Under the pieces are notes generated by a model. It made no database searches. It had not been told where the DNA came from and saw only the letters and a list, made by a program, of their open reading frames with translations. A stretch of DNA of 64,000 nt, from positions 38,736-102,735 of the IMG/VR virus record IMGVR_UViG_3300043772_001004, one strand, 5' to 3'. Each line of letters opens with the position of its first letter. Within the stretch, counting starts at the first letter, position 1. Positions 1 to 64,000 of this stretch are shown here, one piece after another. Made by a program: the position numbers and the translations under genes. The stretch is from a virus.

Positions 1-547
1 CATCTTCATATTCTCCACCATCATCATAATAACCACCATATTGAAATGCTCCTTCTTGTGCATATTGTTCTGAGCCAGAATCTAAATGTTGCATACCATC
101 ATACCCACTTGGCATATCTGATTCAGCTAATGCTATATCTTCATCATCATTAGTATTTGTTGGAGCTGGTTTAGGTGTTGGTTGTGGAGCTGGACCAGCA
201 GCTTGAGGATTGGTTCCTTGTGCAGTATCTTCCTCTTCCTCTTCTTCTAAATATGCTGGATCTTTATAACCTTTTTGAGCAAGCACAGTCATTACTCTAT
301 TGATCATTGCAAATGCCATCTTTTGCTCTATACCATATTTGGTAACTAAAGTTTCAAAAATAGTATTTGGATCTGCGCCATCTCTTAAACTTGCATATGT
401 ATCATTCATGATAACTTTTAATCTTTCTTGCACTTGCAATCCTTGACTGGCTTTTGGTAAAGCTTTGTTTAAGAAATTAGCTGTCTTGTTGTAGTACCCT
501 GGTTTTTCACCGGGACCAGCCTTTCTTATTCTAACAGATTTTTTCAT
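1..547 (-). CDS. Putative virion cargo/ejection protein, partial (runs off window start)
   Basis: Not in ORF track. ATG at 547 (MKKSVRIRKAGPGEKPGYY...) stays open to position 1. Contains LPKASQG, FQYGG and YDDGG motifs like neighbouring cargo proteins. Confidence 0.7.
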   Translation of the reverse strand, partial: MKKSVRIRKAGPGEKPGYYNKTANFLNKALPKASQGLQVQERLKVIMNDTYASLRDGADPNTIFETLVTKYGIEQKMAFAMINRVMTVLAQKGYKDPAYLEEEEEEDTAQGTNPQAAGPAPQPTPKPAPTNTNDDEDIALAESDMPSGYDGMQHLDSGSEQYAQEGAFQYGGYYDDGGEYED

Positions 548-605
548 ATAGCATGTTATATATTAAATATACTAAATTTTAATTTATTCATTAAACTTAT
601 AAAGT

Positions 606-3600
606 TTACTCATCTTCTATAATGTATCCACCTTTGATATACTTATCTATTTCTTTTTGAGTAAGTTTTGTAGACACATATCCACCTTCTTTATAAGCTT
701 CTATTATACCTTCTCCTTTACTGTAAGATTCTGGTACTTCTAATCTTAGCCACTCATTTCCAAATTGATCTGTTTCAGGAACAGCACCAGATTTACCAAA
801 TAATTTAATGTAATGTTTTTTATAATCATTATAAATACCAGATGCTTTATCATTACCTTGTATTCGTGTAGATAATTCTGCAGTAGGTATATAAAGATAT
901 TTCTTCCCTTGATCAGCAGCATATTGTAACATCTCTTGTATTAATCTTTTTTCAGTAGATTTTTTATTGGTCATTAAAACTCTTTTTTGTTGTAAGTTTC
1001 TTTTAATGACATCAGCTGCTTCACCAGCAAATTGTTCCATATGAGATCCTGGTTTAAATTGAACATTTGGAGAAAAGTAATTACCAGTTGAATGTTGTTC
1101 AAATTCTTGCAAGTATCCTTCTAAATCAAATTCTTCACTACCATCTTTTCTATATCTTCTTTTCATTTTAGAAAACTGCTCAGCAGCATCTGATTGAATT
1201 CCTGATGCATAGAGTGCATCAGGTTGATACGCGTTTTCATAAACATGAACATGTGCTAATGTATCATTTGCATTACCATGTTCTTTTGATCCATAACCAA
1301 ATTGATCTACATTACTAAATTGAATAGTTCTTGGATTTGTAAGTTGAAAATCTGCAAAAGTATCTTTGTTAGCTAAATAAGCTTCTTGTTTTTTATTGAT
1401 AATAGCTAAATTATTTTCAAAGCTTTGTTCAAGTTCTTTAAGATATTCTGCATCTACATATTTTGAAACACCAGAATTAGTTGTAATAGTAGATTCTCCT
1501 TTTTCAAGAGCAGATTTTACTTTTTCAATTTTTTCATTTGAGCTGTAAATTAAATTACGTTTTAAAAGATCTAATCCAGTAGCATATTTATCAATTGCAT
1601 GTACTACATTAGCATTCATTCTATTATCCCCTTGTTGGTACTTTGACCATAATTTTCTAAAAGGATCCGGATATATAAAATTTAAACCATAAGTAGAATT
1701 AGGAGCTTCCCTGTAATCACCTATTTCTGGATCAAATATATCTTTACCAAATAAACTACCTTCTTCAAAAGCAAAAGGAACTTCTGTTTTATTTAATGCT
1801 GGAATAGCTTGTTGTACACTTCCTAATAATTCTTTAGCATCCATGTGTAAAACATTGGAATCTAATCCTTGCCACAAATCTGGATTATTAAATAATGATT
1901 CTATAACTTCATCTCCCCCTGCTGTTTTACGTAAAATACTGAGAGCTTGTTCAAAATTTATTTTACCTGTCTTAGGATTAATAGCTTTGTATAAAGGACT
2001 TTGAGGATTAGCTGTTACATTTAAATTTAATCCTGTAGGGGGAGTAACAGTTTCATAAATAAATGCATCTATATTAGTTGGTTCACCAGTCATAGTTTTA
2101 TATTCTTCTGGAAACCCCATTGACAGTTGTTGTCCTTGTGTAGGTTTTCCTAATACTTCTGTGCTTTGAGTATTTGGAAAAACAAGTTGAGGTTCTACAG
2201 TTGGTGCTGCTTCTCTAATTATAGGATTAGGTTCAAAAATTAATGGTAATTCAGGAGCTTTAATAATATTTTCTTTTTCTCTTTCTTTTTCTTTACCAAA
2301 TCTTTTTTCTTTAACACCTTTACCAAGACTTGCTTTAGGTAATTCTCCTCCAGACTTCAATCCTTTATTATAATACATTCTATCAACAACTGTAGGATCC
2401 ATTTTAAATGGCTTTAAGTAGTATCTTGCATCTCTAAGATTCTTATAACCATGCTTGCCTATCATTAGACCCATTCCAAGAGGAAGTATATTTTCATTTA
2501 CTTGTTTTTCGTTTCCTGTTTGAAGTCCTTCATAAATATTTTTTCCTGCTTCAATTGCAAAACCAGGATTATCAGGATTTAAGTTAAATGCATCTACTCC
2601 AAATTTAGTTAATAGTGCATTACCCGGTGTTGCAAGATTCCTTGCTATTTGATACTGTGGTAATTTAGAAACAATAGGTGCTGCTTTAGATAACTTTGGT
2701 AAAAGTCTAGCTCCCGACAATGCCTGTAAAGTTTTTGAATAAGGTGCTGCAGCAAAGAATGCATTTAAAGCAACATCTCCAGTATTAATTTCTGGATTAT
2801 CGTTTACATAATTTTGATAAGCAGTGCTTCCTGTTTGAGCAGCCCAGTGAAATGGACTAAATAAATTTATAGCCTGATCAATAGGTTTTTGGAATTCCAT
2901 AGATTTATTATAAAACAGTTGTCTTCCACCTGGACCAAATGCTTGTGTCCAAGCATCTGCTTCACTTTCTGTCATTTGATCTGTCATTGTACCAACCACA
3001 GGATCTTGCCATTGTCCAGAAGTCCACTTTTCTAAAGTATTCTTTGGTTGGTTTACAAAACTACCTAATTGATCCAATCCAAAATAAACAGGATTCATAT
3101 TATTCTGAAATTTATTCTGAAGGAATTTAGCATCTTCTAGTTCTTTTTTAGCTTTATCTCTATATTCATTTATAGCTTGATTTTTATATGTTTCTCCAAA
3201 TAAAGTTTGAGCATAAGATGGTTGTGCGCGATACTGTTGTAAAAAGTTTTGTGCTTCAGGAGAGCCTAGAAAATTTTCAAAGGTTCCATATTGCTCTACT
3301 AAATTTGAACCCCTATACTCATCAGTATTCTGAGCATTAACTTCTGTAGGTAAAATATTATTTAAAAAAGCATTCTGCAAATAAGTTTTTGCTTCTTGAT
3401 CTATTGTTTGTTTTTTCTGATTAAGAAATTTATCTGGATCTTTATATGATGTTATATCTCTATTACCACTTAATTTTCCAAGTGATATATCTGTTCCCTC
3501 AACTTTAAATTTTAATTTATTTACTTTATTATTAAACTCTTCTAGAATTTTAGCTTTTTGTTTTTGGACAGACTCTGGGTCATTAGAAACATCATAGTAT

Positions 3601-5126
3601 GCTTTTATATTAGCTGGGTTTACATCTATCCCCATATCTATTTCTGTTAAAGCATTCATCTGTTTAACAGCATCATTATATGCTTCTGCATACTCAGGGG
3701 TTACTTTATCTGAGATAGGATTAATTGGATCTAAACTACCTGACCAATTTGATCCAGATACTTTATCAAATAATAGATTATTTAATCCTAAGTAATTAGC
3801 TTGTGTATTATTTATATTATCTTCCTTTTCTACATTGTTGAAATAGGAATTAATAGTTGTTTCATAGTTTTTAAGTATGCTTTCTTCTGTATCTTGTTTT
3901 TTTCTATTTGGAAATCTAGTAGTAAAGATACTTATGTCACTATTATTAATAGTTGCTCTACCATAATCATCAGTTTTAAATAAACTTTTGTCTACTGGTT
4001 TCCAATCAAAGTTCCAAGTAAATTGATTTTTATAATCATTCTTAAAATTAGAATTATCATTAAGAACTGAAAAATTATCATTGTTCCATTGGTTTCTGCT
4101 AGTGTATTGAAAGATATTTCCTTTTGTATCTTTTTTATACATTACCCCATTGTCATCAGTAAAATATACATCTGCATTTAATTGCTTATCAATAAGCTCA
4201 CTTACATCTTTAAAGTTTTGATCTACACCTTTTTTAGTACCCCAACCTTCTTTTTCCAATTCTTTTCTGGCATCTTCTGCAGACATTCCAGATTTTATTT
4301 TTTTTAGAAGTTCCTTTGATACATTCTTGTTATAATCATTATCAGCCATTGCAATAAAACTTCCAAACTCATTTTGAATTTGTTTAGAATCTAAACCATG
4401 ATACTTTTTAAATTCATTAGGTCTAACACCTTGATCATATATTAGACCTAATATAACAGGTCTTGGATAAAAATTAACTTTCCCATCTGATCCTTTTTCA
4501 AAATAATATTCCTCAAACTGATCAATTATTGGTTGAATCTGTTGATTAAACACATCTTCAGAATATGAAAAAATTGGTTCAAGTTTTTTATGTTTATTTC
4601 CTTTCTTTAATGCATCTTTAGTATATTGCTCCCATTTTACATTAAAATTTTGTTGGTTTTGCCCAGATTTTTCTTCTTGTTTTAATTGTTCTATTTCTTG
4701 TATTTTTTGAAATATAGCTACACGTTCATCAGCATTAGCCTCATCTACTCTAATTTTTAAAAGACGAACTGTAAACTCATCTATACACTCTCCCTTATAT
4801 GGCACTTTTCCAGGAGGACAATCTTCAGGCTGTAATGTTTCATATAACCCATCTTCTGTTTCTAGTTGAGGAGCATATACCTTGTTATATAAACGATCAA
4901 TGTTTTCATTATATGTTGGTTCTTGTTGATATACAGGATCTACATTATATAAGTCAGGTTGATTAACTAATTGGTTATTATTAGTTAAGTTAGCCACTGA
5001 TGCTGGATTATTGTTTATTGGTCCAACAGGAGAATCCCAATTAGATATTGGAACTTGAGTTTTTAATTTTCTCTTAGACCCTCCATTTCTTAATTTAGGA
5101 ACTTTAATAATTTTATACTTTGCCAT
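606..5126 (-). CDS. Large putative virion cargo/ejection protein (1506 aa)
   Basis: Position downstream of muzzle gene as in crAss-like phages. Has xGG motifs, a central hydrophobic/amphipathic segment and a C-terminal H..AHVH..IQSD..AADQG domain. Confidence 0.6.
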   Translation of the reverse strand: MAKYKIIKVPKLRNGGSKRKLKTQVPISNWDSPVGPINNNPASVANLTNNNQLVNQPDLYNVDPVYQQEPTYNENIDRLYNKVYAPQLETEDGLYETLQPEDCPPGKVPYKGECIDEFTVRLLKIRVDEANADERVAIFQKIQEIEQLKQEEKSGQNQQNFNVKWEQYTKDALKKGNKHKKLEPIFSYSEDVFNQQIQPIIDQFEEYYFEKGSDGKVNFYPRPVILGLIYDQGVRPNEFKKYHGLDSKQIQNEFGSFIAMADNDYNKNVSKELLKKIKSGMSAEDARKELEKEGWGTKKGVDQNFKDVSELIDKQLNADVYFTDDNGVMYKKDTKGNIFQYTSRNQWNNDNFSVLNDNSNFKNDYKNQFTWNFDWKPVDKSLFKTDDYGRATINNSDISIFTTRFPNRKKQDTEESILKNYETTINSYFNNVEKEDNINNTQANYLGLNNLLFDKVSGSNWSGSLDPINPISDKVTPEYAEAYNDAVKQMNALTEIDMGIDVNPANIKAYYDVSNDPESVQKQKAKILEEFNNKVNKLKFKVEGTDISLGKLSGNRDITSYKDPDKFLNQKKQTIDQEAKTYLQNAFLNNILPTEVNAQNTDEYRGSNLVEQYGTFENFLGSPEAQNFLQQYRAQPSYAQTLFGETYKNQAINEYRDKAKKELEDAKFLQNKFQNNMNPVYFGLDQLGSFVNQPKNTLEKWTSGQWQDPVVGTMTDQMTESEADAWTQAFGPGGRQLFYNKSMEFQKPIDQAINLFSPFHWAAQTGSTAYQNYVNDNPEINTGDVALNAFFAAAPYSKTLQALSGARLLPKLSKAAPIVSKLPQYQIARNLATPGNALLTKFGVDAFNLNPDNPGFAIEAGKNIYEGLQTGNEKQVNENILPLGMGLMIGKHGYKNLRDARYYLKPFKMDPTVVDRMYYNKGLKSGGELPKASLGKGVKEKRFGKEKEREKENIIKAPELPLIFEPNPIIREAAPTVEPQLVFPNTQSTEVLGKPTQGQQLSMGFPEEYKTMTGEPTNIDAFIYETVTPPTGLNLNVTANPQSPLYKAINPKTGKINFEQALSILRKTAGGDEVIESLFNNPDLWQGLDSNVLHMDAKELLGSVQQAIPALNKTEVPFAFEEGSLFGKDIFDPEIGDYREAPNSTYGLNFIYPDPFRKLWSKYQQGDNRMNANVVHAIDKYATGLDLLKRNLIYSSNEKIEKVKSALEKGESTITTNSGVSKYVDAEYLKELEQSFENNLAIINKKQEAYLANKDTFADFQLTNPRTIQFSNVDQFGYGSKEHGNANDTLAHVHVYENAYQPDALYASGIQSDAAEQFSKMKRRYRKDGSEEFDLEGYLQEFEQHSTGNYFSPNVQFKPGSHMEQFAGEAADVIKRNLQQKRVLMTNKKSTEKRLIQEMLQYAADQGKKYLYIPTAELSTRIQGNDKASGIYNDYKKHYIKLFGKSGAVPETDQFGNEWLRLEVPESYSKGEGIIEAYKEGGYVSTKLTQKEIDKYIKGGYIIEDE

Positions 5127-8100
5127 TACTTTACTTCTTCAAGTTTATAACCTAATCTTTCTAATTCTTCTTTAGAGAGATCATCTAATTCTATTTCATC
5201 CCCCACTTCATATTCAAATGCTCCACCGTATTGTTTAAAGATAATAGGATTTTCTTGTGTTAAAACCATAGGCTTACCAAATGCATCCATAGCATCTACC
5301 ATCCAAGGACTAAGATTTTTTTCATAACTATATTTGTCCATATATGCTTTACGATTAAATCCCCAAAGATCACGTGCTACTGTAGAAAATTTATCTTTTG
5401 ATAATCTTTTCAAAAAGTTCATGTGACCTTGTATATCATCATATGGATTAATAGGATTTCTTCTCAAGTGAAAACCAAATGGTAACTCTCCTTCTTTTGT
5501 TGTATTAGCATTAACTTGAAATGGAATAGTCTCTTGACCATATTGATCAAATAAATAATTTAAATTATCTTTAATAAGCCCTTCAAATTCAGATGGTGAA
5601 TATGGTGATGCATCAACAAGTTTAAGTTTTCCAGTGGTAGGGTCATAAAATGTTTTAAATTCATCACTAGTAAGTAAATTATCATTTTTATATCCTTGCA
5701 TTAGATCTACTAAAGGACCAGATGTTTTACTTTCATCTGGTATGTTTGCTAATAAACTTTTTATTGAAAGATCTTCCCCTCCTTTTATTTCAGAAAATAA
5801 CTCATAAGCTTTTAATGGACCATACCAATCTATTGCTTGTTGTAATCCAGCATCACTTTCAAAGTCATAAAATGTTGGCTCAAAACCTGTTTCATCACCA
5901 AAGAAATAATTTCTATTTAAATCTCTCTTACCTTCACCATAAAGTTGTCTAATATGTTCAGGAACTGTTTGTCCATGCATCACACCTGTACCAAAATAAC
6001 TTGCAGGATATTTTTCTGAGCCTTTTATTGCATTTATTATATCTGTATCATATCTTCCTGCGCGGTGGCTTTGTGATGCAATATCATAACCTATTTCTTT
6101 TGCTAAAAGACTAAAAGGATTATAATTAGATCTTGTAAATTTCTTTATGTTCTTTTCCCATCCAGTTGGTAGTTTATCAATTAACCCTGGTACTTTTTCA
6201 GCTATTTTTATAAGGCCGCTACCAGATTTTGGTGGCCATCCACCCTCTTTTCTTGTTAATGTAGGTACAGAAATATCTTCTACTATATATCCACCTTTAA
6301 CATATTTGTCTATATCTTTTTTAGATAATGTTAATTCAATTGATCCACCATCTTTAAAAGACATATTATCAAATAAATGCTTACCTCTTTTATCTGTATA
6401 GACAGCAGGCTGTTTTAATTTTTGACATCTACATTTTGGACATGGTCTTTCATAACCTTCTGGACAATCTCCTCTACCTAGAATTGTACCATTAGGATTT
6501 ACTTGAAGTTCTGGTGGGTTAACTTCAAAATTGTTTTCTGTAGGTGTGTCTTCCTGTGGAGTATCACCTGTGTATTCTTCATCATAGTCTTGATCATATG
6601 CATAATCATTGTATGTTTTTTTTCTTTTAATAGCAGGTAGATTTAGATCCTTTAATTTATCTATAGCACCTTCAATTGGAACTGTATATCTTACATTACC
6701 ATATGGTTTAAGTGTTATAGGAATATTATCTCCCATAGTGTCTTTACCACCATAATCTAATCTAAGTCCTCCGGTAAAAGAAGCTACCCCAGGAAAGTCT
6801 TTAAATGGTTTTATTTGAACTGTACCTTCTGGACTTAGGAAAGATATATCATATCTAGGCTCATCAGTTTTATTAATAACACCTTGAGCAGTTTTTGTTC
6901 CTTGCTCTATATCATTTGCATATGCATTTAATATATTTTGTGTTTGGATGTCATTATATTCAGGCCGTTGTCTAAGTGCAAAATTTAATACATTTAACTT
7001 AGGTATAAAAGCCATATCTCCCTGCCTTGTTAAACCTTTATCAAAATATCTTTGAGGTGATATTTTTGCATTGTTTTTTCTTCTACCAAAAACACCCATC
7101 AGACCAAGATCTGCTGTACCATAAAATCCAGGTTCAGGTGCATACCCAACATTTAAAGATCCGTATCCTGTAAAAGGTCCACTAGAAGAATCTCCAAATG
7201 CATTACCAAAAACATCCCAACCTACATTTGCTGTAAGTGGAATTCCTTTTTTATACAAAGGTTTTGCTCCTGCTAGATTTTTTGCAGCATTATATTGATT
7301 TATAATAGTTTGATTTAATTCAGAAACAGGAGTCCCTGTATAATTTGATACATCTTGTAAATATTGTTGATACTTTGGATTATTTTCACCTCCCAAAGCA
7401 GGATCATAGTAACTACTAAACAATCCTTCTTGAGGTACAAAATTTAAAGTCCGGTTTGTTAAACTTTGTGCATCAGTATTGTAAGGTCTACCTAAAGTAA
7501 AAGATAAAGGATTGGCAGATAGATCTGCTTTTTTAAATAGATTAGGTGTAGTATATGTTAAACTATAATTTGGATTTCTATTAAAGTCTGAAGCTTGACC
7601 ATAAGCAGATCTATAGTCAAATGGTGTAAATGTTAAAGATCTATCTTTTCCAGTACCTGGTAAACCAAATGAAGCTTTTGGTAAATCTTTTTTCTTTGCT
7701 CCACCATTTTTACTATATTGAATAGTATCATCAGTTTCATTATCATTTTTAGAAATGTTGTTTAACATCCATTTTATATCTTTATCAGAATAAGTTTTTC
7801 TAAGTTCATTTAATGGCTTAGAATATAATAACTTTTTATCTAACTGTTTAAATTGTCTTCCTGTTATTTTCTTATTAAAAGGATCATAAATATTTTGTTC
7901 ATCCGCACCAAATTGTATTTCTCTCAATCTTGATCTAACTTCACTTCCTTTATTACTTAATAAATAATTATTCCAATCATCAAATTTATTTTGTTCATAT
8001 ATATCTCTTGGTATTTCTTCTTCACCCATGTATTCATCTTCTAACTTACTTTGTGAGTTTTTATACCAAGCCATTTCATCTTTACCATATTGACTATTTT

Positions 8101-10351
8101 TCCAATTTAATGGAACTCTATATTGCATTGCTAATTGATCATTATATGGAATAAGTCTATCTAATTCACCAGCTGGTCTATCAGAAGAATGACTAATCTC
8201 ATGAACTAACATTTGTTTATTTCCAGGAAAAGATTGATGTATTGAAACATTACCTGTATTACTATCAGATATTCCCCATGGGGAAAAGCCATATAAATCC
8301 TCAATCAATTTTACATTAGGATTTGTTTTATCAAAATCAATATCTAGTGCTGGGATAGTTTGTATATTTTTTTTTCTTAAATCTTTTATTTCTTTAAAAA
8401 GTTTTTGAGCATCTGAATCTGTTCTAGTTGATAATTTTGATGATTTCATAAGCATTTTATCATGCATTGGAGAATCATGCCATTTATTTATCCAGGATAA
8501 TGCTTTAGAAAAATCTGAACCTAATGGACTAACACTTACTTCTGGTTCAATTTGCATGTTTGTTGCAACATCTGGATTTTCTAATAAGTATTGTGGATCA
8601 AGAGGTGCAAGTTTTCTATCAACTGGAACACAAGTTTCTCCATTCCAATAGTGATATGGTGGACATTCCTCTTGTAAATTTTCTCCACCATCAAAAAATT
8701 TAGATAATCCTCCATACTTAAATGCTCTACCTTCTGCTTGTTTTTTCTTTGATTGCTCATACTGTTCAAGCCAAGTATCTAAATTTTTATCATACTCCTC
8801 ATATTCTTTTTTATACTTCTGTTGATTCATTAAATCTCTTAAAGAAGCTGCTCCTCTAAATTCCATTTCAGAGCCAGTTGCATTGCCATAGTCTAATTCT
8901 CCAGGAACAAAGTTACCTTCTTCATCTTCATAACCTTCAAAATAATTTTTATCATAGCCTGTAGCTTTCTGTACTATTCTAGGAATTAACCTTGTTTTGT
9001 TTCTTTTACCTAGAGCAACATGTCCTTTACTATCTAATACACCTTTATCAAATAAAGCAGCAATTTTATTTTGTGGCAACTTAACATCTAGACTTAATCT
9101 ATCAGCTGTGTATGGATCTAATGTATATTGTGGAGCTTCAATAGAATCTGGAAGAGAATAGTCATGTACCTGTAATTCTCCTAGATCTTTATTTTCTAAT
9201 AAAGGAGGATCAATGATTGGTAATTCTATTGGTTCTACTTTTATATCCTCATAGATTGGATTTATAGTTTTAACATACTCACATTTTTTTCCAGTAACAG
9301 GAACTGTTTCTTCATCTGTCCCAACTAATTTTTTTCCAGAAGGTGCTTTCTTCGGTACATTATTTATAATAGTTGTTTTTGGTACACAAGGTTTAGGAGG
9401 GTTTTGAGATATTACAGGTTTTATAGGCTTTTTGTATTTAAATACTCTCCATGGTTGATTTCCTTGATAATGTGTAAATACTTTAACAGGACTAATATTT
9501 TGATAAGGATTTCCTGGCAATGCCCATGATCCAAATCCCTGATTCCTACCTTGAAATTTACTTATTGCTGCAGATGGTATTTTATATTGTGGATTTTTTA
9601 AAACATTCATGAATTGATTATATGAATTATATAATGCTAAACTATCATTATATGCTTGCATACGTTCTTTATGAGAAAGACCATTTTGTGCTTTGATCAA
9701 CTCTCCACCATCTGCATAATACTTTGCATTAGGATCAAAGATTTTATTTTTTCTTGATTTAGGTTTAGAGAATAATGGATTTTGTGCAAAGAACTTATTG
9801 GTAGCTTCAAGGCTTCTAGAGTATGCTTTTGAGTTTTTCTTATTAGGAATTTTAGGTCTCTTAGCAGAACCTCCCTTTTTAAAATTATCTGGACTTTCTA
9901 AGTCTTTAATATTATGATTATAATAGTTAGATGTTAGTTCTTCTCCAGGATTTATATTTCTTTTAGCTAACATCAATATATGATCTCCATTATCTACTTC
10001 ATATATATTTGGACTTTCACTATGATTGTAATAACCTCCTAGTTCTACAGATGGAAATGGTGCTTGATATTGCTCCCCATTTTTTGTAAAACTTTTTCTA
10101 ATATGAGAAACACCTATGACATCATCTTTAGCAATTGGCTCTTGACTAAATATACCTTTACCTTGTATTTTAGATGGGCCAACACTTAATGATTTAAATA
10201 CAGGAGCATTGACACCATTCTCAGCACTTATTACATTATCACTTTTTTTACTACCAGTTGTGTTGTTTGTATAAGCTTTGTTATACTTAGTAGCTGGTTT
10301 AGATTTATTTAAATTTCTAATTGCGTCTATTATTACTTTCTTATTGTACAT
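5126..10351 (-). CDS. Multidomain putative cargo protein (1741 aa) with N-terminal SET domain and HExxH zincin-like motif
   Basis: SET motifs SKIQGKGIFS, GYYNHSESPN and INPGEELTSNY (~9920-10190). LVHEISH at 8189-8203. Domains separated by xGG linkers. Confidence 0.7.
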   Translation of the reverse strand: MYNKKVIIDAIRNLNKSKPATKYNKAYTNNTTGSKKSDNVISAENGVNAPVFKSLSVGPSKIQGKGIFSQEPIAKDDVIGVSHIRKSFTKNGEQYQAPFPSVELGGYYNHSESPNIYEVDNGDHILMLAKRNINPGEELTSNYYNHNIKDLESPDNFKKGGSAKRPKIPNKKNSKAYSRSLEATNKFFAQNPLFSKPKSRKNKIFDPNAKYYADGGELIKAQNGLSHKERMQAYNDSLALYNSYNQFMNVLKNPQYKIPSAAISKFQGRNQGFGSWALPGNPYQNISPVKVFTHYQGNQPWRVFKYKKPIKPVISQNPPKPCVPKTTIINNVPKKAPSGKKLVGTDEETVPVTGKKCEYVKTINPIYEDIKVEPIELPIIDPPLLENKDLGELQVHDYSLPDSIEAPQYTLDPYTADRLSLDVKLPQNKIAALFDKGVLDSKGHVALGKRNKTRLIPRIVQKATGYDKNYFEGYEDEEGNFVPGELDYGNATGSEMEFRGAASLRDLMNQQKYKKEYEEYDKNLDTWLEQYEQSKKKQAEGRAFKYGGLSKFFDGGENLQEECPPYHYWNGETCVPVDRKLAPLDPQYLLENPDVATNMQIEPEVSVSPLGSDFSKALSWINKWHDSPMHDKMLMKSSKLSTRTDSDAQKLFKEIKDLRKKNIQTIPALDIDFDKTNPNVKLIEDLYGFSPWGISDSNTGNVSIHQSFPGNKQMLVHEISHSSDRPAGELDRLIPYNDQLAMQYRVPLNWKNSQYGKDEMAWYKNSQSKLEDEYMGEEEIPRDIYEQNKFDDWNNYLLSNKGSEVRSRLREIQFGADEQNIYDPFNKKITGRQFKQLDKKLLYSKPLNELRKTYSDKDIKWMLNNISKNDNETDDTIQYSKNGGAKKKDLPKASFGLPGTGKDRSLTFTPFDYRSAYGQASDFNRNPNYSLTYTTPNLFKKADLSANPLSFTLGRPYNTDAQSLTNRTLNFVPQEGLFSSYYDPALGGENNPKYQQYLQDVSNYTGTPVSELNQTIINQYNAAKNLAGAKPLYKKGIPLTANVGWDVFGNAFGDSSSGPFTGYGSLNVGYAPEPGFYGTADLGLMGVFGRRKNNAKISPQRYFDKGLTRQGDMAFIPKLNVLNFALRQRPEYNDIQTQNILNAYANDIEQGTKTAQGVINKTDEPRYDISFLSPEGTVQIKPFKDFPGVASFTGGLRLDYGGKDTMGDNIPITLKPYGNVRYTVPIEGAIDKLKDLNLPAIKRKKTYNDYAYDQDYDEEYTGDTPQEDTPTENNFEVNPPELQVNPNGTILGRGDCPEGYERPCPKCRCQKLKQPAVYTDKRGKHLFDNMSFKDGGSIELTLSKKDIDKYVKGGYIVEDISVPTLTRKEGGWPPKSGSGLIKIAEKVPGLIDKLPTGWEKNIKKFTRSNYNPFSLLAKEIGYDIASQSHRAGRYDTDIINAIKGSEKYPASYFGTGVMHGQTVPEHIRQLYGEGKRDLNRNYFFGDETGFEPTFYDFESDAGLQQAIDWYGPLKAYELFSEIKGGEDLSIKSLLANIPDESKTSGPLVDLMQGYKNDNLLTSDEFKTFYDPTTGKLKLVDASPYSPSEFEGLIKDNLNYLFDQYGQETIPFQVNANTTKEGELPFGFHLRRNPINPYDDIQGHMNFLKRLSKDKFSTVARDLWGFNRKAYMDKYSYEKNLSPWMVDAMDAFGKPMVLTQENPIIFKQYGGAFEYEVGDEIELDDLSKEELERLGYKLEEVK

Positions 10352-13300
10352 TACCTAAATGAATTTAAAGTTTTGTAATTGCTGAATTTCAATATCATGT
10401 TTATGTCATTACATTGATTTCTTTTTAAATTTAAGAAATTTAAGTAATGTCTGAATTTTTTTCTTTGTAATTCAGATTTATTATAATCCATGTTATTTGG
10501 ATTTAATATTCTAGTGTATCCATCTGCTGCTGTTACCCAAGTATTTTCTGAAGCATAGTTACCTTGAAGTATAGTAGTTCCTGGAATTAAAGGTCCAGTA
10601 GGAGGATAGTTAGAATTAATTGGAAACTCATCTCTATCTCTTGTTATATCCCAAAACTGATTGAATCTATATTTCTGTTCTTCTTTAGCAAATAGAATAT
10701 CATAAGATGATAAGTTAGCACCTAACTTAGGATACTGTAATGATAGTATAACATCATTCTTTGGATATAGATTTAGATTTAAATATCCGGAAACTTGTTC
10801 TGTATTATAAACAACAGCAGTATCAAAATTATAATCTAACACATGATGCTGGTCTATACAACTTCCTGAGTTTCTTCTATAACATTCCAATGCATACTCT
10901 ACTGATCTTGTAGTCATTACTGCCTGACCTGTTACAATTGGGAATTCAATCTCCCAACCAAACTGTTGACCATAGAAGTTACAGAAGTCATCACAGATAT
11001 AATTATGTTTCCAGAAACCATTTTCCTTAGTACTTAAAAATATATCTTTTGTTGGTAATAATAAATCTGGATGCCAGTCATGGAAACTGATCCAGAATTT
11101 AGATTTAGGATCAAAGCTTAATGTCCAAGATGCATTTTCAAATAAGAATGGGTCACCTAATAAAAATCTAGAGTTTTGATTATTATCTAAAATAAAAGCA
11201 TCACCTGTACCATCAGGATTTATTGGAATATATTCTACTCTTCCTTTATATAGATCTTTTAATTTATAATCTTTCTTAGCAAAGTATAAAATGTTACTAG
11301 AGCTGTCATATGTTGATTGACATCCAATTCCTGCAACAGGATTATCCTGCCAAGGATAGCTAGGGAAATCTTCTGTTAATTGATATGGCATATATAAAAT
11401 AAACCACCACTTTAATCCTGCCTGAGATATTTCTTCTAGTCCTTGACCAAATGTAAATACTCGTCCTTGGTTTTGAGACATATAGTATATACCCAATGGA
11501 GTTGATATAACAGATAGTCTGTTTTGTGATGAACCATATTCATATGCCTTATCTGCATTAGATACAGATTGTTGTGGCTGAGAAAATAATCCACCATCCC
11601 CAATAGTAATCTTAGTATTTAAATCTGTCTCAAGTGTATCTACACCTTGATACATTAAAGGACTTTCATTTTTAAATGTAATGAATATACCTGATTTGTT
11701 AATTGACTTAACTCCAGAGATTTGCCCTTTAAATTCTTTATAGTTATTTATAAGGTATATTGACCAGCTATCTTTTATTGCTTCATCTTGCTGAGGCAAT
11801 GAATAAATAATCCTATCCGGTAAGTATGTATAACATAACTTAGATACTGCAGGATTATAGTATCTTGATTGTATGCTACCTGCTGAAAAATACTGGTTGT
11901 AAAGTTTTGACACACTCAATGAGTAATCATATATGTACTCACTAAGTTTACCCATTATTGCTGGGTTCATGTCAAACATAGCAATATAATCTGTGTATCT
12001 ATATGGATCATAATGCTTACCACCTTCTGCTATACTTTGTTTTCTAAAATCTACAAGTACATCTGATTCTACAAAGAAATCTCTGATGCCAGAATTTGCT
12101 AAATAGAAGTATGCATTTCTTACAGAAAATAAACCTTCATACTTACCCACACCTTGTGTAGTGTCTGTTGCATAATCATAATATCTATTTGAATTAACAT
12201 AATAATCCATATTATAAAATGCAGTTGGCACAGGTCCTGTACCAGGAACAGAAGGTCCACTGATGTTTATTAATTCTGATAGATATCCAACATCATAATT
12301 TATACTGTTTACTTTAAATCTTGCATTTGGAATCATAGAATATAAATAGTAGTTATATTCAAAACCATCTGGCTGATCATATAACCAATTGTAAAAGAAC
12401 ATCATGTTGTTCTTCTCAGTGTATCTATTTATATATGTATCTCCCCCAAATACAATTGGTGTTCTTTGTATAGTTTTAAACTGATATGTTATTTGGTCTA
12501 TTGGACATGTCCATGGAATAGGTTGTAAGTTATAATCAGATAATTTTTGTTCACAAGAAGTTACAGCAATTTGATATTCACTACCTAGTTGACCATATTG
12601 ATTTCTAACTCTGTATTTTAATGCTCCATAATGACTTGCAATAGGTAAACTAAAAGATGTATCAAAGTTTTCAAAAGTTGGTAGGGTAGAGTTAATAAAT
12701 GCTGAATCAGAAGAATTTTGTACAACAGTTCCTAATGTAACTAATGATTTATCTCTTATACCTGTAGTAATTAAATTAGGGCCAATGCTTACTCCATCAG
12801 GATATGCTAAATTGTAATAAGGTCCAGATTTAGTACGAACAGTTATTATATCTGATCTTTTTAAATTATTAATTACATAACTAAAATACTGACCAAACTG
12901 ATTTTGATACTTAGGAACATTTTGCAAATTATCTCTAACGTAAAAATTATCTTCAATTGAAAATCTTTTTAACTCAGACTGACCAATTTTTATCATGTTA
13001 CCATAATACCCATGTGCAACAGACTGAAGTGCATATTGTCTATATGGTGTTATAGCATAAAATATTCTTAGTGTTGCTTCCGCACCTTCTGAAAAATAAT
13101 ATGAAATTTGATTTAATCCTCCAATTGCTCTAGTAATTGGATCAAGATAAGCATAGCTTGGCATTTCTACTAAACCTTGTTGAACAATTGGTGTTAATCC
13201 TGTAGCTCCACTTGTAGCATTTAGTGTGTTTATAAATAAATTTTGAGCTTGAGCATAAGATGTATCAGGGTAACCATTTGGACCAATAGGACCTGGATTA

Positions 13301-15834
13301 ATCATAATTAATGCATCAAGAAAAGCATTACCACTTGAATAATAGTTGTCTAAAAAGTTTTGATAGATACTTACAGGAGAAGTTGCTGGTGTTGGTAGTG
13401 TAGTTAGTGCTGTAAGTGCTGCAATTTGAGATGCATCGGTATTTCCAGAAATTAATCTTTGTAAGGTAGCATTTAAATCTGGTTGATTAATTGTTCTCTT
13501 ACCTAATAAAGATACTAAAGCTTCAGCTACTCCAACTACTATCATAGCAGCAACTACAGCATCACTTAACAATTTAAATTGTGGATGGTCACTAGGATTT
13601 TGAAAATTTAAATCTGCATAACCATTTAATGTTCCATATAACTTAAACTCAGATGTTGATAGATATGGTGATCTAAACATTGTATCTGGTGAATGAAATG
13701 TAAAAATATCTGTAGGTATAGTTTGATTGTAAAGTACAGTTACCGGAGGAATAATTTCTTCATTTTTAATATATGGATCATTATATAAAAAATTATGATC
13801 TGATGGGTTTAAAGAAGCTCCTATTGGAACAATTGTATTAAATGGGTAATTTGCATAGAGCCCGGTTTTATTTTGTGCAAGTGCACTTTTATTTTCATAG
13901 CTTCTAAAATTATTAACCATCCCTTTGGCAATAATTGTTTTATTACCTTCTCTAGATCCTCTTAAAATTTCATAACCAACAATACCTGGAATATCATTAC
14001 CATCTTGATCCTTTGGCAATATAATATTTTCAAATACTACTCCCATAATTCTTATGTAGAATTCATCCCCTGAAGTAGTACTGTTTGGATTTGGTCTAAA
14101 GTGCACAGCATCTGTAGATGCATTGTTATTAATAAAATTTTCTGGGAATCTATGATGCCTAATATTTTTACCACATAGATCAAAAGCACCTTCAGTTTGT
14201 CCAACTTGCACTTGTGCTGCAGGACCAGTCCAACAATAATAACTAGAATTCCATATGTCAGGTCTTTTTTCTGGATATGTTTCATCTGATTGCCAATATC
14301 CCATTTCTCCAATAGCAAGTAAAGTACCTCCATCTGGTAATACCCATTGACCATTTACAAGTGTTGCTCCCGGAAGAGTTGCTGGGTATAACAATTGTGT
14401 TGCTGTATTATATACTTCAAATACACTGTCATCTGTTGCTAATGCATTTTGATCATGAGTTACTAAAAAATTATCTGCCTCATTCATTACTATTCCACCA
14501 GGTATTTGAAAGTTCCTAGGAGCTCTTCCTGGAATATGATAAGAAGCAGATTTATCTCCAGTGTCATATACCCATCTTATGTAAAAGGTATATACTTCAT
14601 CTCTAAGATAATTTGTTTTATTGCCACCCTTTATATAATAATCAGCTGGATATTCAACACTAGCCCATCTTGCTTGAATCATATTTGCAAGTGGTTGATA
14701 ATTAAAATCAAATCTAGATCTTGGACCAACTCTTAAAAGATAATTATTTACATCTGTCATTTGATCAGATGTTTCATATACTGGAGTTGTAATAGGTAAT
14801 TGCTCTAATGGAATTTTTACAAGACTAGGGTTAATTAAATCTAATTCTATTCTAGAAGTTTTAGTTGAGTAAAATCCAATTTGATAACCTACTGTTTGTT
14901 GATTTACAGTAGCAACAAGAACTAAAACAAACTCATCAAAGTTTTCAGAATCTGCATCTACAGTTAATGTTAATGAACCTTCTATATCTCTAACATTATA
15001 AATAAATTGATTATTACTTTGTGAAAAGAAATCTGTAACTCTTTGACCTTTTATTGTATATGCTATTAGTGCAAAGTAAGTTCCATTAGATAATGTTCCA
15101 CCAGATTGTCCCAATGTTAAGTTAAGACATGGTGTTTCCATCAATCTAGCTAATCTTGTTTTTGGACAATCTAATCTATTAATATTATTACAAAATTCAC
15201 ATGGTGTTGCTGGTGTACATTTTTCTTCCCAATGAACTCCTGGCCATAAGAAAGTTGTATCAACTCCATTAGAATAATAATTCATTGTTGCTGATGTGCC
15301 ACCTAGCCATGAGTAATCTGGAGTTGGCCAAGTTCTAGGGTCACCAATATTTAAAAATCTATCAGGATTAAATCCATCAGCCCAGTATACTTGCCAAGAA
15401 CAATCTTCTTTTTCTCTTGATGATCCAGATATAAGATATCTTTTGTCAAAGTTTAAACAAGGGTCCTGAACTATCTCTCTATATTTACATACATCTTCTT
15501 CTAATAATCCTATTTCTGATGTAATTCTTTTACCTGTATTATCATGTCCTGCAGTAAAAACAACCCACTTGTCAGAATATAAATAAATAGCACCGATGAT
15601 ATATTTTTTAGTTACAGTAAGAGGCATTGATGTTCCTGTTGCTGAGCACAAGAAATTTGATGTCTCATTTGATAATGTTCCTATGTCACCTTCAATTGTA
15701 TTGTTTACAGCATTTACTGCATGCGTCCACATACCCTCTGACACAAATGAAGGGTCAGAGTCTTTATTTAAACCTTTAATAAAAGAGCTTGTGGTGACCT
15801 TACCAGTTTCTTGTAAACCTTGTTTCTTTGCCAT
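10351..15834 (-). CDS. Tail stabilisation/muzzle protein (crAss-like)
   Basis: 1827 aa. N-terminal FIKGLNKDSDP..NAVN pattern and C-terminal WISFHDWHP. Position after ring proteins. Confidence 0.75.
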   Translation of the reverse strand: MAKKQGLQETGKVTTSSFIKGLNKDSDPSFVSEGMWTHAVNAVNNTIEGDIGTLSNETSNFLCSATGTSMPLTVTKKYIIGAIYLYSDKWVVFTAGHDNTGKRITSEIGLLEEDVCKYREIVQDPCLNFDKRYLISGSSREKEDCSWQVYWADGFNPDRFLNIGDPRTWPTPDYSWLGGTSATMNYYSNGVDTTFLWPGVHWEEKCTPATPCEFCNNINRLDCPKTRLARLMETPCLNLTLGQSGGTLSNGTYFALIAYTIKGQRVTDFFSQSNNQFIYNVRDIEGSLTLTVDADSENFDEFVLVLVATVNQQTVGYQIGFYSTKTSRIELDLINPSLVKIPLEQLPITTPVYETSDQMTDVNNYLLRVGPRSRFDFNYQPLANMIQARWASVEYPADYYIKGGNKTNYLRDEVYTFYIRWVYDTGDKSASYHIPGRAPRNFQIPGGIVMNEADNFLVTHDQNALATDDSVFEVYNTATQLLYPATLPGATLVNGQWVLPDGGTLLAIGEMGYWQSDETYPEKRPDIWNSSYYCWTGPAAQVQVGQTEGAFDLCGKNIRHHRFPENFINNNASTDAVHFRPNPNSTTSGDEFYIRIMGVVFENIILPKDQDGNDIPGIVGYEILRGSREGNKTIIAKGMVNNFRSYENKSALAQNKTGLYANYPFNTIVPIGASLNPSDHNFLYNDPYIKNEEIIPPVTVLYNQTIPTDIFTFHSPDTMFRSPYLSTSEFKLYGTLNGYADLNFQNPSDHPQFKLLSDAVVAAMIVVGVAEALVSLLGKRTINQPDLNATLQRLISGNTDASQIAALTALTTLPTPATSPVSIYQNFLDNYYSSGNAFLDALIMINPGPIGPNGYPDTSYAQAQNLFINTLNATSGATGLTPIVQQGLVEMPSYAYLDPITRAIGGLNQISYYFSEGAEATLRIFYAITPYRQYALQSVAHGYYGNMIKIGQSELKRFSIEDNFYVRDNLQNVPKYQNQFGQYFSYVINNLKRSDIITVRTKSGPYYNLAYPDGVSIGPNLITTGIRDKSLVTLGTVVQNSSDSAFINSTLPTFENFDTSFSLPIASHYGALKYRVRNQYGQLGSEYQIAVTSCEQKLSDYNLQPIPWTCPIDQITYQFKTIQRTPIVFGGDTYINRYTEKNNMMFFYNWLYDQPDGFEYNYYLYSMIPNARFKVNSINYDVGYLSELINISGPSVPGTGPVPTAFYNMDYYVNSNRYYDYATDTTQGVGKYEGLFSVRNAYFYLANSGIRDFFVESDVLVDFRKQSIAEGGKHYDPYRYTDYIAMFDMNPAIMGKLSEYIYDYSLSVSKLYNQYFSAGSIQSRYYNPAVSKLCYTYLPDRIIYSLPQQDEAIKDSWSIYLINNYKEFKGQISGVKSINKSGIFITFKNESPLMYQGVDTLETDLNTKITIGDGGLFSQPQQSVSNADKAYEYGSSQNRLSVISTPLGIYYMSQNQGRVFTFGQGLEEISQAGLKWWFILYMPYQLTEDFPSYPWQDNPVAGIGCQSTYDSSSNILYFAKKDYKLKDLYKGRVEYIPINPDGTGDAFILDNNQNSRFLLGDPFLFENASWTLSFDPKSKFWISFHDWHPDLLLPTKDIFLSTKENGFWKHNYICDDFCNFYGQQFGWEIEFPIVTGQAVMTTRSVEYALECYRRNSGSCIDQHHVLDYNFDTAVVYNTEQVSGYLNLNLYPKNDVILSLQYPKLGANLSSYDILFAKEEQKYRFNQFWDITRDRDEFPINSNYPPTGPLIPGTTILQGNYASENTWVTAADGYTRILNPNNMDYNKSELQRKKFRHYLNFLNLKRNQCNDINMILKFSNYKTLNSFR

Positions 15835-15836
15835 AA

Positions 15837-16883
15837 TTATACAACTTGAATGCTTCTTGCGTTTCTATAATAAGGATTGTTAGGTGAATAACTTTGGAAC
15901 ATTGTATAATACTTACCATACATAGCTTTTCTGTTTGTCCACCACATTTTTTCCATCTCTTTAAAGTTTGGTGTGTTAACTAAACTGAGTGCTTGATTTC
16001 TTGCAGTCTTAAGTCTTTGTTCTATCAATTGCATTCTTTGTGCAACATCTTCACCATTTAAATATAAGTTTTCAAAGATCCTTGACTTTAGTGCATACTC
16101 ATAATATTCATTTAAAAGATCATGATCTGGAACCATTAAATTCCCTTGGTCATCTTCCATTTGACCTTGATAGTTTAAATAAACTTTTCCTGTTTCAAAT
16201 GTTGTAAATAAAAATCCTCCTTTAATCCAACCTTGATTGTTTGTGTTGTAATAAAGATTTGGGCAGTCACATTCTATTTCTTGACTTGCCTTCATTCTTA
16301 ATGGAATTAAATCAGTATACACTCTTGTTGTTCCTGTATTGTTCATTACTTGAACTAGTTCCCATTTCTCCCCTTTACAGTTCATAAATACTCTTGGAGC
16401 AATACAAGTATTACCATAAGGATTTAATGGATCATAAGCTGTAGGTATTGGGTCTACTATAGGATGATTAAGGTCACATGCTGCAGTTTGATTACATGGA
16501 TGAGAGTTACATGTTCTACAGTTCACTGTTGGTGGAGCACATACATCTATAGTAGATGGTACTTCTTGATAAGGTACTTCTACTATTGTTGTTCCACCTG
16601 AAGCTGCATCATACCCTAGACGCTCTACATAGTTACCACAAATAAATGCAAAATTAAATGTGTAAAAATCATCAGGCAGTTTAACTTTATTGTGACATAC
16701 ATCTAGTATGATTTCTTTTTGCTGATTGATTCTTAAACCTAAATCATAGTTTATTTTTTTGGTAAGTTTAATAAGCTGTTGTGGCTCTATTAAATTTTCT
16801 AAAGCAAAAGTATTTAAGTCAACTGTTACATCTTCTAACAATTGGTCAAATGTTCTGTATCTAAGAGTATAATTAAAATCCAT
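15837..16883 (-). CDS. Tail tubular/ring protein with Cys-rich insert
   Basis: KVKLPDDF and G-x-VYLNY..DDQGNLMVPD pattern of crAss-like ring proteins; synteny. Confidence 0.65.
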   Translation of the reverse strand: MDFNYTLRYRTFDQLLEDVTVDLNTFALENLIEPQQLIKLTKKINYDLGLRINQQKEIILDVCHNKVKLPDDFYTFNFAFICGNYVERLGYDAASGGTTIVEVPYQEVPSTIDVCAPPTVNCRTCNSHPCNQTAACDLNHPIVDPIPTAYDPLNPYGNTCIAPRVFMNCKGEKWELVQVMNNTGTTRVYTDLIPLRMKASQEIECDCPNLYYNTNNQGWIKGGFLFTTFETGKVYLNYQGQMEDDQGNLMVPDHDLLNEYYEYALKSRIFENLYLNGEDVAQRMQLIEQRLKTARNQALSLVNTPNFKEMEKMWWTNRKAMYGKYYTMFQSYSPNNPYYRNARSIQVV

Positions 16884-17548
16884 TATCTAAGAGTGTTTTG
16901 ACCATCATCAGCACCATCTGAAGGTACTTGCATAGTCATGGTTAATTCTTTAATTACAAATTGCTCTACTTCAGAAAATAAATATTCTGGAATATTCAGT
17001 TGTTTATCTTGAGCTATTTCACATTGTTCTTTATCATTGCAAGGATCAGTAACTCCGTCAAATACTGCCTCTACTTTAATTGCTTCCCAATCAATATTAG
17101 GTGCATATAAGTAACCATTTAAATACCAGAAATACTTTCTAGTGTTATATTTAAATGTTGTTGTTTTAGTCATAGAAACCCAAGTACCTGGATCTGTTCT
17201 AAACATTTCTATACTACCATCTATTGAAGACACTGTACGTATAATAGGTCCCATTGCACCATTGAGAATAGTTGGAAGCTTTTCTTTTGATCTTTTAAAG
17301 TAACATCCTGAATAAACTCCAAAACAACCAGCCTCTACCTTATCTACATCAATAAGCTCTACATAGGGAAGAACTTGAAAGATTGAACTAATCTTCATTA
17401 ACCTAAACTGGTTGTCTTCTCTCTTCATAAGAGTTTGACCATACTTTAGCAATGAGCTATAAATTACCCTATCAGTTAAGAACGGATCTTCCTTAACTGC
17501 TTTTAGAGTATTTCTAACTCTTGATATTGCTTCTCCAATAGTTGTCAT
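16883..17548 (-). CDS. Tail ring/adaptor protein
   Basis: Synteny; YFWYLNGYLY..VEAVF and C-terminal D..DD pattern of crAss-like ring proteins. Confidence 0.6.
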   Translation of the reverse strand: MTTIGEAISRVRNTLKAVKEDPFLTDRVIYSSLLKYGQTLMKREDNQFRLMKISSIFQVLPYVELIDVDKVEAGCFGVYSGCYFKRSKEKLPTILNGAMGPIIRTVSSIDGSIEMFRTDPGTWVSMTKTTTFKYNTRKYFWYLNGYLYAPNIDWEAIKVEAVFDGVTDPCNDKEQCEIAQDKQLNIPEYLFSEVEQFVIKELTMTMQVPSDGADDGQNTLR

Positions 17549-18126
17549 AGTTCAAATTCATTATAGTTTTCTAATTTTTTCTTATCAGCACTAATAAGAT
17601 AATCTGCATAAAGTTTTCCAGTATATAGCTTATCTATTTTAGCTGTGGGTAAAACCTGCAAATAAATATTCCAGTTTTCTGTATATGCTTTTGCTACTGC
17701 TCTTTTAAATTCTCTGCATGCAGTAAATCCCCAAAATTCTCTATTCTTCATTTTGTGTTTAGGAGCATAGTTTGAAAAAAATATTTTAGCAAGTTTACCA
17801 TCTGTTTCCCAGTTTTTATTTGTTACCGCAACACCATACTTATTAGACTTAGCAAAATCAATATTATCTTTCTTACTTGTTTGACATGTTCCAATAAATA
17901 ACCATCCCACCTGCTCTGGTAACAATACTCCATCTCTTGTATCAATAACTGTCTGATATAAAATTTGATTAAATCTTTTAATGATCTTTCTCAAATCTTT
18001 ATCATCCATGTTTTTATACTTAGGATGTTTCTTTTTAAAACTTTCAAAGAACTCTTTGTTCATTGTTGTGTGCACGTCAGGTCTATACCTGGGAGCAGTA
18101 AGATCTGGCTTTTTAAATTCCTTCAT
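17545..18126 (-). CDS. HU/IHF-like DNA-binding protein
   Basis: Helical N-part, GVLLPEQVGWLFI and FTACREFKR resemble the IHF-like gene found at this position in crAss-like phages. Confidence 0.55.
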   Translation of the reverse strand: MKEFKKPDLTAPRYRPDVHTTMNKEFFESFKKKHPKYKNMDDKDLRKIIKRFNQILYQTVIDTRDGVLLPEQVGWLFIGTCQTSKKDNIDFAKSNKYGVAVTNKNWETDGKLAKIFFSNYAPKHKMKNREFWGFTACREFKRAVAKAYTENWNIYLQVLPTAKIDKLYTGKLYADYLISADKKKLENYNEFEL

Positions 18127-18249
18127 ACTATACTATTTAATATACTAAAAAATAATGACTTTAACAAATATAGGAATAAAAGCAAAACCCCCGCTAGTGC
18201 AGGGGTTCTACCCGTTGTTACAGAAACCAACAAACTGCAACTTTATATT

Positions 18250-18495
18250 TTAACAGAAGTAAGCAACAATTAACTGTAGTGCTTCTGCCATATTTGTATT
18301 AGTAGGTACAACAACCTCTAAACCACAAAGAATTGGATCTCCTGTGTATACTACACATTCTGCATCAAAAACTTCAGAACATGTTAAAGGTGTTGGGCAT
18401 CCTGCTGGAGTTGGACATGGTGCAGGAGATACTAGAGCAGTATCTGAACATCCGCATTTTTTACATCCACAAGAAGTACAAGTATTATGAGCCAT
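18250..18495 (-). CDS. Small Cys-rich structural protein
   Basis: Cys-rich; CVVYTGDPILC motif shared with the adjacent gene 18507..20207 (CVIWQGPDIPC). Confidence 0.55.
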   Translation of the reverse strand: MAHNTCTSCGCKKCGCSDTALVSPAPCPTPAGCPTPLTCSEVFDAECVVYTGDPILCGLEVVVPTNTNMAEALQLIVAYFC

Positions 18496-18506
18496 AGTTT
18501 AATTTA

Positions 18507-20207
18507 TTAAGGACAAACAATTGGTGTTGGTATATCAGTAGTACAAGGATCTATATATGCAACTAAGCCATCAAGTTGAATTCTAAATCCAGCAACTTGT
18601 TGCTCATCATTTGCATTGCAAGCAAAAGGATACGTTAGTGCTGCATTATATTCCATATCTAGTGCAATAGTTCCAGCTGCAGCATTACTATTCACATTAG
18701 TATTAGCATTATTAAATGATGGAACATAGTCTCCCAATCTAACATGTGATACAATATAATTTAAATGTGAAGTGTTAAGACCACCTGATCCCGAAAAGGC
18801 ATTTTGTTCAGCATTTTTAGGAAGAGAAAGGGTTAGTATTTTATTTGCAGTAATTGAAATATTAAACAATCCAGATAAAATACTACTTGTTACTGGAGAA
18901 GCATCAACTTGTATTGGTCTTGCTCCAATTAAAAAATTAGTTGAATATGTATTATCAAATACCTCACCTGCACCCATAATAGAAGCTGGTATAACTGAGT
19001 TACCTTGATTAAATGTAACTGAACCAGCAGCTGATGTAACTACTGATCCTGCTCCAACAGAAGCTGGTGTAACAGTAGTAGAAAGATAGTAAGTATCTAC
19101 AGCAGGTGCAAAACCATAGTTCCATCCTAAAACAGAACCAGTTCCATCATCAATTGGAATAACTAGAAGTCCTCTAAAGTGTACAACATTACCAATTCTT
19201 CTTGCTTGTGGTACAAGAGTTGATCCAGTAGTTCCTGAGTAATATCCAAATCCATCAAGATCTACCCAACCTGTATCTAATAGTTTTGCAGAAAAAGTAT
19301 GTGCAGGTCCACTAGATACAGTTAATTGTATTGTTGATGTTGTATCTCCGGTAAAGGTTAATGATGTTAAATAGTTATAAATATCACAAACAGTAATCCA
19401 TAAATTAGTAATTGCATCTGCTACTGTTGTTGGTGTGTTTACCCAACTACCTAAGTATTCAGTTGCAAATGGAACTGGAGGATTTGTTAGTGTTACTGAT
19501 GTATTTGCAATACACTGACTTAATACAGAACTTGCAATTGCTGAAGGTAATCCTGTTGATGTCAATAATGCACAATAACCATAAGTATTATCATTTACTA
19601 ATGCATTAAGAACAATATCAATTGTATATGTATTTCCTGCAATTACTGTTGGATTAGATAATGTACAGTCTACTGAAATTGATGGAGTAGTAAATGATGG
19701 AGGAGGAGCACTTTCTAATGCTGTAACTCTAATATTTAAATTATCTAGTTGAGTATTAATAAGAGTTATCTGATCAACAATAGAACAAATTTTAGCACCC
19801 ATTGCTTGAGCATATTCAGCAATAGTCATTACAGTTGTTGTACCAATAACAAAACATGGAGCAATAGAAACAAGAGTATCTGCACCTGTTGATTTAGGTA
19901 CAGATCCTGGTGTTGCAGCTTCTGCTGCATTTACTGCTTCAAGATCACAAATTCTTCCAATTAAAAACTGAATTAACTCTTGAATATTTTGAGGCTTACA
20001 ACTTGCTAAATCAAAACAAGATAAGTCATAACCATTAACATCCAAAAGATCCATGATGTTACAAAGCTCCATACCAAGCTTGTAAACTACATTAGATACT
20101 GTATCTCCCGTACAAAGTTTAATACATGGAATATCTGGACCTTGCCAAATCACACAGTTACTTGAGATTGGGCTACATGGACTGTTATCTAAATTTATAG
20201 GTTTCAT
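18507..20207 (-). CDS. Putative tail fibre / fibre-hub protein
   Basis: CVIWQGPDIPC N-terminal motif, coiled coil (LNIRVTALE), DTGWVDL..RRIGNVVHFRG fibre-tip-like motif. Confidence 0.6.
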   Translation of the reverse strand: MKPINLDNSPCSPISSNCVIWQGPDIPCIKLCTGDTVSNVVYKLGMELCNIMDLLDVNGYDLSCFDLASCKPQNIQELIQFLIGRICDLEAVNAAEAATPGSVPKSTGADTLVSIAPCFVIGTTTVMTIAEYAQAMGAKICSIVDQITLINTQLDNLNIRVTALESAPPPSFTTPSISVDCTLSNPTVIAGNTYTIDIVLNALVNDNTYGYCALLTSTGLPSAIASSVLSQCIANTSVTLTNPPVPFATEYLGSWVNTPTTVADAITNLWITVCDIYNYLTSLTFTGDTTSTIQLTVSSGPAHTFSAKLLDTGWVDLDGFGYYSGTTGSTLVPQARRIGNVVHFRGLLVIPIDDGTGSVLGWNYGFAPAVDTYYLSTTVTPASVGAGSVVTSAAGSVTFNQGNSVIPASIMGAGEVFDNTYSTNFLIGARPIQVDASPVTSSILSGLFNISITANKILTLSLPKNAEQNAFSGSGGLNTSHLNYIVSHVRLGDYVPSFNNANTNVNSNAAAGTIALDMEYNAALTYPFACNANDEQQVAGFRIQLDGLVAYIDPCTTDIPTPIVCP

Positions 20208-20226
20208 ATCTATAATATACTAATTA

Positions 20227-22434
20227 TTATTGAGAATTACAAGGAATAGTTGCAGTACACCCACAAGATGATTGTCCGCATGATGGTGTATTTGGACAAC
20301 AAGGATTTACCACAGTACATTCATAGTCTGGATCTCTAAGTGCATCCAAATCTATAAGTTCCTTTTTGATTAACCATTTGTCAGTATCTTCTGGACAACA
20401 ATCTGATATACCATATCTTAAATAGAGTACTTGTTTGTAATATACTTCTGCAGACTTACAAGATATTTTTTCATATTTTGCTGTAGTACATGCTGGTGTA
20501 TTATATCCTGGTTGTACACTTCTTCTTGGATAAACAATTGCTGGACATTCCCAAACATCAGTTGATGTTTCCGTACAATTACCAAAGGTTTCTATATAGT
20601 CTGTTTCAGGATAATATTGTGCCCATGCGCGTATGCAGAATCTTTCAGAAGTTTCACCAGCTACAAGTGTAAATATTTGCAATCCAAGTTCACAATCATA
20701 GTATTGATATTCTTTAGTTGTAGTGCTATCATTTCTAACTGTTGTACAAATACAAGGGAATGTAAGTAAACATTCTTCACAGTCATTATATTCTACTTCT
20801 GGAATTACTATACCAGCATTTGTAGCCAATGGTGTTGTAGCTACTGACCAACAAGTTTCAGGACAATAGAGTATTTTAATTACATCTCCTACATATTGAC
20901 TAAGATCTGTATAAGTAATAATTGGATCTTTATATCCTGTACAATCTGTAAGCAAGTAATAATCCCTTGCACATTCTATACAATCTATATATGCTACATC
21001 TACAGTTATAGGTACGTCAGATGGTATGTCTTCTATTTCTTCTACATACCAACATCCAGGACAATCTAATCTAGTAATTACTTGACCAACATAAGCACTT
21101 AAATCTGTACTAGTATAAACTATAAGTGTTTGATTATCACAATTAGTTAGTTTATATTTTGGTGCATTTTGACATGTGGGACAGTCTTCATATGATTGTA
21201 ACACAGTTACATCTATTGCACAATCACATTCTGCAGTATCTGCAACTTCCCAACAAGTACCAGGATAACCATCAAGTACTACAATTTTACCTAAAATTGC
21301 ATATGGACTTAATGAAGGCTTAGTAGCATATATTGGATCTAAGATTCCAGCACAGTCTGTTAAAACAAAACACTCTGGTGGACAGCTCCATTCTCCAGTA
21401 GTTAAATCATTTTCACATGGTCCACTGCTAGTTACTACAGGAATATTTGGTGTTGGTCCTGGAATTACTGGATATATTTGTGAACATATTTGTAATTCCG
21501 GAAGAGTTAATGGTATACTTTCAATTTCTCCTGTTTCACAATTAAGATAAAATACAGCTTTAGCCTCCCCTATAATAGTATAACAAGTACATTCACAATT
21601 ACATTCTTGACCAATTACCTCTACTTCTACAGCATCTGCACAAGTTCCGGCTGTTGTTAATTGAACATAAAAACATCCTAATGATGGTTCCCCAATTAAA
21701 TTTATTTCTACAAACTCTCCTATATAGTCCTCAAGATCAGTGTATGTATTAAATGGAGGAATAGTACCGTCACATGAGTATAATCTATAACAAGGAACAT
21801 CACATCCTGGACATACTGTTGTATCATTACAATCTAATGCTTCTGTGTAATTAGCTGTACTATTAGCTGGTACATCTGGAAGATTACCATAATAAGTAGG
21901 ATCTTGTGTAGTAGCATTAGCTACTGTATAACAAGTATTTGTTTCTAATCCTTGATATGGAGCACCTGTATATAAATATGTTCCCGGTGCTATGCTAACA
22001 AAAGCTATTTTACCGGGACCAAATGAAAGAACTTCTAGTGTACAGCAATTTGTAAACTCATAGTATCTAAAACTTGTAAGGCAAGGTTCTGCTGCATTAA
22101 ATTCTATCTCTGCTTCAGTACAAAGAATTACATTATTAATATCTGTGTTATCATAAAATGCTGCAGTTACTATACATCCATTAGCACCATTAGAAATTAA
22201 ATTATTAAGTGTATATGATATTGTAACTACTGCATTATCTGGAAATGGTCCTGTTGCAACAAAATTAGATCCACCACCACAGGTAGTTCCAAAAACTACA
22301 TAACCATCTGTTCCAGAATTTAATTGTCCAGGAGGATTTATTATTGATATTTGACCAGTAATAGAATATAACCCAGTAAGTGGGTCACATGCTGATACTA
22401 TTGCCGTAAATGAACCTGGAACAACTACACACAT
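20227..22434 (-). CDS. Cys-rich repeat structural protein (735 aa)
   Basis: At least four ~70-aa repeats of Y-x-LTDC..YTxTDLSxYVG..CW-x-V. Confidence 0.6.
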   Translation of the reverse strand: MCVVVPGSFTAIVSACDPLTGLYSITGQISIINPPGQLNSGTDGYVVFGTTCGGGSNFVATGPFPDNAVVTISYTLNNLISNGANGCIVTAAFYDNTDINNVILCTEAEIEFNAAEPCLTSFRYYEFTNCCTLEVLSFGPGKIAFVSIAPGTYLYTGAPYQGLETNTCYTVANATTQDPTYYGNLPDVPANSTANYTEALDCNDTTVCPGCDVPCYRLYSCDGTIPPFNTYTDLEDYIGEFVEINLIGEPSLGCFYVQLTTAGTCADAVEVEVIGQECNCECTCYTIIGEAKAVFYLNCETGEIESIPLTLPELQICSQIYPVIPGPTPNIPVVTSSGPCENDLTTGEWSCPPECFVLTDCAGILDPIYATKPSLSPYAILGKIVVLDGYPGTCWEVADTAECDCAIDVTVLQSYEDCPTCQNAPKYKLTNCDNQTLIVYTSTDLSAYVGQVITRLDCPGCWYVEEIEDIPSDVPITVDVAYIDCIECARDYYLLTDCTGYKDPIITYTDLSQYVGDVIKILYCPETCWSVATTPLATNAGIVIPEVEYNDCEECLLTFPCICTTVRNDSTTTKEYQYYDCELGLQIFTLVAGETSERFCIRAWAQYYPETDYIETFGNCTETSTDVWECPAIVYPRRSVQPGYNTPACTTAKYEKISCKSAEVYYKQVLYLRYGISDCCPEDTDKWLIKKELIDLDALRDPDYECTVVNPCCPNTPSCGQSSCGCTATIPCNSQ

Positions 22435-22592
22435 TATTTAATAAATTTTTGTAAATTATCGTTGGGCTTATTAACTTTTAATTTTGCTTCATATTTTGCT
22501 AAACAATTAGCACAAACTTGTTGACCATCAGATGCTTTTCTTTTCTGACATCCACAAGATAATTTTGATTTGCAATTTCCACATACTGACAT
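22434..22592 (-). CDS. Small Cys-rich protein (52 aa)
   Basis: Not in track. MSVCGNCKSKLSCGCQKRKASDGQQVCANC...; TAATG overlap with the downstream gene. Confidence 0.7.
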   Translation of the reverse strand: MSVCGNCKSKLSCGCQKRKASDGQQVCANCLAKYEAKLKVNKPNDNLQKFIK

Positions 22593-22613
22593 AACTATTG
22601 GTTTTTATTTGGT

Positions 22614-23183
22614 TTAACAATTTGTACAAGACATTTTATTTAAAAGTTTAAGGGCATAATTGTATAAGCTCATACCTTTCTGTGGCTCAAGACAAAACTC
22701 TACCTTAGACTTTGCTGCTTGAAGATACATAAATATTAATCTAAGTTCTTCAAGTTTTTGTTGAATTTTATATGGGGGATCACATGCTGCAACATCTATA
22801 TCACAAAGAATTTTGTAATACTTATTTAGTGCAGCTGTCATTCTCATATGATTATACTCTACATATACAGTGTCATTTGGGGACACACTGTATTTTATAA
22901 TATATATACCGTCTGGTAAATTAAAATACTTAGTACCGCATTCTGTAGTTTGTAATTGTAAATCACATGCAGTTAAAGTTATGTGACCTGTATTAACAAA
23001 ATTAGTCATTGCAGTTCCTTCTATCTGGTTAGAATAACCAAATCCCGGTACTGTAACATTTAGTGTAGGGCATACTATTGGAATAGCAGGATCTGCTGTC
23101 TGATATACACTTGTGTCAAGTATCTTAAGAATGCATTCATTCATTACTTGAGGCACCTCTAAACTTAATACATGATTTGCCAT
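22614..23183 (-). CDS. Conserved structural protein (crAss-like)
   Basis: LPDGIYIIKYSV motif and C-terminal Cys; structural synteny. Confidence 0.55.
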   Translation of the reverse strand: MANHVLSLEVPQVMNECILKILDTSVYQTADPAIPIVCPTLNVTVPGFGYSNQIEGTAMTNFVNTGHITLTACDLQLQTTECGTKYFNLPDGIYIIKYSVSPNDTVYVEYNHMRMTAALNKYYKILCDIDVAACDPPYKIQQKLEELRLIFMYLQAAKSKVEFCLEPQKGMSLYNYALKLLNKMSCTNC

Positions 23184-23194
23184 AACTTTATTTT

Positions 23195-23236
23195 AAAAAT
23201 AAAGGGAGAGGAGTATAAACTCTCTCTCCCCTTTAT
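23195..23236 (-). terminator. Intrinsic terminator-like hairpin
   Basis: AAAGGGAGAGGAG / CTCTCTCTCCCCTTT inverted repeat with a T-tract on the minus strand. Confidence 0.55.
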
Positions 23237-23257
23237 CTATTTATTAACCTTTAATTC

Positions 23258-24922
23258 TTAGATTCCACACTGAGCTGGAAGAGCTGGGAATGCAATTGCT
23301 AAGCAATTTGAAAGACAAGCAAATGTCTCAATGTTACAGTCATTATCACAGTTTGTTAACCATGTGGTTACTGCAGCTTCAAATGCTGTAGCGGTAGTAG
23401 AATCAGTAAAGATAACTTCTAATAGGTATTGATCATTGTCAAATGTACCAGTTGGATTATTAAATCTTGGAACACTATGTTGCAAGTAATCTCTATAGTA
23501 GAGTGCTTGTCTGTTGATAGCATTTACAATTTGGTTACCTTGAGTGATCTCCCGGATTCTGAAATCAGAAGAGAAGAAATTTTGTCTGTAAGACTCAGAA
23601 AGAATAATATCTCTAAGAACTGACTCACCAAGACCCATTGCTTGAGATCCTAAACACTCATTAACTACACAAAGACCTGTAAATTCACATGGATCACCAT
23701 TTAAGTCTACTTCACTTACATGTAAATCAACTGGTTGTTTCTCATAGAAGTCAGAAATTTGGAAAGTACAATCTCCAAATCTAGTATCTACATAAGCACC
23801 ATTAAGGATCAAACCTGCACAAGCATTAGTTGTGTGTCCTGGAGATACATAATTATCCCAAGTATCAGCACCTTCAGCAGCTAAGAAAGTAGCATCTGTT
23901 CCTGGAGCATACCAAATAACACCAGTCTCATCTTGAATAGCAATCTGAATGAATGGAGATACAATTGGAGAGTTTAACAAGTCATTAGCCCAAAGGATCA
24001 TTACTTCAGTAGAATCTACTGGAGTTGGAGCAATAGTTCCTGCAGGACAACAACCAGTATAAGCAGTTGCAGTATAGTATGCATTGTGATTTAAGAATCT
24101 CAAAGCTGGAGAACCTTTAACATCTAAACGAAGATTATAAGTCTCACCACATAAAAACTCTTTACAACAATTTGTTCCAGGGATAACTGGATCAATTGCA
24201 GGAGTAACAAATACAATAGTGTATACAGCAAGAGTACCAGGTGTTCCAGAAGGAGAATTAATTGTTACAGTATCACCAACTTCATAACCCTTACCAAGAC
24301 TTGCAATTCCTGTTACAGTTGGTACACCAGCAGCAATTGTAATAAACAATGTAAGACCAGTACCAGTACCTGATGTAGTTACTGTATCAACAACTACAGC
24401 TGTTGCAGAGTTAGGTGCATATCCAACACCTGGAGTAGTAACAGAACCAGTTGTTACACCACCACCTAAACTAGAATAAGTAGAACCAACGTGTACTACA
24501 TTGTTAGATGGAGGACAAGAATCTACACCATAAAATCTAGATACATATCTAGGATTGATTAATTTAGATTTGTTAGTCTCTTGGTATCCACCTAAGAACG
24601 GACTAATTTTGTCCTCACAGTAGATTGCAGAACCTACTAAGTAAAGTGGACAACATGTAGTTAAATCTCCAGTAGATACAGAAACCATATTTTTTGTAAA
24701 TAATCCAACATAATTGTTAGAGTAATTACCTTGTGAAATAGTTGCTGCTGCAGCCAACTGATTCATAACAATAGTTGGTAAAAGAGAAGATGCAGTACTC
24801 AAAAATCCACCAACTGCTGTTGCTGGACCAAGAGATGCACCAGCTGGATTTGTAGCTGTTATGGTAATATCATCACCAGTAGCTAAAAACGTTTTCTTAA
24901 ACGCATGATTAAAATAAGCCAT
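23258..24922 (-). CDS. Structural protein (auxiliary capsid/decoration-like)
   Basis: 554 aa, Thr/Gly/Cys-rich; PGVGY and GKGYEVGDTVTI repeats; own promoter-like motif and terminator. Confidence 0.5.
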   Translation of the reverse strand: MAYFNHAFKKTFLATGDDITITATNPAGASLGPATAVGGFLSTASSLLPTIVMNQLAAAATISQGNYSNNYVGLFTKNMVSVSTGDLTTCCPLYLVGSAIYCEDKISPFLGGYQETNKSKLINPRYVSRFYGVDSCPPSNNVVHVGSTYSSLGGGVTTGSVTTPGVGYAPNSATAVVVDTVTTSGTGTGLTLFITIAAGVPTVTGIASLGKGYEVGDTVTINSPSGTPGTLAVYTIVFVTPAIDPVIPGTNCCKEFLCGETYNLRLDVKGSPALRFLNHNAYYTATAYTGCCPAGTIAPTPVDSTEVMILWANDLLNSPIVSPFIQIAIQDETGVIWYAPGTDATFLAAEGADTWDNYVSPGHTTNACAGLILNGAYVDTRFGDCTFQISDFYEKQPVDLHVSEVDLNGDPCEFTGLCVVNECLGSQAMGLGESVLRDIILSESYRQNFFSSDFRIREITQGNQIVNAINRQALYYRDYLQHSVPRFNNPTGTFDNDQYLLEVIFTDSTTATAFEAAVTTWLTNCDNDCNIETFACLSNCLAIAFPALPAQCGI

Positions 24923-24988
24923 TTTTTTAAATTTTAGTTAAACATAAATATATATTATAATATAGTAAAAATATTTCTAACTCCAAAA

Positions 24989-25447
24989 TTATTTTAAGAA
25001 AAGTAATTTATACTTTCCAGAGTTAATAGTATCTTTTACTGTATCTAATGAGTTTACAATTTCTGAATAAGGCATTTTAGCTTGTAAGGTATTTATCATT
25101 TGATACATATCTCTTAGGTAAGCAATACCTTCTTCAACTGTATTTAAAGTTCTTGGTGCAGATTCTTTGTAATCAAGAAGTTTTTCTGAAGCACCTTGAT
25201 ATCCTTCTGCAAGATCATCTGCATGACCAGGAAGAGCATCATATAATTCATTCAATGCTTTGTGTGCAGCATATGATCCTGCACCTTTTACTTTTAAGTG
25301 TAGTTTGTGAATACTAGTTGCAGCATTCATTAATTCTGATACACAAGCTGCAGTCATTGTATCACAATTAGCTGATCCAGCAGAAGGCGCACTTGAGTAA
25401 GATGCTGATGTCATTGCATCTCTTTTTAACATTCTAGGTTTTTCCAT
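24989..25447 (-). CDS. Ferritin/Dps-like four-helix bundle protein (DUF5856-like)
   Basis: HKLHL..GSYAAHKALNELYD..DDLAEGYQG..YKL pattern of phage Dps-like proteins. Confidence 0.75.
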   Translation of the reverse strand: MEKPRMLKRDAMTSASYSSAPSAGSANCDTMTAACVSELMNAATSIHKLHLKVKGAGSYAAHKALNELYDALPGHADDLAEGYQGASEKLLDYKESAPRTLNTVEEGIAYLRDMYQMINTLQAKMPYSEIVNSLDTVKDTINSGKYKLLFLK

Positions 25448-25450
25448 TTT

Positions 25451-26152
25451 TTAGTTGTTTCTTTCTGCAGTTTCTTGTGCTCTAGAGAACTGGTTTCCAG
25501 ATTCTATATCTCCAGCTAAAATACTTACTGCTTCATCAATTAGTAATTCTATTATATCATCTTTAAATTCACATTCTACATTTACTGTAGATTGAACTCC
25601 TGTATAAGGATCTGTGCAACCTTGAATTTGTATCTTTCTAGGTTGTCTATAGTATGTAAGTTCTACCTCTGGGATGTTAAATTCACCATTAGTGTAGATA
25701 TTAATACTGTCATTTATTAAAGTAGCAAATGTTTCTGCCCACTCAAAGCTTGGTTTTTTTAATGCGTCTCTAAGAAGTATAGATACATTACCTTCTTCTG
25801 CAAGATATATTACCATTCTTCTTTTATTACAACAATCTCTTTGAGCAAATACATCTACTCTTTTCCACTGTAGATAATTTCCGGGAATACTTAAAAAAGA
25901 ATAATCCCCTTTATCTGTTAAATTAGTTATAGTAGTTTTATTAAGAAGAACTTGTAAGTCATCTTTTCTCCGGGTAGATTGCTCATCACCTTCTTTTACT
26001 ACATTGATACCATGAAGCTGTCTTCTAGCCCATTCTACTTGAGCCTTATTAAAAGACTCAACTACTTGCCAGCAGGTTATGTTATCATAATCCTGACTAT
26101 CAAGCTTATTCAGCCTTTGTTTCATCTTTATGGTAATAGTACTATTTAACAT
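25451..26152 (-). CDS. Head-tail ring/adaptor protein (crAss-like)
   Basis: LNKLDSQ..FNKAQ..EQSTRRKDDLQVL..LTYYRQP pattern; synteny. Confidence 0.65.
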   Translation of the reverse strand: MLNSTITIKMKQRLNKLDSQDYDNITCWQVVESFNKAQVEWARRQLHGINVVKEGDEQSTRRKDDLQVLLNKTTITNLTDKGDYSFLSIPGNYLQWKRVDVFAQRDCCNKRRMVIYLAEEGNVSILLRDALKKPSFEWAETFATLINDSINIYTNGEFNIPEVELTYYRQPRKIQIQGCTDPYTGVQSTVNVECEFKDDIIELLIDEAVSILAGDIESGNQFSRAQETAERNN

Positions 26153-26155
26153 TTT

Positions 26156-26767
26156 TTATTTTCTTTTTCTTTTATTAGAGCCACCTCTCTTATATAACTT
26201 CATTCCAGCTCCTGTATCCTTATCTACAGCAGCATTTTCAGACCTTCTCAGTGCACTATTTACATCAATATCTTGATCATTCCAATTAATATTTTTTCCC
26301 TCATATTTAACAGTTCCATTTTTACCCGTTAAATTTCCATATTCTTTATTTCTTTTTTGAACAAATTCATCACTTGATCTTGCCAAATTTTCAAGTCTTT
26401 CTCTTGCTGCTTGTTGTTTTTGAAGTTTAGTATACCCTTTGGCATTTGGATCAGGATTATAATAACCTCTTCCTGGCATTTGTTTTGATCCACTATCTTC
26501 AGATAAGAATGGACCATTCCAAGAATCTTTTGTTGTTAATGGATATTGTTTATCCATATATTTTGAATCTTCTTCATTCAAAGGACCTTGATATACATTT
26601 CTAATACCTCTTTCTTGTAAAGTTGGTATACCATATAAACCACCACCATTATCTTTTTTAGGTAATGACTTCTTATACTTAGACATTTCTCCACCAGCTT
26701 TCTTAATAGCAGCAGCTTTAAGATTATTAAAGTGAGTAAGTGGATTTACTTTATTATTTTTTTTCAT
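26156..26767 (-). CDS. Basic hypothetical protein with xGG motifs
   Basis: KKAGG, KDNGG, YKRGG; Lys-rich termini. Confidence 0.6.
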   Translation of the reverse strand: MKKNNKVNPLTHFNNLKAAAIKKAGGEMSKYKKSLPKKDNGGGLYGIPTLQERGIRNVYQGPLNEEDSKYMDKQYPLTTKDSWNGPFLSEDSGSKQMPGRGYYNPDPNAKGYTKLQKQQAARERLENLARSSDEFVQKRNKEYGNLTGKNGTVKYEGKNINWNDQDIDVNSALRRSENAAVDKDTGAGMKLYKRGGSNKRKRK

Positions 26768-26769
26768 GA

Positions 26770-27126
26770 TTATTTATTTTTAGCCATTTTTTTAAATGTT
26801 CTAGCAAGAGCTTTTCTCTTAGGTGTACATGTAGGTTTAGACATAGGAGTACAGTAACCTTTATGTTTAGGGTTTACTGCTTTTTGAATCCACTTCTTAT
26901 CTGTTGCTCCACCTTTTTTAGCTTTATAGATTTGTGGTTCTTTAGCCATTGGTGGTTCATCAATTTGAATTGATGGTTTATTAACACCTCTCAATACTCC
27001 TTTAAGTGTTCTTGTTTCTTTAACACTTTCAGGTGAGCCATATCTTTTTTTAACTACTGTTTTGTAGTTACCATCTGGAGAATAAAACTTTTGTTTTGCT
27101 TCTCTTGGACTTTTTTTATCAGGCAT
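26770..27126 (-). CDS. Small basic protein
   Basis: AKKGG; KKWIQKAV..LARTFKKM. Confidence 0.65.
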   Translation of the reverse strand: MPDKKSPREAKQKFYSPDGNYKTVVKKRYGSPESVKETRTLKGVLRGVNKPSIQIDEPPMAKEPQIYKAKKGGATDKKWIQKAVNPKHKGYCTPMSKPTCTPKRKALARTFKKMAKNK

Positions 27127-27171
27127 GACTTTACTTTTTTACTTTACCTTTTCCTCTACAGCTACACATGA

Positions 27172-27522
27172 TTATTTCTTTTTACGTGCATTTTTCTTAG
27201 CTCCAGCAATTCTATCTGCAGCAGTAGCTTTATCATATGGAGGAGCTAAAGCAGCAAACTTTTTAATAGCACCACCTGATTTAAATTTTCTATCACCACA
27301 ACTACCATCGGGCATTCTCACATTACCACCTTTACAAATAGGTAATGATGAACTACCACCTTTCTTCATCATCATAGGACCAGTAGTACCACTCATAGCA
27401 ACACCATTTTTATTAATGATATCTTTTAATGTAGCAGCTCCACCACTTTTCATTTTCTTTATTGGTTTTGTTGCAGCACCACCAGATTTCATTTTACCAC
27501 AACCCATTTTACAAGTTTTCAT
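27172..27522 (-). CDS. Small basic protein with five K-(x)-GG motifs
   Basis: MKSGG twice, MKKGG, CKGG, FKSGG. Confidence 0.65.
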   Translation of the reverse strand: MKTCKMGCGKMKSGGAATKPIKKMKSGGAATLKDIINKNGVAMSGTTGPMMMKKGGSSSLPICKGGNVRMPDGSCGDRKFKSGGAIKKFAALAPPYDKATAADRIAGAKKNARKKK

Positions 27523-27538
27523 AATTACATATATTAAA

Positions 27539-27820
27539 TTAACAATTCCACTTTCTTAAAGACTTATTGATTCTAGAGTTAGGATCATTAGCTGTCTTTG
27601 AGCTTGTTAGTTTTTTCTTCATTCCTGACATTCTTGCACAGAAACTTTTACGTCTTCCTGCAGCTTCACTTCCAGGTTTTAGTTTAGATGGTTTAGTAGT
27701 TACAGCTGTCTTAAGTTTACTACCAGGATTAGCTGCTCTATAACTAGCCACTCCTTTAGCATTAAGACCTCCTTCTGGGTTCTTACCTGCTTTTCTTTGC
27801 CATGCGGGTGACTTTGCCAT
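27539..27820 (-). CDS. Small basic phage protein (RRKSFCARM type)
   Basis: GKNPEGGLNAKG..RRKSFCARM..SRINKSLRKWNC. Confidence 0.7.
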   Translation of the reverse strand: MAKSPAWQRKAGKNPEGGLNAKGVASYRAANPGSKLKTAVTTKPSKLKPGSEAAGRRKSFCARMSGMKKKLTSSKTANDPNSRINKSLRKWNC

Positions 27821-28046
27821 CTTTTTTCTTTTTAGGATAAGGATTTTCTCTATGCCATTTCTTTGTTGCTGCTATACCTTGTTTAATAGTCTTTGCTCCT
27901 GACTTTTCTGTTAGATCAATAGTGTCCCACTTTCCTTTGTCTTTAGTAGGATGATTAACCATAATATTGCCTACTTTTCCTTCTCCTTTTTTAGTAGTCT
28001 TTTTATAGATCTTATGTTTCTCTCCACCAGCAGTTACTCTTGCCAT
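27783..28046 (-). CDS. Small basic protein
   Basis: Lys-rich ORF in tight operon. Confidence 0.6.
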   Translation of the reverse strand: MARVTAGGEKHKIYKKTTKKGEGKVGNIMVNHPTKDKGKWDTIDLTEKSGAKTIKQGIAATKKWHRENPYPKKKKDGKVTRMAKKSR

Positions 28047-28048
28047 GA

Positions 28049-28285
28049 TTAAAACTTTTTACCAGCTGCAATACTATTAAACTCTTTAGCTTTTTCTGCT
28101 GCTAATTTCTTAACATCATTCATAAGCTTTGCATTCTTCTGAATTTCAGAAGCTCTTTGTAATGTAGACATAGCAGATTCAATTTCCCATTTTCTTTGTT
28201 CTGCTTTACCACCTCCAAAAATAGAAATACCAACTGAAGAACTTTTCTTAGCTGGTGTTGATTTAGTTGTTTTCTTAATTGCCAT
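28049..28285 (-). CDS. Small basic protein
   Basis: Lys-rich N-terminal tail, helical C-terminus. Confidence 0.6.
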   Translation of the reverse strand: MAIKKTTKSTPAKKSSSVGISIFGGGKAEQRKWEIESAMSTLQRASEIQKNAKLMNDVKKLAAEKAKEFNSIAAGKKF

Positions 28286-28287
28286 AA

Positions 28288-28626
28288 CTATACTTTTTTA
28301 ACTCTACTTCCCATTCCTACTCTTGATTTCTCAGCTTTCTTAGCAGCTAGTTTAGAAGGAGTTAGTTCATACTTTGTTTTAGGTGTATCCTTAGATACTC
28401 TTTTTGTAGGCCGGCAGTATTCATTTTTACCACCGGCACCACAAGCTTTTCCTGATTTAGTATCTTGCCATTTCTCAGCTTGCCATCTTTTTAGTTCTGC
28501 ACCTTTCTCAGTCTTTCTTACTTGACCTTTACCTTTACGGCATTTGGCAATAGCTTGAGAAGCTCTAGCAGAAGGGAACACAGCATACCGTGCTTTTACA
28601 CTATGATAGCAAGAATCTTTAGGCAT
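28288..28626 (-). CDS. Small basic Cys-containing protein
   Basis: KDSCY..FPSARAS..LKRWQAEKW..YCRPTKRVSKDTPKT. Confidence 0.65.
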   Translation of the reverse strand: MPKDSCYHSVKARYAVFPSARASQAIAKCRKGKGQVRKTEKGAELKRWQAEKWQDTKSGKACGAGGKNEYCRPTKRVSKDTPKTKYELTPSKLAAKKAEKSRVGMGSRVKKV

Positions 28627-28628
28627 TA

Positions 28629-28841
28629 CTATTTCTTTTTAGCACCACCTCTTTTCATCATGCCTGGTTTCATAGACATGCCATTCTTAGCTTTTGGAGT
28701 AACAATAGCTTTAGGATTTAAGCCAACTGTAGTTCCTTTAGATCCAGGAGTTTTATCAACTAAAATTTTAGCATTAGAGTTTGCCATACCACCTGTTTTC
28801 ATCATTGTTTTGCCATACATGGCTTTACCCATTTTTTTCAT
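28629..28841 (-). CDS. Small basic Met/Lys-rich protein with xGG motifs
   Basis: MKTGG, AKNG, MKRGG. Confidence 0.6.
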   Translation of the reverse strand: MKKMGKAMYGKTMMKTGGMANSNAKILVDKTPGSKGTTVGLNPKAIVTPKAKNGMSMKPGMMKRGGAKKK

Positions 28842-28853
28842 TTTATTTTAATT

Positions 28854-29879
28854 TTATGTGTTCCAATATCTTTCACAAGATGTAATTAAATCTTTAAGAA
28901 TATCCTCATTTAAAGGATTCTTTAAATACTCTATTACATCTGATACATTTCTACCAAGTAAGCTGTTAGACTTAGAATGATAAATATGACCATCTGCTTT
29001 ATTAATAATATACTTAAAAAATACGGAATCTCTAACAACTGATTTAATTTTTAGTGTCTCCATATCCATATTTACTGCATCAATGAAAGTTTTGCATGCT
29101 CTTTCTTTGTTGCTTTCTCCACCATCACCATTTATGTATAAGTCCATATTTTCATAAATGACATCATTTGGAGTAGATTTTCTATACTGTGTGCTATTAA
29201 TATCTACTACTTTAGCAACATAGAATAGTTTTGTACTGTTCTTGTCATATAACTTCTGTAATTCAGAAAGTGCTTTATTACGCATTTTCTTGTACTCAGT
29301 TCTAACCATTACAGTTTCTTCTTCTTTATCTAAATAAAACTTTGGTGGTTTAGATTTTGATCTTGCATCTTCATAGCTTTTTGCTACAATAGAAAAACCT
29401 CCAGCCTCAATAGCATAAAGTCTAACTCTATCAAAAGGATCTTTTGGATCAAGATAAACTGGCTCATTACCACATTTAATATCTATCTTATTCCAGAAGT
29501 CTTTGTTATTTGGAGTAAGTAATTTTACTTTATTCCAAAAATCTTTATCATCAATATCAATAACATTTGCTGCTAGTTCTCTTTCTAGTTCAGCAATTGC
29601 TGTTCTGATTTCTTTAATCTTAGCTGCTTTTTGTTCATCAGGTAACATTTTAATCTCAGGTGCAAATTCATTTAAACCTGTGATATATCTAATTACCCCA
29701 TTAACTTCCAAACAAGCTAATTGTTCATGGTGTTTAACTCCATCAAACAATACTTGGTCATAAGTTTCAAGCCCCATGTTAGAAGCATTTTTATCAAAGA
29801 ACGGTCTAATAGCAATAGCTGTTTTTCTTGCGGTGGCAGCTTTGTTAATTTCCACCATTGTAAATTCTGAATTTTCCAT
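28854..29879 (-). CDS. Conserved protein downstream of MCP (crAss-like capsid module)
   Basis: Synteny; YITGL..FW..YLDPKDP..IEYLKNPLN pattern. Confidence 0.6.
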   Translation of the reverse strand: MENSEFTMVEINKAATARKTAIAIRPFFDKNASNMGLETYDQVLFDGVKHHEQLACLEVNGVIRYITGLNEFAPEIKMLPDEQKAAKIKEIRTAIAELERELAANVIDIDDKDFWNKVKLLTPNNKDFWNKIDIKCGNEPVYLDPKDPFDRVRLYAIEAGGFSIVAKSYEDARSKSKPPKFYLDKEEETVMVRTEYKKMRNKALSELQKLYDKNSTKLFYVAKVVDINSTQYRKSTPNDVIYENMDLYINGDGGESNKERACKTFIDAVNMDMETLKIKSVVRDSVFFKYIINKADGHIYHSKSNSLLGRNVSDVIEYLKNPLNEDILKDLITSCERYWNT

Positions 29880-29912
29880 TTTTTTGTTGGTTTTAAATTT
29901 TAAAAAATAAGT

Positions 29913-29941
29913 AAAAAGAGGGAGCTTTTACACTCCCTCTT
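29913..29941 (-). terminator. Intrinsic terminator after major capsid gene
   Basis: AAGAGGGAG/CTCCCTCTT stem followed by T-run on the minus strand. Confidence 0.6.
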
Positions 29942-29954
29942 ATACTTTGATCTA

Positions 29955-31571
29955 TTATAGAGAGCCACCAGTAACTGGGTTTCTCATAACAATTTTCAAG
30001 ACTTTAGTTGGATCTTTAACCCAAATAGCTGGCATTGTTTGAGACATCATTACACGGTAACCATTGAATTGTCCAGAAGACTGGAACCCTTGAGTTCTAC
30101 CCATGTAGTCCATAGTACCATTTTGATACCACCACTTCAATTGGTTGTCCCAAGAAAGTTTCAATAAGAAGATATTATCATTAGTGTTATCAGTGATATC
30201 AAAGATAATGAATGAGTAAGAAGATAATGGGAAACCATCAATGATTGGGTTCTCAATATCATTTGTATGAACATTGTCAAATGCTGGGTTAAGAACAAAC
30301 TTAACATTTGCCAAGAATGGAATTACATATGAAGTATAAGCAAATCCAAAGTTCAAGTCCATACCTTTACCAGTGATAGCACCAATATCAGCAGCCTGAA
30401 TTAATAAACCTGATGCAATAGCTTCTTGTCTAATGGCCTCATTAACCATTCTCATTCCACCCATACCAGTTTGTACAACCAATGATCTTTTTGGATCTGG
30501 TCCTTGGAACTCAACCTTACCATTGAAGAAGTTATAGATTTCTCCACGGAATAAGTCAAGAGTAAAGTTATTTTTGTTGTATACTCTTTTGAACGCATTG
30601 TTCAACTGTTGCCAAAGTCCAGTAGAAAGTCTGATGTCATCTGGTCCATCTTGCTTAACTCTACCACCTTGTCCCCACATTAAGTAAGTCTCAATGTCAC
30701 TTGCAATTTTAGTTAAGTGAGCAGCTTCCATTTGAGTTAAGAAAGTTCTAGAAAGATCTCCATTATCAAATGCTTTTTTAACTTTATCCTTACCTAAAAC
30801 TTTTACCATATCTTCTAAAGATGTGATAGAAGGATCATTAGTAGCACCAAAGTTTCTCCAGATCTCAGTTACAGGAACTGTACCATCTGCATTCATACCA
30901 CCTTTGATCATTAAATCTGCTCTTGAAGAAACTGAATAATGTACGTGAGCTTCAGCACCACCAACAAAGTTGTAGTACTCACGGAAACCAGTTCTTGTAG
31001 TGATGTCAGAGAATCTTTCACCATACTCACCTCTTGCAGAACCTTTTCTAAAGAATCTAGTTCCATTGTTTAAGTATGAGTTATCCAAGAATTTAGTGTT
31101 GTCATTGTTCACAAGTTGAACTGTGTAAACATAACCATCACCTAATGGAAGAATATCTTCATCTGTAATGTACATCTCAACCCCATTATATTTGTCATAA
31201 GTGATGATATCACCATGTCCAAACTCTCTGCGGCTTAATTTAATTCTAAAGGTTGTTCCATCAATACCTTTGAAAGTATTAAGTGGTTCAATATCCTCAA
31301 GAATGTATGGAAGATCTGTAGAGACAGGAGTCTGCCACTTATACTCTCCACGAGCATTATCTACCATAATTACATTTTTCCCACCAAAACTTGACATTTG
31401 GTAAAGAGGCATTTCTACCTTTTGAGACATAGCCCAAAGGTCAACTGGACCTAAATCCATAGGTTCAGCATCTTTTAGCATGTTTACCAAGTGGTAAGAA
31501 TCCACATGGGAACTTGCATTGTAAGCGGTATCCCGAAGGAATATACCATTGTTTAAAATTGGAGTTGCCAT
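29955..31571 (-). CDS. Major capsid protein (crAss-like HK97 fold)
   Basis: 538 aa after TerL-portal-scaffold; E-x-YLMWG..GLWQQ..TGMGG..IWVKDPTK pattern. Confidence 0.85.
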   Translation of the reverse strand: MATPILNNGIFLRDTAYNASSHVDSYHLVNMLKDAEPMDLGPVDLWAMSQKVEMPLYQMSSFGGKNVIMVDNARGEYKWQTPVSTDLPYILEDIEPLNTFKGIDGTTFRIKLSRREFGHGDIITYDKYNGVEMYITDEDILPLGDGYVYTVQLVNNDNTKFLDNSYLNNGTRFFRKGSARGEYGERFSDITTRTGFREYYNFVGGAEAHVHYSVSSRADLMIKGGMNADGTVPVTEIWRNFGATNDPSITSLEDMVKVLGKDKVKKAFDNGDLSRTFLTQMEAAHLTKIASDIETYLMWGQGGRVKQDGPDDIRLSTGLWQQLNNAFKRVYNKNNFTLDLFRGEIYNFFNGKVEFQGPDPKRSLVVQTGMGGMRMVNEAIRQEAIASGLLIQAADIGAITGKGMDLNFGFAYTSYVIPFLANVKFVLNPAFDNVHTNDIENPIIDGFPLSSYSFIIFDITDNTNDNIFLLKLSWDNQLKWWYQNGTMDYMGRTQGFQSSGQFNGYRVMMSQTMPAIWVKDPTKVLKIVMRNPVTGGSL

Positions 31572-31600
31572 TTTTTATATTTGTTTTATTTGTTACTTAA

Positions 31601-32854
31601 TTAAAATCTTTTAAATAGATTATTTTTTGTTAATTTTTTAGGTTGTGAAGGAGCAGATGGTCTTCTTGGTTGTTCATCATATTGTGAATTTGTAGATGAT
31701 GTTAACCTTCTAGACTGTTCAGTTTTTAATTGCTTAACTACTTTTTCAGTTGCTTGCTTGCTACCTTGTTCTTTAACTCTGTTTTTATATCCATTTGGAT
31801 CTGCCAATAACCAAAGTGCTTCAGCAATTAGGTCATGTCTTGGCTCTACAAACTGGTACTTCTCTAATAAGTGTCCAAGTAAGTTTGTAGGTTTACCAGA
31901 AATAGATGGATAATTAGGTTGAACTAATCCGGAGAACAACAAGCTTTGTATTTTTTTATCTAATTTAATTCCTCCAATAGCTCCTGCAGATAATGTATTG
32001 TATACATTTTCCTGGTATGCTTTGGCTTGCTCAGCTTGTAATTGTTTTCTTTCTTCTTGTTCTTCAAGTTGTTGCTGTACAATTTCAGCTTGCATTGCAT
32101 CAAGCTTAGGTTTAAATTGATTTGCTTTTTGCTCAAGTCTGTTTAAATCTTTCCAGTCTTGGATTTCTTCTTCAATCTCTTCAGGAGTACCAAATTGAGT
32201 AGCATGTAAATACTGTCTTGCAATTTCTGCTTGATCATATTCATCTGATGGATCAAGTTGTCTCATCTCTTCTACATGAGCAAGAGTTCTAAACAGTCCT
32301 TTAAGATCAGTACCACCATCAGCAACATATTTAGCTGCAACTTGAAGTTCTTCTGGCAATGCCTCAAAGAATTCTCTTGGTGTATCTCTTCTAACTTGTT
32401 CTTCTCTTTCTTGAAAATTTGCTTCAAATAGTTCACGGAAATCTTTTGTTGTGTATTCTTCTAATGGTTTATCATCTTCAAAAGGAATAAGTGTTCCTTC
32501 ATCTATCATCTTAATAGCTAGATCATACAAACCTGATTTATCTACTTTTGGTCTTCCTTTATTACCTGCATCTTCTTCCTGTGTGATAAGTTCATTAAGC
32601 TCATTGATTGTACTTTCAATCTCTTCTGGCTTAACATCTTCCTCATCTTTTTTTTCAGAGTCAGTTTTTTTGTCAAAGAACGATGTATCTACACTTTCCT
32701 TAGAAAACATAGATTTTGGTTTCTCTTCTTCTGCTGGGAGCATTACACTTTCTGCCCCAGGCATTCCAAAGATTTCATCAATATTTACATCCACTTGTCC
32801 TACCGCTGTAGAATCTTCTACCTGATTATCAGGATTTTCAATGTTTTCACTCAT
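31601..32854 (-). CDS. Acidic scaffold-like protein
   Basis: Very acidic, coiled-coil, located between portal and MCP. Confidence 0.6.
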   Translation of the reverse strand: MSENIENPDNQVEDSTAVGQVDVNIDEIFGMPGAESVMLPAEEEKPKSMFSKESVDTSFFDKKTDSEKKDEEDVKPEEIESTINELNELITQEEDAGNKGRPKVDKSGLYDLAIKMIDEGTLIPFEDDKPLEEYTTKDFRELFEANFQEREEQVRRDTPREFFEALPEELQVAAKYVADGGTDLKGLFRTLAHVEEMRQLDPSDEYDQAEIARQYLHATQFGTPEEIEEEIQDWKDLNRLEQKANQFKPKLDAMQAEIVQQQLEEQEERKQLQAEQAKAYQENVYNTLSAGAIGGIKLDKKIQSLLFSGLVQPNYPSISGKPTNLLGHLLEKYQFVEPRHDLIAEALWLLADPNGYKNRVKEQGSKQATEKVVKQLKTEQSRRLTSSTNSQYDEQPRRPSAPSQPKKLTKNNLFKRF

Positions 32855-32942
32855 CTTGTTGGTTTTATGTTATACTTTAATATACAGAATAAACTTCAAA
32901 AATTTAATCTTCTAGAAAAAAATACTGTAATATATAGCTAAG

Positions 32943-35687
32943 TTATTTTTCTTTCTTTGGATTGCCATCATATTTGTTTTTGTTTTCCTGTGCAATTTGT
33001 AGTTGTTTCTCTGCAATTTCCCTTTCTGTCTGAAGTCTTTCTCTTTCTATCTGGTTCTTCTGGTTCTCAATAGTCATTCTATTTACTTCTTTTTCTCTTT
33101 GAAGTCCAGTTTGTTCTTGATACTGTTCAGTCTCTCTAATATCTTTCATTGCATCTCTATAGTCAGACATTTGATTTTGATCAACATCTGCCGTAGCTCC
33201 ATAACCTGCAGCTCTAATTTCAGCAACCAAGATATCTCTTTGTCTGTTTTTCTCATTTTCAGCAGCAACAGAATCAATCTTCATTTGCTCAATCTCTTGT
33301 TGTTTTTGAAGTTGTTCTTGTTGCATTTGCTGTTGCTGTTGCATTTCTTGTTGTTTCTGCTGTTGTTGTTTTTGTTCAGAATCCTTAAGAACAACATTAA
33401 GAGCAGCAATAGAGTCTGACTGAACAACTTTACCTAGATCAAAAATAGATGCGCCTGTAGTATTATTTTGAATTGCCATTTGCTTTAACTGCTCAAGAAT
33501 AGCTCTATGATTTGCATTAGTACTAATAGCAATATTAAGATCTCTAAGTAAAAGATCAGTACCGTTAATTTCAAAGTTTACTTTCTCATCTGCAGAAGTA
33601 ATATAAGTTAATCTAGCAGATGGTTTAGTAGAATGATAGTATTGAGCTAAGTCAGTTCTCATCTGATGCACCCTAGGCATTAGATAATCACAATGCTGAA
33701 TAAAGAATATTTCTGTTTGAGCATAAGATGCTTGCATTGCCTGTTCTACTCCGGTAGCAGTTGATTGAGATAATTGTTGCCCCATTCTTTGAGGGTTAAC
33801 TCCAATTACTTCATATGCTTGTTGTTTAAAGTAGTTAGCTAAATTTATCCTAGACATTAATCTATTTGTTTGTTCTAGATCTAGTTTTTGGAAGTGTTGG
33901 AAGTTTAATGCATTCTCTGTATTTGTGATAGATGTATCTAAAGGAAGAATCTGGAAATTCTTCATTGCTACATAAGCTTTAGCATAATTACCTTTACCCC
34001 AATCTTCACCTAATGAATGTCTTGGTAAAGAGTTTTGATCAAGCATGATTACTGTACCAAGCTCATCAATTAATATATCTGCAATCTGATTGTTTACAAT
34101 GTTATATCCAATCTGGTATGGCTTCATTAAGTCAATAAGTGCAGTAGACTTAGTATTTCTATCTGAGAATACAGATCCTTCTACAGGAAGTTTACATCCA
34201 TATAAATTAGAATCTCCTTTAAACTGAAACTTAAGTGGGCCAATGTGGTTTCTATTTACACCAATATAGATAGGTGAGAATCCACCTGGGTTATTCATAC
34301 CCCAGAATGAAGGTACATTTGGTCCTATTTTTACTCCACCCCATACCTCATTAATCCAGATCCAATCTATATGCTCTCCAAAAAGTAAATTATCTTTTGT
34401 TTTATTTTTAAAGAGTCTAGTATCATATATTGGTTTATCTGTTATCTTATAGTCTTCTGTAACTATATCATTACTTACTTCACCTTCTTCTGTGATCTTT
34501 ACAAGATGTCCAACTTTTCTTTGTGACTTCCAGTATGCTTGAGTTACTCTAAGTAAGTATGCCGTACCTTGATCATAGTAATCTTCACCCTGAGAAAGTA
34601 TCTGAGTAACAACATCTGCTCCATCTAATACATTACCAGACATGAAAGATGTGTATTGTCTATATGCAAGAGATGGCATATTAGTATTCCATTCATGTGT
34701 TTTTGTACCATCATAGAATGAACCATCATTTTGTAGACCCCCAATATTATATCCAGCAGATCTAATTGGATATACAGACTCTAGAGCCTCATGTTGTTCT
34801 GTAGTAAGTAAGTGTCCAAATTTATCAATTACATCTGACACAGTGTACATATCTGTTTTACCTACCCAGTTTCCTTGTGAGGTATATCTAACATCTGGAG
34901 ACTTGTGATAGAATGTTAAAAGTGGATTCCATAATTCTACATCATAGTCATCTTCCATCATGTGAAAATGCCAGAACTCTCTATCAGTAATAAGCATATC
35001 TCTAAATGCTCTTTCCTCAAGTTCATCCATTCTAAATCTTTCTACATCTACTTTATGCTGATGTTCTGCCCACTGCTCTACCATTGAACGGTAATCTTTT
35101 TTGAAAAACTGTTCAATCTCTGGTAAAGTTTTTAAATTTTCAGGCTGTAGTTGTTTTGTGGCTTCTTCTGAATTTGGATCTAAACCTTGTTCAAGCATAG
35201 CTGCTAACATTTTAGTTGCAGCATCTGCCATTAAAGTTTGCTCAACCATTCCTCTTTTTTGCTCAAGCATCTCATTGTAAGAGAAATCATCAATGGCTCT
35301 ATAGGTAAGTCTAGTAGATCTTTTAGCAAATTCAGCTACTAGTACATTAACAACATTGGGTATAATAGGATAAAACTTTAGTTCAAGGGCTGATACATCT
35401 TCTTTGGTTAATACCTCTATAATATCTTTATACTCATTATCCTCTTCAAAAATATAGTCAGATCTATCAATTACCCCTTTTGCAAGTTTATAGTTTTTTA
35501 GTAACCGTCTAGCATTTCTTCTTATTTGTTTTAATCCTTGCCATTCTAACCAGTCTAAGTTCCAGGCAGCCCATTCTTCAGTTTTATCTTTTTTAGGTAA
35601 AAACTGTAATGGTTGGGTAATACTACCTAATCTATTCTGTTCTGTTTTAGCTCCTTTCTTAAGTTGTAATGCGTTATATACTTGCAT
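32943..35687 (-). CDS. Portal protein
   Basis: 914 aa after TerL; YPIIPNVVNVL, WINEVWGG, LMKPYQIGYNI, GVNPQRMG and Q-rich barrel. Confidence 0.9.
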   Translation of the reverse strand: MQVYNALQLKKGAKTEQNRLGSITQPLQFLPKKDKTEEWAAWNLDWLEWQGLKQIRRNARRLLKNYKLAKGVIDRSDYIFEEDNEYKDIIEVLTKEDVSALELKFYPIIPNVVNVLVAEFAKRSTRLTYRAIDDFSYNEMLEQKRGMVEQTLMADAATKMLAAMLEQGLDPNSEEATKQLQPENLKTLPEIEQFFKKDYRSMVEQWAEHQHKVDVERFRMDELEERAFRDMLITDREFWHFHMMEDDYDVELWNPLLTFYHKSPDVRYTSQGNWVGKTDMYTVSDVIDKFGHLLTTEQHEALESVYPIRSAGYNIGGLQNDGSFYDGTKTHEWNTNMPSLAYRQYTSFMSGNVLDGADVVTQILSQGEDYYDQGTAYLLRVTQAYWKSQRKVGHLVKITEEGEVSNDIVTEDYKITDKPIYDTRLFKNKTKDNLLFGEHIDWIWINEVWGGVKIGPNVPSFWGMNNPGGFSPIYIGVNRNHIGPLKFQFKGDSNLYGCKLPVEGSVFSDRNTKSTALIDLMKPYQIGYNIVNNQIADILIDELGTVIMLDQNSLPRHSLGEDWGKGNYAKAYVAMKNFQILPLDTSITNTENALNFQHFQKLDLEQTNRLMSRINLANYFKQQAYEVIGVNPQRMGQQLSQSTATGVEQAMQASYAQTEIFFIQHCDYLMPRVHQMRTDLAQYYHSTKPSARLTYITSADEKVNFEINGTDLLLRDLNIAISTNANHRAILEQLKQMAIQNNTTGASIFDLGKVVQSDSIAALNVVLKDSEQKQQQQKQQEMQQQQQMQQEQLQKQQEIEQMKIDSVAAENEKNRQRDILVAEIRAAGYGATADVDQNQMSDYRDAMKDIRETEQYQEQTGLQREKEVNRMTIENQKNQIERERLQTEREIAEKQLQIAQENKNKYDGNPKKEK

Positions 35688-35693
35688 AACCTA

Positions 35694-37892
35694 TTATTTA
35701 ATATTTTTAAATGCAGATCTTTTAAACCCTCCACTACTGTTCATCATTTTATTCCCCATATGTTTAAACGGACTCTTATTTAATTTAAACAAATTTTCTG
35801 ACTTTTGCAAGTTTTTAGCAGCATCATCCATTATTGCTCTTCTTAAATAACCTCTGTTAGATTGTTGTATTTTCATGAACCCAACCAATGCTGCAAAAGA
35901 AACCAGTCTATCCACGTTTACACCTTCTGAGTATTCTCTCATCTCTTTGATTAACATTGGATCAGGAATTCTTTCTATACCATAAACTGTTTTTACTACA
36001 GTACCATCTGGTTTTACTTCTTGATCTAATTCTTCTTTAGTATATTCTATAGCATAGCTTAGTAAGTGTGCTTTAAATAATGTACCGGTATTTTTCCATC
36101 CATATTCTTGAAACACATTGTTGTTAGAACCTAAGTCTTTTAGAAACATAATCTGACTTTTTGGAACTAAATACCTTTGCTTTCTTCTTTGGATCATGTA
36201 CTGTATAAACAATGAGATATTATTTTCTACTAGTGCCCAAGCATTATACCACTCTATTATAAGTTCTAATTGTTTATGTGTTTGATTAATATCATCATAT
36301 CTACCACACCAAGCTGCTACTATTTTATCTTGTTCTATATATGTCTCTATCTCAGTACCTGTATGTCTTGCTACTTGTACTGGAGCTTTCATTATATATA
36401 TGGAACATAGTGATTCTGAGGTAGTTGTCTTTCCTTCACCAACAGGGTCAATAGATGCATAATACTGTCCAAATTGTGGATCTGCAATAGGTCTTTCCCA
36501 AACAACTAGACATCCAGTTTTATCTTCTGTCTTCTTATTAACTGGGAATTCCATGATAGGCCTTTTGTTACTTTTTGTAACTATAGCTTTTCCTTCTGCA
36601 TCTGCAGAAATATCTAAGAACTCATAAGCATATTCTTTTTCTTCTATTCTTCTTTCCTGTGCAGCAAGAAGATGTGGTGGGAATACAGATACTGTTCTAT
36701 GGGCAAATGCCTCTCTAATATTTCTAGGATGCTGAGAGATTCTTAACTGATAATCTTCTGGGGCAAGTTCTTCCTTCCACTGTTTAAACTGTTTGTCCAA
36801 TGCTTCTAATGCATCTTCTACAAGTGAATTACCATAATCATCTATGTGTGGAGGCATAGACCATTGCTCAGGAATAAACAAACCTGAGAGACCTGTTGTT
36901 CCTTTCTCATCTATTAGATCTGTTTCCACTGCATAGATATCTTTAGATGTAGGATTTAAGATCATGTCCTTAAGTGGAAGACATTGTGATAAATCACCCA
37001 CAGATCCTGCAGCTATAAATACTCCTGTAGTAAGTAAACCAGATCTCATTGCTGGTCTCATGTACTCATATGTATGGTCCATCTTAGGTGCAATCCCAGC
37101 TTCTTCATGAAAGAAGTATTTAACTGGACCCCCTACACCATTTGTTGGATCTTTCTCAAATGACATGCCTTGCATTGTACCTTTAAGACCAACTTCATTT
37201 TTTCTATCTCCTTTTCTTACTTCAATCTTCTGTTGCCACATCATTACTTTATGTGGAGTCATTGGCCTATACCATGCAGTATGCTCATTTAAGAAAGCAG
37301 CATATTCATCTAAGAACTTCCAAGAACCTTTCTCATTTATATAATCTTTAAGACTTGCTCCTATTTTCAGAGTAACCCCAGCTTCAAACCAAATCTGGTT
37401 TAATAGCTTAGCCATGTGAAAATAAGAAGAAGCTATCTGTCTTTTTTTAAGAATAGCTACATGCTTATAGTTGAGCTCTGCCAATAGTTCATAGAGGGCC
37501 ATGTGATATTGGGCATCCCTGATTTTAGCAAAGTCAAAGATTTGTTGTTCCTTATCAAATATTGGTAAGAAATTGAGCCACATATAGTAATCTCTTGTAA
37601 GATACCAAGTGTTTTCTCCTGACTTGTAAATAACTCCTCTTCTACATCTAAGCTTTTGTTCATCCCAGTAATTGATGAAGTCTTTGGACTTAAATGGAGA
37701 GTCGCAGTAATATCCATTTCCTCTAAAGGTTCTTGATTCAGAATTAAATAATAAGCTAGTTTCATCAAAATTATATTTACCAGGTTCTTTAAAAATGTCT
37801 CTTATAAATGTAGCAAAGTCTTCTCTTGAAGAAAAGTCTGTAACAGTCCAAGTTCCATTGTCATAGGTTGGTATGTTTTCAAATATCTCCAT
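35694..37892 (-). CDS. terL: Terminase large subunit
   Basis: LKKRQIASSY Walker-A-like, FFHEEAG Walker-B, SIDPV nuclease motif, ENN, C-terminal DR. Confidence 0.92.
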   Translation of the reverse strand: MEIFENIPTYDNGTWTVTDFSSREDFATFIRDIFKEPGKYNFDETSLLFNSESRTFRGNGYYCDSPFKSKDFINYWDEQKLRCRRGVIYKSGENTWYLTRDYYMWLNFLPIFDKEQQIFDFAKIRDAQYHMALYELLAELNYKHVAILKKRQIASSYFHMAKLLNQIWFEAGVTLKIGASLKDYINEKGSWKFLDEYAAFLNEHTAWYRPMTPHKVMMWQQKIEVRKGDRKNEVGLKGTMQGMSFEKDPTNGVGGPVKYFFHEEAGIAPKMDHTYEYMRPAMRSGLLTTGVFIAAGSVGDLSQCLPLKDMILNPTSKDIYAVETDLIDEKGTTGLSGLFIPEQWSMPPHIDDYGNSLVEDALEALDKQFKQWKEELAPEDYQLRISQHPRNIREAFAHRTVSVFPPHLLAAQERRIEEKEYAYEFLDISADAEGKAIVTKSNKRPIMEFPVNKKTEDKTGCLVVWERPIADPQFGQYYASIDPVGEGKTTTSESLCSIYIMKAPVQVARHTGTEIETYIEQDKIVAAWCGRYDDINQTHKQLELIIEWYNAWALVENNISLFIQYMIQRRKQRYLVPKSQIMFLKDLGSNNNVFQEYGWKNTGTLFKAHLLSYAIEYTKEELDQEVKPDGTVVKTVYGIERIPDPMLIKEMREYSEGVNVDRLVSFAALVGFMKIQQSNRGYLRRAIMDDAAKNLQKSENLFKLNKSPFKHMGNKMMNSSGGFKRSAFKNIK

Positions 37893-38407
37893 TACTGATC
37901 ATATGCCATTCCAATACCACCTCTTACTCTACTAGATTGTTCTTCCTGTAGATCTTTATATGCACCTTTAAATGATGCTCTAATTGCCTCATAGTTCTTA
38001 GCAGCATTTACTAAAGCTGTAATATTACCATCCCGCCCGTGTGTGATAGGTGTAGTTTCCATATATCTACCTAATCTATCTAACATGGATGCAATACCTT
38101 TGTATGCTCTGGATGTAGGTGTTTCATACATTCTCTGGCAAAACTGTAATGCTATGTATATATCTTCATCTTCAGTAGAAAAATCTGCATCTATTTGTTC
38201 CAGAATTAAAGACTCCTTATCTAAATCCGGTGTATAGAAAAATGGATTAAGATCTGGATTAGGACATGTCATATAAAATAAGTACTGATATATCTTGATA
38301 TAGTTATCAGGATAGTTATCCATAACCATCTTAAGTGCCTTCAAGGTATAGCAATGTTCTGTGGGAATTACTTTACCATTCTGTATGTCAAATAGTTTTA
38401 CAATCAT
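37892..38407 (-). CDS. Conserved protein upstream of TerL (possible small terminase)
   Basis: Adjacent to TerL; C-terminal RVRGG. Confidence 0.45.
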   Translation of the reverse strand: MIVKLFDIQNGKVIPTEHCYTLKALKMVMDNYPDNYIKIYQYLFYMTCPNPDLNPFFYTPDLDKESLILEQIDADFSTEDEDIYIALQFCQRMYETPTSRAYKGIASMLDRLGRYMETTPITHGRDGNITALVNAAKNYEAIRASFKGAYKDLQEEQSSRVRGGIGMAYDQ

Positions 38408-39237
38408 TTCTTTTTAATTTTATCTTTATTATCATGCAAGTAATGCATAATAGCTGTTACTTCATCTTTTAGATAAGGTATCTCCATTTGTACTACATCT
38501 TTAACAATAGGGTCACCATTGTCATCATAGCTTGTTAATGGATACCCATATCTATCTTCCCCCTCTGTCTCAAATAGTATATGATGAATAAATATTTTCC
38601 CAGGTTGCAATTTGGGATTATGCTTTAGAATCATATACATATAAATACTTAGCTGTAAACAGTAGTGATTAAAATTACAGTCATCTAAATTAGATACAGG
38701 AGAGAGTAACTTTTCAGAAACTCCCTCCCAATCTTTGTATGATTCAGTCTTGATCTCTTTATTAGTTTTGTAATCAATAATGTTTATTTTACCATTAACT
38801 ACTTCTACGAGATCTGACTGACCACAGATGCCTACTGATTTAAGATAAACCATATGCTCTGGATACACGCCTGGCTCTAATTTTTGTGTAGGAGCTGTCT
38901 TAATTCCATTTGCTAAATCATTAGGTTTAAACACTGGAACTGTAACACCTTCTCTTTCTATTGAAGCTAAAGAACATAAGTCAGCTTCTCTTTGGTTATG
39001 ATAGAATGTTCCAAGAGTAACTGCTCTTTCTGATTCTGCATTCCAAATAGATATAATATCTTTTGGTGAAAAGCCATACCATTTAGATCTCTTATTCTTA
39101 CATACCTTCTTTGCAATTTTCTCTGCATCAAAAGGTTTTTTAAAATGAGATACTAGTGTAGTAACACTTATCCAATTAATCTCTGAGCCATCATTGCTTT
39201 TATAGCTATGATCTTTGGCATTAAATACTATACTCAT
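38404..39237 (-). CDS. PD-(D/E)XK exonuclease (Cas4/lambda-exo-like)
   Basis: SVTT, GTFYH, E..GQSDL..IIDYKT, YCLQLSIY motifs. Confidence 0.85.
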   Translation of the reverse strand: MSIVFNAKDHSYKSNDGSEINWISVTTLVSHFKKPFDAEKIAKKVCKNKRSKWYGFSPKDIISIWNAESERAVTLGTFYHNQREADLCSLASIEREGVTVPVFKPNDLANGIKTAPTQKLEPGVYPEHMVYLKSVGICGQSDLVEVVNGKINIIDYKTNKEIKTESYKDWEGVSEKLLSPVSNLDDCNFNHYCLQLSIYMYMILKHNPKLQPGKIFIHHILFETEGEDRYGYPLTSYDDNGDPIVKDVVQMEIPYLKDEVTAIMHYLHDNKDKIKKK

Positions 39238-39527
39238 AGTTTTTCTAATTGTTGTTCTTCTTCTTCTGTACTAATAGCTTGCCATTTACCAAGAGGACAT
39301 TCTGAAGCTAATGATCTGGTTTTAAATGTAAGTGAACACCCACATTCATTGCAACAAGGTGCTGTTCCTTTTACTGCACATTTTCTACCTTTGCTTGGAC
39401 AACTATCACAGATATCATATCTAAGTCTAGATATTTCTTCTACTGTTTCATCTCTAATAACACTATTAGTTATCCCCTCCACTATCTGTTTCCGGTTTTC
39501 CCAAATTAGTTTTAGTGTATTTTTCAT
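39234..39527 (-). CDS. Small Cys-rich (metal-binding) protein
   Basis: RYDICDSC..CNECGC..CPLGKW. Confidence 0.7.
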   Translation of the reverse strand: MKNTLKLIWENRKQIVEGITNSVIRDETVEEISRLRYDICDSCPSKGRKCAVKGTAPCCNECGCSLTFKTRSLASECPLGKWQAISTEEEEQQLEKL

Positions 39528-39873
39528 CTTTAAAGTTTTTTCTTTTTAGTAATTCATTTTCTGCCTTATCATGAATTTTATTTAAAAGATCTAATTTCTC
39601 TTCTACATTCTTTTTATTATGATAAGCACCAAATGTAGAGACATCATGATTCTTTAAAACCTTTTCATAATGGGGAATTGCTTTTTTTACCTTTTGAATT
39701 TTAATTACAAAATGACCTAAACCATCTACATTTATTCTTAAATCAGTAAGATTGCTTAGTTTTTTTCTTAATGTTTTATAATAAAATTCAATTAAATCTT
39801 CTGCTAAACCTTCTTGTATTTCAAACTCCTTAGTTAGTTCTTTGTATAATTTATTTGCCTTCTTTGGAGTCAT
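39466..39873 (-). CDS. HU/IHF-like protein
   Basis: Helix-helix then RINVDGLGHFVIK. Confidence 0.55.
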   Translation of the reverse strand: MTPKKANKLYKELTKEFEIQEGLAEDLIEFYYKTLRKKLSNLTDLRINVDGLGHFVIKIQKVKKAIPHYEKVLKNHDVSTFGAYHNKKNVEEKLDLLNKIHDKAENELLKRKNFKDEKYTKTNLGKPETDSGGDN

Positions 39874-40231
39874 TACTTAAAAATTTAAAATCTAAAAGTA
39901 TAATACCTTCTGTTTGAACTTTTAAATCAGGATTTAACATTATAAATTTTTTATTGTTAGGATCCTTGATAACAAGTTTATTTTTCTCAGCTTTATTTAT
40001 ACAATTTCTAACAGTTTGCGGAGATTTAAAAATCCAATCTTCTTCTGAAGAAGCATCAAGACAAAAATTACTTAGTTCTATTGGTTGATTGAAACTAAGT
40101 AAAGCAAGGCAATTTAAATCAGATTCACTTAATGATACTCTATTAATATAAGAATATGTAAGGATCTGGAATTTAACTACATCCCATTTAGGCATTTTAA
40201 CCTTTTTCTGAACTTGATTAACAAGTGCCAT
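39851..40231 (-). CDS. Hypothetical, possible winged-helix DNA-binding protein
   Basis: SPQTVRNCINKAEKNKLVIK resembles an HTH plus wing. Confidence 0.45.
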   Translation of the reverse strand: MALVNQVQKKVKMPKWDVVKFQILTYSYINRVSLSESDLNCLALLSFNQPIELSNFCLDASSEEDWIFKSPQTVRNCINKAEKNKLVIKDPNNKKFIMLNPDLKVQTEGIILLDFKFLSNDSKEGK

Positions 40232-40512
40232 TAACCTCTTTTAAGTTTTTTACCATTAGAAGGTGCTTGTTCTGTAGGCATTGTAGAATCATCTTCTTCT
40301 TGTGTAGGTTGAGCAGCAGCCATCATTGTTGCATATTGCATTTGCATTGAAACTCTTTTGTACCTAGCTTCTTCAACTTCTGTAAGCAGTTTCTCATATT
40401 TAGCTTGTGCTTCTAAATAAGGAACTGAGCTTTCATAAAATTGTTTCATTTCTTCTCTTCTAGCTTCTAACTGTTCTGGAGATAGTTGCTCATTCATTTG
40501 TTGGTTTTCCAT
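40231..40512 (-). CDS. Hypothetical coiled-coil protein
   Basis: ORF track; TATATTTG upstream. Confidence 0.6.
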   Translation of the reverse strand: MENQQMNEQLSPEQLEARREEMKQFYESSVPYLEAQAKYEKLLTEVEEARYKRVSMQMQYATMMAAAQPTQEEDDSTMPTEQAPSNGKKLKRG

Positions 40513-40633
40513 AATATTTTTATTTAAAGTTTACACAAATATATATAAAATAAGTTTAAATAAAACAAGTTTAAAATAAAATCCAGGCATAGTATATACC
40601 TGGATCACCTTACTTAGAGAAGTTTAAGTAATA

Positions 40634-40792
40634 TTATCTGTTCTTAATAGTAAGATTTAATATGGTCAGTAAGTAAAAGTTTCTAGATATATCCATTTCA
40701 AATGAAAGAATATCTAATGAAGACAATCTTACTCTAATCATTATCTTATCCCATTGTTTTGTGGATGATTTCCAAGAGTTTCTAAATTTCAT
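40634..40792 (-). CDS. Small hypothetical protein (52 aa)
   Basis: Not in track. MKFRNSWKSSTKQWDK... begins just after the amidase stop. Confidence 0.55.
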   Translation of the reverse strand: MKFRNSWKSSTKQWDKIMIRVRLSSLDILSFEMDISRNFYLLTILNLTIKNR

Positions 40793-40793
40793 A

Positions 40794-41441
40794 TTATAGG
40801 TTTTTTAACATGTCTATTACTTTAGGATCTGGATACATGTCACTCTTATCTTTTCTTACAGAGTTGTGTGTATAGATTCCAGGAACCCCTTTAAATGCTT
40901 CTTTATCAATTGCCCAGATTTCTGATCTATAAGTCTTAGGAATATCATATGTTTCACATAAGTATTCTACAAGTTGTCTTAGAGATTCAATCTGTGCATC
41001 TGAATATTTGTACCAATATTTGGTACCTTTAAATGGTGTCTCAAGAGTTGTTATATTCTCTGGTTTAACTACACCATTTACATAGTTATAGTATTTGCCA
41101 TTGCGGAGTTTTAATGGACCCCAGTTGCAAACTTCTATACCTACAGAAAGTTTATTTAAGTTCTGATACTTTGCACCATTCTTAGTAAAGTCTTCTGAAT
41201 CAATACCTAAATGCCAAGCCCAATGTTTAGATGAGAAGCATTGTACAATGTCCCCATTCTCACCAATAACAAATGCAGTTGCTATTCTTGTATCATTACT
41301 ATTCCAGTATCTTGATACAGCTACTGCATTGCCTCCACCTGCTGTATGATGCAGGTAGATTTGTGTCTTCTTAGACTCTTCAGCATAGAACTGATCTTTG
41401 TCTAATCTTGCTTGAACAATTTTATTAATATCCAGTTTCAT
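40794..41441 (-). CDS. Endolysin, N-acetylmuramoyl-L-alanine amidase (Amidase_2)
   Basis: IYLHHTAG, WAWHLG, SVGIEVCN, YTHNSV..KSD Zn-amidase motifs. Confidence 0.9.
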   Translation of the reverse strand: MKLDINKIVQARLDKDQFYAEESKKTQIYLHHTAGGGNAVAVSRYWNSNDTRIATAFVIGENGDIVQCFSSKHWAWHLGIDSEDFTKNGAKYQNLNKLSVGIEVCNWGPLKLRNGKYYNYVNGVVKPENITTLETPFKGTKYWYKYSDAQIESLRQLVEYLCETYDIPKTYRSEIWAIDKEAFKGVPGIYTHNSVRKDKSDMYPDPKVIDMLKNL

Positions 41442-41938
41442 TAGTTCTTGATGTCTTTGTAAGTGTCTGATGCGTCTTTTAAACCTTTTCTTAATTTCTT
41501 TACAGTATCACAAGTTTTTCTAAGTACATTGTTTCCGGTAATATCAAACCAGTTTTCATTAATAGAAGCTAATTCTATAATTGAGAATATACCTAGTAGG
41601 ATATTAGTTAAAATAGCTGGTACAGAAATTACAAAAGAAAACCCTAAGAAGTCAAGTAAGCTATTTGCAAATGGAGTTAATGCATAATAGTCTAATGGAA
41701 ATACTACACCTGCAGTGATATAATATCCTAGAGATTTGTATACATATCCTTGTCTAAGAATTCTAGATTGAAATATATCTCTGTATTTTCTTTTAGTTTG
41801 TTTAGCTATTTTTCTAAGAGATATTAGTTTAACTACAGTATCTACAAAGATTATAAACATTAAAACAAGAACCATAATTTCAATTGGTGCAAAGAAAGAA
41901 GAGACTGCCAAGATTCCTAAAGTTATATTTGTTTTCAT
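41441..41938 (-). CDS. Holin (phage holin_4-like)
   Basis: Multiple TM segments, IELASINEN motif, adjacent to endolysin. Confidence 0.75.
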   Translation of the reverse strand: MKTNITLGILAVSSFFAPIEIMVLVLMFIIFVDTVVKLISLRKIAKQTKRKYRDIFQSRILRQGYVYKSLGYYITAGVVFPLDYYALTPFANSLLDFLGFSFVISVPAILTNILLGIFSIIELASINENWFDITGNNVLRKTCDTVKKLRKGLKDASDTYKDIKN

Positions 41939-42423
41939 ATTGTAGGTATTTGAGCTTTAATCAGACGGTATATAATATATAATATAATAATTATTAACCA
42001 TATACCACCCAACCATGCTAGGAAGTTGACCCAACCTGGGATGTATTTTATCTTTTGTGGCTTTTGAGTTTTTGTTACTAATCTAGTTTTATAAATAGTA
42101 TTACCTCTTACAGTTCTGTAGATAGTATCTACGCGGGCAATTACTTTATATTTATTATCTCTAACTCTTGATTGTAACTTAATAATAGTTCCATCTTTCT
42201 CTGCTAGTCTAGAGGCATATACATTACCTAATGAATCACAGAATAATGTATCTTCTATATATACAGTTTCTCCCGGGATATTAATAGTAGTATCTCTAAT
42301 TTGTGTTATAGTAACTATACTATCTTTCTGAGTACAAAGCGGGCAGTATTTTTCAAGTCTTCTTTCTAATGAACAAGAACTGATAAACATTAACAGTAAA
42401 GAAACTATAAATAAATTTTTCAT
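41935..42423 (-). CDS. Putative unimolecular spanin
   Basis: Lipobox FISSC plus C-terminal TM helix, in lysis cassette. Confidence 0.6.
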   Translation of the reverse strand: MKNLFIVSLLLMFISSCSLERRLEKYCPLCTQKDSIVTITQIRDTTINIPGETVYIEDTLFCDSLGNVYASRLAEKDGTIIKLQSRVRDNKYKVIARVDTIYRTVRGNTIYKTRLVTKTQKPQKIKYIPGWVNFLAWLGGIWLIIIILYIIYRLIKAQIPTI

Positions 42424-42890
42424 TATGCGCCAAATGTTCTTATGTCATACTTAATTACAAATCTCAATGTGCCATTTCCAAGAGTAGGATTAACATCCCC
42501 CCATGTTCTTAATACAATAGGTTTATTTATCCATGTACCATTAAATTGATAGTTAACAGAATTAGCTGTATCAAGAGCACCCTCAAAATGTGTAAAGTGC
42601 ATTGCTTTATTTCCAGCAGTTGTCATAAATCCTTTTTGCATAAACATGTTTCCTGTAGCACTTGGATTAATAAAGATATATGGATTGGCACCTGTACCAA
42701 TAGTATAAGGTGTTCCATTATCTGTAAACTCCATGGCAACTGAATAAATAGCATAATATTGATTTGCTCCTGGTGCAGGTAAAATTACTGCAGGACTTGA
42801 TCCAGTACTTAAAATTTGAGCAGCAGATAAATTTACAACAGTTTCTGTTACACTGCTCCCACCACCACTTAATTGTATTAACGTACTCAT
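42423..42890 (-). CDS. Putative virion decoration protein
   Basis: Beta-rich; N-terminus MSTLIQLSGGGS resembles MGTIVSIAGGSG of neighbour. Confidence 0.45.
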   Translation of the reverse strand: MSTLIQLSGGGSSVTETVVNLSAAQILSTGSSPAVILPAPGANQYYAIYSVAMEFTDNGTPYTIGTGANPYIFINPSATGNMFMQKGFMTTAGNKAMHFTHFEGALDTANSVNYQFNGTWINKPIVLRTWGDVNPTLGNGTLRFVIKYDIRTFGA

Positions 42891-42916
42891 TTGAATTAAT
42901 ATATTTTATTTATAGT

Positions 42917-44167
42917 TTATCTACTTATTTCTTCCCAATCTACAGAAACATATCCACCTAAAGTTCCTCCTATAGTATCAATAGCCATTTCAACTACTAA
43001 TTCAAAAGGAGTTCCTGTAAAAGTATTTCTTTCAAGTTGAGTTGCAAATAAAGCTTCTTTTAATATGTTAATACTTGGAGAACCTTGGTTAGAAGAGTTT
43101 ACATACCCCTGTGCTAACACCCTACCTCCAGCAGCAGATGTACCTGTTAAGTTATATGCAACAGCAGAATCAACCCCAACAGGAGTCCATAAACCACCAG
43201 TTATAGTTGCAGATTGAACAACTCTCCAAGCATAGTTTTTACCATTACCTAAACCTAATATAGACGCAGCAGTAAGTATTACAATTGCATCTAGTTTAGT
43301 TGGCACAAGTCTTAACCCTACAATAGGATAATAAGTTCCTGCTGCAGCAAATGTTCTTGGAGTAAGTATTGGTGTACCAACAGCTTGTTGTGCCCCTCTT
43401 AACTCATATCCTCCCTCTGATATTACAGAAGAACAAACTTGTTTTAATGTGGTTGCTGTTGCAGTTGATGCATTAAGTATCTCGTATCTTAATGGTAATG
43501 AAGCTGTAGTAATATAAGTAGAAGTAATTAAGTTAGCATGATTAAATCTATGACAAACTATAAAGTTTCCATCTATTATAAACCCTATTCTTACTGTGCC
43601 TTCACCTAACCACTCAATATCCATAAATAGAATCTGAGCTTTACTAATATCTAAAGTTATTCCTGATGGTCCATTACCATCCATTGTATCAGCATTCCAA
43701 GAAGCTTGATCTACAACAGTTTCAGTTACAACACCTGTAACCAAACTTCTTTCTACAAAACTTAAAGTGTTGTCTCTTAATTGAATATATATACCATTTT
43801 CTGTTCCAAAATAACCCACTCTTTGTCTTAGGTTAGTTTGAGCTGGAGCCATCACAAAGGTATTCATAACCAACAAAGACTTACCTGGTTGATAAGAAAA
43901 TACCTTTGCTGTTTCTCTTAGTACTTCAGATCCAGCTGTGCCAGTTACATTTAGATTTACTAATCCTTCATTTGGACTAAATACTGCAGTACCTCCACTT
44001 GTTGTAGAAGTATTCCATAAACCATTATCTCTATATCTATGAGATGAATCAAATAATGTTAATGGTTGTGCTGTTCTAATTCTACCAAATGCATCTGTGA
44101 GCATTGGGTATTGGGTAAGAATATCATTAGAACCTGAACCCCCAGCTATGGAAACTATAGTACCCAT
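42917..44167 (-). CDS. Putative structural protein (DAFGRIR type)
   Basis: DAFGRIRTAQP, YQPGKS, DIEWLG motifs; beta-rich. Confidence 0.55.
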   Translation of the reverse strand: MGTIVSIAGGSGSNDILTQYPMLTDAFGRIRTAQPLTLFDSSHRYRDNGLWNTSTTSGGTAVFSPNEGLVNLNVTGTAGSEVLRETAKVFSYQPGKSLLVMNTFVMAPAQTNLRQRVGYFGTENGIYIQLRDNTLSFVERSLVTGVVTETVVDQASWNADTMDGNGPSGITLDISKAQILFMDIEWLGEGTVRIGFIIDGNFIVCHRFNHANLITSTYITTASLPLRYEILNASTATATTLKQVCSSVISEGGYELRGAQQAVGTPILTPRTFAAAGTYYPIVGLRLVPTKLDAIVILTAASILGLGNGKNYAWRVVQSATITGGLWTPVGVDSAVAYNLTGTSAAGGRVLAQGYVNSSNQGSPSINILKEALFATQLERNTFTGTPFELVVEMAIDTIGGTLGGYVSVDWEEISR

Positions 44168-44170
44168 AGT

Positions 44171-44509
44171 TTATGATATCCAAGTAATTAAAAATGTAGT
44201 ACCTGTTGCATCATAAGTAATACCACTTAGAGAGTTATTCTTATCAGGAGCAAAATTTACAGTTGTTCCTGCAGGTAATGTAACACCATTAACTGTTCCA
44301 GAAGCAGCTCCAACATTGGCTATTGAAAAACCATATGTTACTGATATAGCTCCAGCACCAATATCAGAAAGAATTACAGGTGTTCTTGTTGCTACTACAC
44401 TACTTCCTACTAAAAAATCATAAATTTTTTGTAGACCTTCAAGTACTTTCAATTGCCAAGGAAAATTATTTCCCTTGTTTCCGTAGTCTTTTAAATTTCC
44501 TATTGACAT
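44171..44509 (-). CDS. Putative structural protein
   Basis: MSIGNLKDYGNKGNNFPWQLKVL N-terminus; beta-rich C-terminus. Confidence 0.5.
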   Translation of the reverse strand: MSIGNLKDYGNKGNNFPWQLKVLEGLQKIYDFLVGSSVVATRTPVILSDIGAGAISVTYGFSIANVGAASGTVNGVTLPAGTTVNFAPDKNNSLSGITYDATGTTFLITWIS

Positions 44510-44526
44510 AATTAGTATTTTATATG

Positions 44527-45009
44527 TTATTGAGGATTAATGATTAAGAAATGAATGTTTAATGGTTGATCCAATGGGCCAGAAGTATCTGGATTTCTAA
44601 TAATAATCCTTGCAGAATTACCCAGTGCATTAATTTCTGAAGATACTACTGGAGTACCTGACCCAACAGCTGGATAATTAACACTTAAAAGCAAAATTGA
44701 ATTTGCTTGTATATTTGTATTATTTAATATAAATACATCCGGTGTACCTGGTGCAGTACCTGCATTTACTGTATTAATAACTCCGGCATGTGTATTCAAA
44801 GTAACAGCTGTTGTAATAGAAGTTAACTGAGTTACAGTACCTGTATTATACAAAGATTGTAACGGTGCTGCATTTACTGCTAATGGTAACCAAGCATCAT
44901 CTCTAGTTACATCTCTAGACCCAATTGCTAAAAGATTAGGTACATCTGTTGGTAAAGTGGTTCTATAATTACCCGCTTTAATCCATGATATAAAATTTAA
45001 AATATCCAT
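44527..45009 (-). CDS. MDILNFISW-family fibre/decoration protein 1
   Basis: Shared N-terminal module; GTVTQLTSITTAVTLN beta domain. Confidence 0.55.
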   Translation of the reverse strand: MDILNFISWIKAGNYRTTLPTDVPNLLAIGSRDVTRDDAWLPLAVNAAPLQSLYNTGTVTQLTSITTAVTLNTHAGVINTVNAGTAPGTPDVFILNNTNIQANSILLLSVNYPAVGSGTPVVSSEINALGNSARIIIRNPDTSGPLDQPLNIHFLIINPQ

Positions 45010-45038
45010 TTTACTTTGTTTTATATATAATTATTAAT

Positions 45039-46031
45039 TTAAATTCTTGCTACTGAAAGAAATCTAGCTCCAATAGAAGATGTTCCTCCAACGGATTCTA
45101 CAGTAACTACAATGTATGTGTTAAGTGACCAGTTTATAGTTCCAAATGACAAAGCATTTTCAAAAATTCCAGAATTGTATGTTGCTCCAGCATTACTTCC
45201 AATACCTGAATCAGAGAATGCTTCATTTGGATCTGTACCATTATTTAAAAACTGGCAAAGATTATTAGTAAACCAAATATCTCTTTCAATTTTTACAACT
45301 CTTTGATTTACACCTGATGTTGCAGTACTTGTATTTGCAATAAGAGTTGCGCCAGTAGCATTAAAAACAGTTCCTTGAAAAGGGGCTGTATTAGTTATAT
45401 AAACTTTTGTGTTTAAAGTTGTTGCTGCTGCTACTTTTTGTAATGCAGTTTTTATGCAAAAAATAGGCCAAGAACTATTATTATACGTGTTACCAGGTAT
45501 TGTACTAAATGTAACTACTATATCAGATCCTGGTGCTACAGAAACTAATCCTGAAGGTACAATACTAAAACTTGGTGTAGCAGTTCCAGATGGACCTACT
45601 GGACCTTGAATACCTTGAGGACCTTGAGGACCAGTTGCACCTTGAGAAGCTAACAATGCCCAGTTAACTGTATCTGTAGCAGGATCTGTAGGAGAAGGCC
45701 CTACTGGATTAATACAAAAATAGGATGCCCCACCAAAACCTACTGCATCATTAGCTACATAAGTACCTGCTGCTGACCATGCACCTTGCCAATTAAGACC
45801 TGCTGGTCCTACTGGTCCTGGTACACCTTGTGGGCCTATTGGGCCTTGTGCGCCAGCAGGTATGTTTGCTGCAACTTGTGTTGTAAAATTTTGTACTGTA
45901 ATAGCACCTGTTAAATATTCATCATCTCTTCTATCATCTTGAAGAGCCACAGGTAGTAATGTTTTATTAGGGTCAACAGAATTTACAATTCTACGACCTC
46001 TAATCCAAGAAATAAAATTTAAAATATCCAT
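45039..46031 (-). CDS. MDILNFISW-family collagen-like fibre protein 2
   Basis: GPQGPQGIQGP collagen repeats flanking a WQGAWS..YVANDAV module. Confidence 0.7.
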   Translation of the reverse strand: MDILNFISWIRGRRIVNSVDPNKTLLPVALQDDRRDDEYLTGAITVQNFTTQVAANIPAGAQGPIGPQGVPGPVGPAGLNWQGAWSAAGTYVANDAVGFGGASYFCINPVGPSPTDPATDTVNWALLASQGATGPQGPQGIQGPVGPSGTATPSFSIVPSGLVSVAPGSDIVVTFSTIPGNTYNNSSWPIFCIKTALQKVAAATTLNTKVYITNTAPFQGTVFNATGATLIANTSTATSGVNQRVVKIERDIWFTNNLCQFLNNGTDPNEAFSDSGIGSNAGATYNSGIFENALSFGTINWSLNTYIVVTVESVGGTSSIGARFLSVARI

Positions 46032-46040
46032 TATTATTTA

Positions 46041-46982
46041 TTATTTATTTTTTAATGTTTCTAGTTCTTCTTTCAAAGATTTAACTTCTGAACTTAAATC
46101 TTGAATAGCTTTAACTAATACAGGTAATAATTTACCGTAAGATGCTTCTAGTTTTTCAGGGTTTTCTTCATAAACTAAACCAAGGTAATTTGCATTTGCT
46201 TCTTCTTGTGATGCTTTTAAATCCTGAGCAATAAACCCAAAATCTTCTATATCATGCTTACCTTCCTCATTTCTATCATCCCATGTAAACTTAACTGGTT
46301 TTAGTTTTTCTACAAACTCTAATCCTACTGGTAGTTCTTCTATTTCTTTTTTGTCTCTTGCATCTGAAAGAGATGTAATTGTAGTAACAGCACAACGTAA
46401 AACATTATGAGAGGCATTACCTAAAGTAATAGAATTGTTTGTTGTTGCTGTAGCAGTTTGTGTATCATCACCTAATAAAACATTGTTACTTCCTGTAGTT
46501 AAAGTCGCTCCAGAAGAAGTTCCAACAATAACATTGTAACTACCTGTAGTTATAAAACCAGCTGAATTCCCAATACAAACATTTTCTGTTCCATTGTTTT
46601 GATATAATGCTTGTTGTCCTATTGCAACATTGTTACTTCCTGTAGTAATAGTATATAATGCAGCTTCTCCAAGTGCGCTATTTGAAGAACCAGTTGTATT
46701 ATTAAATAAAGCATCCTTGCCTAAACTAGTATTATTACTCCCAGTTGAGTTATTTCTTAATGCATTTGAACCTATTGCTGTATTTGAATTTCCAGTATTT
46801 ACTGGCATTGCTCTACTACCAACAATGGTAACATTATTACCAGTTGATGTATTTGGTGTAAATGCGGTTCCTCCATAAAGAATGAATCTATTATTAGCAT
46901 TTATTTCTTTTATTACTACTCCATTGACATTTACATCACTTCCTGACTGCGGAATTATATCATCTACATTTATTTGACTCAT
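46041..46982 (-). CDS. Tail fibre/spike with beta-helix repeats and C-terminal intramolecular chaperone (Peptidase_S74)
   Basis: NTAIG/NVAIG repeats; SDARDKKEI..LKPVKFTW..GFIAQD. Start re-assigned to ATG 46982 (ATGA overlap with upstream gene). Confidence 0.85.
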   Translation of the reverse strand: MSQINVDDIIPQSGSDVNVNGVVIKEINANNRFILYGGTAFTPNTSTGNNVTIVGSRAMPVNTGNSNTAIGSNALRNNSTGSNNTSLGKDALFNNTTGSSNSALGEAALYTITTGSNNVAIGQQALYQNNGTENVCIGNSAGFITTGSYNVIVGTSSGATLTTGSNNVLLGDDTQTATATTNNSITLGNASHNVLRCAVTTITSLSDARDKKEIEELPVGLEFVEKLKPVKFTWDDRNEEGKHDIEDFGFIAQDLKASQEEANANYLGLVYEENPEKLEASYGKLLPVLVKAIQDLSSEVKSLKEELETLKNK

Positions 46983-47323
46983 GGTATTATTGTTAAAGTT
47001 GTTCCTACTGGAATGGTTAAAGTTTTCCCTACGCACATTGCTAGGGGTGTTTTATAAGTTAAATTAGCATTATTTGGTAATGTAATATTTTCATTAATAC
47101 AACCTACTACTGTAAAACCATTTGCCCAAATAGATGAGGTAACAGCTGGACCTGGAGGTGTAGGAATTTGTGAGATAAAATCTTGAACAGTCATAGTAAC
47201 TGGTACATAATCATCATCTCTTCTATTAGTTTTTACACCAAGAGGAATAAGTGTTTTTTGTGGATCTACAGTAGAGACAAGTCTACTACCCTTAATCCAA
47301 CTAATAAAATTTAAGATATCCAT
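46979..47323 (-). CDS. MDILNFISW-family protein 3
   Basis: Shared N-terminal module plus short C-terminal LTIPVGTTLTII domain. Confidence 0.6.
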   Translation of the reverse strand: MDILNFISWIKGSRLVSTVDPQKTLIPLGVKTNRRDDDYVPVTMTVQDFISQIPTPPGPAVTSSIWANGFTVVGCINENITLPNNANLTYKTPLAMCVGKTLTIPVGTTLTIIP

Positions 47324-47383
47324 TTCTAAATAATTACATACTATATCTATAATATAATGAAAATTATTTAGATAACAAACTAA

Positions 47384-47518
47384 TTAAGATATTATATCTC
47401 CAATTTCTAATGTGTCAGAAATGATGTAGGTTGTTTCAGATAACATGTGCATATTATCCTGCTCAATTGCAATTATATTCTCTACAATATTATCTACTAT
47501 TATTGCTACGCGTATCAT
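47384..47518 (-). CDS. Small fibre-associated protein (44 aa)
   Basis: Not in track. MIRVAIIVDNIVENIIAIEQDNMHMLSETTYIISDTLEIGDIIS; TAATG overlap with glycine-rich fibre gene. Confidence 0.6.
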   Translation of the reverse strand: MIRVAIIVDNIVENIIAIEQDNMHMLSETTYIISDTLEIGDIIS

Positions 47519-48918
47519 TAGAAATATGTTATAATTATACAGTATCCATTACCACCTGTACCACCAGCTCCAGATGCTGCACTATTTGTAGATGCTCCAC
47601 CACCCCCACCTCCAGCACATATACCACCATTACCACCTCTTCCCCCAGCTATTGTTCCTGCTGCATCTCCTGATGCTCCACCTGCTCCCCCAGATGATAA
47701 TACAGCAAAGTTTGCATCTGTTAATGAAAATGTACCATTTGCACCAACAGCACCTGCTGCTACTCCACCAGATGTGGTATAAAACAATGTAGCTAAATCC
47801 ATTTTTCTATTTTGAATAGAAGAACCTGAGTATCTATTATTTGCTGTATCTATTCCACCACCATATACACCACATGTAATTGGTCTAACATTGAACACGT
47901 TATTAGTAGTAAAACTACTTGCACTGAATGATCCTGTACCATATGCATTAACACCATATACTCCATAGATAAGCTGTGCTGCTGATTGACCACTACTATT
48001 TGCAACGTTAGTTCCACCAAAACCACTTCCCCCACCTGGAGCTATTATTTTAGCAGTTGCTGCATTTCCAGTTCCACCTATGTATGAAGTTCCACCAACA
48101 CTACCTGCTAAACCATTTGTATTATCTACAGTAACAACACTGGCACCATTGCCTCCAATACCAATCCAAATATTTTCTGTAGCTGATAATACTGAAGCAT
48201 CCATTTTATTAATTACAACAGAACCAGTAGCTGCGCCACCACCTCCATATCTTCCTGTTGTTGGTGCACCTCTTCTACCAGCACCTCCTCCACCGCCTGC
48301 ACCAAATAAAAATACCTCTACTAGTTTTGCATTTGCAGGTTTAGTCCATACTCCACTTGATGTAAATGTTTGTATATTGACTGGTGTTCCACCACTACTT
48401 GCATAATTAGGAATATTTAATGTAGATCCTACTAATGTTGCTGCTCCACTTGTTCCTGTTGTAGTTAAACTTAATATTGGTTGATAGGTACTAGCTGCTG
48501 TAGCAGAAGTAAGGTAAGGTGTTAATGCAGAAGAATTAATATATCCTGCTGGATTTGTTGCATCATAAGGAGTAAAACCCAAAGCACTAGTAACCATAGA
48601 TCCTGTTATACCTGAGATATATCCATTAGGATTTGTAAGTGGATAATACGTACTTGCTGCTGCTGCTACAGTTAAATAACCTGACAGAGCTGCAGTTGTA
48701 ATATACCCTGCTGGATTTAAACTTAGTGGATAATACTGTAAGTCATAAGTAGGTAAACCATTACTCCATACTACTCCTGGGTTAGGATAAAATCCAGAAA
48801 GATCTCCACCAGCAGCTCCTGTTGGAGGACCACCACCAATAGTCTTTGGCTTACCATCTGGACCATTTACTTGTAATCCACCACCAAATATATTTCCATT
48901 ATTATCAACTACTTGCAT
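47518..48918 (-). CDS. Glycine-rich tail fibre protein
   Basis: Three NPxGYI repeats; TFTSSGVWTKP..GAGGGGG glycine-rich domain. Confidence 0.75.
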   Translation of the reverse strand: MQVVDNNGNIFGGGLQVNGPDGKPKTIGGGPPTGAAGGDLSGFYPNPGVVWSNGLPTYDLQYYPLSLNPAGYITTAALSGYLTVAAAASTYYPLTNPNGYISGITGSMVTSALGFTPYDATNPAGYINSSALTPYLTSATAASTYQPILSLTTTGTSGAATLVGSTLNIPNYASSGGTPVNIQTFTSSGVWTKPANAKLVEVFLFGAGGGGGAGRRGAPTTGRYGGGGAATGSVVINKMDASVLSATENIWIGIGGNGASVVTVDNTNGLAGSVGGTSYIGGTGNAATAKIIAPGGGSGFGGTNVANSSGQSAAQLIYGVYGVNAYGTGSFSASSFTTNNVFNVRPITCGVYGGGIDTANNRYSGSSIQNRKMDLATLFYTTSGGVAAGAVGANGTFSLTDANFAVLSSGGAGGASGDAAGTIAGGRGGNGGICAGGGGGGASTNSAASGAGGTGGNGYCIIITYF

Positions 48919-49216
48919 AATCTATACCATATACATAATAAGTTGTTCCTGGGATATTAGAGTATACAACTAATTCATCCCCTTCTTTTAGAGCATATAT
49001 TAAATCATCAGTTACTGTATCACCAGCTCCTAGTGTTAATTCATACAATGTTTCACTAGTAGCAGATATTGCATCATATCTTTCTAGTGTAAGCACATAT
49101 GGTAGAGGATTATAAAATCTTAAGTTTGTAATTTTAGTTAATATAACACCATTACTACCTATATAGAGTATAGTGCCTGCTACATTAACTTCTCCTTGCT
49201 TAACAATTTCTGCCAT
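48905..49216 (-). CDS. Hypothetical small beta-rich virion protein
   Basis: ORF track; first gene of fibre operon. Confidence 0.55.
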   Translation of the reverse strand: MAEIVKQGEVNVAGTILYIGSNGVILTKITNLRFYNPLPYVLTLERYDAISATSETLYELTLGAGDTVTDDLIYALKEGDELVVYSNIPGTTYYVYGIDYASS

Positions 49217-49228
49217 ACACTAATATAC

Positions 49229-49257
49229 AAAAAAATCCCCAGCTTTGCAACTGGGGA
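49229..49257 (-). terminator. Intrinsic terminator-like hairpin
   Basis: TCCCCAG/CTGGGGA stem plus T-run on the minus strand. Confidence 0.55.
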
Positions 49258-49298
49258 CGAGCCTGTTTGTATTAACCTTGGAAACAGAGAGATACAGG

Positions 49299-49490
49299 CT
49301 ATAGTAGTAGGCCGATTGCTAGAGAAAGGCTTAACATCAATAGAATACAAATATTTGCAAGTTTAAAATCATCTTCATTAATTACATACTGCTGTGAGAT
49401 CTTATCATACACAGGTTTGTATAGTATATGTGCTATTGCCCATAACATGGCAATAACAGCAAACATGATTATAACTGCAGCTATTCTCAT
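49299..49490 (-). CDS. Small two-TM membrane protein
   Basis: Two hydrophobic segments. Confidence 0.6.
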   Translation of the reverse strand: MRIAAVIIMFAVIAMLWAIAHILYKPVYDKISQQYVINEDDFKLANICILLMLSLSLAIGLLL

Positions 49491-49744
49491 TATTCCATTT
49501 TTAATAGTTTCTCAGACATAAGTAAAGCTCTTGTCAAGTCACCTATAGTCTGATCAAATAATAAACTCTTTACTGGAGATCTATTAAGATTATAGTTCTC
49601 TTTAAGATCTTCAGCTAATTTAGAAAATACTTTTCTAAGCTCAATAATTTCTTCAGACTCATTAATCTCTTCTGAGTCTAAACCAACTAAGATATCCCCA
49701 AAGGAATAGATCTTAGTTTCTTTAAAAGCTACTTGCTCACTCAT
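49490..49744 (-). CDS. Hypothetical helical-hairpin protein (possibly Acb2/Tad1-like)
   Basis: SFGDILVGL followed by two helices; weak resemblance only. Confidence 0.35.
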   Translation of the reverse strand: MSEQVAFKETKIYSFGDILVGLDSEEINESEEIIELRKVFSKLAEDLKENYNLNRSPVKSLLFDQTIGDLTRALLMSEKLLKME

Positions 49745-50049
49745 AATTTATCAATTCTTCTTTGTAAATATACTAAAGCTTTTTGTAAGTCTTCTTTTTT
49801 GTTAGAAGTTTTTTTACCAGCTCGTGCTAAATACTTTATAACATTCCCCAAATAAAAGTCTTCATCTAAACCCCAGGCTTCTAATACATTAAATACTTCA
49901 TAAGTATTTCCTGCTCCACCATAATACTTAGGTCTATTATAATCTAATACTCTATCTGCATATGGTTTTTCCATAGCATTTATTGTATTATACTTTCTGT
50001 ACATTTGAGTATTGTACAAGTTCTCTGATTCTTCTGTAAGATTTACCAT
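49741..50049 (-). CDS. DUF3310-like (T7 gp1.7-related) protein
   Basis: RPKYY..FYLGNVIKYLARAGKK..EDLQKALVYL. Confidence 0.8.
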   Translation of the reverse strand: MVNLTEESENLYNTQMYRKYNTINAMEKPYADRVLDYNRPKYYGGAGNTYEVFNVLEAWGLDEDFYLGNVIKYLARAGKKTSNKKEDLQKALVYLQRRIDKL

Positions 50050-50318
50050 ACTATTGCAATGTCTCTTTCAGCAACCATTAACTTCATTCCATCTTCTAGC
50101 TCAACAGCCTCAGATGATTGTAGTCCAATAATACCAATATAGACTTTGCTTCCTACATGTATATTTTCTACTTCATCTCCTACAGCATAAACTTCTAATC
50201 TAGTCCATGTCTTTCTCATGTCCATCTCAATAGCAAGTTTATCAGCTTCACTTAATTCAAATGGAGATTCTTTTACTTCTGGTTTATTTAATAAAACCCG
50301 TTTTCCTTTTAGTTGCAT
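50043..50318 (-). CDS. GroES-like co-chaperonin
   Basis: LKGKRVLL, VYAVGDEV..VGSKV, MVAERDIAIV. Confidence 0.7.
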   Translation of the reverse strand: MQLKGKRVLLNKPEVKESPFELSEADKLAIEMDMRKTWTRLEVYAVGDEVENIHVGSKVYIGIIGLQSSEAVELEDGMKLMVAERDIAIVW

Positions 50319-50356
50319 TTTATTGGTTTTTAATTACAAGCAAATATAAACAAAAT

Positions 50357-50494
50357 TTATTTACCTTGTCCTCTATATAACTTTTTATATTTTTTGCTTG
50401 ACTTAAGTTGACTAGTTTTAGTTTTAGCATGTATGCCTGGACGGGATACTTTAGTTGTAACTAGTTTTGTTGTTAGTTCTTTTATTTTTGCCAT
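50357..50494 (-). CDS. Small basic protein (45 aa, YRGQG C-terminus)
   Basis: Not in track. MAKIKELTTKLVTTKVSRPGIHAKTKTSQLKSSKKYKKLYRGQGK. Confidence 0.65.
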   Translation of the reverse strand: MAKIKELTTKLVTTKVSRPGIHAKTKTSQLKSSKKYKKLYRGQGK

Positions 50495-50496
50495 GA

Positions 50497-50850
50497 TTAT
50501 TTTCTTTTAGATTTTCTTTTAGATTTTATTACTCCTCCTTTTTTATTTTCCTGTAAAGATTTTAGTGTTGAAGGAACTTGACTTCTTGGTATTTTCTTTC
50601 TAGATACATTTGTAACTTTTCCAATACTTGTGTTATCTCCGGTTCCCTTTTTTATAACTACAGTAAAAGAAGGCTTACCTTTAGAATATCCTGTTGTATC
50701 AATTGAAGTTGTTTTAAATTCATATGGTTCAAATAAACCTCCAGATGTTGTTCTAGTCATTTCTGTTTTAAAAACTCCCATATTAGGTTTGTTTCCACTA
50801 ACAATAGTGGTTCCATTTTTCTTAACTTTACCTTTCTTTGGCTGTAGCAT
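50497..50850 (-). CDS. Basic protein with C-terminal KKGG motif
   Basis: NKKGGVIKSKRKSKRK. Confidence 0.6.
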   Translation of the reverse strand: MLQPKKGKVKKNGTTIVSGNKPNMGVFKTEMTRTTSGGLFEPYEFKTTSIDTTGYSKGKPSFTVVIKKGTGDNTSIGKVTNVSRKKIPRSQVPSTLKSLQENKKGGVIKSKRKSKRK

Positions 50851-50881
50851 AATAATTAGTTTATAGTATTAATATATAAAA

Positions 50882-51079
50882 TTATTTAATTATTCTGTGA
50901 AAAGTTATATTACTTTTTGCACGTATGTCCTTATGGGTATACTGCCAGAACTCACCTGTTTCATTTATTATCACAGTGTATATAGTATCTGTTTCATGCC
51001 CATAGTCAGTAACTAACCAAATAACCCCCGGGCCTTTTGGTGTAATAACTTCTACTCTGTTTGTAGGTTCATAGATCAT
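50882..51079 (-). CDS. Small hypothetical phage protein
   Basis: VITPKG..DYG..TGEFW; ATGA-type overlap with upstream gene. Confidence 0.65.
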   Translation of the reverse strand: MIYEPTNRVEVITPKGPGVIWLVTDYGHETDTIYTVIINETGEFWQYTHKDIRAKSNITFHRIIK

Positions 51080-51744
51080 GGCAGTTCCATTTTAATTTTT
51101 TCATCCCGCTCTACTAGTGTCTTATATAACTCTATATCTGTTGACCATTCTGCACCTGTCCAAAACTCAAACCCAGAATAGTTAGATTTATACAAACAAC
51201 ACTGCTCATACCCACCCAACAAATATACATATTCACAGCCTAATATTCTAGCTGTTTCACATTCATACATTTGAGCTACAGTACCCAGTGATAATTTAGG
51301 ATTAGCATAATCCCATATAAACTGGTATGCCACAAATTGATCATTGAATGTTTTGTACAAACTAATCCCTACCAAATCTCCATCCCAGTATTCTATAACA
51401 GAGCAATCTTCAAATGATGATAAACTAATATCCCGCTTAAACCCATGATAGTCACAATACTTCTCATAGAGCTCAGAATACTTTTCTCTTTCAGCAGCTA
51501 CATTGCCTGCTTGAACTATAACTCTCTTTGATAATTTCTTAGTAGTCTTTGATGGGGAGTACTCATTTAAATTAATCCGGGTACTTCTTTCATTGTACCA
51601 CTTACCCTCCCAGGGAATCCATCCTTGTTTAAGTGCATCTGTAGAAGATTCATTAGGATCTAGTATACCATAAGCACAATTGACTATAACTTCTAGATCA
51701 CTTACTTTGCCAAACCCATTAATGTGATCAAAGTAGACTTTCAC
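51076..51744 (-). CDS. ATE1/Bpt-like aminoacyl-tRNA--protein transferase
   Basis: ALKQGW, STRINLNEYSPSK, ELYEKY, IEYWDGDLVG, LSLGT..E..AR.LG..YVYL..YK match the ATE_N/ATE_C pattern of Bpt/ATE1. Confidence 0.75.
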   Translation of the reverse strand: MKVYFDHINGFGKVSDLEVIVNCAYGILDPNESSTDALKQGWIPWEGKWYNERSTRINLNEYSPSKTTKKLSKRVIVQAGNVAAEREKYSELYEKYCDYHGFKRDISLSSFEDCSVIEYWDGDLVGISLYKTFNDQFVAYQFIWDYANPKLSLGTVAQMYECETARILGCEYVYLLGGYEQCCLYKSNYSGFEFWTGAEWSTDIELYKTLVERDEKIKMELP

Positions 51745-52187
51745 TTTCTAGAGAAGAAGTTTTTCTTAGGTGTCTCTACCTTGGTAGTTTTAAGTTTCTC
51801 AATGATCTTGTTTGCTTCATCTTCAGCAAACTGAATAACCTCTTCTTCTTTATCCTTGATATTCCAGTTGTTTAGTAGAATACTCATGTGCATAGTTTCA
51901 TGCATAACAGCTGTGGCTTTCTCTGTAGTAGAATACTTCTTGAAAGTTCCTAAGTTCAAAAACAAGAAAGGTTTGTTGGGAGCTTTTGCTGTAAGTTTTG
52001 TATCAGCAGGATCATAGTTAGTAAGACCATACATGTAAACTCCATTGCCTTTGGTCTTATCTACTTCTTCAGCCTGAGCATCTGCTCTGTTTAAGCCATG
52101 CATCTCCGGGACCTTGTAATAGTCAAAGATCTCAGTAGCATCATTACCAATGAGTAGGATATACTTACCCATGTCAAACTTCTTCAT
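51741..52187 (-). CDS. HExxH zincin-like protein
   Basis: VMHETMH followed by a downstream EEE; overlaps transferase start by 4 nt. Confidence 0.55.
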   Translation of the reverse strand: MKKFDMGKYILLIGNDATEIFDYYKVPEMHGLNRADAQAEEVDKTKGNGVYMYGLTNYDPADTKLTAKAPNKPFLFLNLGTFKKYSTTEKATAVMHETMHMSILLNNWNIKDKEEEVIQFAEDEANKIIEKLKTTKVETPKKNFFSRK

Positions 52188-52202
52188 ATACTAATATACA
52201 AA

Positions 52203-52334
52203 TTATTTCTTAAACTCTGTATTACTATAAGCATCACACTTTTGGGAGGACTTGCACCCAGTCATAAGATACCCTATAGCAACTCCTATACATAAAGCAA
52301 ATATATATAGGCAAAATAGTTTATACTTTTCCAT
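52203..52334 (-). CDS. Small lipoprotein (43 aa, CDAY motif)
   Basis: Not in track. MEKYKLFCLYIFALCIGVAIGYLMTGCKSSQKCDAYSNTEFKK; TATATTTG 4 nt upstream of ATG. Confidence 0.6.
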   Translation of the reverse strand: MEKYKLFCLYIFALCIGVAIGYLMTGCKSSQKCDAYSNTEFKK

Positions 52335-52487
52335 GTAACAAATATAATAAAATAACAAAGGCCCGGGCTTTCAACTCCAGACCTTTGTGCTATTTATTAA
52401 CCCTTAAAAATAACATGACAAATATAAAACTAAATTTTAAAATTCCAAACCGGTAGGCAAAATATTTTATAGTAGAGATAGTGTGGA

Positions 52488-52537
52488 CCCCCCTATAGCA
52501 ACCCCCCCGCCCCACTGGCCAGCCCTGGTACCCCCCC
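52488..52537. other. C-rich tract (G-quadruplex-capable on minus strand) at the strand switch
   Basis: C6, C7, C4, C3 and C7 runs within 50 bp of an otherwise AT-rich genome. Confidence 0.6.
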
Positions 52538-52614
52538 ACAAAGCCAGCACACTACCATCACACAACAAAAAATAAAACATTTTCCTTGGGGGAAAATCTT
52601 CTATTTTTTCTAGA

Positions 52615-52640
52615 TACAACCCTTGACATAGTATAAATTT
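52615..52640 (+). promoter_or_regulatory. Putative early promoter, TACAACCC motif copy 1
   Basis: TACAACCC..TTGACA; other copies at 53038 and 53683. Confidence 0.45.
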
Positions 52641-52645
52641 ATACT

Positions 52646-52975
52646 ATGAAAACATACACACACTATGCAAAAATTACTATTGAAATGTTTGCAAGCACCA
52701 AGAATGAGAATAACATTCTTGTAAAAGATATAATTAGTGAGCATATAGTATGCAATAAGCACATTAATTATATCAAGAAACTTGGTCTAGAACTCAATAA
52801 ACCTTATATGGTTACTATTGCATTCTATACCAATGAAAGAGGATACAAAGAAGCAGATTTTATATATGGTAAAATCTACTCCTATGTACCCGAACAAACC
52901 AACCAATCTCAGACTCAGAAGCCAACAGCACAAGCCACAGCACCTTCTAAGCCTAAGCCTAGTTGGTTACGCTAA
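52646..52975 (+). CDS. Early hypothetical protein
   Basis: ORF track; first plus-strand gene. Confidence 0.65.
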   Translation: MKTYTHYAKITIEMFASTKNENNILVKDIISEHIVCNKHINYIKKLGLELNKPYMVTIAFYTNERGYKEADFIYGKIYSYVPEQTNQSQTQKPTAQATAPSKPKPSWLR

Positions 52976-52981
52976 CAGCTT

Positions 52982-53017
52982 AAGAGATAATGGGGCCCTT
53001 CCCATTATCTCTTTTTT
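52982..53017 (+). terminator. Intrinsic terminator
   Basis: AAGAGATAATGGG/CCCATTATCTCTT 13-bp stem plus T-run. Confidence 0.75.
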
Positions 53018-53037
53018 CCTTCACACACCTTTTTTTT

Positions 53038-53067
53038 TACAACCCTTAACTTGACAAAAATATATTT
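53038..53067 (+). promoter_or_regulatory. Putative early promoter, TACAACCC motif copy 2
   Basis: TACAACCC-N3-ACTTGACAAAAATAT, nearly identical to the copy at 53683. Confidence 0.5.
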
Positions 53068-53090
53068 ATTAATCCTTTAAAAATTGACTT

Positions 53091-53600
53091 ATGAGCAATG
53101 CAAAGAAAACAGAGACAACTGAACAAACAAATTTGGCAAAGAGTACTAAAATTGTTGCTGTGTATGCAGGACGTGGTACCAATAATCAACAAGGGCATAA
53201 AAACTTTGGGAAGAAATTCTTTAAATATGACCTTGAAGGACCGGCCTCTGATATAAAAGAATTTCTAGAACATCCATCTAATGTAGAGTATGGCGTGAAA
53301 TATAACAGAGATAACAAGCCACAGTATTGGTGCAACTGGAAAGATGCTTTTGGAACAATAGGTACTAGATACAAAGTAAACGTGTCTATATATGGGACTT
53401 ATGTATTAGACAAGGAAGAGTCCTATGATATAGAAGATACTTTGGAAGCATTAGAAAACCGTGGTCTAAGTACTGCGGCAAGAGTATATGCTGAACAAGT
53501 CCTAGGTAGTAGACTAGGATTAGGCTTGAATAAAGCAAGTGTAAGCAGACATACTGTAACAGCATCTGATGGAAGCGACGCTAGTTTAGACCAGGAATAG
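53091..53600 (+). CDS. Early hypothetical protein
   Basis: ORF track; acidic C-terminal tail. Confidence 0.7.
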   Translation: MSNAKKTETTEQTNLAKSTKIVAVYAGRGTNNQQGHKNFGKKFFKYDLEGPASDIKEFLEHPSNVEYGVKYNRDNKPQYWCNWKDAFGTIGTRYKVNVSIYGTYVLDKEESYDIEDTLEALENRGLSTAARVYAEQVLGSRLGLGLNKASVSRHTVTASDGSDASLDQE

Positions 53601-53682
53601 GTCTAGGCATACCCTAATGGAACATACAGTGGTACTAGAAATAGTGCTACTGTATAGTTCCTTTTGTTTTACCTTTATTTTG

Positions 53683-53712
53683 TACAACCCGCCACTTGGC
53701 AAAAATATGTTT
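53683..53712 (+). promoter_or_regulatory. Putative early promoter, TACAACCC motif copy 3
   Basis: TACAACCC-N3-ACTTGGCAAAAATAT. Confidence 0.45.
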
Positions 53713-54043
53713 TAGTTTCTTATCTTATATATTTATATTATATATTTTAGATACTACAAGATATCTACTAAAACACACCAATAAGCTAGTATTACTTAGG
53801 AGATACAGTATAATACTTAAATGATATGTGATATTTATTATTTATGTGTATACATATTGTAAATAAGTGTATGTTATTGTAAGTAACTGATTATTAACCC
53901 AATCACTCTACTTAACTATACTTATACTTAGTATTTATATATTATATTATTATATCTATAATAATATTTATATAGCTAACTTATTACTTAATCAGTATTG
54001 TCTAACCCTTATATATAAATCTTATCTTATGATTTTTAAAACT

Positions 54044-54160
54044 ATGATTCAGATGTTTCAAGGTAACTTACACCTTGTACAGTATGTTAAGTACTCTAAT
54101 GGTAAAGTAGTAAAAAGAGTGCTTGATAAACAAGGACTCCCGATTGCTATTTTCAGCTAA
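54044..54160 (+). CDS. Small hypothetical protein (38 aa)
   Basis: MIQMFQGNLHLVQYVKYSNGKVVKRVLDKQGLPIAIFS after an A-rich leader. Confidence 0.4.
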   Translation: MIQMFQGNLHLVQYVKYSNGKVVKRVLDKQGLPIAIFS

Positions 54161-54255
54161 CCATATTATTCTTAGTACTATGACAACAGCAATTATCTGG
54201 GGATTTGTATTCTTATTATCTTATATTAAATATTGGATAATAAAATAATCCCAAC

Positions 54256-54282
54256 TATCCTGAGTAGGATATAAAACTGCTC
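54256..54282 (+). ncRNA. Small H-type pseudoknot motif, copy 1
   Basis: TATCC-TGAGTA-GGATA-TAAAAC-TGCTC; second copy at 55552. Confidence 0.5.
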
Positions 54283-54289
54283 TTTATAT

Positions 54290-54404
54290 ACTCTCATCCA
54301 AGCAGGAATATTATTCATAGGATGTATGATTCTGTCACCACCTATACATTGTGGGGTAACTGAATAATATTTGTTACAAGGATTGCAACCTTGTGAGAGT
54401 ACCA
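54290..54404 (+). ncRNA. tRNA-like structured RNA 1 (acceptor stem, T-like arm, encoded CCA)
   Basis: ACTCTCA/TGAGAGT-A-CCA; CAAGG-ATTGCAA-CCTTG; internal 11-bp stem AATATTATTCA/TGAATAATATT. Confidence 0.5.
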
Positions 54405-54406
54405 AT

Positions 54407-54521
54407 AATCAGATAGAGAAGAAAGTTCTCACTCAGCAGTATAACTGACTAGTATACACTTATGTCTAGTCAACATAAGAAAAACTGAGAGGTCAGCAGG
54501 TGAAAGTCCTGCTTCTGATTA
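54407..54521 (+). ncRNA. tRNA-like structured RNA 2 (cloverleaf with expanded anticodon loop)
   Basis: AATCAGA/TCTGATT; GAGAA/TTCTC; CTCAG/CTGAG; AGGTC variable loop; AGCAGG-TGAAAGT-CCTGCT. Confidence 0.55.
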
Positions 54522-54547
54522 AGAATTATTCACTTAAAAATATAACT

Positions 54548-54721
54548 ATGTACGAATACTGTATAAATAGTGAAATATTATTCTCTACATATGACTTAAG
54601 AAGACATATTAGAATAATGAAAGCAAGAATGAACCACCATAAAAGTATTGGTGGTAAAGTAGGTTACTTTAAAAACCAAATCAAAATTGCAGAAAAAAAA
54701 CTTCTTAAGAAACTTTATTAA
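54548..54721 (+). CDS. Small basic hypothetical protein
   Basis: Start re-assigned to ATG 54548 because the track GTG lies inside the structured RNA. Confidence 0.5.
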   Translation: MYEYCINSEILFSTYDLRRHIRIMKARMNHHKSIGGKVGYFKNQIKIAEKKLLKKLY

Positions 54722-54742
54722 TCACTTATAAATAAACTTAAA

Positions 54743-55546
54743 ATGAAAATTCATTTAAACTCAAGACAAGGTCTCTTTGAAGTAGAGACATATGGTAGAG
54801 ATACAATTACATTATCTACCAAACATAATGTGTTTCAAGTACCAGTATCTGATTTTAAATCATTTGCTGGCGGTAATTGGAACTTTAATGTATCCAAAGA
54901 AAAAATGGATACATTCTTATCAGTTGTTCAACCTGATAAATATAAAATACAAGTTGAACAAGAGAATCAAATACTAACTCTAGCTGTTAGATTAGGTATG
55001 ATTCAAGATGCAGTTAAAGCACAACAATCAGTTGTTGTAGAAGAATCAGATGATTATCAAGATATACCATTTGAAACTGATGAACCAACCAAAGATGAAT
55101 ATGAAAAATGGTGGAGAGATAAATGTGATGAGCTTAATAGTACAAGAAATAAAATGAGAAGTATTGCACGTGAAGTGTATTCTCAGAATCTTGACTTCAG
55201 TAATTTTCAGAATACCAAGGGTATTAAGTTTATCATACAGCAGGATCATGTTGATGAAAACTCATACAGACTATGTTGGGATCCATATGGATTTGTATCC
55301 AATGGTCACTCAGATATTAGTAGTATTTATCGTGATAATATATGGGGTACAATCAATGGTGGTTGGATTAAAATTATTGGTGATGATGTCATCTTGTATT
55401 TTAAATCTGGTGACTATGGTGTGTATGATAATGCTATTGCTACTGAATGTGCAAAGAAAGTATTTCCAGGAAAGACTATACATTCATTTGCAGGTAGACA
55501 ATGGGATTCTGAATTAGATTCTATGTTTGAATCTTTACCATTTTAA
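54743..55546 (+). CDS. Protein with C-terminal Janus/Ocnus (PHPT1)-like domain
   Basis: GIKFII..GHSDI..NGGWI..VILYFKSGDYG..AIATE..KVFP parallels PHPT1 motifs. Confidence 0.55.
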   Translation: MKIHLNSRQGLFEVETYGRDTITLSTKHNVFQVPVSDFKSFAGGNWNFNVSKEKMDTFLSVVQPDKYKIQVEQENQILTLAVRLGMIQDAVKAQQSVVVEESDDYQDIPFETDEPTKDEYEKWWRDKCDELNSTRNKMRSIAREVYSQNLDFSNFQNTKGIKFIIQQDHVDENSYRLCWDPYGFVSNGHSDISSIYRDNIWGTINGGWIKIIGDDVILYFKSGDYGVYDNAIATECAKKVFPGKTIHSFAGRQWDSELDSMFESLPF

Positions 55547-55551
55547 CTCTA

Positions 55552-55578
55552 TGTCCTGAGTATGACAATAAAGTGCTC
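55552..55578 (+). ncRNA. Small H-type pseudoknot motif, copy 2
   Basis: TGTC-CTGAGTAT-GACA-ATAAAG-TGCTC with a compensatory change versus copy 1. Confidence 0.5.
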
Positions 55579-55630
55579 ATTTTTTCAACTTAAAAATCAA
55601 TTTATTATTAACTCTCAAAAACCAAAACAA

Positions 55631-56542
55631 ATGAGAAATTTATCTACTAAGGGTTTAAGCATGTCCCAAGCACAATCAATATCTAACTTGTGTAATCAAA
55701 ATGCTGTTGAGATTCAACGTGAGTTGGATTCTTACAACAACTGCAGTAAAACTATTACTGTTAATGGTGAAAGCTACTTATTACAAGAAGGAATATCTAT
55801 TCCTGATAATGTAATTGAGAAGCTTAAAATCAAGGGTGATTTACATGCTTGTCAAGCTTTCCTTATGGAAGCTATCAAGGGTAAAGAAGCTTACATGGAT
55901 GATTTAAGGAGAGCTACTCCTGATTTATCTAACTTAGTTAAACCTGAAAGGGTTTATGCTCCTGACTTTGATGAGTTACCAGGTGTAACAGAATCATGGG
56001 GTTGGACACAACTAAGTGATAGTGAGTATTCTGAGTACTTACAAGCTGAAGCAATGGCTTCTCACTTGGGTCAATTTATCCATAGAAATGGTAAGTTATC
56101 TGAGTTGAGAAAGCAACTACCTCATATTGCTAGTATTGAGTGGTTTGAAGTGGAAGAAGGTAAAAAGACTCCGGTCAAAGTTACCAAGCATCACATGTCA
56201 AGCCCATTAATGGTACTACATGAGGAGATTGCTGAACAACATAGAAAGTATGAGCAACGTGTTAATTACTTCAAAGCTAAGGTTAAGAACTTAACTAGTG
56301 ATGAGAATGCACGTATTCAGAAATTGAATGCAGATAAAGCTGCTGAATTCTTAATCATTGAGCAAAAACTCAATGAAGAGTATCAGTTAGCTATGGATGC
56401 ATATCATGGTGAAGTGCTTAGACTTACTATGGAGTTTAATAGTCAACGAGAGTTGGATATTAAAGCTGCTGCAGCATTGAGAATCAATGTTGATCCTAGA
56501 TTTCAAGATGTAATAAACTTGTTTGTTGCTCCTGAGAAATAG
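55631..56542 (+). CDS. Coiled-coil-rich hypothetical protein (~303 aa)
   Basis: Start re-assigned to ATG 55631 after an AAAACCAAAACAA leader; GLSMSQAQSISN, EAMASHLGQFIH motifs. Confidence 0.7.
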   Translation: MRNLSTKGLSMSQAQSISNLCNQNAVEIQRELDSYNNCSKTITVNGESYLLQEGISIPDNVIEKLKIKGDLHACQAFLMEAIKGKEAYMDDLRRATPDLSNLVKPERVYAPDFDELPGVTESWGWTQLSDSEYSEYLQAEAMASHLGQFIHRNGKLSELRKQLPHIASIEWFEVEEGKKTPVKVTKHHMSSPLMVLHEEIAEQHRKYEQRVNYFKAKVKNLTSDENARIQKLNADKAAEFLIIEQKLNEEYQLAMDAYHGEVLRLTMEFNSQRELDIKAAAALRINVDPRFQDVINLFVAPEK

Positions 56543-56548
56543 GAACTT

Positions 56549-56849
56549 ACATACTAGGTGAGCAAGAGATAGGCACAAGCTGATTCTCTTGCTCTTTATG
56601 TTAAGTGACAAGAATTTTTTTATTTGTGATTGATTATCACACAATAATTAATAAAATTAATACAACTAATTTTACCGCTTCTCTTCAAACTTTATAAAAA
56701 CTGAGATAGAACTCCCACATTAGACAGGTTATGCATAATATATGCAATTGGCTAACATTGAGACTTAGTATTTGTATTTGCCTTTGTGTGAAGAGAAGGT
56801 CTTTGAATTTGTTTTTGTATTTGATTTTAGCTATATATTCTTGTCACTT
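56549..56849 (+). ncRNA. Candidate ~300-nt structured ncRNA with GNNUUU repeats
   Basis: Perfect 13-bp (56603-15/56837-49) and 10-bp (56678-87/56789-98) nested long-range stems, plus 5' hairpin GAGCAAGAGA/TCTCTTGCTC. Confidence 0.55.
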
Positions 56850-56891
56850 GATGACTATTTACTTATCTGATTACAATTTAAAATTACACTT

Positions 56892-57230
56892 ATGAATAAA
56901 TCAATCCCCTTTGGTTACCACTATATAGGTAGCCACACAATCATTAAACTTAACATGAATCTCACACCTGCAGATGCAGATGAAATTAGAAATCTATTTG
57001 GTTTTTCTGTTTCACATGTAGGAAGATATGGCTCTATGCTATGTAGAATAGAAGCAGTAGTTCCTTGGAATGGTATGGGAAATGAAAACTTTAGAAACTG
57101 GTTTAATAAACTTGAGATTTATAAGATCAATGCTAAGATGGAAAAACTAGCAAACAAAAAAGTAGAAGCATTAGACAGAGCACTTAATGCTGAGAATTTA
57201 TTAATTAATTTGAATGATTTACCCTTTTAA
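56892..57230 (+). CDS. Hypothetical protein (C-terminal DLPF)
   Basis: ORF track. Confidence 0.6.
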   Translation: MNKSIPFGYHYIGSHTIIKLNMNLTPADADEIRNLFGFSVSHVGRYGSMLCRIEAVVPWNGMGNENFRNWFNKLEIYKINAKMEKLANKKVEALDRALNAENLLINLNDLPF

Positions 57231-57240
57231 TAAAATAATT

Positions 57241-57378
57241 ATGAAAACAATTGGAATAGTACTAGCATGGTTTGTATTTATTGGAGTTCTAGCATCTTTT
57301 GTTAGCTGCAGTAGTACAGTACACTGTGATGCTTATGGTCAAACAGAACAAGTACAAAATAAAACTGTAAGCAAATGA
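57241..57378 (+). CDS. Small lipoprotein (45 aa, CDAY motif)
   Basis: Not in track. MKTIGIVLAWFVFIGVLASFVSCSSTVHCDAYGQTEQVQNKTVSK; ATGA overlap with next gene. Confidence 0.65.
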   Translation: MKTIGIVLAWFVFIGVLASFVSCSSTVHCDAYGQTEQVQNKTVSK

Positions 57379-57620
57379 TTTATAGAAAGTTAACAAAACT
57401 AAAAAAGCAAAAGAGGGATATAGAGTCCCTCATTAATGCTGCATATCAGTCTAAGGCTGACCCTGAAGTGGTTATACTTAGAGTAGGTGACTTACAATGG
57501 GACCTTAGTATAGTAGAAAAAGAAATAGAGGAAGAAAAAATGATGCTTCCTTTTAAATTAACTCTTGCTGCATTTGTAGTAGGTAGTATAGGTTTATTAA
57601 TTTATGGATTAACACTTTAA
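57375..57620 (+). CDS. Coiled-coil protein with C-terminal TM helix
   Basis: ORF track. Confidence 0.6.
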   Translation: MIYRKLTKLKKQKRDIESLINAAYQSKADPEVVILRVGDLQWDLSIVEKEIEEEKMMLPFKLTLAAFVVGSIGLLIYGLTL

Positions 57621-57622
57621 TT

Positions 57623-57817
57623 ATGGCGAATTTAATTTTTGTATGGTATCTTCTTACAGGAACTGTACAGTATCAACAGACAATGGATGGACACAAGCAA
57701 TATGCTTTGTTCTTTGAAGATGGAAAGGTTATAGACTATGCATATAAGGGTGAAATCTTAGAATACATAGAGACCGGAACATTTGAGTATAATGAAGATT
57801 TAGAACTTAGTAAATAA
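57623..57817 (+). CDS. Small hypothetical protein
   Basis: ORF track. Confidence 0.6.
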   Translation: MANLIFVWYLLTGTVQYQQTMDGHKQYALFFEDGKVIDYAYKGEILEYIETGTFEYNEDLELSK

Positions 57818-57824
57818 TCTTTTT

Positions 57825-57898
57825 GGTCCTGTAGCTCAGCTGGATAGAGCAATTGCCTTCTAAGCAATAGGTCCTTGGTTCGAATCCAAGCAGGATCA
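57825..57898 (+). tRNA. tRNA-Arg (anticodon TCT), CCA not encoded
   Basis: GGTCCTG/CAGGATC acceptor; GCTC/GAGC D-stem; ATTGC-CTTCTAA-GCAAT; CTTGG-TTCGAAT-CCAAG. Confidence 0.95.
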
Positions 57899-57918
57899 CT
57901 AACTTTTAAATATATTAT

Positions 57919-58149
57919 ATGAGAAATACAGACTATAAACTTATAACATCTGTCATGGGATTTAATTTAAAGGTCACAGTTAAAGATGAGAATAACCAAA
58001 TGGTTAAAACAGGTATTAAACACACTATTCAACGTGCAGAAGGTAGTATATCTGCATTTAAAAATAGAATAGGTGATAAGAAATGGTTTACTCACTTTAA
58101 TGATGGTCTTTACAACAAAATTCTAGACTACAGAAAAAACAATGATTAA
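57919..58149 (+). CDS. Hypothetical protein
   Basis: ORF track. Confidence 0.6.
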   Translation: MRNTDYKLITSVMGFNLKVTVKDENNQMVKTGIKHTIQRAEGSISAFKNRIGDKKWFTHFNDGLYNKILDYRKNND

Positions 58150-58198
58150 GATTTTTAAGATAGTGTATTCTGTGAATATACTTTTCCAATCCAAATAG

Positions 58199-58226
58199 CA
58201 AGGGGTAGCAATACCCCTTGTTTATT
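58199..58226 (+). terminator. Intrinsic terminator-like hairpin
   Basis: CAAGGGGTA-GCAA-TACCCCTTG plus T-rich tail. Confidence 0.6.
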
Positions 58227-58227
58227 G

Positions 58228-58250
58228 TTAGCTATATATTACAGTATTTT
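58228..58250 (+). repeat. 23-bp intergenic element identical to 32919-32941 (minus strand)
   Basis: TTAGCTATATATTACAGTATTTT at both sites. Confidence 0.8.
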
Positions 58251-58307
58251 ATTTTGTACAAGCAATTCTACTTGATTTTATCACGTATTTTTACTACAGA
58301 ATAAATA

Positions 58308-58580
58308 ATGTTATATCAATTACCTAACGGAAAAGTTGTTCACCTGAGCATTGAAGAATACTTAAGTCTTACAGATTTAGATATACAGTTCTTAATGTCT
58401 ATAGATTATGGTGAACATATCTTAGACCCTTTTACCGGTTCTGCTGTTGAGAAAAACACCAGAGAAAAATATATTGATACAGACTTTCTTCCACTAGAAG
58501 ATTATGACCTTAATGATATACCATCAGATGATTTACCATTTGATGATATCATTGACTTAGAGGATCCACTGGATAACTAG
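58308..58580 (+). CDS. Acidic hypothetical protein
   Basis: MLYQLPNGKVVHLSIEEYL; Asp-rich C-terminus. Confidence 0.7.
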   Translation: MLYQLPNGKVVHLSIEEYLSLTDLDIQFLMSIDYGEHILDPFTGSAVEKNTREKYIDTDFLPLEDYDLNDIPSDDLPFDDIIDLEDPLDN

Positions 58581-58694
58581 TATTGCTAATCGCGATATGC
58601 AATACTAAACACTTATCACTTAGCTTGAGTAACTAATGGTATAGTAAAATCTACACTCAAAAATCTATTTATTAATTTTTTAAAAACAAAAAAG

Positions 58695-59177
58695 ATGAAC
58701 TCTAAAGTAATCGTAACAGCTGACCCTACAACTAATGCAGTAATTAATGTATCACAAAATAAACCTGAATGGGGTTATATCCGTGTACAACAAGTAAGAA
58801 CAATGATTGATGATAATGGTTTCTTGAAAAGAAAAACAGTATCTGCAATTGTTCCTTCTTTACTAGTAGATTTACAAGCATCAGGTTTCTTTGCTGGTCA
58901 GCAATTAGATGGTAAAATTGTGATTGAAGAATCACTTGAGCCATTCAATGATAAAACACCAGAGCGTGATTTAAAAATTGCTGGTGAAACAGGTATTGTA
59001 TGTACATTAGCAGGACAACCAATCTATAGAAGAACTAAATTTTCTTTTGATGGTAATATTTCTGATACTTTAATCAAACATGATAATGTTGAAGAGTTGC
59101 GTGCTGCTTATGCTATTAGTTCTAAACCAAATACTGAAGCATTGAAGAATGCTGCAAGCCAGGATTTTAATCTATAA
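58695..59177 (+). CDS. Putative ssDNA-binding/OB-fold-like protein
   Basis: Beta-rich with C-terminal DFNL tail; function inferred only. Confidence 0.4.
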   Translation: MNSKVIVTADPTTNAVINVSQNKPEWGYIRVQQVRTMIDDNGFLKRKTVSAIVPSLLVDLQASGFFAGQQLDGKIVIEESLEPFNDKTPERDLKIAGETGIVCTLAGQPIYRRTKFSFDGNISDTLIKHDNVEELRAAYAISSKPNTEALKNAASQDFNL

Positions 59178-59186
59178 GATATAAGG

Positions 59187-59744
59187 TTGATGGAAGTAGA
59201 TGGGGCTGGGAAACTGGCCCCATTTATTATGATTTATAATATGAAAATGTATAAAAAAATGGAAAAGTTAAAACAGGAAATTAGAAATTATCAGTTAAAT
59301 GCAGGTAAAACTTACATGCAATATGAATCAGATGGATACTCTCAGTATCAGAACTATTTGTATAAAAGAGCATTGTATGGTTTAAATGCATTGACACAAG
59401 AAGAGCTTGCTTCTATGTGTAGCAAGAAGAAACAAAGAATACTCAATGTTTATAAGCGTGCACAGAAAGTACTTAATGTATTTAAGCAACAAGTAACAAA
59501 TCAGTATAGTAACTATATCTTCAAAACTCTGTTCCCAAAGAGTCCATGGACTGATGATATGCTTGCATATTCAGAGGTAGATGAGAAGTTTACTAACACT
59601 CTAACTTTTAAAGATTTAAATATCTCTAAACAGGATATTATTGGTATCTTTATTACTGAAGGAATCCTTCCTAAAAACTTTTTAAGTTTAAAAGAAGCAC
59701 CAGTAACATTACCAAGATTAAAGCATGAAGTTAAAAGTATGTGA
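59187..59744 (+). CDS. Hypothetical protein (true start probably downstream, ~59259)
   Basis: ORF track; 5' part overlaps a GC-rich hairpin. Confidence 0.6.
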   Translation: MMEVDGAGKLAPFIMIYNMKMYKKMEKLKQEIRNYQLNAGKTYMQYESDGYSQYQNYLYKRALYGLNALTQEELASMCSKKKQRILNVYKRAQKVLNVFKQQVTNQYSNYIFKTLFPKSPWTDDMLAYSEVDEKFTNTLTFKDLNISKQDIIGIFITEGILPKNFLSLKEAPVTLPRLKHEVKSM

Positions 59745-60129
59745 TGCCTGTCAAAAAGAGACAGTAATATGGAAGAACCATGGGGGATTTAAATACTGTA
59801 AATATTGTTGGAGTTGCCAAAAAGCCATTGATAGTGACAGTGTACAGAAACCAACTGACTATAAAATTCCCCAGGTTTCTTCTAAGCGGAAGAAGAAAGA
59901 CCAAGAGTATTTAAAACTAAGAAACAGATTTCTTACTGATTTCAGTCTATGTCAGATTGCAGTAAAAGGTTGTTCTGTTAATGCTACAGATGTACATCAT
60001 ACATATGCTGGTGCTAACAGAGATGCTTTTTACTTAGTACAATCTACATGGCTTGCAGTCTGTAGGAATTGCCATGATTGGGTGCACAGTCACCCAAAAG
60101 AGTCTAGAGCTCTTGGATATTTAAAATGA
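59725..60129 (+). CDS. Zn-finger / HNH-like nuclease (Ref/NinG-like)
   Basis: CxxC pairs; ATDVHH..WLAVCRNCHDWVH. Confidence 0.75.
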   Translation: MKLKVCDACQKETVIWKNHGGFKYCKYCWSCQKAIDSDSVQKPTDYKIPQVSSKRKKKDQEYLKLRNRFLTDFSLCQIAVKGCSVNATDVHHTYAGANRDAFYLVQSTWLAVCRNCHDWVHSHPKESRALGYLK

Positions 60130-60135
60130 TTTATT

Positions 60136-60429
60136 ATGGGATCAAAATCAAACATGATTATTGTACAAACAATATTAGAGTATAATATAGAAAGAAGACG
60201 TGAGTTTAATATACTTAAAGAACAATTAAAAACATGTTGTTGCTTTCCAACTAGAAGAAAAATAAAATTTAGGATGGAGGAGCTTAATAAGATTTTAAGT
60301 AGAGATTATATGCTTCCTAAGTATGACTTAGTTCAAACATTAGGTATTAAGTATAAAGAACTTAAAAAGTATCCAGAGTTAATTGAAATTACAAGAAAGA
60401 AAAAAGAACTTCAAAGACTAGTAGCATGA
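60136..60429 (+). CDS. Hypothetical protein
   Basis: ORF track. Confidence 0.55.
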   Translation: MGSKSNMIIVQTILEYNIERRREFNILKEQLKTCCCFPTRRKIKFRMEELNKILSRDYMLPKYDLVQTLGIKYKELKKYPELIEITRKKKELQRLVA

Positions 60430-60605
60430 GTAAACCAAATAAGAAACAAATTAAAAGTATTGCCGATAAGTCTGAGACTGTTGGTAATGAATTGTATGAT
60501 GAATTTCAAAAAAGTAAAAAACTTGAAACTGCAAAAGTAGCTATAGCAGCATTTAGAAATACTCTTTATGCTAATAGTTTACTAATAAAGAATGAAAAGA
60601 TATAA
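60426..60605 (+). CDS. Small hypothetical protein (59 aa)
   Basis: Not in track. MSKPNKKQIKSIADKSE...; ATGA overlap with upstream gene. Confidence 0.55.
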   Translation: MSKPNKKQIKSIADKSETVGNELYDEFQKSKKLETAKVAIAAFRNTLYANSLLIKNEKI

Positions 60606-60610
60606 AAATA

Positions 60611-61705
60611 ATGAACAGAGAAGAAATACAAGATGAAGCTTTAAAAGCTAGTGAGGGTAAACAAAGATGCACAATTGTACTTGGTACAGGTGTAGGTAAG
60701 ACTCTTGTTGGCTTAAAGCATATGGAGAAACATTATTCTCCATTACAAAGTATTCTGATTGTTGCTCCCAAACTGTCTATCATAAGCTCATGGAGATATG
60801 AGGCTGAGAAATTTGGATTAAGCAAAGTATTGGAAAATGCTAAGTTTACTACTTATCTTAGTTTAAACAAACATAATCCTGGTGAATATGATGCAGTTTA
60901 CTTTGATGAAGTTCACAGTTTATTAGATAGTCACAGATCTTTTCTTAATAATTATGCAGGTAGAGTACTGGGTTTAACCGGTACTCCACCTAAGCATAAA
61001 ACATCTGAGAAAGGTAGATTAGTATCTGAATATTGTCCAGTTGTCTATACTTTTAAGGCAGATGATGCAATAGAATCAGGTATTATTAATGATTATCAAA
61101 TAATTGTGCATGAGATTAATCTTGATACTGCAAAGAACTATAAAGTCTCAACAAAGAATGGTGGTTTTCTTACATCTGAGTTGCAAAACTATGGTTATTG
61201 GGGTACAAGGATTGATACAGCATCAGGGCAACCTCATATACTTAGAGTAATGAGAATGAAAGCTATGATGGAGTATCCAAGCAAAGAAAGATATGCAAAA
61301 GCTTTGTTAAACAGTATAACAAGCAAGTGTATTGTATTTGCTAATACTCAAGAACAAGCTGATAGAATGTGTACACATAGCTATCATAGTAATAATCAAG
61401 ATTCTGAAGAGAATCTGCTTGATTTTAAGAATGGTAAGATAAATAAACTTTCATGTGTGTTGCAATTAAATGAAGGTGTAAACATACCAGGTTTAAAACA
61501 AGGTATTATTATGCATGCATATGGTAATGAGCGTAAGGCTAGTCAAAGAATAGGAAGACTTTTGCGTTTAAATCCAGATGACAAAGCTATTGTGCACATA
61601 CTATGCTATGTAAATACAGTTGATGAGAAATGGGTTAAAGATGCTTTAGAAGACTTTGACCAGAGTAAAATAGTGTGGAGAAGTTATAGCCTACAACATA
61701 CATAA
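60611..61705 (+). CDS. SF2 (DExH) helicase
   Basis: GTGVGKT, DEVH, GLTGTP, LNEGVNIP, QRIGRLLR. Confidence 0.9.
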   Translation: MNREEIQDEALKASEGKQRCTIVLGTGVGKTLVGLKHMEKHYSPLQSILIVAPKLSIISSWRYEAEKFGLSKVLENAKFTTYLSLNKHNPGEYDAVYFDEVHSLLDSHRSFLNNYAGRVLGLTGTPPKHKTSEKGRLVSEYCPVVYTFKADDAIESGIINDYQIIVHEINLDTAKNYKVSTKNGGFLTSELQNYGYWGTRIDTASGQPHILRVMRMKAMMEYPSKERYAKALLNSITSKCIVFANTQEQADRMCTHSYHSNNQDSEENLLDFKNGKINKLSCVLQLNEGVNIPGLKQGIIMHAYGNERKASQRIGRLLRLNPDDKAIVHILCYVNTVDEKWVKDALEDFDQSKIVWRSYSLQHT

Positions 61706-61721
61706 TTCTTATATTTAATAT

Positions 61722-61976
61722 ATGGAAGATGTTAAGACACATAAACTTATTTTGCATAATGACAAGAAGAACACATTTACATATGTAATGGCTTGTCTCA
61801 TAAGATTTTGTGAGCACCATCCAACGCAGGCAGAGCAATGTGCTTTGCTTGCACATGAGATGGGTAAATGCACAGTAAAATCTGGTGACTTACTAGAAAT
61901 GCTTGAGATTTCAGAATCTTTGCGTAATTTAGAGCTTAAAACATCAGTAGAACAGTATGAGAGCAATATGCATTGA
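61722..61976 (+). CDS. clpS: ATP-dependent Clp protease adaptor ClpS (N-recognin)
   Basis: LILHND..NTF.YV..L..QAEQCA..AH..GKC.VK.G, as in Bacteroidota ClpS. Confidence 0.85.
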   Translation: MEDVKTHKLILHNDKKNTFTYVMACLIRFCEHHPTQAEQCALLAHEMGKCTVKSGDLLEMLEISESLRNLELKTSVEQYESNMH

Positions 61977-62232
61977 TGCTTCAAATAGACCAAGTAAAGT
62001 GCCTGAGAATGAGTGGGTTGTAGAAGGTGAAGTTTATACTATCACTAGAATTGTTAGAATGGGATTGCAGGATAATAAATTTGGCGTTCTATTAAAGGAA
62101 GTTAAGCTATCAGCTGAATCTTTTCCTTATGAACTATATGATGCAGAAAGATTCTTACCACTTGATTTATTATCACAAGCATTCACAGAAACTAAAGAAA
62201 CAGTAAAAGAAGCTGACTTAGAACTAATTTAA
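61957..62232 (+). CDS. Hypothetical protein
   Basis: MRAICID..EGEVYT..AERF pattern common in phages. Confidence 0.65.
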   Translation: MRAICIDASNRPSKVPENEWVVEGEVYTITRIVRMGLQDNKFGVLLKEVKLSAESFPYELYDAERFLPLDLLSQAFTETKETVKEADLELI

Positions 62233-62236
62233 ATTT

Positions 62237-62692
62237 ATGGTAGAAGATTTATATGAACTTAACAAAGTTGTAAATCAAGATATAGTTGAGATTATTGATA
62301 AATATCAACTAAATACAAAAAGTAGAAAAAGAGAAAAAGCTTACATGAGATACTATCTCTATGATGTTTTAAAAAAGAGGAGATTTCTTACACATGCAAT
62401 GATTGGTATGTTTTTTAACCGTGATCATTCATCAGTAACTCTTGGTCTTCAAGAACATGAGTATTGGTGGAAGCATAAAGATATTGACTATTTAAAAGCT
62501 ATTCAACCTATAGTAGATATTATTGATATGAGAAAAACTGATTTGGGTTTATTTGGTATTAAAACAAACTACATTGATGTTGAAGAATCTCAGATAGTAA
62601 TCACTGGTAACTTTAATCTTAATCTACTTGACAAACTTCCTGAAAAAATGACCAAAGAAGAATTATTGAATGTCTTTAAAATAATAAACTAA
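62237..62692 (+). CDS. DnaA domain IV-like HTH protein
   Basis: KSRKRE..R..IGMFFNRDHSSV resembles DnaA RDHTTV. Confidence 0.65.
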   Translation: MVEDLYELNKVVNQDIVEIIDKYQLNTKSRKREKAYMRYYLYDVLKKRRFLTHAMIGMFFNRDHSSVTLGLQEHEYWWKHKDIDYLKAIQPIVDIIDMRKTDLGLFGIKTNYIDVEESQIVITGNFNLNLLDKLPEKMTKEELLNVFKIIN

Positions 62693-62922
62693 TGGGAAGA
62701 ATGAAAGAAGCATACATTCAAATAATGAATGAGAATGGCGGTATACCAGAAGACATGACTCTTGGAGACATGTTAAGAATGAAAGAATTAAACATTTATC
62801 ATTGGCAAGAGTATGAAAGAGCGCAAGAAAGAGCCAGACTACAATCTAATAAACAAACAGATTTGGGAGAGGCTGCAAAAGATTCTGAAGGAGAGCCCAT
62901 CAGAAGAGAAGAAAACAATTAA
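62692..62922 (+). CDS. Hypothetical protein (MGRMKE N-terminus)
   Basis: ORF track. Confidence 0.6.
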   Translation: MGRMKEAYIQIMNENGGIPEDMTLGDMLRMKELNIYHWQEYERAQERARLQSNKQTDLGEAAKDSEGEPIRREENN

Positions 62923-62934
62923 AAAACCAAAAAA

Positions 62935-63195
62935 ATGAAAAAATTATTGTTAGCATTTATTTTAGTTAGTGCTGTATTAACTTCTTGTAATAAAGAGAAG
63001 TTCTGTAAAAATTCTACTTGCGGAACTATTGTAAATGATGAGATAACATTTGATGCTGCAGGTAATGCGTGTTATTCTCTATCAGTTAAAAATAAGTGTT
63101 CAGATAATGTAAAAACATTTTGTTTTGATTATAGCACTTGGTTTGATGGAAATATTGGAGAGGAGTTTTGTGTAGAAGGGACAACCCCTTGGTAA
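62935..63195 (+). CDS. Lipoprotein
   Basis: Signal peptide with lipobox VLTSC; Cys-rich. Confidence 0.75.
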   Translation: MKKLLLAFILVSAVLTSCNKEKFCKNSTCGTIVNDEITFDAAGNACYSLSVKNKCSDNVKTFCFDYSTWFDGNIGEEFCVEGTTPW

Positions 63196-63224
63196 TTATT
63201 ATTTAAATTTAAAAAATCAAAAAA

Positions 63225-63671
63225 ATGAAAAGTTTATTATTAGGTTTATTATTAGTGGTATCAGGAACATGCATGTCACAGGTTAAAATAGAAGTTAAAG
63301 AGAAGTCATATTTATACTTATTAACCACAACATATGAGATAATACCTTCAAGTGATGGTACTACTACTTATTATCAAAAAATATTTCTGACAGGATATGA
63401 ATATCCTACAATACGGGAAGGATTTTATATAAATAGTATTTTTACAGATATAAATGGATTAGTAAAACATTATACTGAACTTGTTAATCTTGAAAATTTG
63501 GAAGATGGGGAGTATAACTTATCTGCTCGTGTTAGGGGTGGCATACATGCAATTAAAACAGGTAGTAAAATTAAATTAAAAGACGGCTATAATATCTATA
63601 ATTATGGAAAATATAAGATAGAAGATATCAAGACTGACCTAGCTTTATTAAAATCAATGTCAGGATTATAG
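63225..63671 (+). CDS. Secreted hypothetical protein
   Basis: Signal peptide ending ..CMS-Q (Bacteroidota-style Gln start). Confidence 0.65.
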   Translation: MKSLLLGLLLVVSGTCMSQVKIEVKEKSYLYLLTTTYEIIPSSDGTTTYYQKIFLTGYEYPTIREGFYINSIFTDINGLVKHYTELVNLENLEDGEYNLSARVRGGIHAIKTGSKIKLKDGYNIYNYGKYKIEDIKTDLALLKSMSGL

Positions 63672-63672
63672 T

Positions 63673-63867
63673 TTGAAACACTTTGTTAAATATCTAGTGG
63701 TATGGATAAGCCAAAACTTATCCATACCATTTTGGATGGTAGGTCACATACATTTATCAGTAAATGTGTATGAAGACATCCATGAGATATTAATGTCATT
63801 TGGTATGAACCTCATAGTAGCTATAGGATTTACTATAGATTACTTAGAACAAAGAAAACAAAAATGA
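63673..63867 (+). CDS. Small membrane protein
   Basis: Two hydrophobic segments; TTG start. Confidence 0.55.
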   Translation: MKHFVKYLVVWISQNLSIPFWMVGHIHLSVNVYEDIHEILMSFGMNLIVAIGFTIDYLEQRKQK

Positions 63868-64000
63868 AAGTACTACTAATATTTGCCGTGTTGTTCAGCT
63901 TTGTAGATCCTAATCCTTTAGTTACTAAGGGAAGAGTAAGCTACTATGGACAACATTGGACAGGAAGATTAACTGCTTCCGGAGAAAGATTTCATGCAGA
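63864..64000 (+). CDS. RlpA-like lytic transglycosylase (DPBB), partial
   Basis: Signal peptide then GRVSYYG..GRLTASGERF, the RlpA signature. Confidence 0.8.
   Translation, partial: MKVLLIFAVLFSFVDPNPLVTKGRVSYYGQHWTGRLTASGERFHA

Follow-up and report, generated by a model that had tools for sequence, protein, structure and literature searches.

The RNA1/RNA2 locus

The window, by which we mean the whole 64,000-nucleotide stretch of phage DNA analysed, carries two tRNA-shaped elements in tandem, RNA1 and RNA2. All features of both shapes described in the initial annotation were found in place and are given here together with two upstream motifs.

53683–53690, + strand: promoter-like motif, a T-run plus TACAACCC, third copy
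54256–54282, + strand: pseudoknot-type module CCUGAGUAGGAUAUAAAACUGCUC, 27 nt, ending 7 nt before RNA1
54290–54401, + strand: RNA1, a tRNA-shaped non-coding RNA with a non-canonical core
54290–54296, + strand: RNA1 acceptor-like stem, 5′ strand ACUCUCA, partner UGAGAGU at 54394–54400
54297–54306, + strand: RNA1 D-like segment UCCAAGCAGG, with a possible 2-bp mini-stem CC/GG
54307–54376, + strand: RNA1 cargo arm, a 70-nt hypervariable insert with a long closing stem
54377–54393, + strand: RNA1 T-like hairpin CAAGG-AUUGCAA-CCUUG, stacked directly on the acceptor stem
54394–54400, 54401 and 54402–54404, + strand: RNA1 3′ acceptor strand UGAGAGU, A73-like A, and CCA
54407–54521, + strand: RNA2 cloverleaf, having the junction letters of a tRNA, in which the minimum-energy fold equals the centroid
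54407–54413 with 54514–54520, + strand: RNA2 acceptor AAUCAGA/UCUGAUU, then UA
54416–54430, + strand: RNA2 D-like hairpin GAGAA-GAAAG-UUCUC
54432–54436 with 54485–54489, + strand: RNA2 stem CUCAG/CUGAG with a 48-nt loop
54490–54494, + strand: RNA2 variable loop AGGUC, identical to that of the tRNA-Arg at 57825–57899
54495–54513, + strand: RNA2 T-like hairpin AGCAGG-UGAAAGU-CCUGCU

RNA1 has a 7-bp acceptor stem on a 5-bp T stem, an unpaired N73 and tRNA-like flanks, as tRNAs do. The canonical T loop (U54-U55-C56-R57-A58) and the D loop G18-G19 are missing in both RNA1 (AUUGCAA) and RNA2 (UGAAAGU; D loop GAAAG). A 7-nt anticodon loop with U33 and an anticodon is likewise missing, its place being taken by the cargo in RNA1 and by the 48-nt loop in RNA2. 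The non-canonical T-like loop of RNA1 holds the palindrome UUGCAA, and its UGC is complementary to the GCA of the D-like segment. A possible resemblance of this loop and GCAGG to a tRNA-Ala(UGC) anticodon arm was considered and dropped; we located seven exact TTGCAAGCAGG sites in a Chitinophagaceae MAG, none of them a tRNA gene.

A scan of the + strand of the window for a 7-bp stem with an adjoining 5-bp/7-nt hairpin returned 30 cases, so the bare shape is not rare, and the fold of RNA1 taken by itself has a z score of −1.46. That RNA1 is almost certainly a real, conserved structured RNA follows from more than 120 related loci, in which it is conserved and covaries.

Neither element is described by existing models. 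Rfam 15 at gathering thresholds has no family for RNA1 or RNA2 across the window, and a search at E values up to 10 of positions 54100–54700 and of two relatives' leaders gave only chance matches of the snoRNA, sRNA and Xist type. The tRNA covariance model RF00005 does not match 54100–54700 even at E values up to 10, ARAGORN makes no call at RNA1 or RNA2 in default or tmRNA mode, and the tRNA-Arg at 57825–57899 is the only tRNA in the window at normal thresholds. In GenBank phages the 1.2-kb region is unmatched, and a 31-nt core gives only chance partial matches. Among 185,579 species genomes the RNA1 core occurs on four MAG contigs, one of them a phage-sized contig of 117.8 kb binned with a Chitinophagaceae MAG; since the core there lies on a phage-type contig, we see no host counterpart RNA. 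We found no description of RNA1 in the papers searched, although the csRNA catalogue of PMC10690425 may include the motif.

RNA1 belongs to a large RNA family of freshwater crAss-like phages

The family to which RNA1 belongs, found in freshwater crAss-like phages, is large and uncatalogued. Two scans, each with matches on more than 116 contigs, yielded at least 135 distinct elements, and an RNA1-type gene is present in well over a hundred lake-water phages. The elements span 46–243 nt and normally occur once per genome; some genomes hold two copies, in one case 32 nt apart. Their ends are near-invariant, and their middles are unrelated structured cargos. The family core reads ACUCUCA-UCCAA(UU)GCAGG on the 5′ side of the insert and CAAGG-RUUGCAA-CCUUG-UGAGAGU-AC on the 3′ side, and the window copy matches it at every letter. 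When scored with the family model built in this analysis (model R1), the window copy reaches 72.6 bits (E = 1.7e-13) as a member of the training alignment, and copies outside that alignment score 34–79 bits.

The D-like segment takes the form UCCAAGCAGG in 102 of the 135 elements and a UU-insertion form, UCCAAUUGCAGG, in 26; as read from the sequences, the insertion would extend the complementarity between D-like segment and T-like loop to UUGCA:UGCAA. The GCA:UGC pairing shows zero variation across 44 sequences and hence no covariation signal either way. The loop RUUGCAA is found in 134 of 135 elements, and the T-like stem below it shows pair changes from C-G to U-A (2), C-G to U·G (11) and A-U to G-C (1). 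In the acceptor-like stem, four of the seven pairs have compensatory double changes among relatives, with G·U intermediates; variants include GUUCUUG/CAAGAAC in locus L095 and ACUCUUG/CAAGAGU in L053 and L126, and pair 3 is U-A in all class-A copies (45 of 45 rows of the core alignment, A3). At least 18 U·G or G·U variants in RNA1 elements pair on the + strand only. In A3, which was deliberately enriched for variant sequences, 99.7% of cells are paired as compared with 35–45% when partners are slid, and six pairs carry double changes, a value that none of 500 shuffles reached. Three helices are supported by compensatory changes together with G·U intermediates: the acceptor-like stem, the T-like stem and one helix within a cargo. 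The initial proposal of a genuine tRNA-shaped non-coding RNA is thus borne out for RNA1, which covaries, is kept in related phages and is not in Rfam.

The flanks are constrained as well. An A follows the stem in 119 of 135 elements and a C follows that in 119 of 135, the third position being any base. Upstream, position −1 is U in 122 of 135, position −2 is only A or T, and positions −5 to −3 are almost only A or T. The same T(−1) and ...AC-TA flanks are found at genuine tRNA-Arg, -Asn, -Leu and -Met genes of this phage family; with U at −1 and A73-C74 followed by non-C, RNA1 is flanked as real tRNA genes are, which fits processing by tRNA enzymes. The encoded CCA pointed out in the initial annotation is present in this genome but is not a family feature, ACCA occurring in 13 of 135 elements. 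In a minority form (7 loci) the closing stem is extended to 12–13 bp and ends in a U-run, and a cargo-less 46-nt copy, partially overlapped by an ORF, may be a relic.

The RNA1 cargo arm is exchangeable

We distinguish 54 unrelated cargo types of 5–202 nt, and one lineage has almost no cargo. The window cargo has no relative among 120 distinct cargos and is unique to this genome. In another cargo type, compensatory changes at 10 pairs define a cargo helix. Four pairs of loci carry unrelated cargos despite at least 95% identity over the 150-nt downstream flanks. Between the window and locus L011 there is no difference from the T-like hairpin to the end of RNA2, yet the two cargos are unrelated. 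This turnover suggests a role in host-specific conflict.

Elsewhere in this phage genome the window cargo has no significant match in either the sense or the antisense orientation. An antisense regulator of the phage's own genes was considered and rejected, as for both cargos the longest matches stay in the range that shuffles give. A coding cargo was also rejected: the window insert holds a 13-codon ORF, but start codons and frames are not conserved among members of one cargo type. No cargo matched a known RNA in Rfam at E values up to 10. RNA1 has no conserved anticodon-like loop, its middle being any of the 54 types, and the earlier suggestion that it is a decoy for anticodon nucleases is weakened to that extent; single cargos could still mimic something.

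Genomic setting and transcription

RNA1, including the window copy, sits constantly at the head of rightward genes and on their strand, as seen in a synteny table. The genes downstream vary widely among phages, and no neighbouring protein family is constant across RNA1 loci. An obligate link to the 326-aa downstream protein was rejected, since, of the 97 loci whose flank was long enough, only 34 have a homologue on the downstream side. RNA1 is surrounded by a succession of shuffled RNA modules, and mosaicism break points fall inside RNA1 and directly after it. Module CCUGAGUAGGAUAUAAAACUGCUC occurs once in the window at up to three mismatches, and in seven other loci the motif ends 2–7 nt upstream of RNA1. 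In loci L128 and L129 an HNH homing endonuclease gene adjoins RNA1, with a partial duplicate of its 3′ motif.

The T-run plus TACAACCC motif has copies at 52615, 53038 and 53683, and the last is likely the start of the transcription unit with RNA1 and RNA2. In four metatranscriptomes, RNA contigs begin at 53070–53078, about 32–40 nt past the start of the second copy (53038). The lake metatranscriptomes are assembled contigs and uninformative for RNA ends or levels. They span 54020–54587, the late genes at 51000–52600 being nearly silent; their low depth over 54020–54587 and lack of cover at 53775–54019 carry no weight in either direction. From about 54546–54581 onwards the contig depth increases about five-fold, and one RNA contig runs uncut through RNA1 and RNA2. 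No phage-encoded CCA-adding enzyme or RtcB was found, so any processing of RNA1 would fall to host enzymes.

RNA2 is a clade-restricted element

The upper half of RNA2 is built of 7 bp plus 6 bp (or 5 bp and one extra nucleotide), and its 48-nt loop contains two overlapping 7-bp hairpins. Its fold has a z score of −2.96, with 1 of 200 shuffles as stable. RNA2 (54407–54521) does not match model R1 at E values up to 1 and lies outside the RNA1 family. A search for diverged homologues found none; elsewhere it is represented by 100% identical copies only, in a few near-identical contigs, and comparative support is therefore lacking. A 17-nt hairpin of RNA2 turns up in 54 contigs, mostly in unrelated contexts, the 3′ hairpin and tail share homology with a hairpin found at gene ends in relatives, and module borders are visible in the alignment of the window with L011. 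The idea of an intron-containing tRNA finds no support here: there is no tRNA model match and no ARAGORN call at normal thresholds, and ARAGORN reports RNA2 only when the threshold is lowered to 60%, and then with a loop that lacks U33 and an 'intron' of 41 nt. Bacteria are not known to splice inserts of this kind.

RNA2 may be a functional tRNA-shaped RNA, a reading that we hold tentatively. It would be a second, clade-restricted scaffold following the same logic as RNA1, with a degenerate tRNA body and a 48-nt anticodon-loop insert, and may have been built partly on a hairpin module that relatives place at gene ends.

A tRNA-shaped scaffold model and its alternatives

We propose that RNA1 is a phage-only structured RNA gene in which a near-invariant tRNA-shaped scaffold carries an exchangeable cargo. 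Pairing of the D-like GCA with the hairpin-loop UGC would form an elbow-like corner, and the arm at the anticodon position is a structured cassette, wholly different between otherwise similar phages. The gene is part of the leader of a rightward early operon and is co-transcribed with it. Host RNase P would cleave at U(−1)/A(+1), and host 3′ enzymes would trim past A73-C74 and complete the CCA, as at the phage's tRNA genes. The upstream message, with the pseudoknot module at its end, would thus be parted from the downstream one, and a small stable RNA displaying its cargo would be freed. Taken as a whole, this mechanism of excision by host tRNA enzymes is a candidate account that we judge quite possible but put forward with reserve. 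RNase P does not need so invariant a primary sequence, which argues that something else also reads the scaffold; and as the T-like loop lacks T54, Psi55, C56 and A58 and there is no normal D arm, recognition by tRNA enzymes is not guaranteed. Further points against it are the seven-locus minority form, which resembles termination rather than tRNA-type 3′ processing, the RNA contig that spans both elements uncut, the possible relic status of the 46-nt copy, the enrichment of A3 for variants, and RNA2, given its lack of diverged homologues and a 3′ hairpin and tail shared with gene ends. That the excised RNA serves as a natural 'tRNA scaffold' display, its cassette-swapped cargos acting as strain-specific decoys, sponges or aptamers against host factors, is a rather unlikely extension.

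The constant placement of RNA1 in the leader just upstream of rightward early genes could instead reflect a cis-acting element, in which the junction would bind RNA polymerase, a phage factor or a ligand and control early-gene read-through, either by put/EAR-type processive antitermination or as a riboswitch-like attenuator with the insert as a tolerated peripheral stem. Invariant junction and loop letters around a variable peripheral arm are an aptamer pattern, the minority form with its 12–13-bp stem and U-run is terminator-like, and depth rises about five-fold just downstream. However, the genes that follow vary greatly from phage to phage, a U-run or alternative terminator is missing from most copies, the flanks resemble those of tRNA genes, two-copy genomes (with one pair 32 nt apart) are odd for a leader switch, and the cargo helices are themselves under structural selection; we consider a leader element rather improbable. 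A decoy or sponge for a defence that attacks the tRNA top half or 3′ end (acceptor-end nucleases, nucleotidyltransferase or acetyltransferase toxins), or cargos that are strain-specific decoys or aptamers, would agree with early expression, with a tRNA-like top half in tRNA-like flanks and with the extreme cassette-type cargo turnover familiar from anti-defence loci. An invariant scaffold would be unexpected if it tracked diverse host tRNAs, the loops are non-canonical and no cargo matched any known RNA, and we regard this reading as likewise rather improbable.

Three further explanations carry less weight. With its near-invariant core of about 45 nt, possible pseudoknot and freely variable arm amid a string of shuffled RNA modules, RNA1 could be a new small self-cleaving or otherwise catalytic RNA, one of several leader processing modules. 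This is very unlikely given that no Rfam ribozyme resembles it at E values up to 10 (twister, hammerhead, HDV-like, pistol and hatchet, from Rfam 15, gave no match in the window leader or two relatives' leaders), that no conserved candidate cleavage dinucleotide was identified and that the tRNA-like flanks already supply a processing route. The initial annotation had also suggested an aminoacyl donor: a host synthetase would charge RNA1, and an ATE/Bpt-like transferase or another enzyme would use it. An acceptor-like stem, A73 and the CCA encoded in this genome speak for such a mimic, as does an ATE_C-domain protein at 51076–51744; the transferase, however, is present in two and absent from three of five near-complete RNA1-carrying genomes, which weakens the suggestion. 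The CCA is encoded in only 13 of 135 elements, there is no G3:U70, anticodon or canonical D/T elbow for synthetase identity, and the L095 acceptor differs at four of seven pairs, all of which leaves charging highly improbable. Least credible of all is a mainly DNA-level feature, a recombination or homing-endonuclease target flanking shuffled DNA and without RNA function. The mosaic break points inside and right after RNA1 and the HNH gene beside it in L128 and L129 would suit this, but selection on DNA does not predict compensatory double changes and strand-specific G·U pairs in stems and cargo helices, and covariation among the aligned copies already disfavours it.

Comparison with known RNAs and implications

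Phage T5 encodes two RNAs, also named RNA1 and RNA2 (NC_005859, misc_RNA 30501–30644 and 32959–33083), annotated as 'tRNA-like stable RNA with unknown functions'. Like the window RNA1 they are phage-encoded, non-coding, built of an acceptor-like stem and T arm around an enlarged middle, and placed amid other RNA genes and homing-endonuclease genes. The T5 RNAs, however, have canonical GG D loops and the T loops UUCGAAU/UUCAACU and lie inside a tRNA cluster, whereas RNA1 has the loop RUUGCAA, no D arm, usually one copy per genome and a cargo that is replaced wholesale. The canonical class II tRNA D arm and T loop of T5-type scaffolds are missing in both window RNAs. Model R1 finds no match on the T5 stretch, and neither it nor the shape scan finds an RNA1-like element in the T5 RNA cluster or in the early non-coding region of phage phi14:2. 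We take the T4 species 1 and 2 RNAs (rnaC, rnaD) to be close known systems alongside those of T5. In the crAss-like phage phi14:2, early intergenic RNAs of unknown function are highly expressed and long-lived (10.1101/2020.03.07.982082).

The tRNA-like domain of tmRNA is laid out like RNA1: the D analogue is single-stranded, a long helix stands where the anticodon arm would be, and the T arm is stacked on the acceptor stem. Features of tmRNA that set it apart from RNA1 are its pseudoknots, tag reading frame, canonical T loop and G3:U70; ARAGORN finds no tmRNA here, RNA1 inserts are non-coding and pair 3 is U-A in class-A copies. YrlA, a bacterial Y RNA, has its tRNA-like part inside the molecule, and its two ends make up the Ro-binding stem; none of the Rfam Y-RNA families matches here. 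The YrlA module is non-coding, resembles one portion of a tRNA and is found in phages too (PMC4201824). In mitochondrial tRNA punctuation and in MALAT1/mascRNA, a tRNA-shaped fold recruits RNase P and 3′ enzymes that cut a long transcript, and the engineered bacterial 'tRNA scaffold' (from the same group as PMC3753655) is a stable RNA with a foreign insert at the anticodon position. These precedents are eukaryotic or organellar cases or a laboratory design, and RNA1 would resemble them in its proposed processing. In the papers searched we found no natural phage family of tRNA-shaped scaffolds with exchangeable cargo.

The RNA1 family is large, with hundreds of phage genomes from the environment, and strongly constrained, yet is missing from Rfam 15, GenBank phage records and the literature searched. 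If RNase P and 3′ enzymes excise the scaffold, tRNA mimics would serve these phages to punctuate early polycistronic RNAs, a possible purpose would emerge for the long-known 'tRNA-like stable RNAs' of T4 and T5, and foreign RNAs could be expressed in Bacteroidota on a natural scaffold already tested by evolution. A display system, if true, would be an RNA counterpart of hypervariable anti-defence protein islands. Wholesale cargo replacement in phages that are otherwise near-identical is a sign of an RNA function evolving fast at the phage-host interface, and this function can now be tested.

RNA1 Is a Conserved Scaffold around Exchangeable Inserts

The initial annotation described two tandem tRNA-shaped RNAs, RNA1 and RNA2 (a cloverleaf with a 48-nt anticodon loop), and all the letters it described are present in the window. 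Both lie in a ∼950-nt stretch without a long ORF (53600–54548; ORFs of ≤43 aa only), upstream of the rightward early genes. The surrounding features are as follows.

51076–51744 (−), 222-aa protein containing an ATE_C domain (arginine-tRNA-protein transferase; E 5.8e-9)
52615, 53038 and 53683, three copies of a promoter-like T-run plus TACAACCC motif, the last preceding RNA1/RNA2
53624–53655, terminator-like hairpin 5′ of the RNA1/RNA2 stretch
54181–54249, 22-codon hydrophobic ORF (MTTAIIWGFVFLLSYIKYWIIK), ending 6 nt 5′ of the next element
54256–54282, 27-nt pseudoknot-type module (CCUGAGUAGGAUAUAAAACUGCUC), ending 7 nt 5′ of RNA1
54290–54401 (+), RNA1
54407–54521 (+), RNA2
55552–55578, diverged second copy of the 27-nt motif, overlapping the start codon of a 326-aa gene

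The window covers the right-hand 64 kb of a 102.7-kb IMG/VR phage contig with an estimated completeness of 87%. Its terminase, portal, and capsid proteins match crAss-like PHROGs, the terminase being 23–25% identical to its counterparts in Flavobacterium phages and in crAss-like phages of the gut, and the contig sequence is present in lake-water metatranscriptomes. A phage-sized contig carrying RNA1 (L221, JBIPNK010000148.1, 117,852 bp) is binned with a Lake Mendota Chitinophagaceae MAG, which may be an artefact or else a weak hint at the host.

RNA1 adopts a four-way layout (RNAalifold and inspection) of acceptor-like stem, D-like hairpin, cargo arm, and T-like hairpin. The D-like hairpin is tiny (CC/GG enclosing AAGCA or AAUUGCA), and no linker separates the T-like hairpin from the acceptor strand. 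The D-like loop GCA is complementary to the T-like loop UGC, and a frequent UU insertion extends the match to UUGCA:UGCAA; because both partners are invariant, we infer this pairing from complementarity. Shape by itself is weak evidence for RNA1: a shape scan found a 7-bp stem beside a 5-bp/7-nt hairpin 30 times on the + strand of the AT-rich window, and the fold energy is unremarkable (z = −1.46).

Nine related loci, reached via the gene 3′ of RNA1/RNA2, all contain an RNA1 homologue. Two IMG/VR pattern scans, anchored on the 3′ core or the 5′ core, matched at least 116 contigs each, and we located at least 135 distinct RNA1 elements (46–243 nt) from at least 128 loci. They share the 5′ end ACUCUCA-UCCAA(UU)GCAGG and the 3′ end CAAGG-RUUGCAA-CCUUG-UGAGAGU-AC, which enclose an insert (cargo) of 5–202 nt. 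The elements listed comprise at least 54 unrelated cargo types, that of the window being a singleton among them. Near-complete genomes carry one, at times two, copies, always just 5′ of rightward genes on the same strand, at a distance of 1–6 kb from where the leftward module ends.

In a minority form, seen at 7 loci, UCCAA is also paired, giving a 12–13-bp closing stem, and an extra hairpin 3′ of the T-like arm is followed by a terminal U-run. In one lineage a 46-nt RNA1 nearly without cargo is the sole copy of a 100%-complete genome; it may be a relic, because an ORF overlaps its 5′ half. The cargo of L012 includes a T arm of canonical appearance (AGUGG-UUCAAAU-CCACU) plus further tRNA-like pieces, apparently those of a degenerate tRNA nested within the scaffold.

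Covariation Defines RNA1 as an RNA

Each scan fixed one end and left the opposite end unconstrained, so that end variants became visible. In the acceptor-like stem, pair 1 changes from A-U to U-A or G-C, pairs 2 and 6 from C-G to U-A, and pair 7 from A-U to G-C. Four pairs are altered together in locus L095 (GUUCUUG/CAAGAAC), and locus L103 contains a G·U intermediate between the common stem and the form ACUCUUG/CAAGAGU. The T-like stem varies from C-G to U-A (2 cases) or U·G (11) and from A-U to G-C (1). In a core alignment of 45 sequences 99.7% of cells are paired, compared with 35–45% with slid partners, and double changes occur at six pairs (0 of 500 shuffles reach the observed values), these counts not being frequencies because the alignment is enriched for variants. 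Read from the other strand, the numerous U·G/G·U pairs would become A·C mismatches. RNA1 is thus an RNA encoded on the + strand.

Among the 12 distinct sequences of the most frequent cargo type, compensatory changes occur at ten pairs around a conserved 7-nt loop; the inserts are therefore also structured RNA. A coding cargo was rejected, as neither start codons nor frames are conserved inside a cargo type.

Modules Are Exchanged between Loci

The window and locus L011 share an identical 5′ scaffold and an identical segment of about 145 nt that runs from the T-like hairpin to the last nucleotide of RNA2, whereas their cargos are unrelated; similarity ends 4 nt past RNA2. In four further locus pairs the downstream flanks are ≥95% identical and the cargo types differ. 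A small set of recurring modules begins 2–6 nt 3′ of the AC that follows the acceptor-like stem, and on the 5′ side various modules each end as a hairpin and an A/U-rich linker. The 27-nt module recurs in 7 other loci, ending 2–7 nt 5′ of RNA1.

One recurring module lies 2–7 nt 3′ of RNA1 in L130, L135, L090, L007, and L068 (counted from the end of the U-run in L130/L135) and consists of the start UAAUGCACC, a hairpin CCUGA-UUCCCAAGG-UCAGG, a variable insert, and the end GUGCAGAGGGG. It resembles a twister ribozyme whose cleavage would fall at the 3′ tail of RNA1; Rfam returned no twister match for it (E up to 10). A 55-nt module closed by CCACAAG/CUUGUGG is located 5–7 nt upstream of RNA1 in L019, L035, L052, L067, L073, L080, and L084. 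The interior of this module (CCUCUCAUCCUGUAAAGCAGGGGUUGAC) is reminiscent of the core of RNA1, and the module can form a pseudoknot (CAGG/CCUG plus AACCUCU/AGGGGUU), whose pairs survive one-sided changes. Just 3′ of RNA1, L128 and L129 carry a gene for an HNH homing endonuclease (159–187 aa), with part of the RNA1 3′ motif duplicated ahead of it (AGUUGCAACUGUGAGAGUA); homing endonuclease genes also occur in the T5 tRNA region. AGUUGCAAC is also found 3′ of tRNA gene ends in L129, L097, and L030.

RNA1 Resembles tRNA Genes in Its Flanks

Among the 135 listed elements U precedes RNA1 in 122; position −2 is exclusively and positions −5 to −3 nearly exclusively A/T. The stem is followed by A (119/135), C (119/135), any base, and then mostly A, the window form ACCA occurring in only 13 of the 135. 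In the same phage family, the genuine tRNA genes (31 tRNA-Arg(UCU), plus Asn, Leu, and Met) share with RNA1 the T at −1 and ...AC-TA ends, several also start with A1-U72, and just two encode CCA. We found neither a CCA-adding enzyme nor RtcB encoded by these phages. This likeness of the flanks, the best evidence on the point, indirectly suggests that RNA1 may enter the tRNA maturation pathway.

RNA2 Appears to Be a Degenerate tRNA Body

The cloverleaf is the minimum-energy fold of RNA2, which keeps U8-A9, A26, A73, and the AGGUC variable loop of the neighboring tRNA-Arg; these features give it the look of a degenerate tRNA body carrying a 48-nt insert. The two insert hairpins overlap without linkers and, by geometry, would be mutually exclusive, as initially proposed. 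Copies of RNA2 are confined to about six near-identical contigs and do not differ in sequence, and the RNA1 family model does not match RNA2. Its hairpin GCAGG-UGAAAGU-CCUGC (54496–54512), together with the tail behind it, has homologues in relatives (L061, L019, L025, L142, L208, and L054), where the hairpin directly follows stop codons and leads into a U/A-rich tail homologous to sequence 3′ of RNA2; it looks like a common gene-end module. We judge the chances that RNA2 is a functional tRNA-shaped RNA to be roughly even.

The specific functions first proposed for both RNAs fare poorly. ARAGORN and Rfam matched only tRNA-Arg(UCU) (57825–57899) in the window, and an intron-containing tRNA found no support. 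A role as aminoacyl donor for the transferase sits badly with its absence from three of five near-complete genomes (it is present in two), and no anticodon mimic is common to the RNA1 elements.

RNA Contigs Cover the RNA1/RNA2 Region

Coverage of the leftward late genes (51000–52600) is almost nil in four lake metatranscriptomes. A 169-aa early gene (53091–53600) yields a discrete RNA contig (53070–53629, 20–53×) in all four runs, the most abundant in the 8 kb examined, which stops at the terminator-like hairpin. RNA contigs of the four begin at 53070–53078, ∼32–40 nt past the start of the second T-run motif, a candidate early promoter. One contig spans RNA1 and RNA2 (54020–54587, ∼4×), and downstream genes reach up to 21×, starting at ∼54546–54581. 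A gene-free segment 3′ of the 326-aa gene (56496–56830) has its own contig (28× versus 2–5× for its neighbors, run X4). Contigs reveal neither RNA ends nor levels; all that these establish is that the RNA1/RNA2 region occurs in RNA libraries where the late genes are silent. In the crAss-like phage phi14:2, two early intergenic regions are reported to be transcribed above most genes and to persist (10.1101/2020.03.07.982082, preprint); a shape scan and the RNA1 model found no RNA1-like element there.

DISCUSSION

The RNA1 and RNA2 motifs are absent from Rfam, GenBank phage records, and the papers searched. A catalogue published in 2023, which lists 8,495 candidate structured RNAs from IMG/VR, may hold the RNA1 motif. 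The closest described RNAs include the tRNA-like stable RNAs of T5, whose function is likewise unassigned, and those of T4, also of unassigned function.

As rival readings, RNA1 may be an antiterminator or switch within the leader, a decoy against defences directed at the top half of tRNA, or a new ribozyme. The best supported, if mostly inferred, reading is a scaffold cut by host tRNA enzymes. RNase P alone does not explain the near-invariant primary sequence, and a further cause must be added: a sequence-specific partner, loop–loop pairing, or homogenization by recombination. That the acceptor sequence itself tolerates change is clear from L095. According to the scaffold reading, host tRNA enzymes would cut the tRNA-shaped element out of the early leader; this excision would punctuate the early transcript, and its product would be a stable RNA displaying an exchangeable cargo.

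Follow-up and report, generated by a model that had tools for sequence, protein, structure and literature searches.

The window is a 64,000-nucleotide stretch of viral DNA, the right-hand 64 kb of a 102.7-kb IMG/VR virus record (IMGVR_UViG_3300043772_001004; estimated 87% complete). Three giant open reading frames, portal, terminase, and major head protein genes lie on its minus strand, and a block of small plus-strand genes starts at about 52.6 kb. The terminase is 23-25% identical to those of Crassvirales and Flavobacterium phages, indicating a distant crAss-like phage, and the phage was found in lake-water samples. Here, we report a structured RNA of about 300 nt in the plus-strand block, between a 303-amino-acid (aa) gene (here called c1) and a 112-aa gene. 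tRNA-Arg lies at 57825-57899, with tRNA-shaped RNAs also nearby. A superfamily-2 helicase (ResIII plus Helicase_C; 60611-61705) and a small protein with a weak DnaA C-terminal HTH match (62237-62692; E 7e-4, below the cut-off) lie 4-6 kb downstream and are probably part of the replication module.

An earlier note, made from the sequence alone, had described long-range stems and periodic hexamer tracts in this gap, and this observation was confirmed. The 13-bp stem is 56603-56615 with 56837-56849, and the 10-bp stem is 56678-56687 with 56789-56798; ACTGAG (56700-56705) pairs with CTTAGT (56764-56769) through one G-U, and TGCATA/TATGCA lies at 56732-56737 and 56741-56746. The tracts are GTATTT GTATTT GCCTTT (56768-56785) and GTCTTT GAATTT GTTTTT GTATTT GATTTT (56799-56828). 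Three corrections apply: the outer stem is 17 bp (56599-56615 with 56837-56853), a covarying hairpin directly after the c1 stop codon belongs to the conserved block (so that the element spans about 56560-56855), and the unit is better written NNUUUG. The features are as follows.

55631-56542 (+), c1, a 303-aa predicted helical protein of unknown family, upstream of the RNA
56560-56594 (+), P0, a 10-bp hairpin with an inner 3-bp helix (56572-56574 with 56579-56581) and a conserved loop (GCACAAGCUGA), followed by only UCUUUAU
56599-56615 (+), P1 5' arm of the 17-bp closing stem
56625-56661 (+), P2 (56625-56641) and P3 (56647-56661), variable hairpins whose sequence and length differ between relatives
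56678-56686 (+), P4 5' arm (pyrimidine strand CUUCUCUUC), pairing with 56790-56798
56700-56714 (+), near-invariant core ACUGAGAUAGAACUC (mean entropy, 0.61 bits), in which ACUGAG may pair with CUUAGU at 56764-56769 (P5, tentative)
56720-56755 (+), P6 (56720-56723 with 56752-56755) and P6b (56725-56727 with 56748-56750), enclosing the apical hairpin P7 (56732-56746)
56769-56786 (+), tract 1, three phased NNUUUG units ending at 56774, 56780, and 56786
56790-56798 (+), P4 3' arm (purine strand GAAGAGAAG)
56799-56829 (+), tract 2, near-invariant GGUCUUUG followed by four more phased NNUUUG units (ends at 56805, 56811, 56817, 56823, and 56829 for the five)
56831-56836 (+), CUAUAU box (C 100%, U 100%, A 99%, and U 99% for the first four letters)
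56837-56855 (+), P1 3' arm (56837-56853), followed by a near-invariant AC (56854-56855)
56892-57230 (+), next gene (112 aa), not part of the unit

Structure, strand, and conservation of the RNA

The plus strand folded to −61.8 kcal/mol (RNAfold; z, −5.46; 0 of 200 dinucleotide shuffles as good). The minus strand folded nearly as well (z, −5.27), so the strand was decided from base-pair counts and not from energy. Five full homologous loci found through c1 showed a nearly invariant core with compensatory changes in the outer stem. Two invariant words from the core (16 and 17 nt) then retrieved dozens of viral contigs, and a c1 profile fetched 160 further viral loci and 80 metagenome loci. An nhmmer profile of the element found it in 284 of the first 325 loci collected, the remainder being chance word matches, truncated pieces, and phage phi14:2. 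Helices defined in the window were scored on 86 nonredundant sequences (less than 88% identical to each other). In these, 90.8% of cells pair, against 39-52% when the 3' partners are slid by 1-3 columns, and 48 of 52 pairs change on both sides. The covariation score is 0.636, against 0.12-0.17 slid and 0.27 shuffled (0 of 500 shuffles reach it).

All 10 outer and all 3 inner pairs of P0, 17 of 17 pairs of P1 (90.5% paired), and 9 of 9 pairs of P4 (94-99.7% paired) change on both sides. P4 is invariant among close relatives; in distant relatives, it is rebuilt with other letters but stays pyrimidine-rich on the 5' strand and purine-rich on the 3' strand. P6 and P6b are 95-98% paired, with 6 of 7 pairs covarying, whereas P5 is 87% paired with little covariation. 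P2 and P3 are kept as hairpins with unrelated sequences and were left out of the column-by-column scoring because MAFFT misaligns them. P7 is variable in sequence and carries a conserved insert of about 40 nt (...AUAGAGAAAG...CUUUACCA...) in a subset of relatives (alignment columns about 335-390; for example, loci L022, L048, L086, and L299 of our collection), and a minority replace the ACUGAGAUAGAACUC core with a different, U-rich hairpin; these are module swaps within one RNA family. RNAalifold independently recovered P0, P1, P4, and P6 and left both tracts unpaired. Overall, P1 closes a multibranch domain that holds the two variable hairpins and one long arm made of P4, the near-invariant core, P6, and P7, with three of the phased units on the 3' side of the internal loop of the long arm and five between P4 and P1. 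Non-Watson-Crick cells are G-U 115 times and A-C 20 times on the plus strand (P4, 12:0; P1, 32:6), so the folded molecule is the plus strand, the sense of the flanking genes. Indels of 1 nt and other nontriplet lengths inside the conserved core exclude a protein reading, and the 54-aa open reading frame at 56731-56895 is not conserved.

The hexamer phase is conserved family-wide. U at unit position 5 is 97-100%, and G at position 6 is 77-100% in seven of the eight units but falls to G 57%/A 41% in the last. GUCUUUG/U at the start of tract 2 is exact in 67 of 86 relatives (88-100% per letter). The NN positions have a mean entropy of 1.07 bits, below that of the stem columns (1.25 bits), and two NN pairs (CC and UC, 77-100% conserved) are almost invariant. 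On the plus strand of the window, every phased-UUUG match lies in this element.

No described RNA family was matched. A cmscan of 54000-59000 against Rfam 15 (E ≤ 10) returned only tRNA-Arg (57825-57898) plus chance-level rows elsewhere, with nothing within 56549-56860 and no hit to any 6S model; the architecture is multibranched, unlike the 6S rod with a central bubble. Literature searches for the core sequence found nothing relevant. Among 185,579 bacterial species genomes, the core had one hit, a 3.7-kb contig (JBAXBM010000227.1) binned into a Candidatus Omnitrophota MAG, most likely a misbinned phage contig. No cultivable carrier was present in the GenBank phage collection (as of August 2025).

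Linkage to the upstream gene

Every element-bearing viral locus with at least 1,300 nt of upstream sequence has c1 upstream (254 of 254), including 100 of 100 loci fetched by DNA words and thus not selected through c1. P0 starts within about 6 nt (median) of the c1 stop codon; the gap is under 50 nt in 231 loci, and 50-590 nt separate c1 from the RNA in 23. Conversely, the element follows c1 in 151 of 151 c1-fetched viral loci and in 63 of 63 metagenome loci with enough downstream sequence, from freshwater, marine, and other environmental metagenomes (c1 43-100% identical to the window's protein). The gene after the element differs between relatives (neighbor clusters c16, c0, c23, c7, and others). 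The element is single copy in this genome and in three others of 126-166 kb. Carriers include records of 126 and 166 kb that are estimated complete and viral contigs of 320-373 kb (loci L250-L252, L256, L280, and L304; these may be jumbo phages or chimeras), so the pair is not confined to 100-kb crAss-like genomes.

One much more distant member was reached, PQ006092.1 (rodent feces, 98.6 kb), the nearest deposited genome. Its c1 homologue is 25% identical over the N-terminal half and is followed by a P0 hairpin, an 18-bp closing stem, a 12-bp pyrimidine/purine helix, and phased UUG units (z, −4.2). The element profile aligned weakly (E, 0.17) to exactly the P4-tract 2 segment. A deposited 58-aa hypothetical protein CDS (88046-88222) lies entirely inside this RNA homologue and is probably a misannotation. 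Single-protein scans for more distant c1 relatives with P0202 and P0232 found nothing.

c1 has 2,421 relatives (463 clusters at 50% identity) but no Pfam or PHROG family. Its AF2 model (pLDDT, 81) is helical with one beta hairpin and a 93-residue helix (190-282), and comparisons with PDB and BFVD (Foldseek) and with the ESM Atlas gave no informative match. A two-copy model gave a symmetric interface through residues 32-80 and 130-203 (ipSAE, 0.47; best control, 0.00), with at least 97% of contacts agreeing between runs and partner pLDDT of at least 86. That mark was reached by 20 of 30 proteins solved as pairs of one chain and by 1 of 23 solved as single chains, although these counts hold only roughly because our own alignment was used. 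This supports dimerization but does not prove it.

Contigs from four lake-water metatranscriptome runs, each from a different study, bridge c1, the element, and the next gene (for example, 54581-58638), which places the sequence in RNA libraries but cannot give RNA ends, strand, or level, nor exclude DNA carry-over. Parts of the minus-strand block had no cover in the four runs, from which no conclusion is drawn. Contigs from all four runs begin within 54581-54727, just upstream of the 267-aa gene at 54743, a weak hint of a transcript start.

Interpretation and comparison with described systems

The earlier note had inferred a noncoding RNA presenting repeated sites for an oligomeric protein, plausibly c1, as an undescribed protein-RNA pair, and this interpretation is supported only in part. 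The structured, noncoding, uncatalogued nature of the RNA, its sense strand, and its linkage to c1 are established by the analysis, and the outcomes that the note had set as refuting it (homologues lacking the structure, or no covariation) did not occur. What remains inference is that a discrete RNA is made, that c1 binds it, that the hexamers are the binding sites, and any function. In our preferred reading, held about as likely as not, the RNA would be made as the 3' extension of the c1 message, P0 and P1 would protect or delimit it, and the eight phased units would form a multivalent single-strand platform on which copies of a protein line up every six bases. The most likely partner would be c1 itself, a predicted symmetric dimer rich in conserved basic and aromatic residues, giving a phage ribonucleoprotein made early in infection. 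This view rests on linkage that survives divergence to 25% identity while other neighbors change, on the conserved, unpaired, phased array, and on the predicted self-association of c1. Against it, c1 has no recognizable RNA-binding domain, a dimer does not explain eight sites, and the linkage could equally reflect a cis role for c1 expression.

The main rival, which we consider possible but less likely, is that the RNA is a sponge or recruiter for host cold-shock-domain (CSD) proteins (Csp), titrating or concentrating abundant RNA chaperones during infection, with c1 linked for another reason. By sequence alone, the tracts fit such a protein at least as well as they fit c1. The near-invariant GUCUUUG (56799-56805, unpaired in the consensus fold) equals the Bacillus subtilis CspB consensus 5'-GTCTTTG/T-3', which prefers C at position 3 and T at positions 2, 4, and 6 (PMC1904285). 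GUCUUUA RNA was crystallized on CspB, and a CSD has six to seven base subsites, matching the 6-nt phase (PMC7825780). The array thus reads as eight overlapping near-consensus Csp sites (G-NN-UUU-G), the family consensus has C at unit position 3 in 5 of 8 units, and most of these phages come from cold lake water. No CSD gene was found in the phage record, which is 87% complete, whereas Bacteroides, searched as a control, carries CSD genes. However, the match was noticed after other binders had been considered and discarded, so multiple testing applies; CSDs have low sequence selectivity (PMC7825780), the distant gut member has GUUCUUG, and the absolute linkage to c1 is left unexplained. No natural multisite Csp sponge RNA is known to us.

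A purely cis-acting element without a dedicated protein partner is unlikely. It could be a 3' stabilizer or processing site for the c1 message (P1 as an RNase III site, P0 as an exonuclease block or weak terminator) or a leader controlling the next gene. The element sits between two genes of one direction, RNA-library contigs run through it, the next start codon lies about 40 nt after P1, and long intergenic stems are classic RNase III sites in phage T7 early mRNA. Yet 300 nt with near-invariant single strands and a 15-nt invariant core is far more than such a site needs, and the downstream gene varies. P0 does not fit an intrinsic terminator, which has a G+C-rich stem, a 3-8-nt loop, and a run of U (here, a 15-nt loop with its own inner helix, tail UCUUUAU, not called by a terminator scan). 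Pairing of the tracts with the A-rich c1 leader, where the complement CAAAAACCAAAACAAA lies just before the c1 ATG, is not conserved in relatives. A DNA-level element (a replication origin or single-strand priming site with iteron-like repeats and inverted repeats, served by c1 as initiator) is the least likely of the readings weighed. In most relatives, the start of tract 2 repeats about 20 nt of tract 1 (GACTTAGTATTTGTATTTG), the region is AT-rich, the cumulative GC skew has its minimum about 3 kb upstream, the helicase and DnaA-HTH-like genes lie downstream, and the virion RNA polymerase of the crAss-like phage phi14:2 transcribed denatured (single-stranded) phage DNA in vitro (bioRxiv 10.1101/2020.03.07.982082). 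However, an iteron-type origin has several direct repeats of about 17-22 bp conserved as duplex sites, whereas the 20-nt repeat is absent from this window and from many relatives, the skew minimum coincides with the switch of gene orientation, hairpins are kept with unrelated sequences, and the G-U excess fits a single-stranded plus-strand molecule and not duplex sites, although plus-strand single-stranded DNA is not formally excluded.

VIPR systems (bioRxiv 10.64898/2026.04.26.720920) are also phage encoded, with one protein gene and an adjacent noncoding RNA of short phased units in which conserved letters alternate with less conserved ones. The Vipr protein is a RAMP with an RRM core, G-loop, and thumb, and the vrRNA co-purifies with it and guides DNA binding. 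The present pair fails each defining VIPR feature that could be examined: c1 is predicted to be helical and lacks an RRM, G-loop, or thumb (no RAMP or Cas hit in PDB at E ≤ 0.001), the unit is 6 nt (NNUUUG) and not 5 nt (YNNGG, or GGY/NN), the units are split 3 + 5 by helix P4 inside a covarying fold of about 300 nt in place of 9-16 contiguous units plus a 3' tail in about 100 nt, and the NN positions are not hypervariable (which also argues against a programmable guide). There is also one RNA per genome. A RAMP-independent analogue, in which c1 dimers polymerize along the eight units and the exposed dinucleotides, together with the near-invariant core, read a fixed nucleic acid target in the host or a competing element as a hard-wired cousin of the noncontiguous VIPR code, is not excluded but is improbable.

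TRAP, 6S RNA, GOLLD/ROOL, and the phi14:2 early RNAs share single traits only with this pair. TRAP on its (G/U)AG array in the Bacillus trp leader likewise offers a single-stranded array that could wrap or line up subunits of one protein; it is an 11-mer beta-sandwich ring reading 11 triplets spaced by 2-3 nt in an mRNA leader, whereas here no TRAP domain was found in c1 or its neighbors, the repeats are UUUG, and the array sits inside a large stable fold behind the gene. GOLLD, ROOL, and the stable RNAs of the T4/T5 tRNA regions are large structured phage or prophage RNAs of unknown function, but there is no Rfam match to any of them, and none is known to have phased hexamer tracts or an obligatory partner gene. 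The abundant early long noncoding RNAs of phi14:2 (bioRxiv 10.1101/2020.03.07.982082) are also long intergenic transcripts in the early, rightward region of a crAss-like phage, with no sequence similarity to the element, and the gene before that region (g004) is not a c1 homologue (hhalign probability, 0.3%). The second of those two phi14:2 regions (NC_021806; 4030-4500 of our extracted locus) begins GGGGTCGAC and ends with a T-arm and acceptor-like GGGGGTTCGAATCCCCCCGACTCCAC, which looks, from sequence alone, like the two ends of a tmRNA.

Neither the RNA nor the protein belongs to any described family. Conserved as a pair from 100% down to 25% protein identity, once per genome, in hundreds of uncultured phages from lakes, seas, sediments, and animal guts, the RNA is almost certainly doing something important early in infection. 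If the partner is c1, this would be a new viral ribonucleoprotein; if it is the host cold-shock protein, it would be, to our knowledge, the first natural RNA sponge for that chaperone family. Either would open a new piece of RNA biology in crAss-like and related Bacteroidota phages. The finding also corrects annotations, because at least one deposited genome (PQ006092.1) has a protein gene called on top of the RNA.

The CUAUAU box was also considered as a promoter. In this genome, it is part of TTAGCTATATA, which occurs 4 times, but the equivalent 11-mers occur once each in the three other genomes of 126-166 kb, and a promoter was rejected as a general explanation; sigma-70 and terminator scans were uninformative. 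TAGCTATATA occurs exactly 4 times in the 102.7-kb genome (reversed control, 0 times). An identical 23-bp element (TTAGCTATATATTACAGTATTTT) lies after the portal gene stop, ahead of the scaffold/head genes (32919-32941, minus strand), and after a terminator ahead of the gene at 58308 (58228-58250, plus strand). Its first 11-13 nt recur inside the 3' part of the RNA (56826-56838, plus strand) and once more at 53969-53979 (minus strand), and it may be a promoter or a shared protein site.
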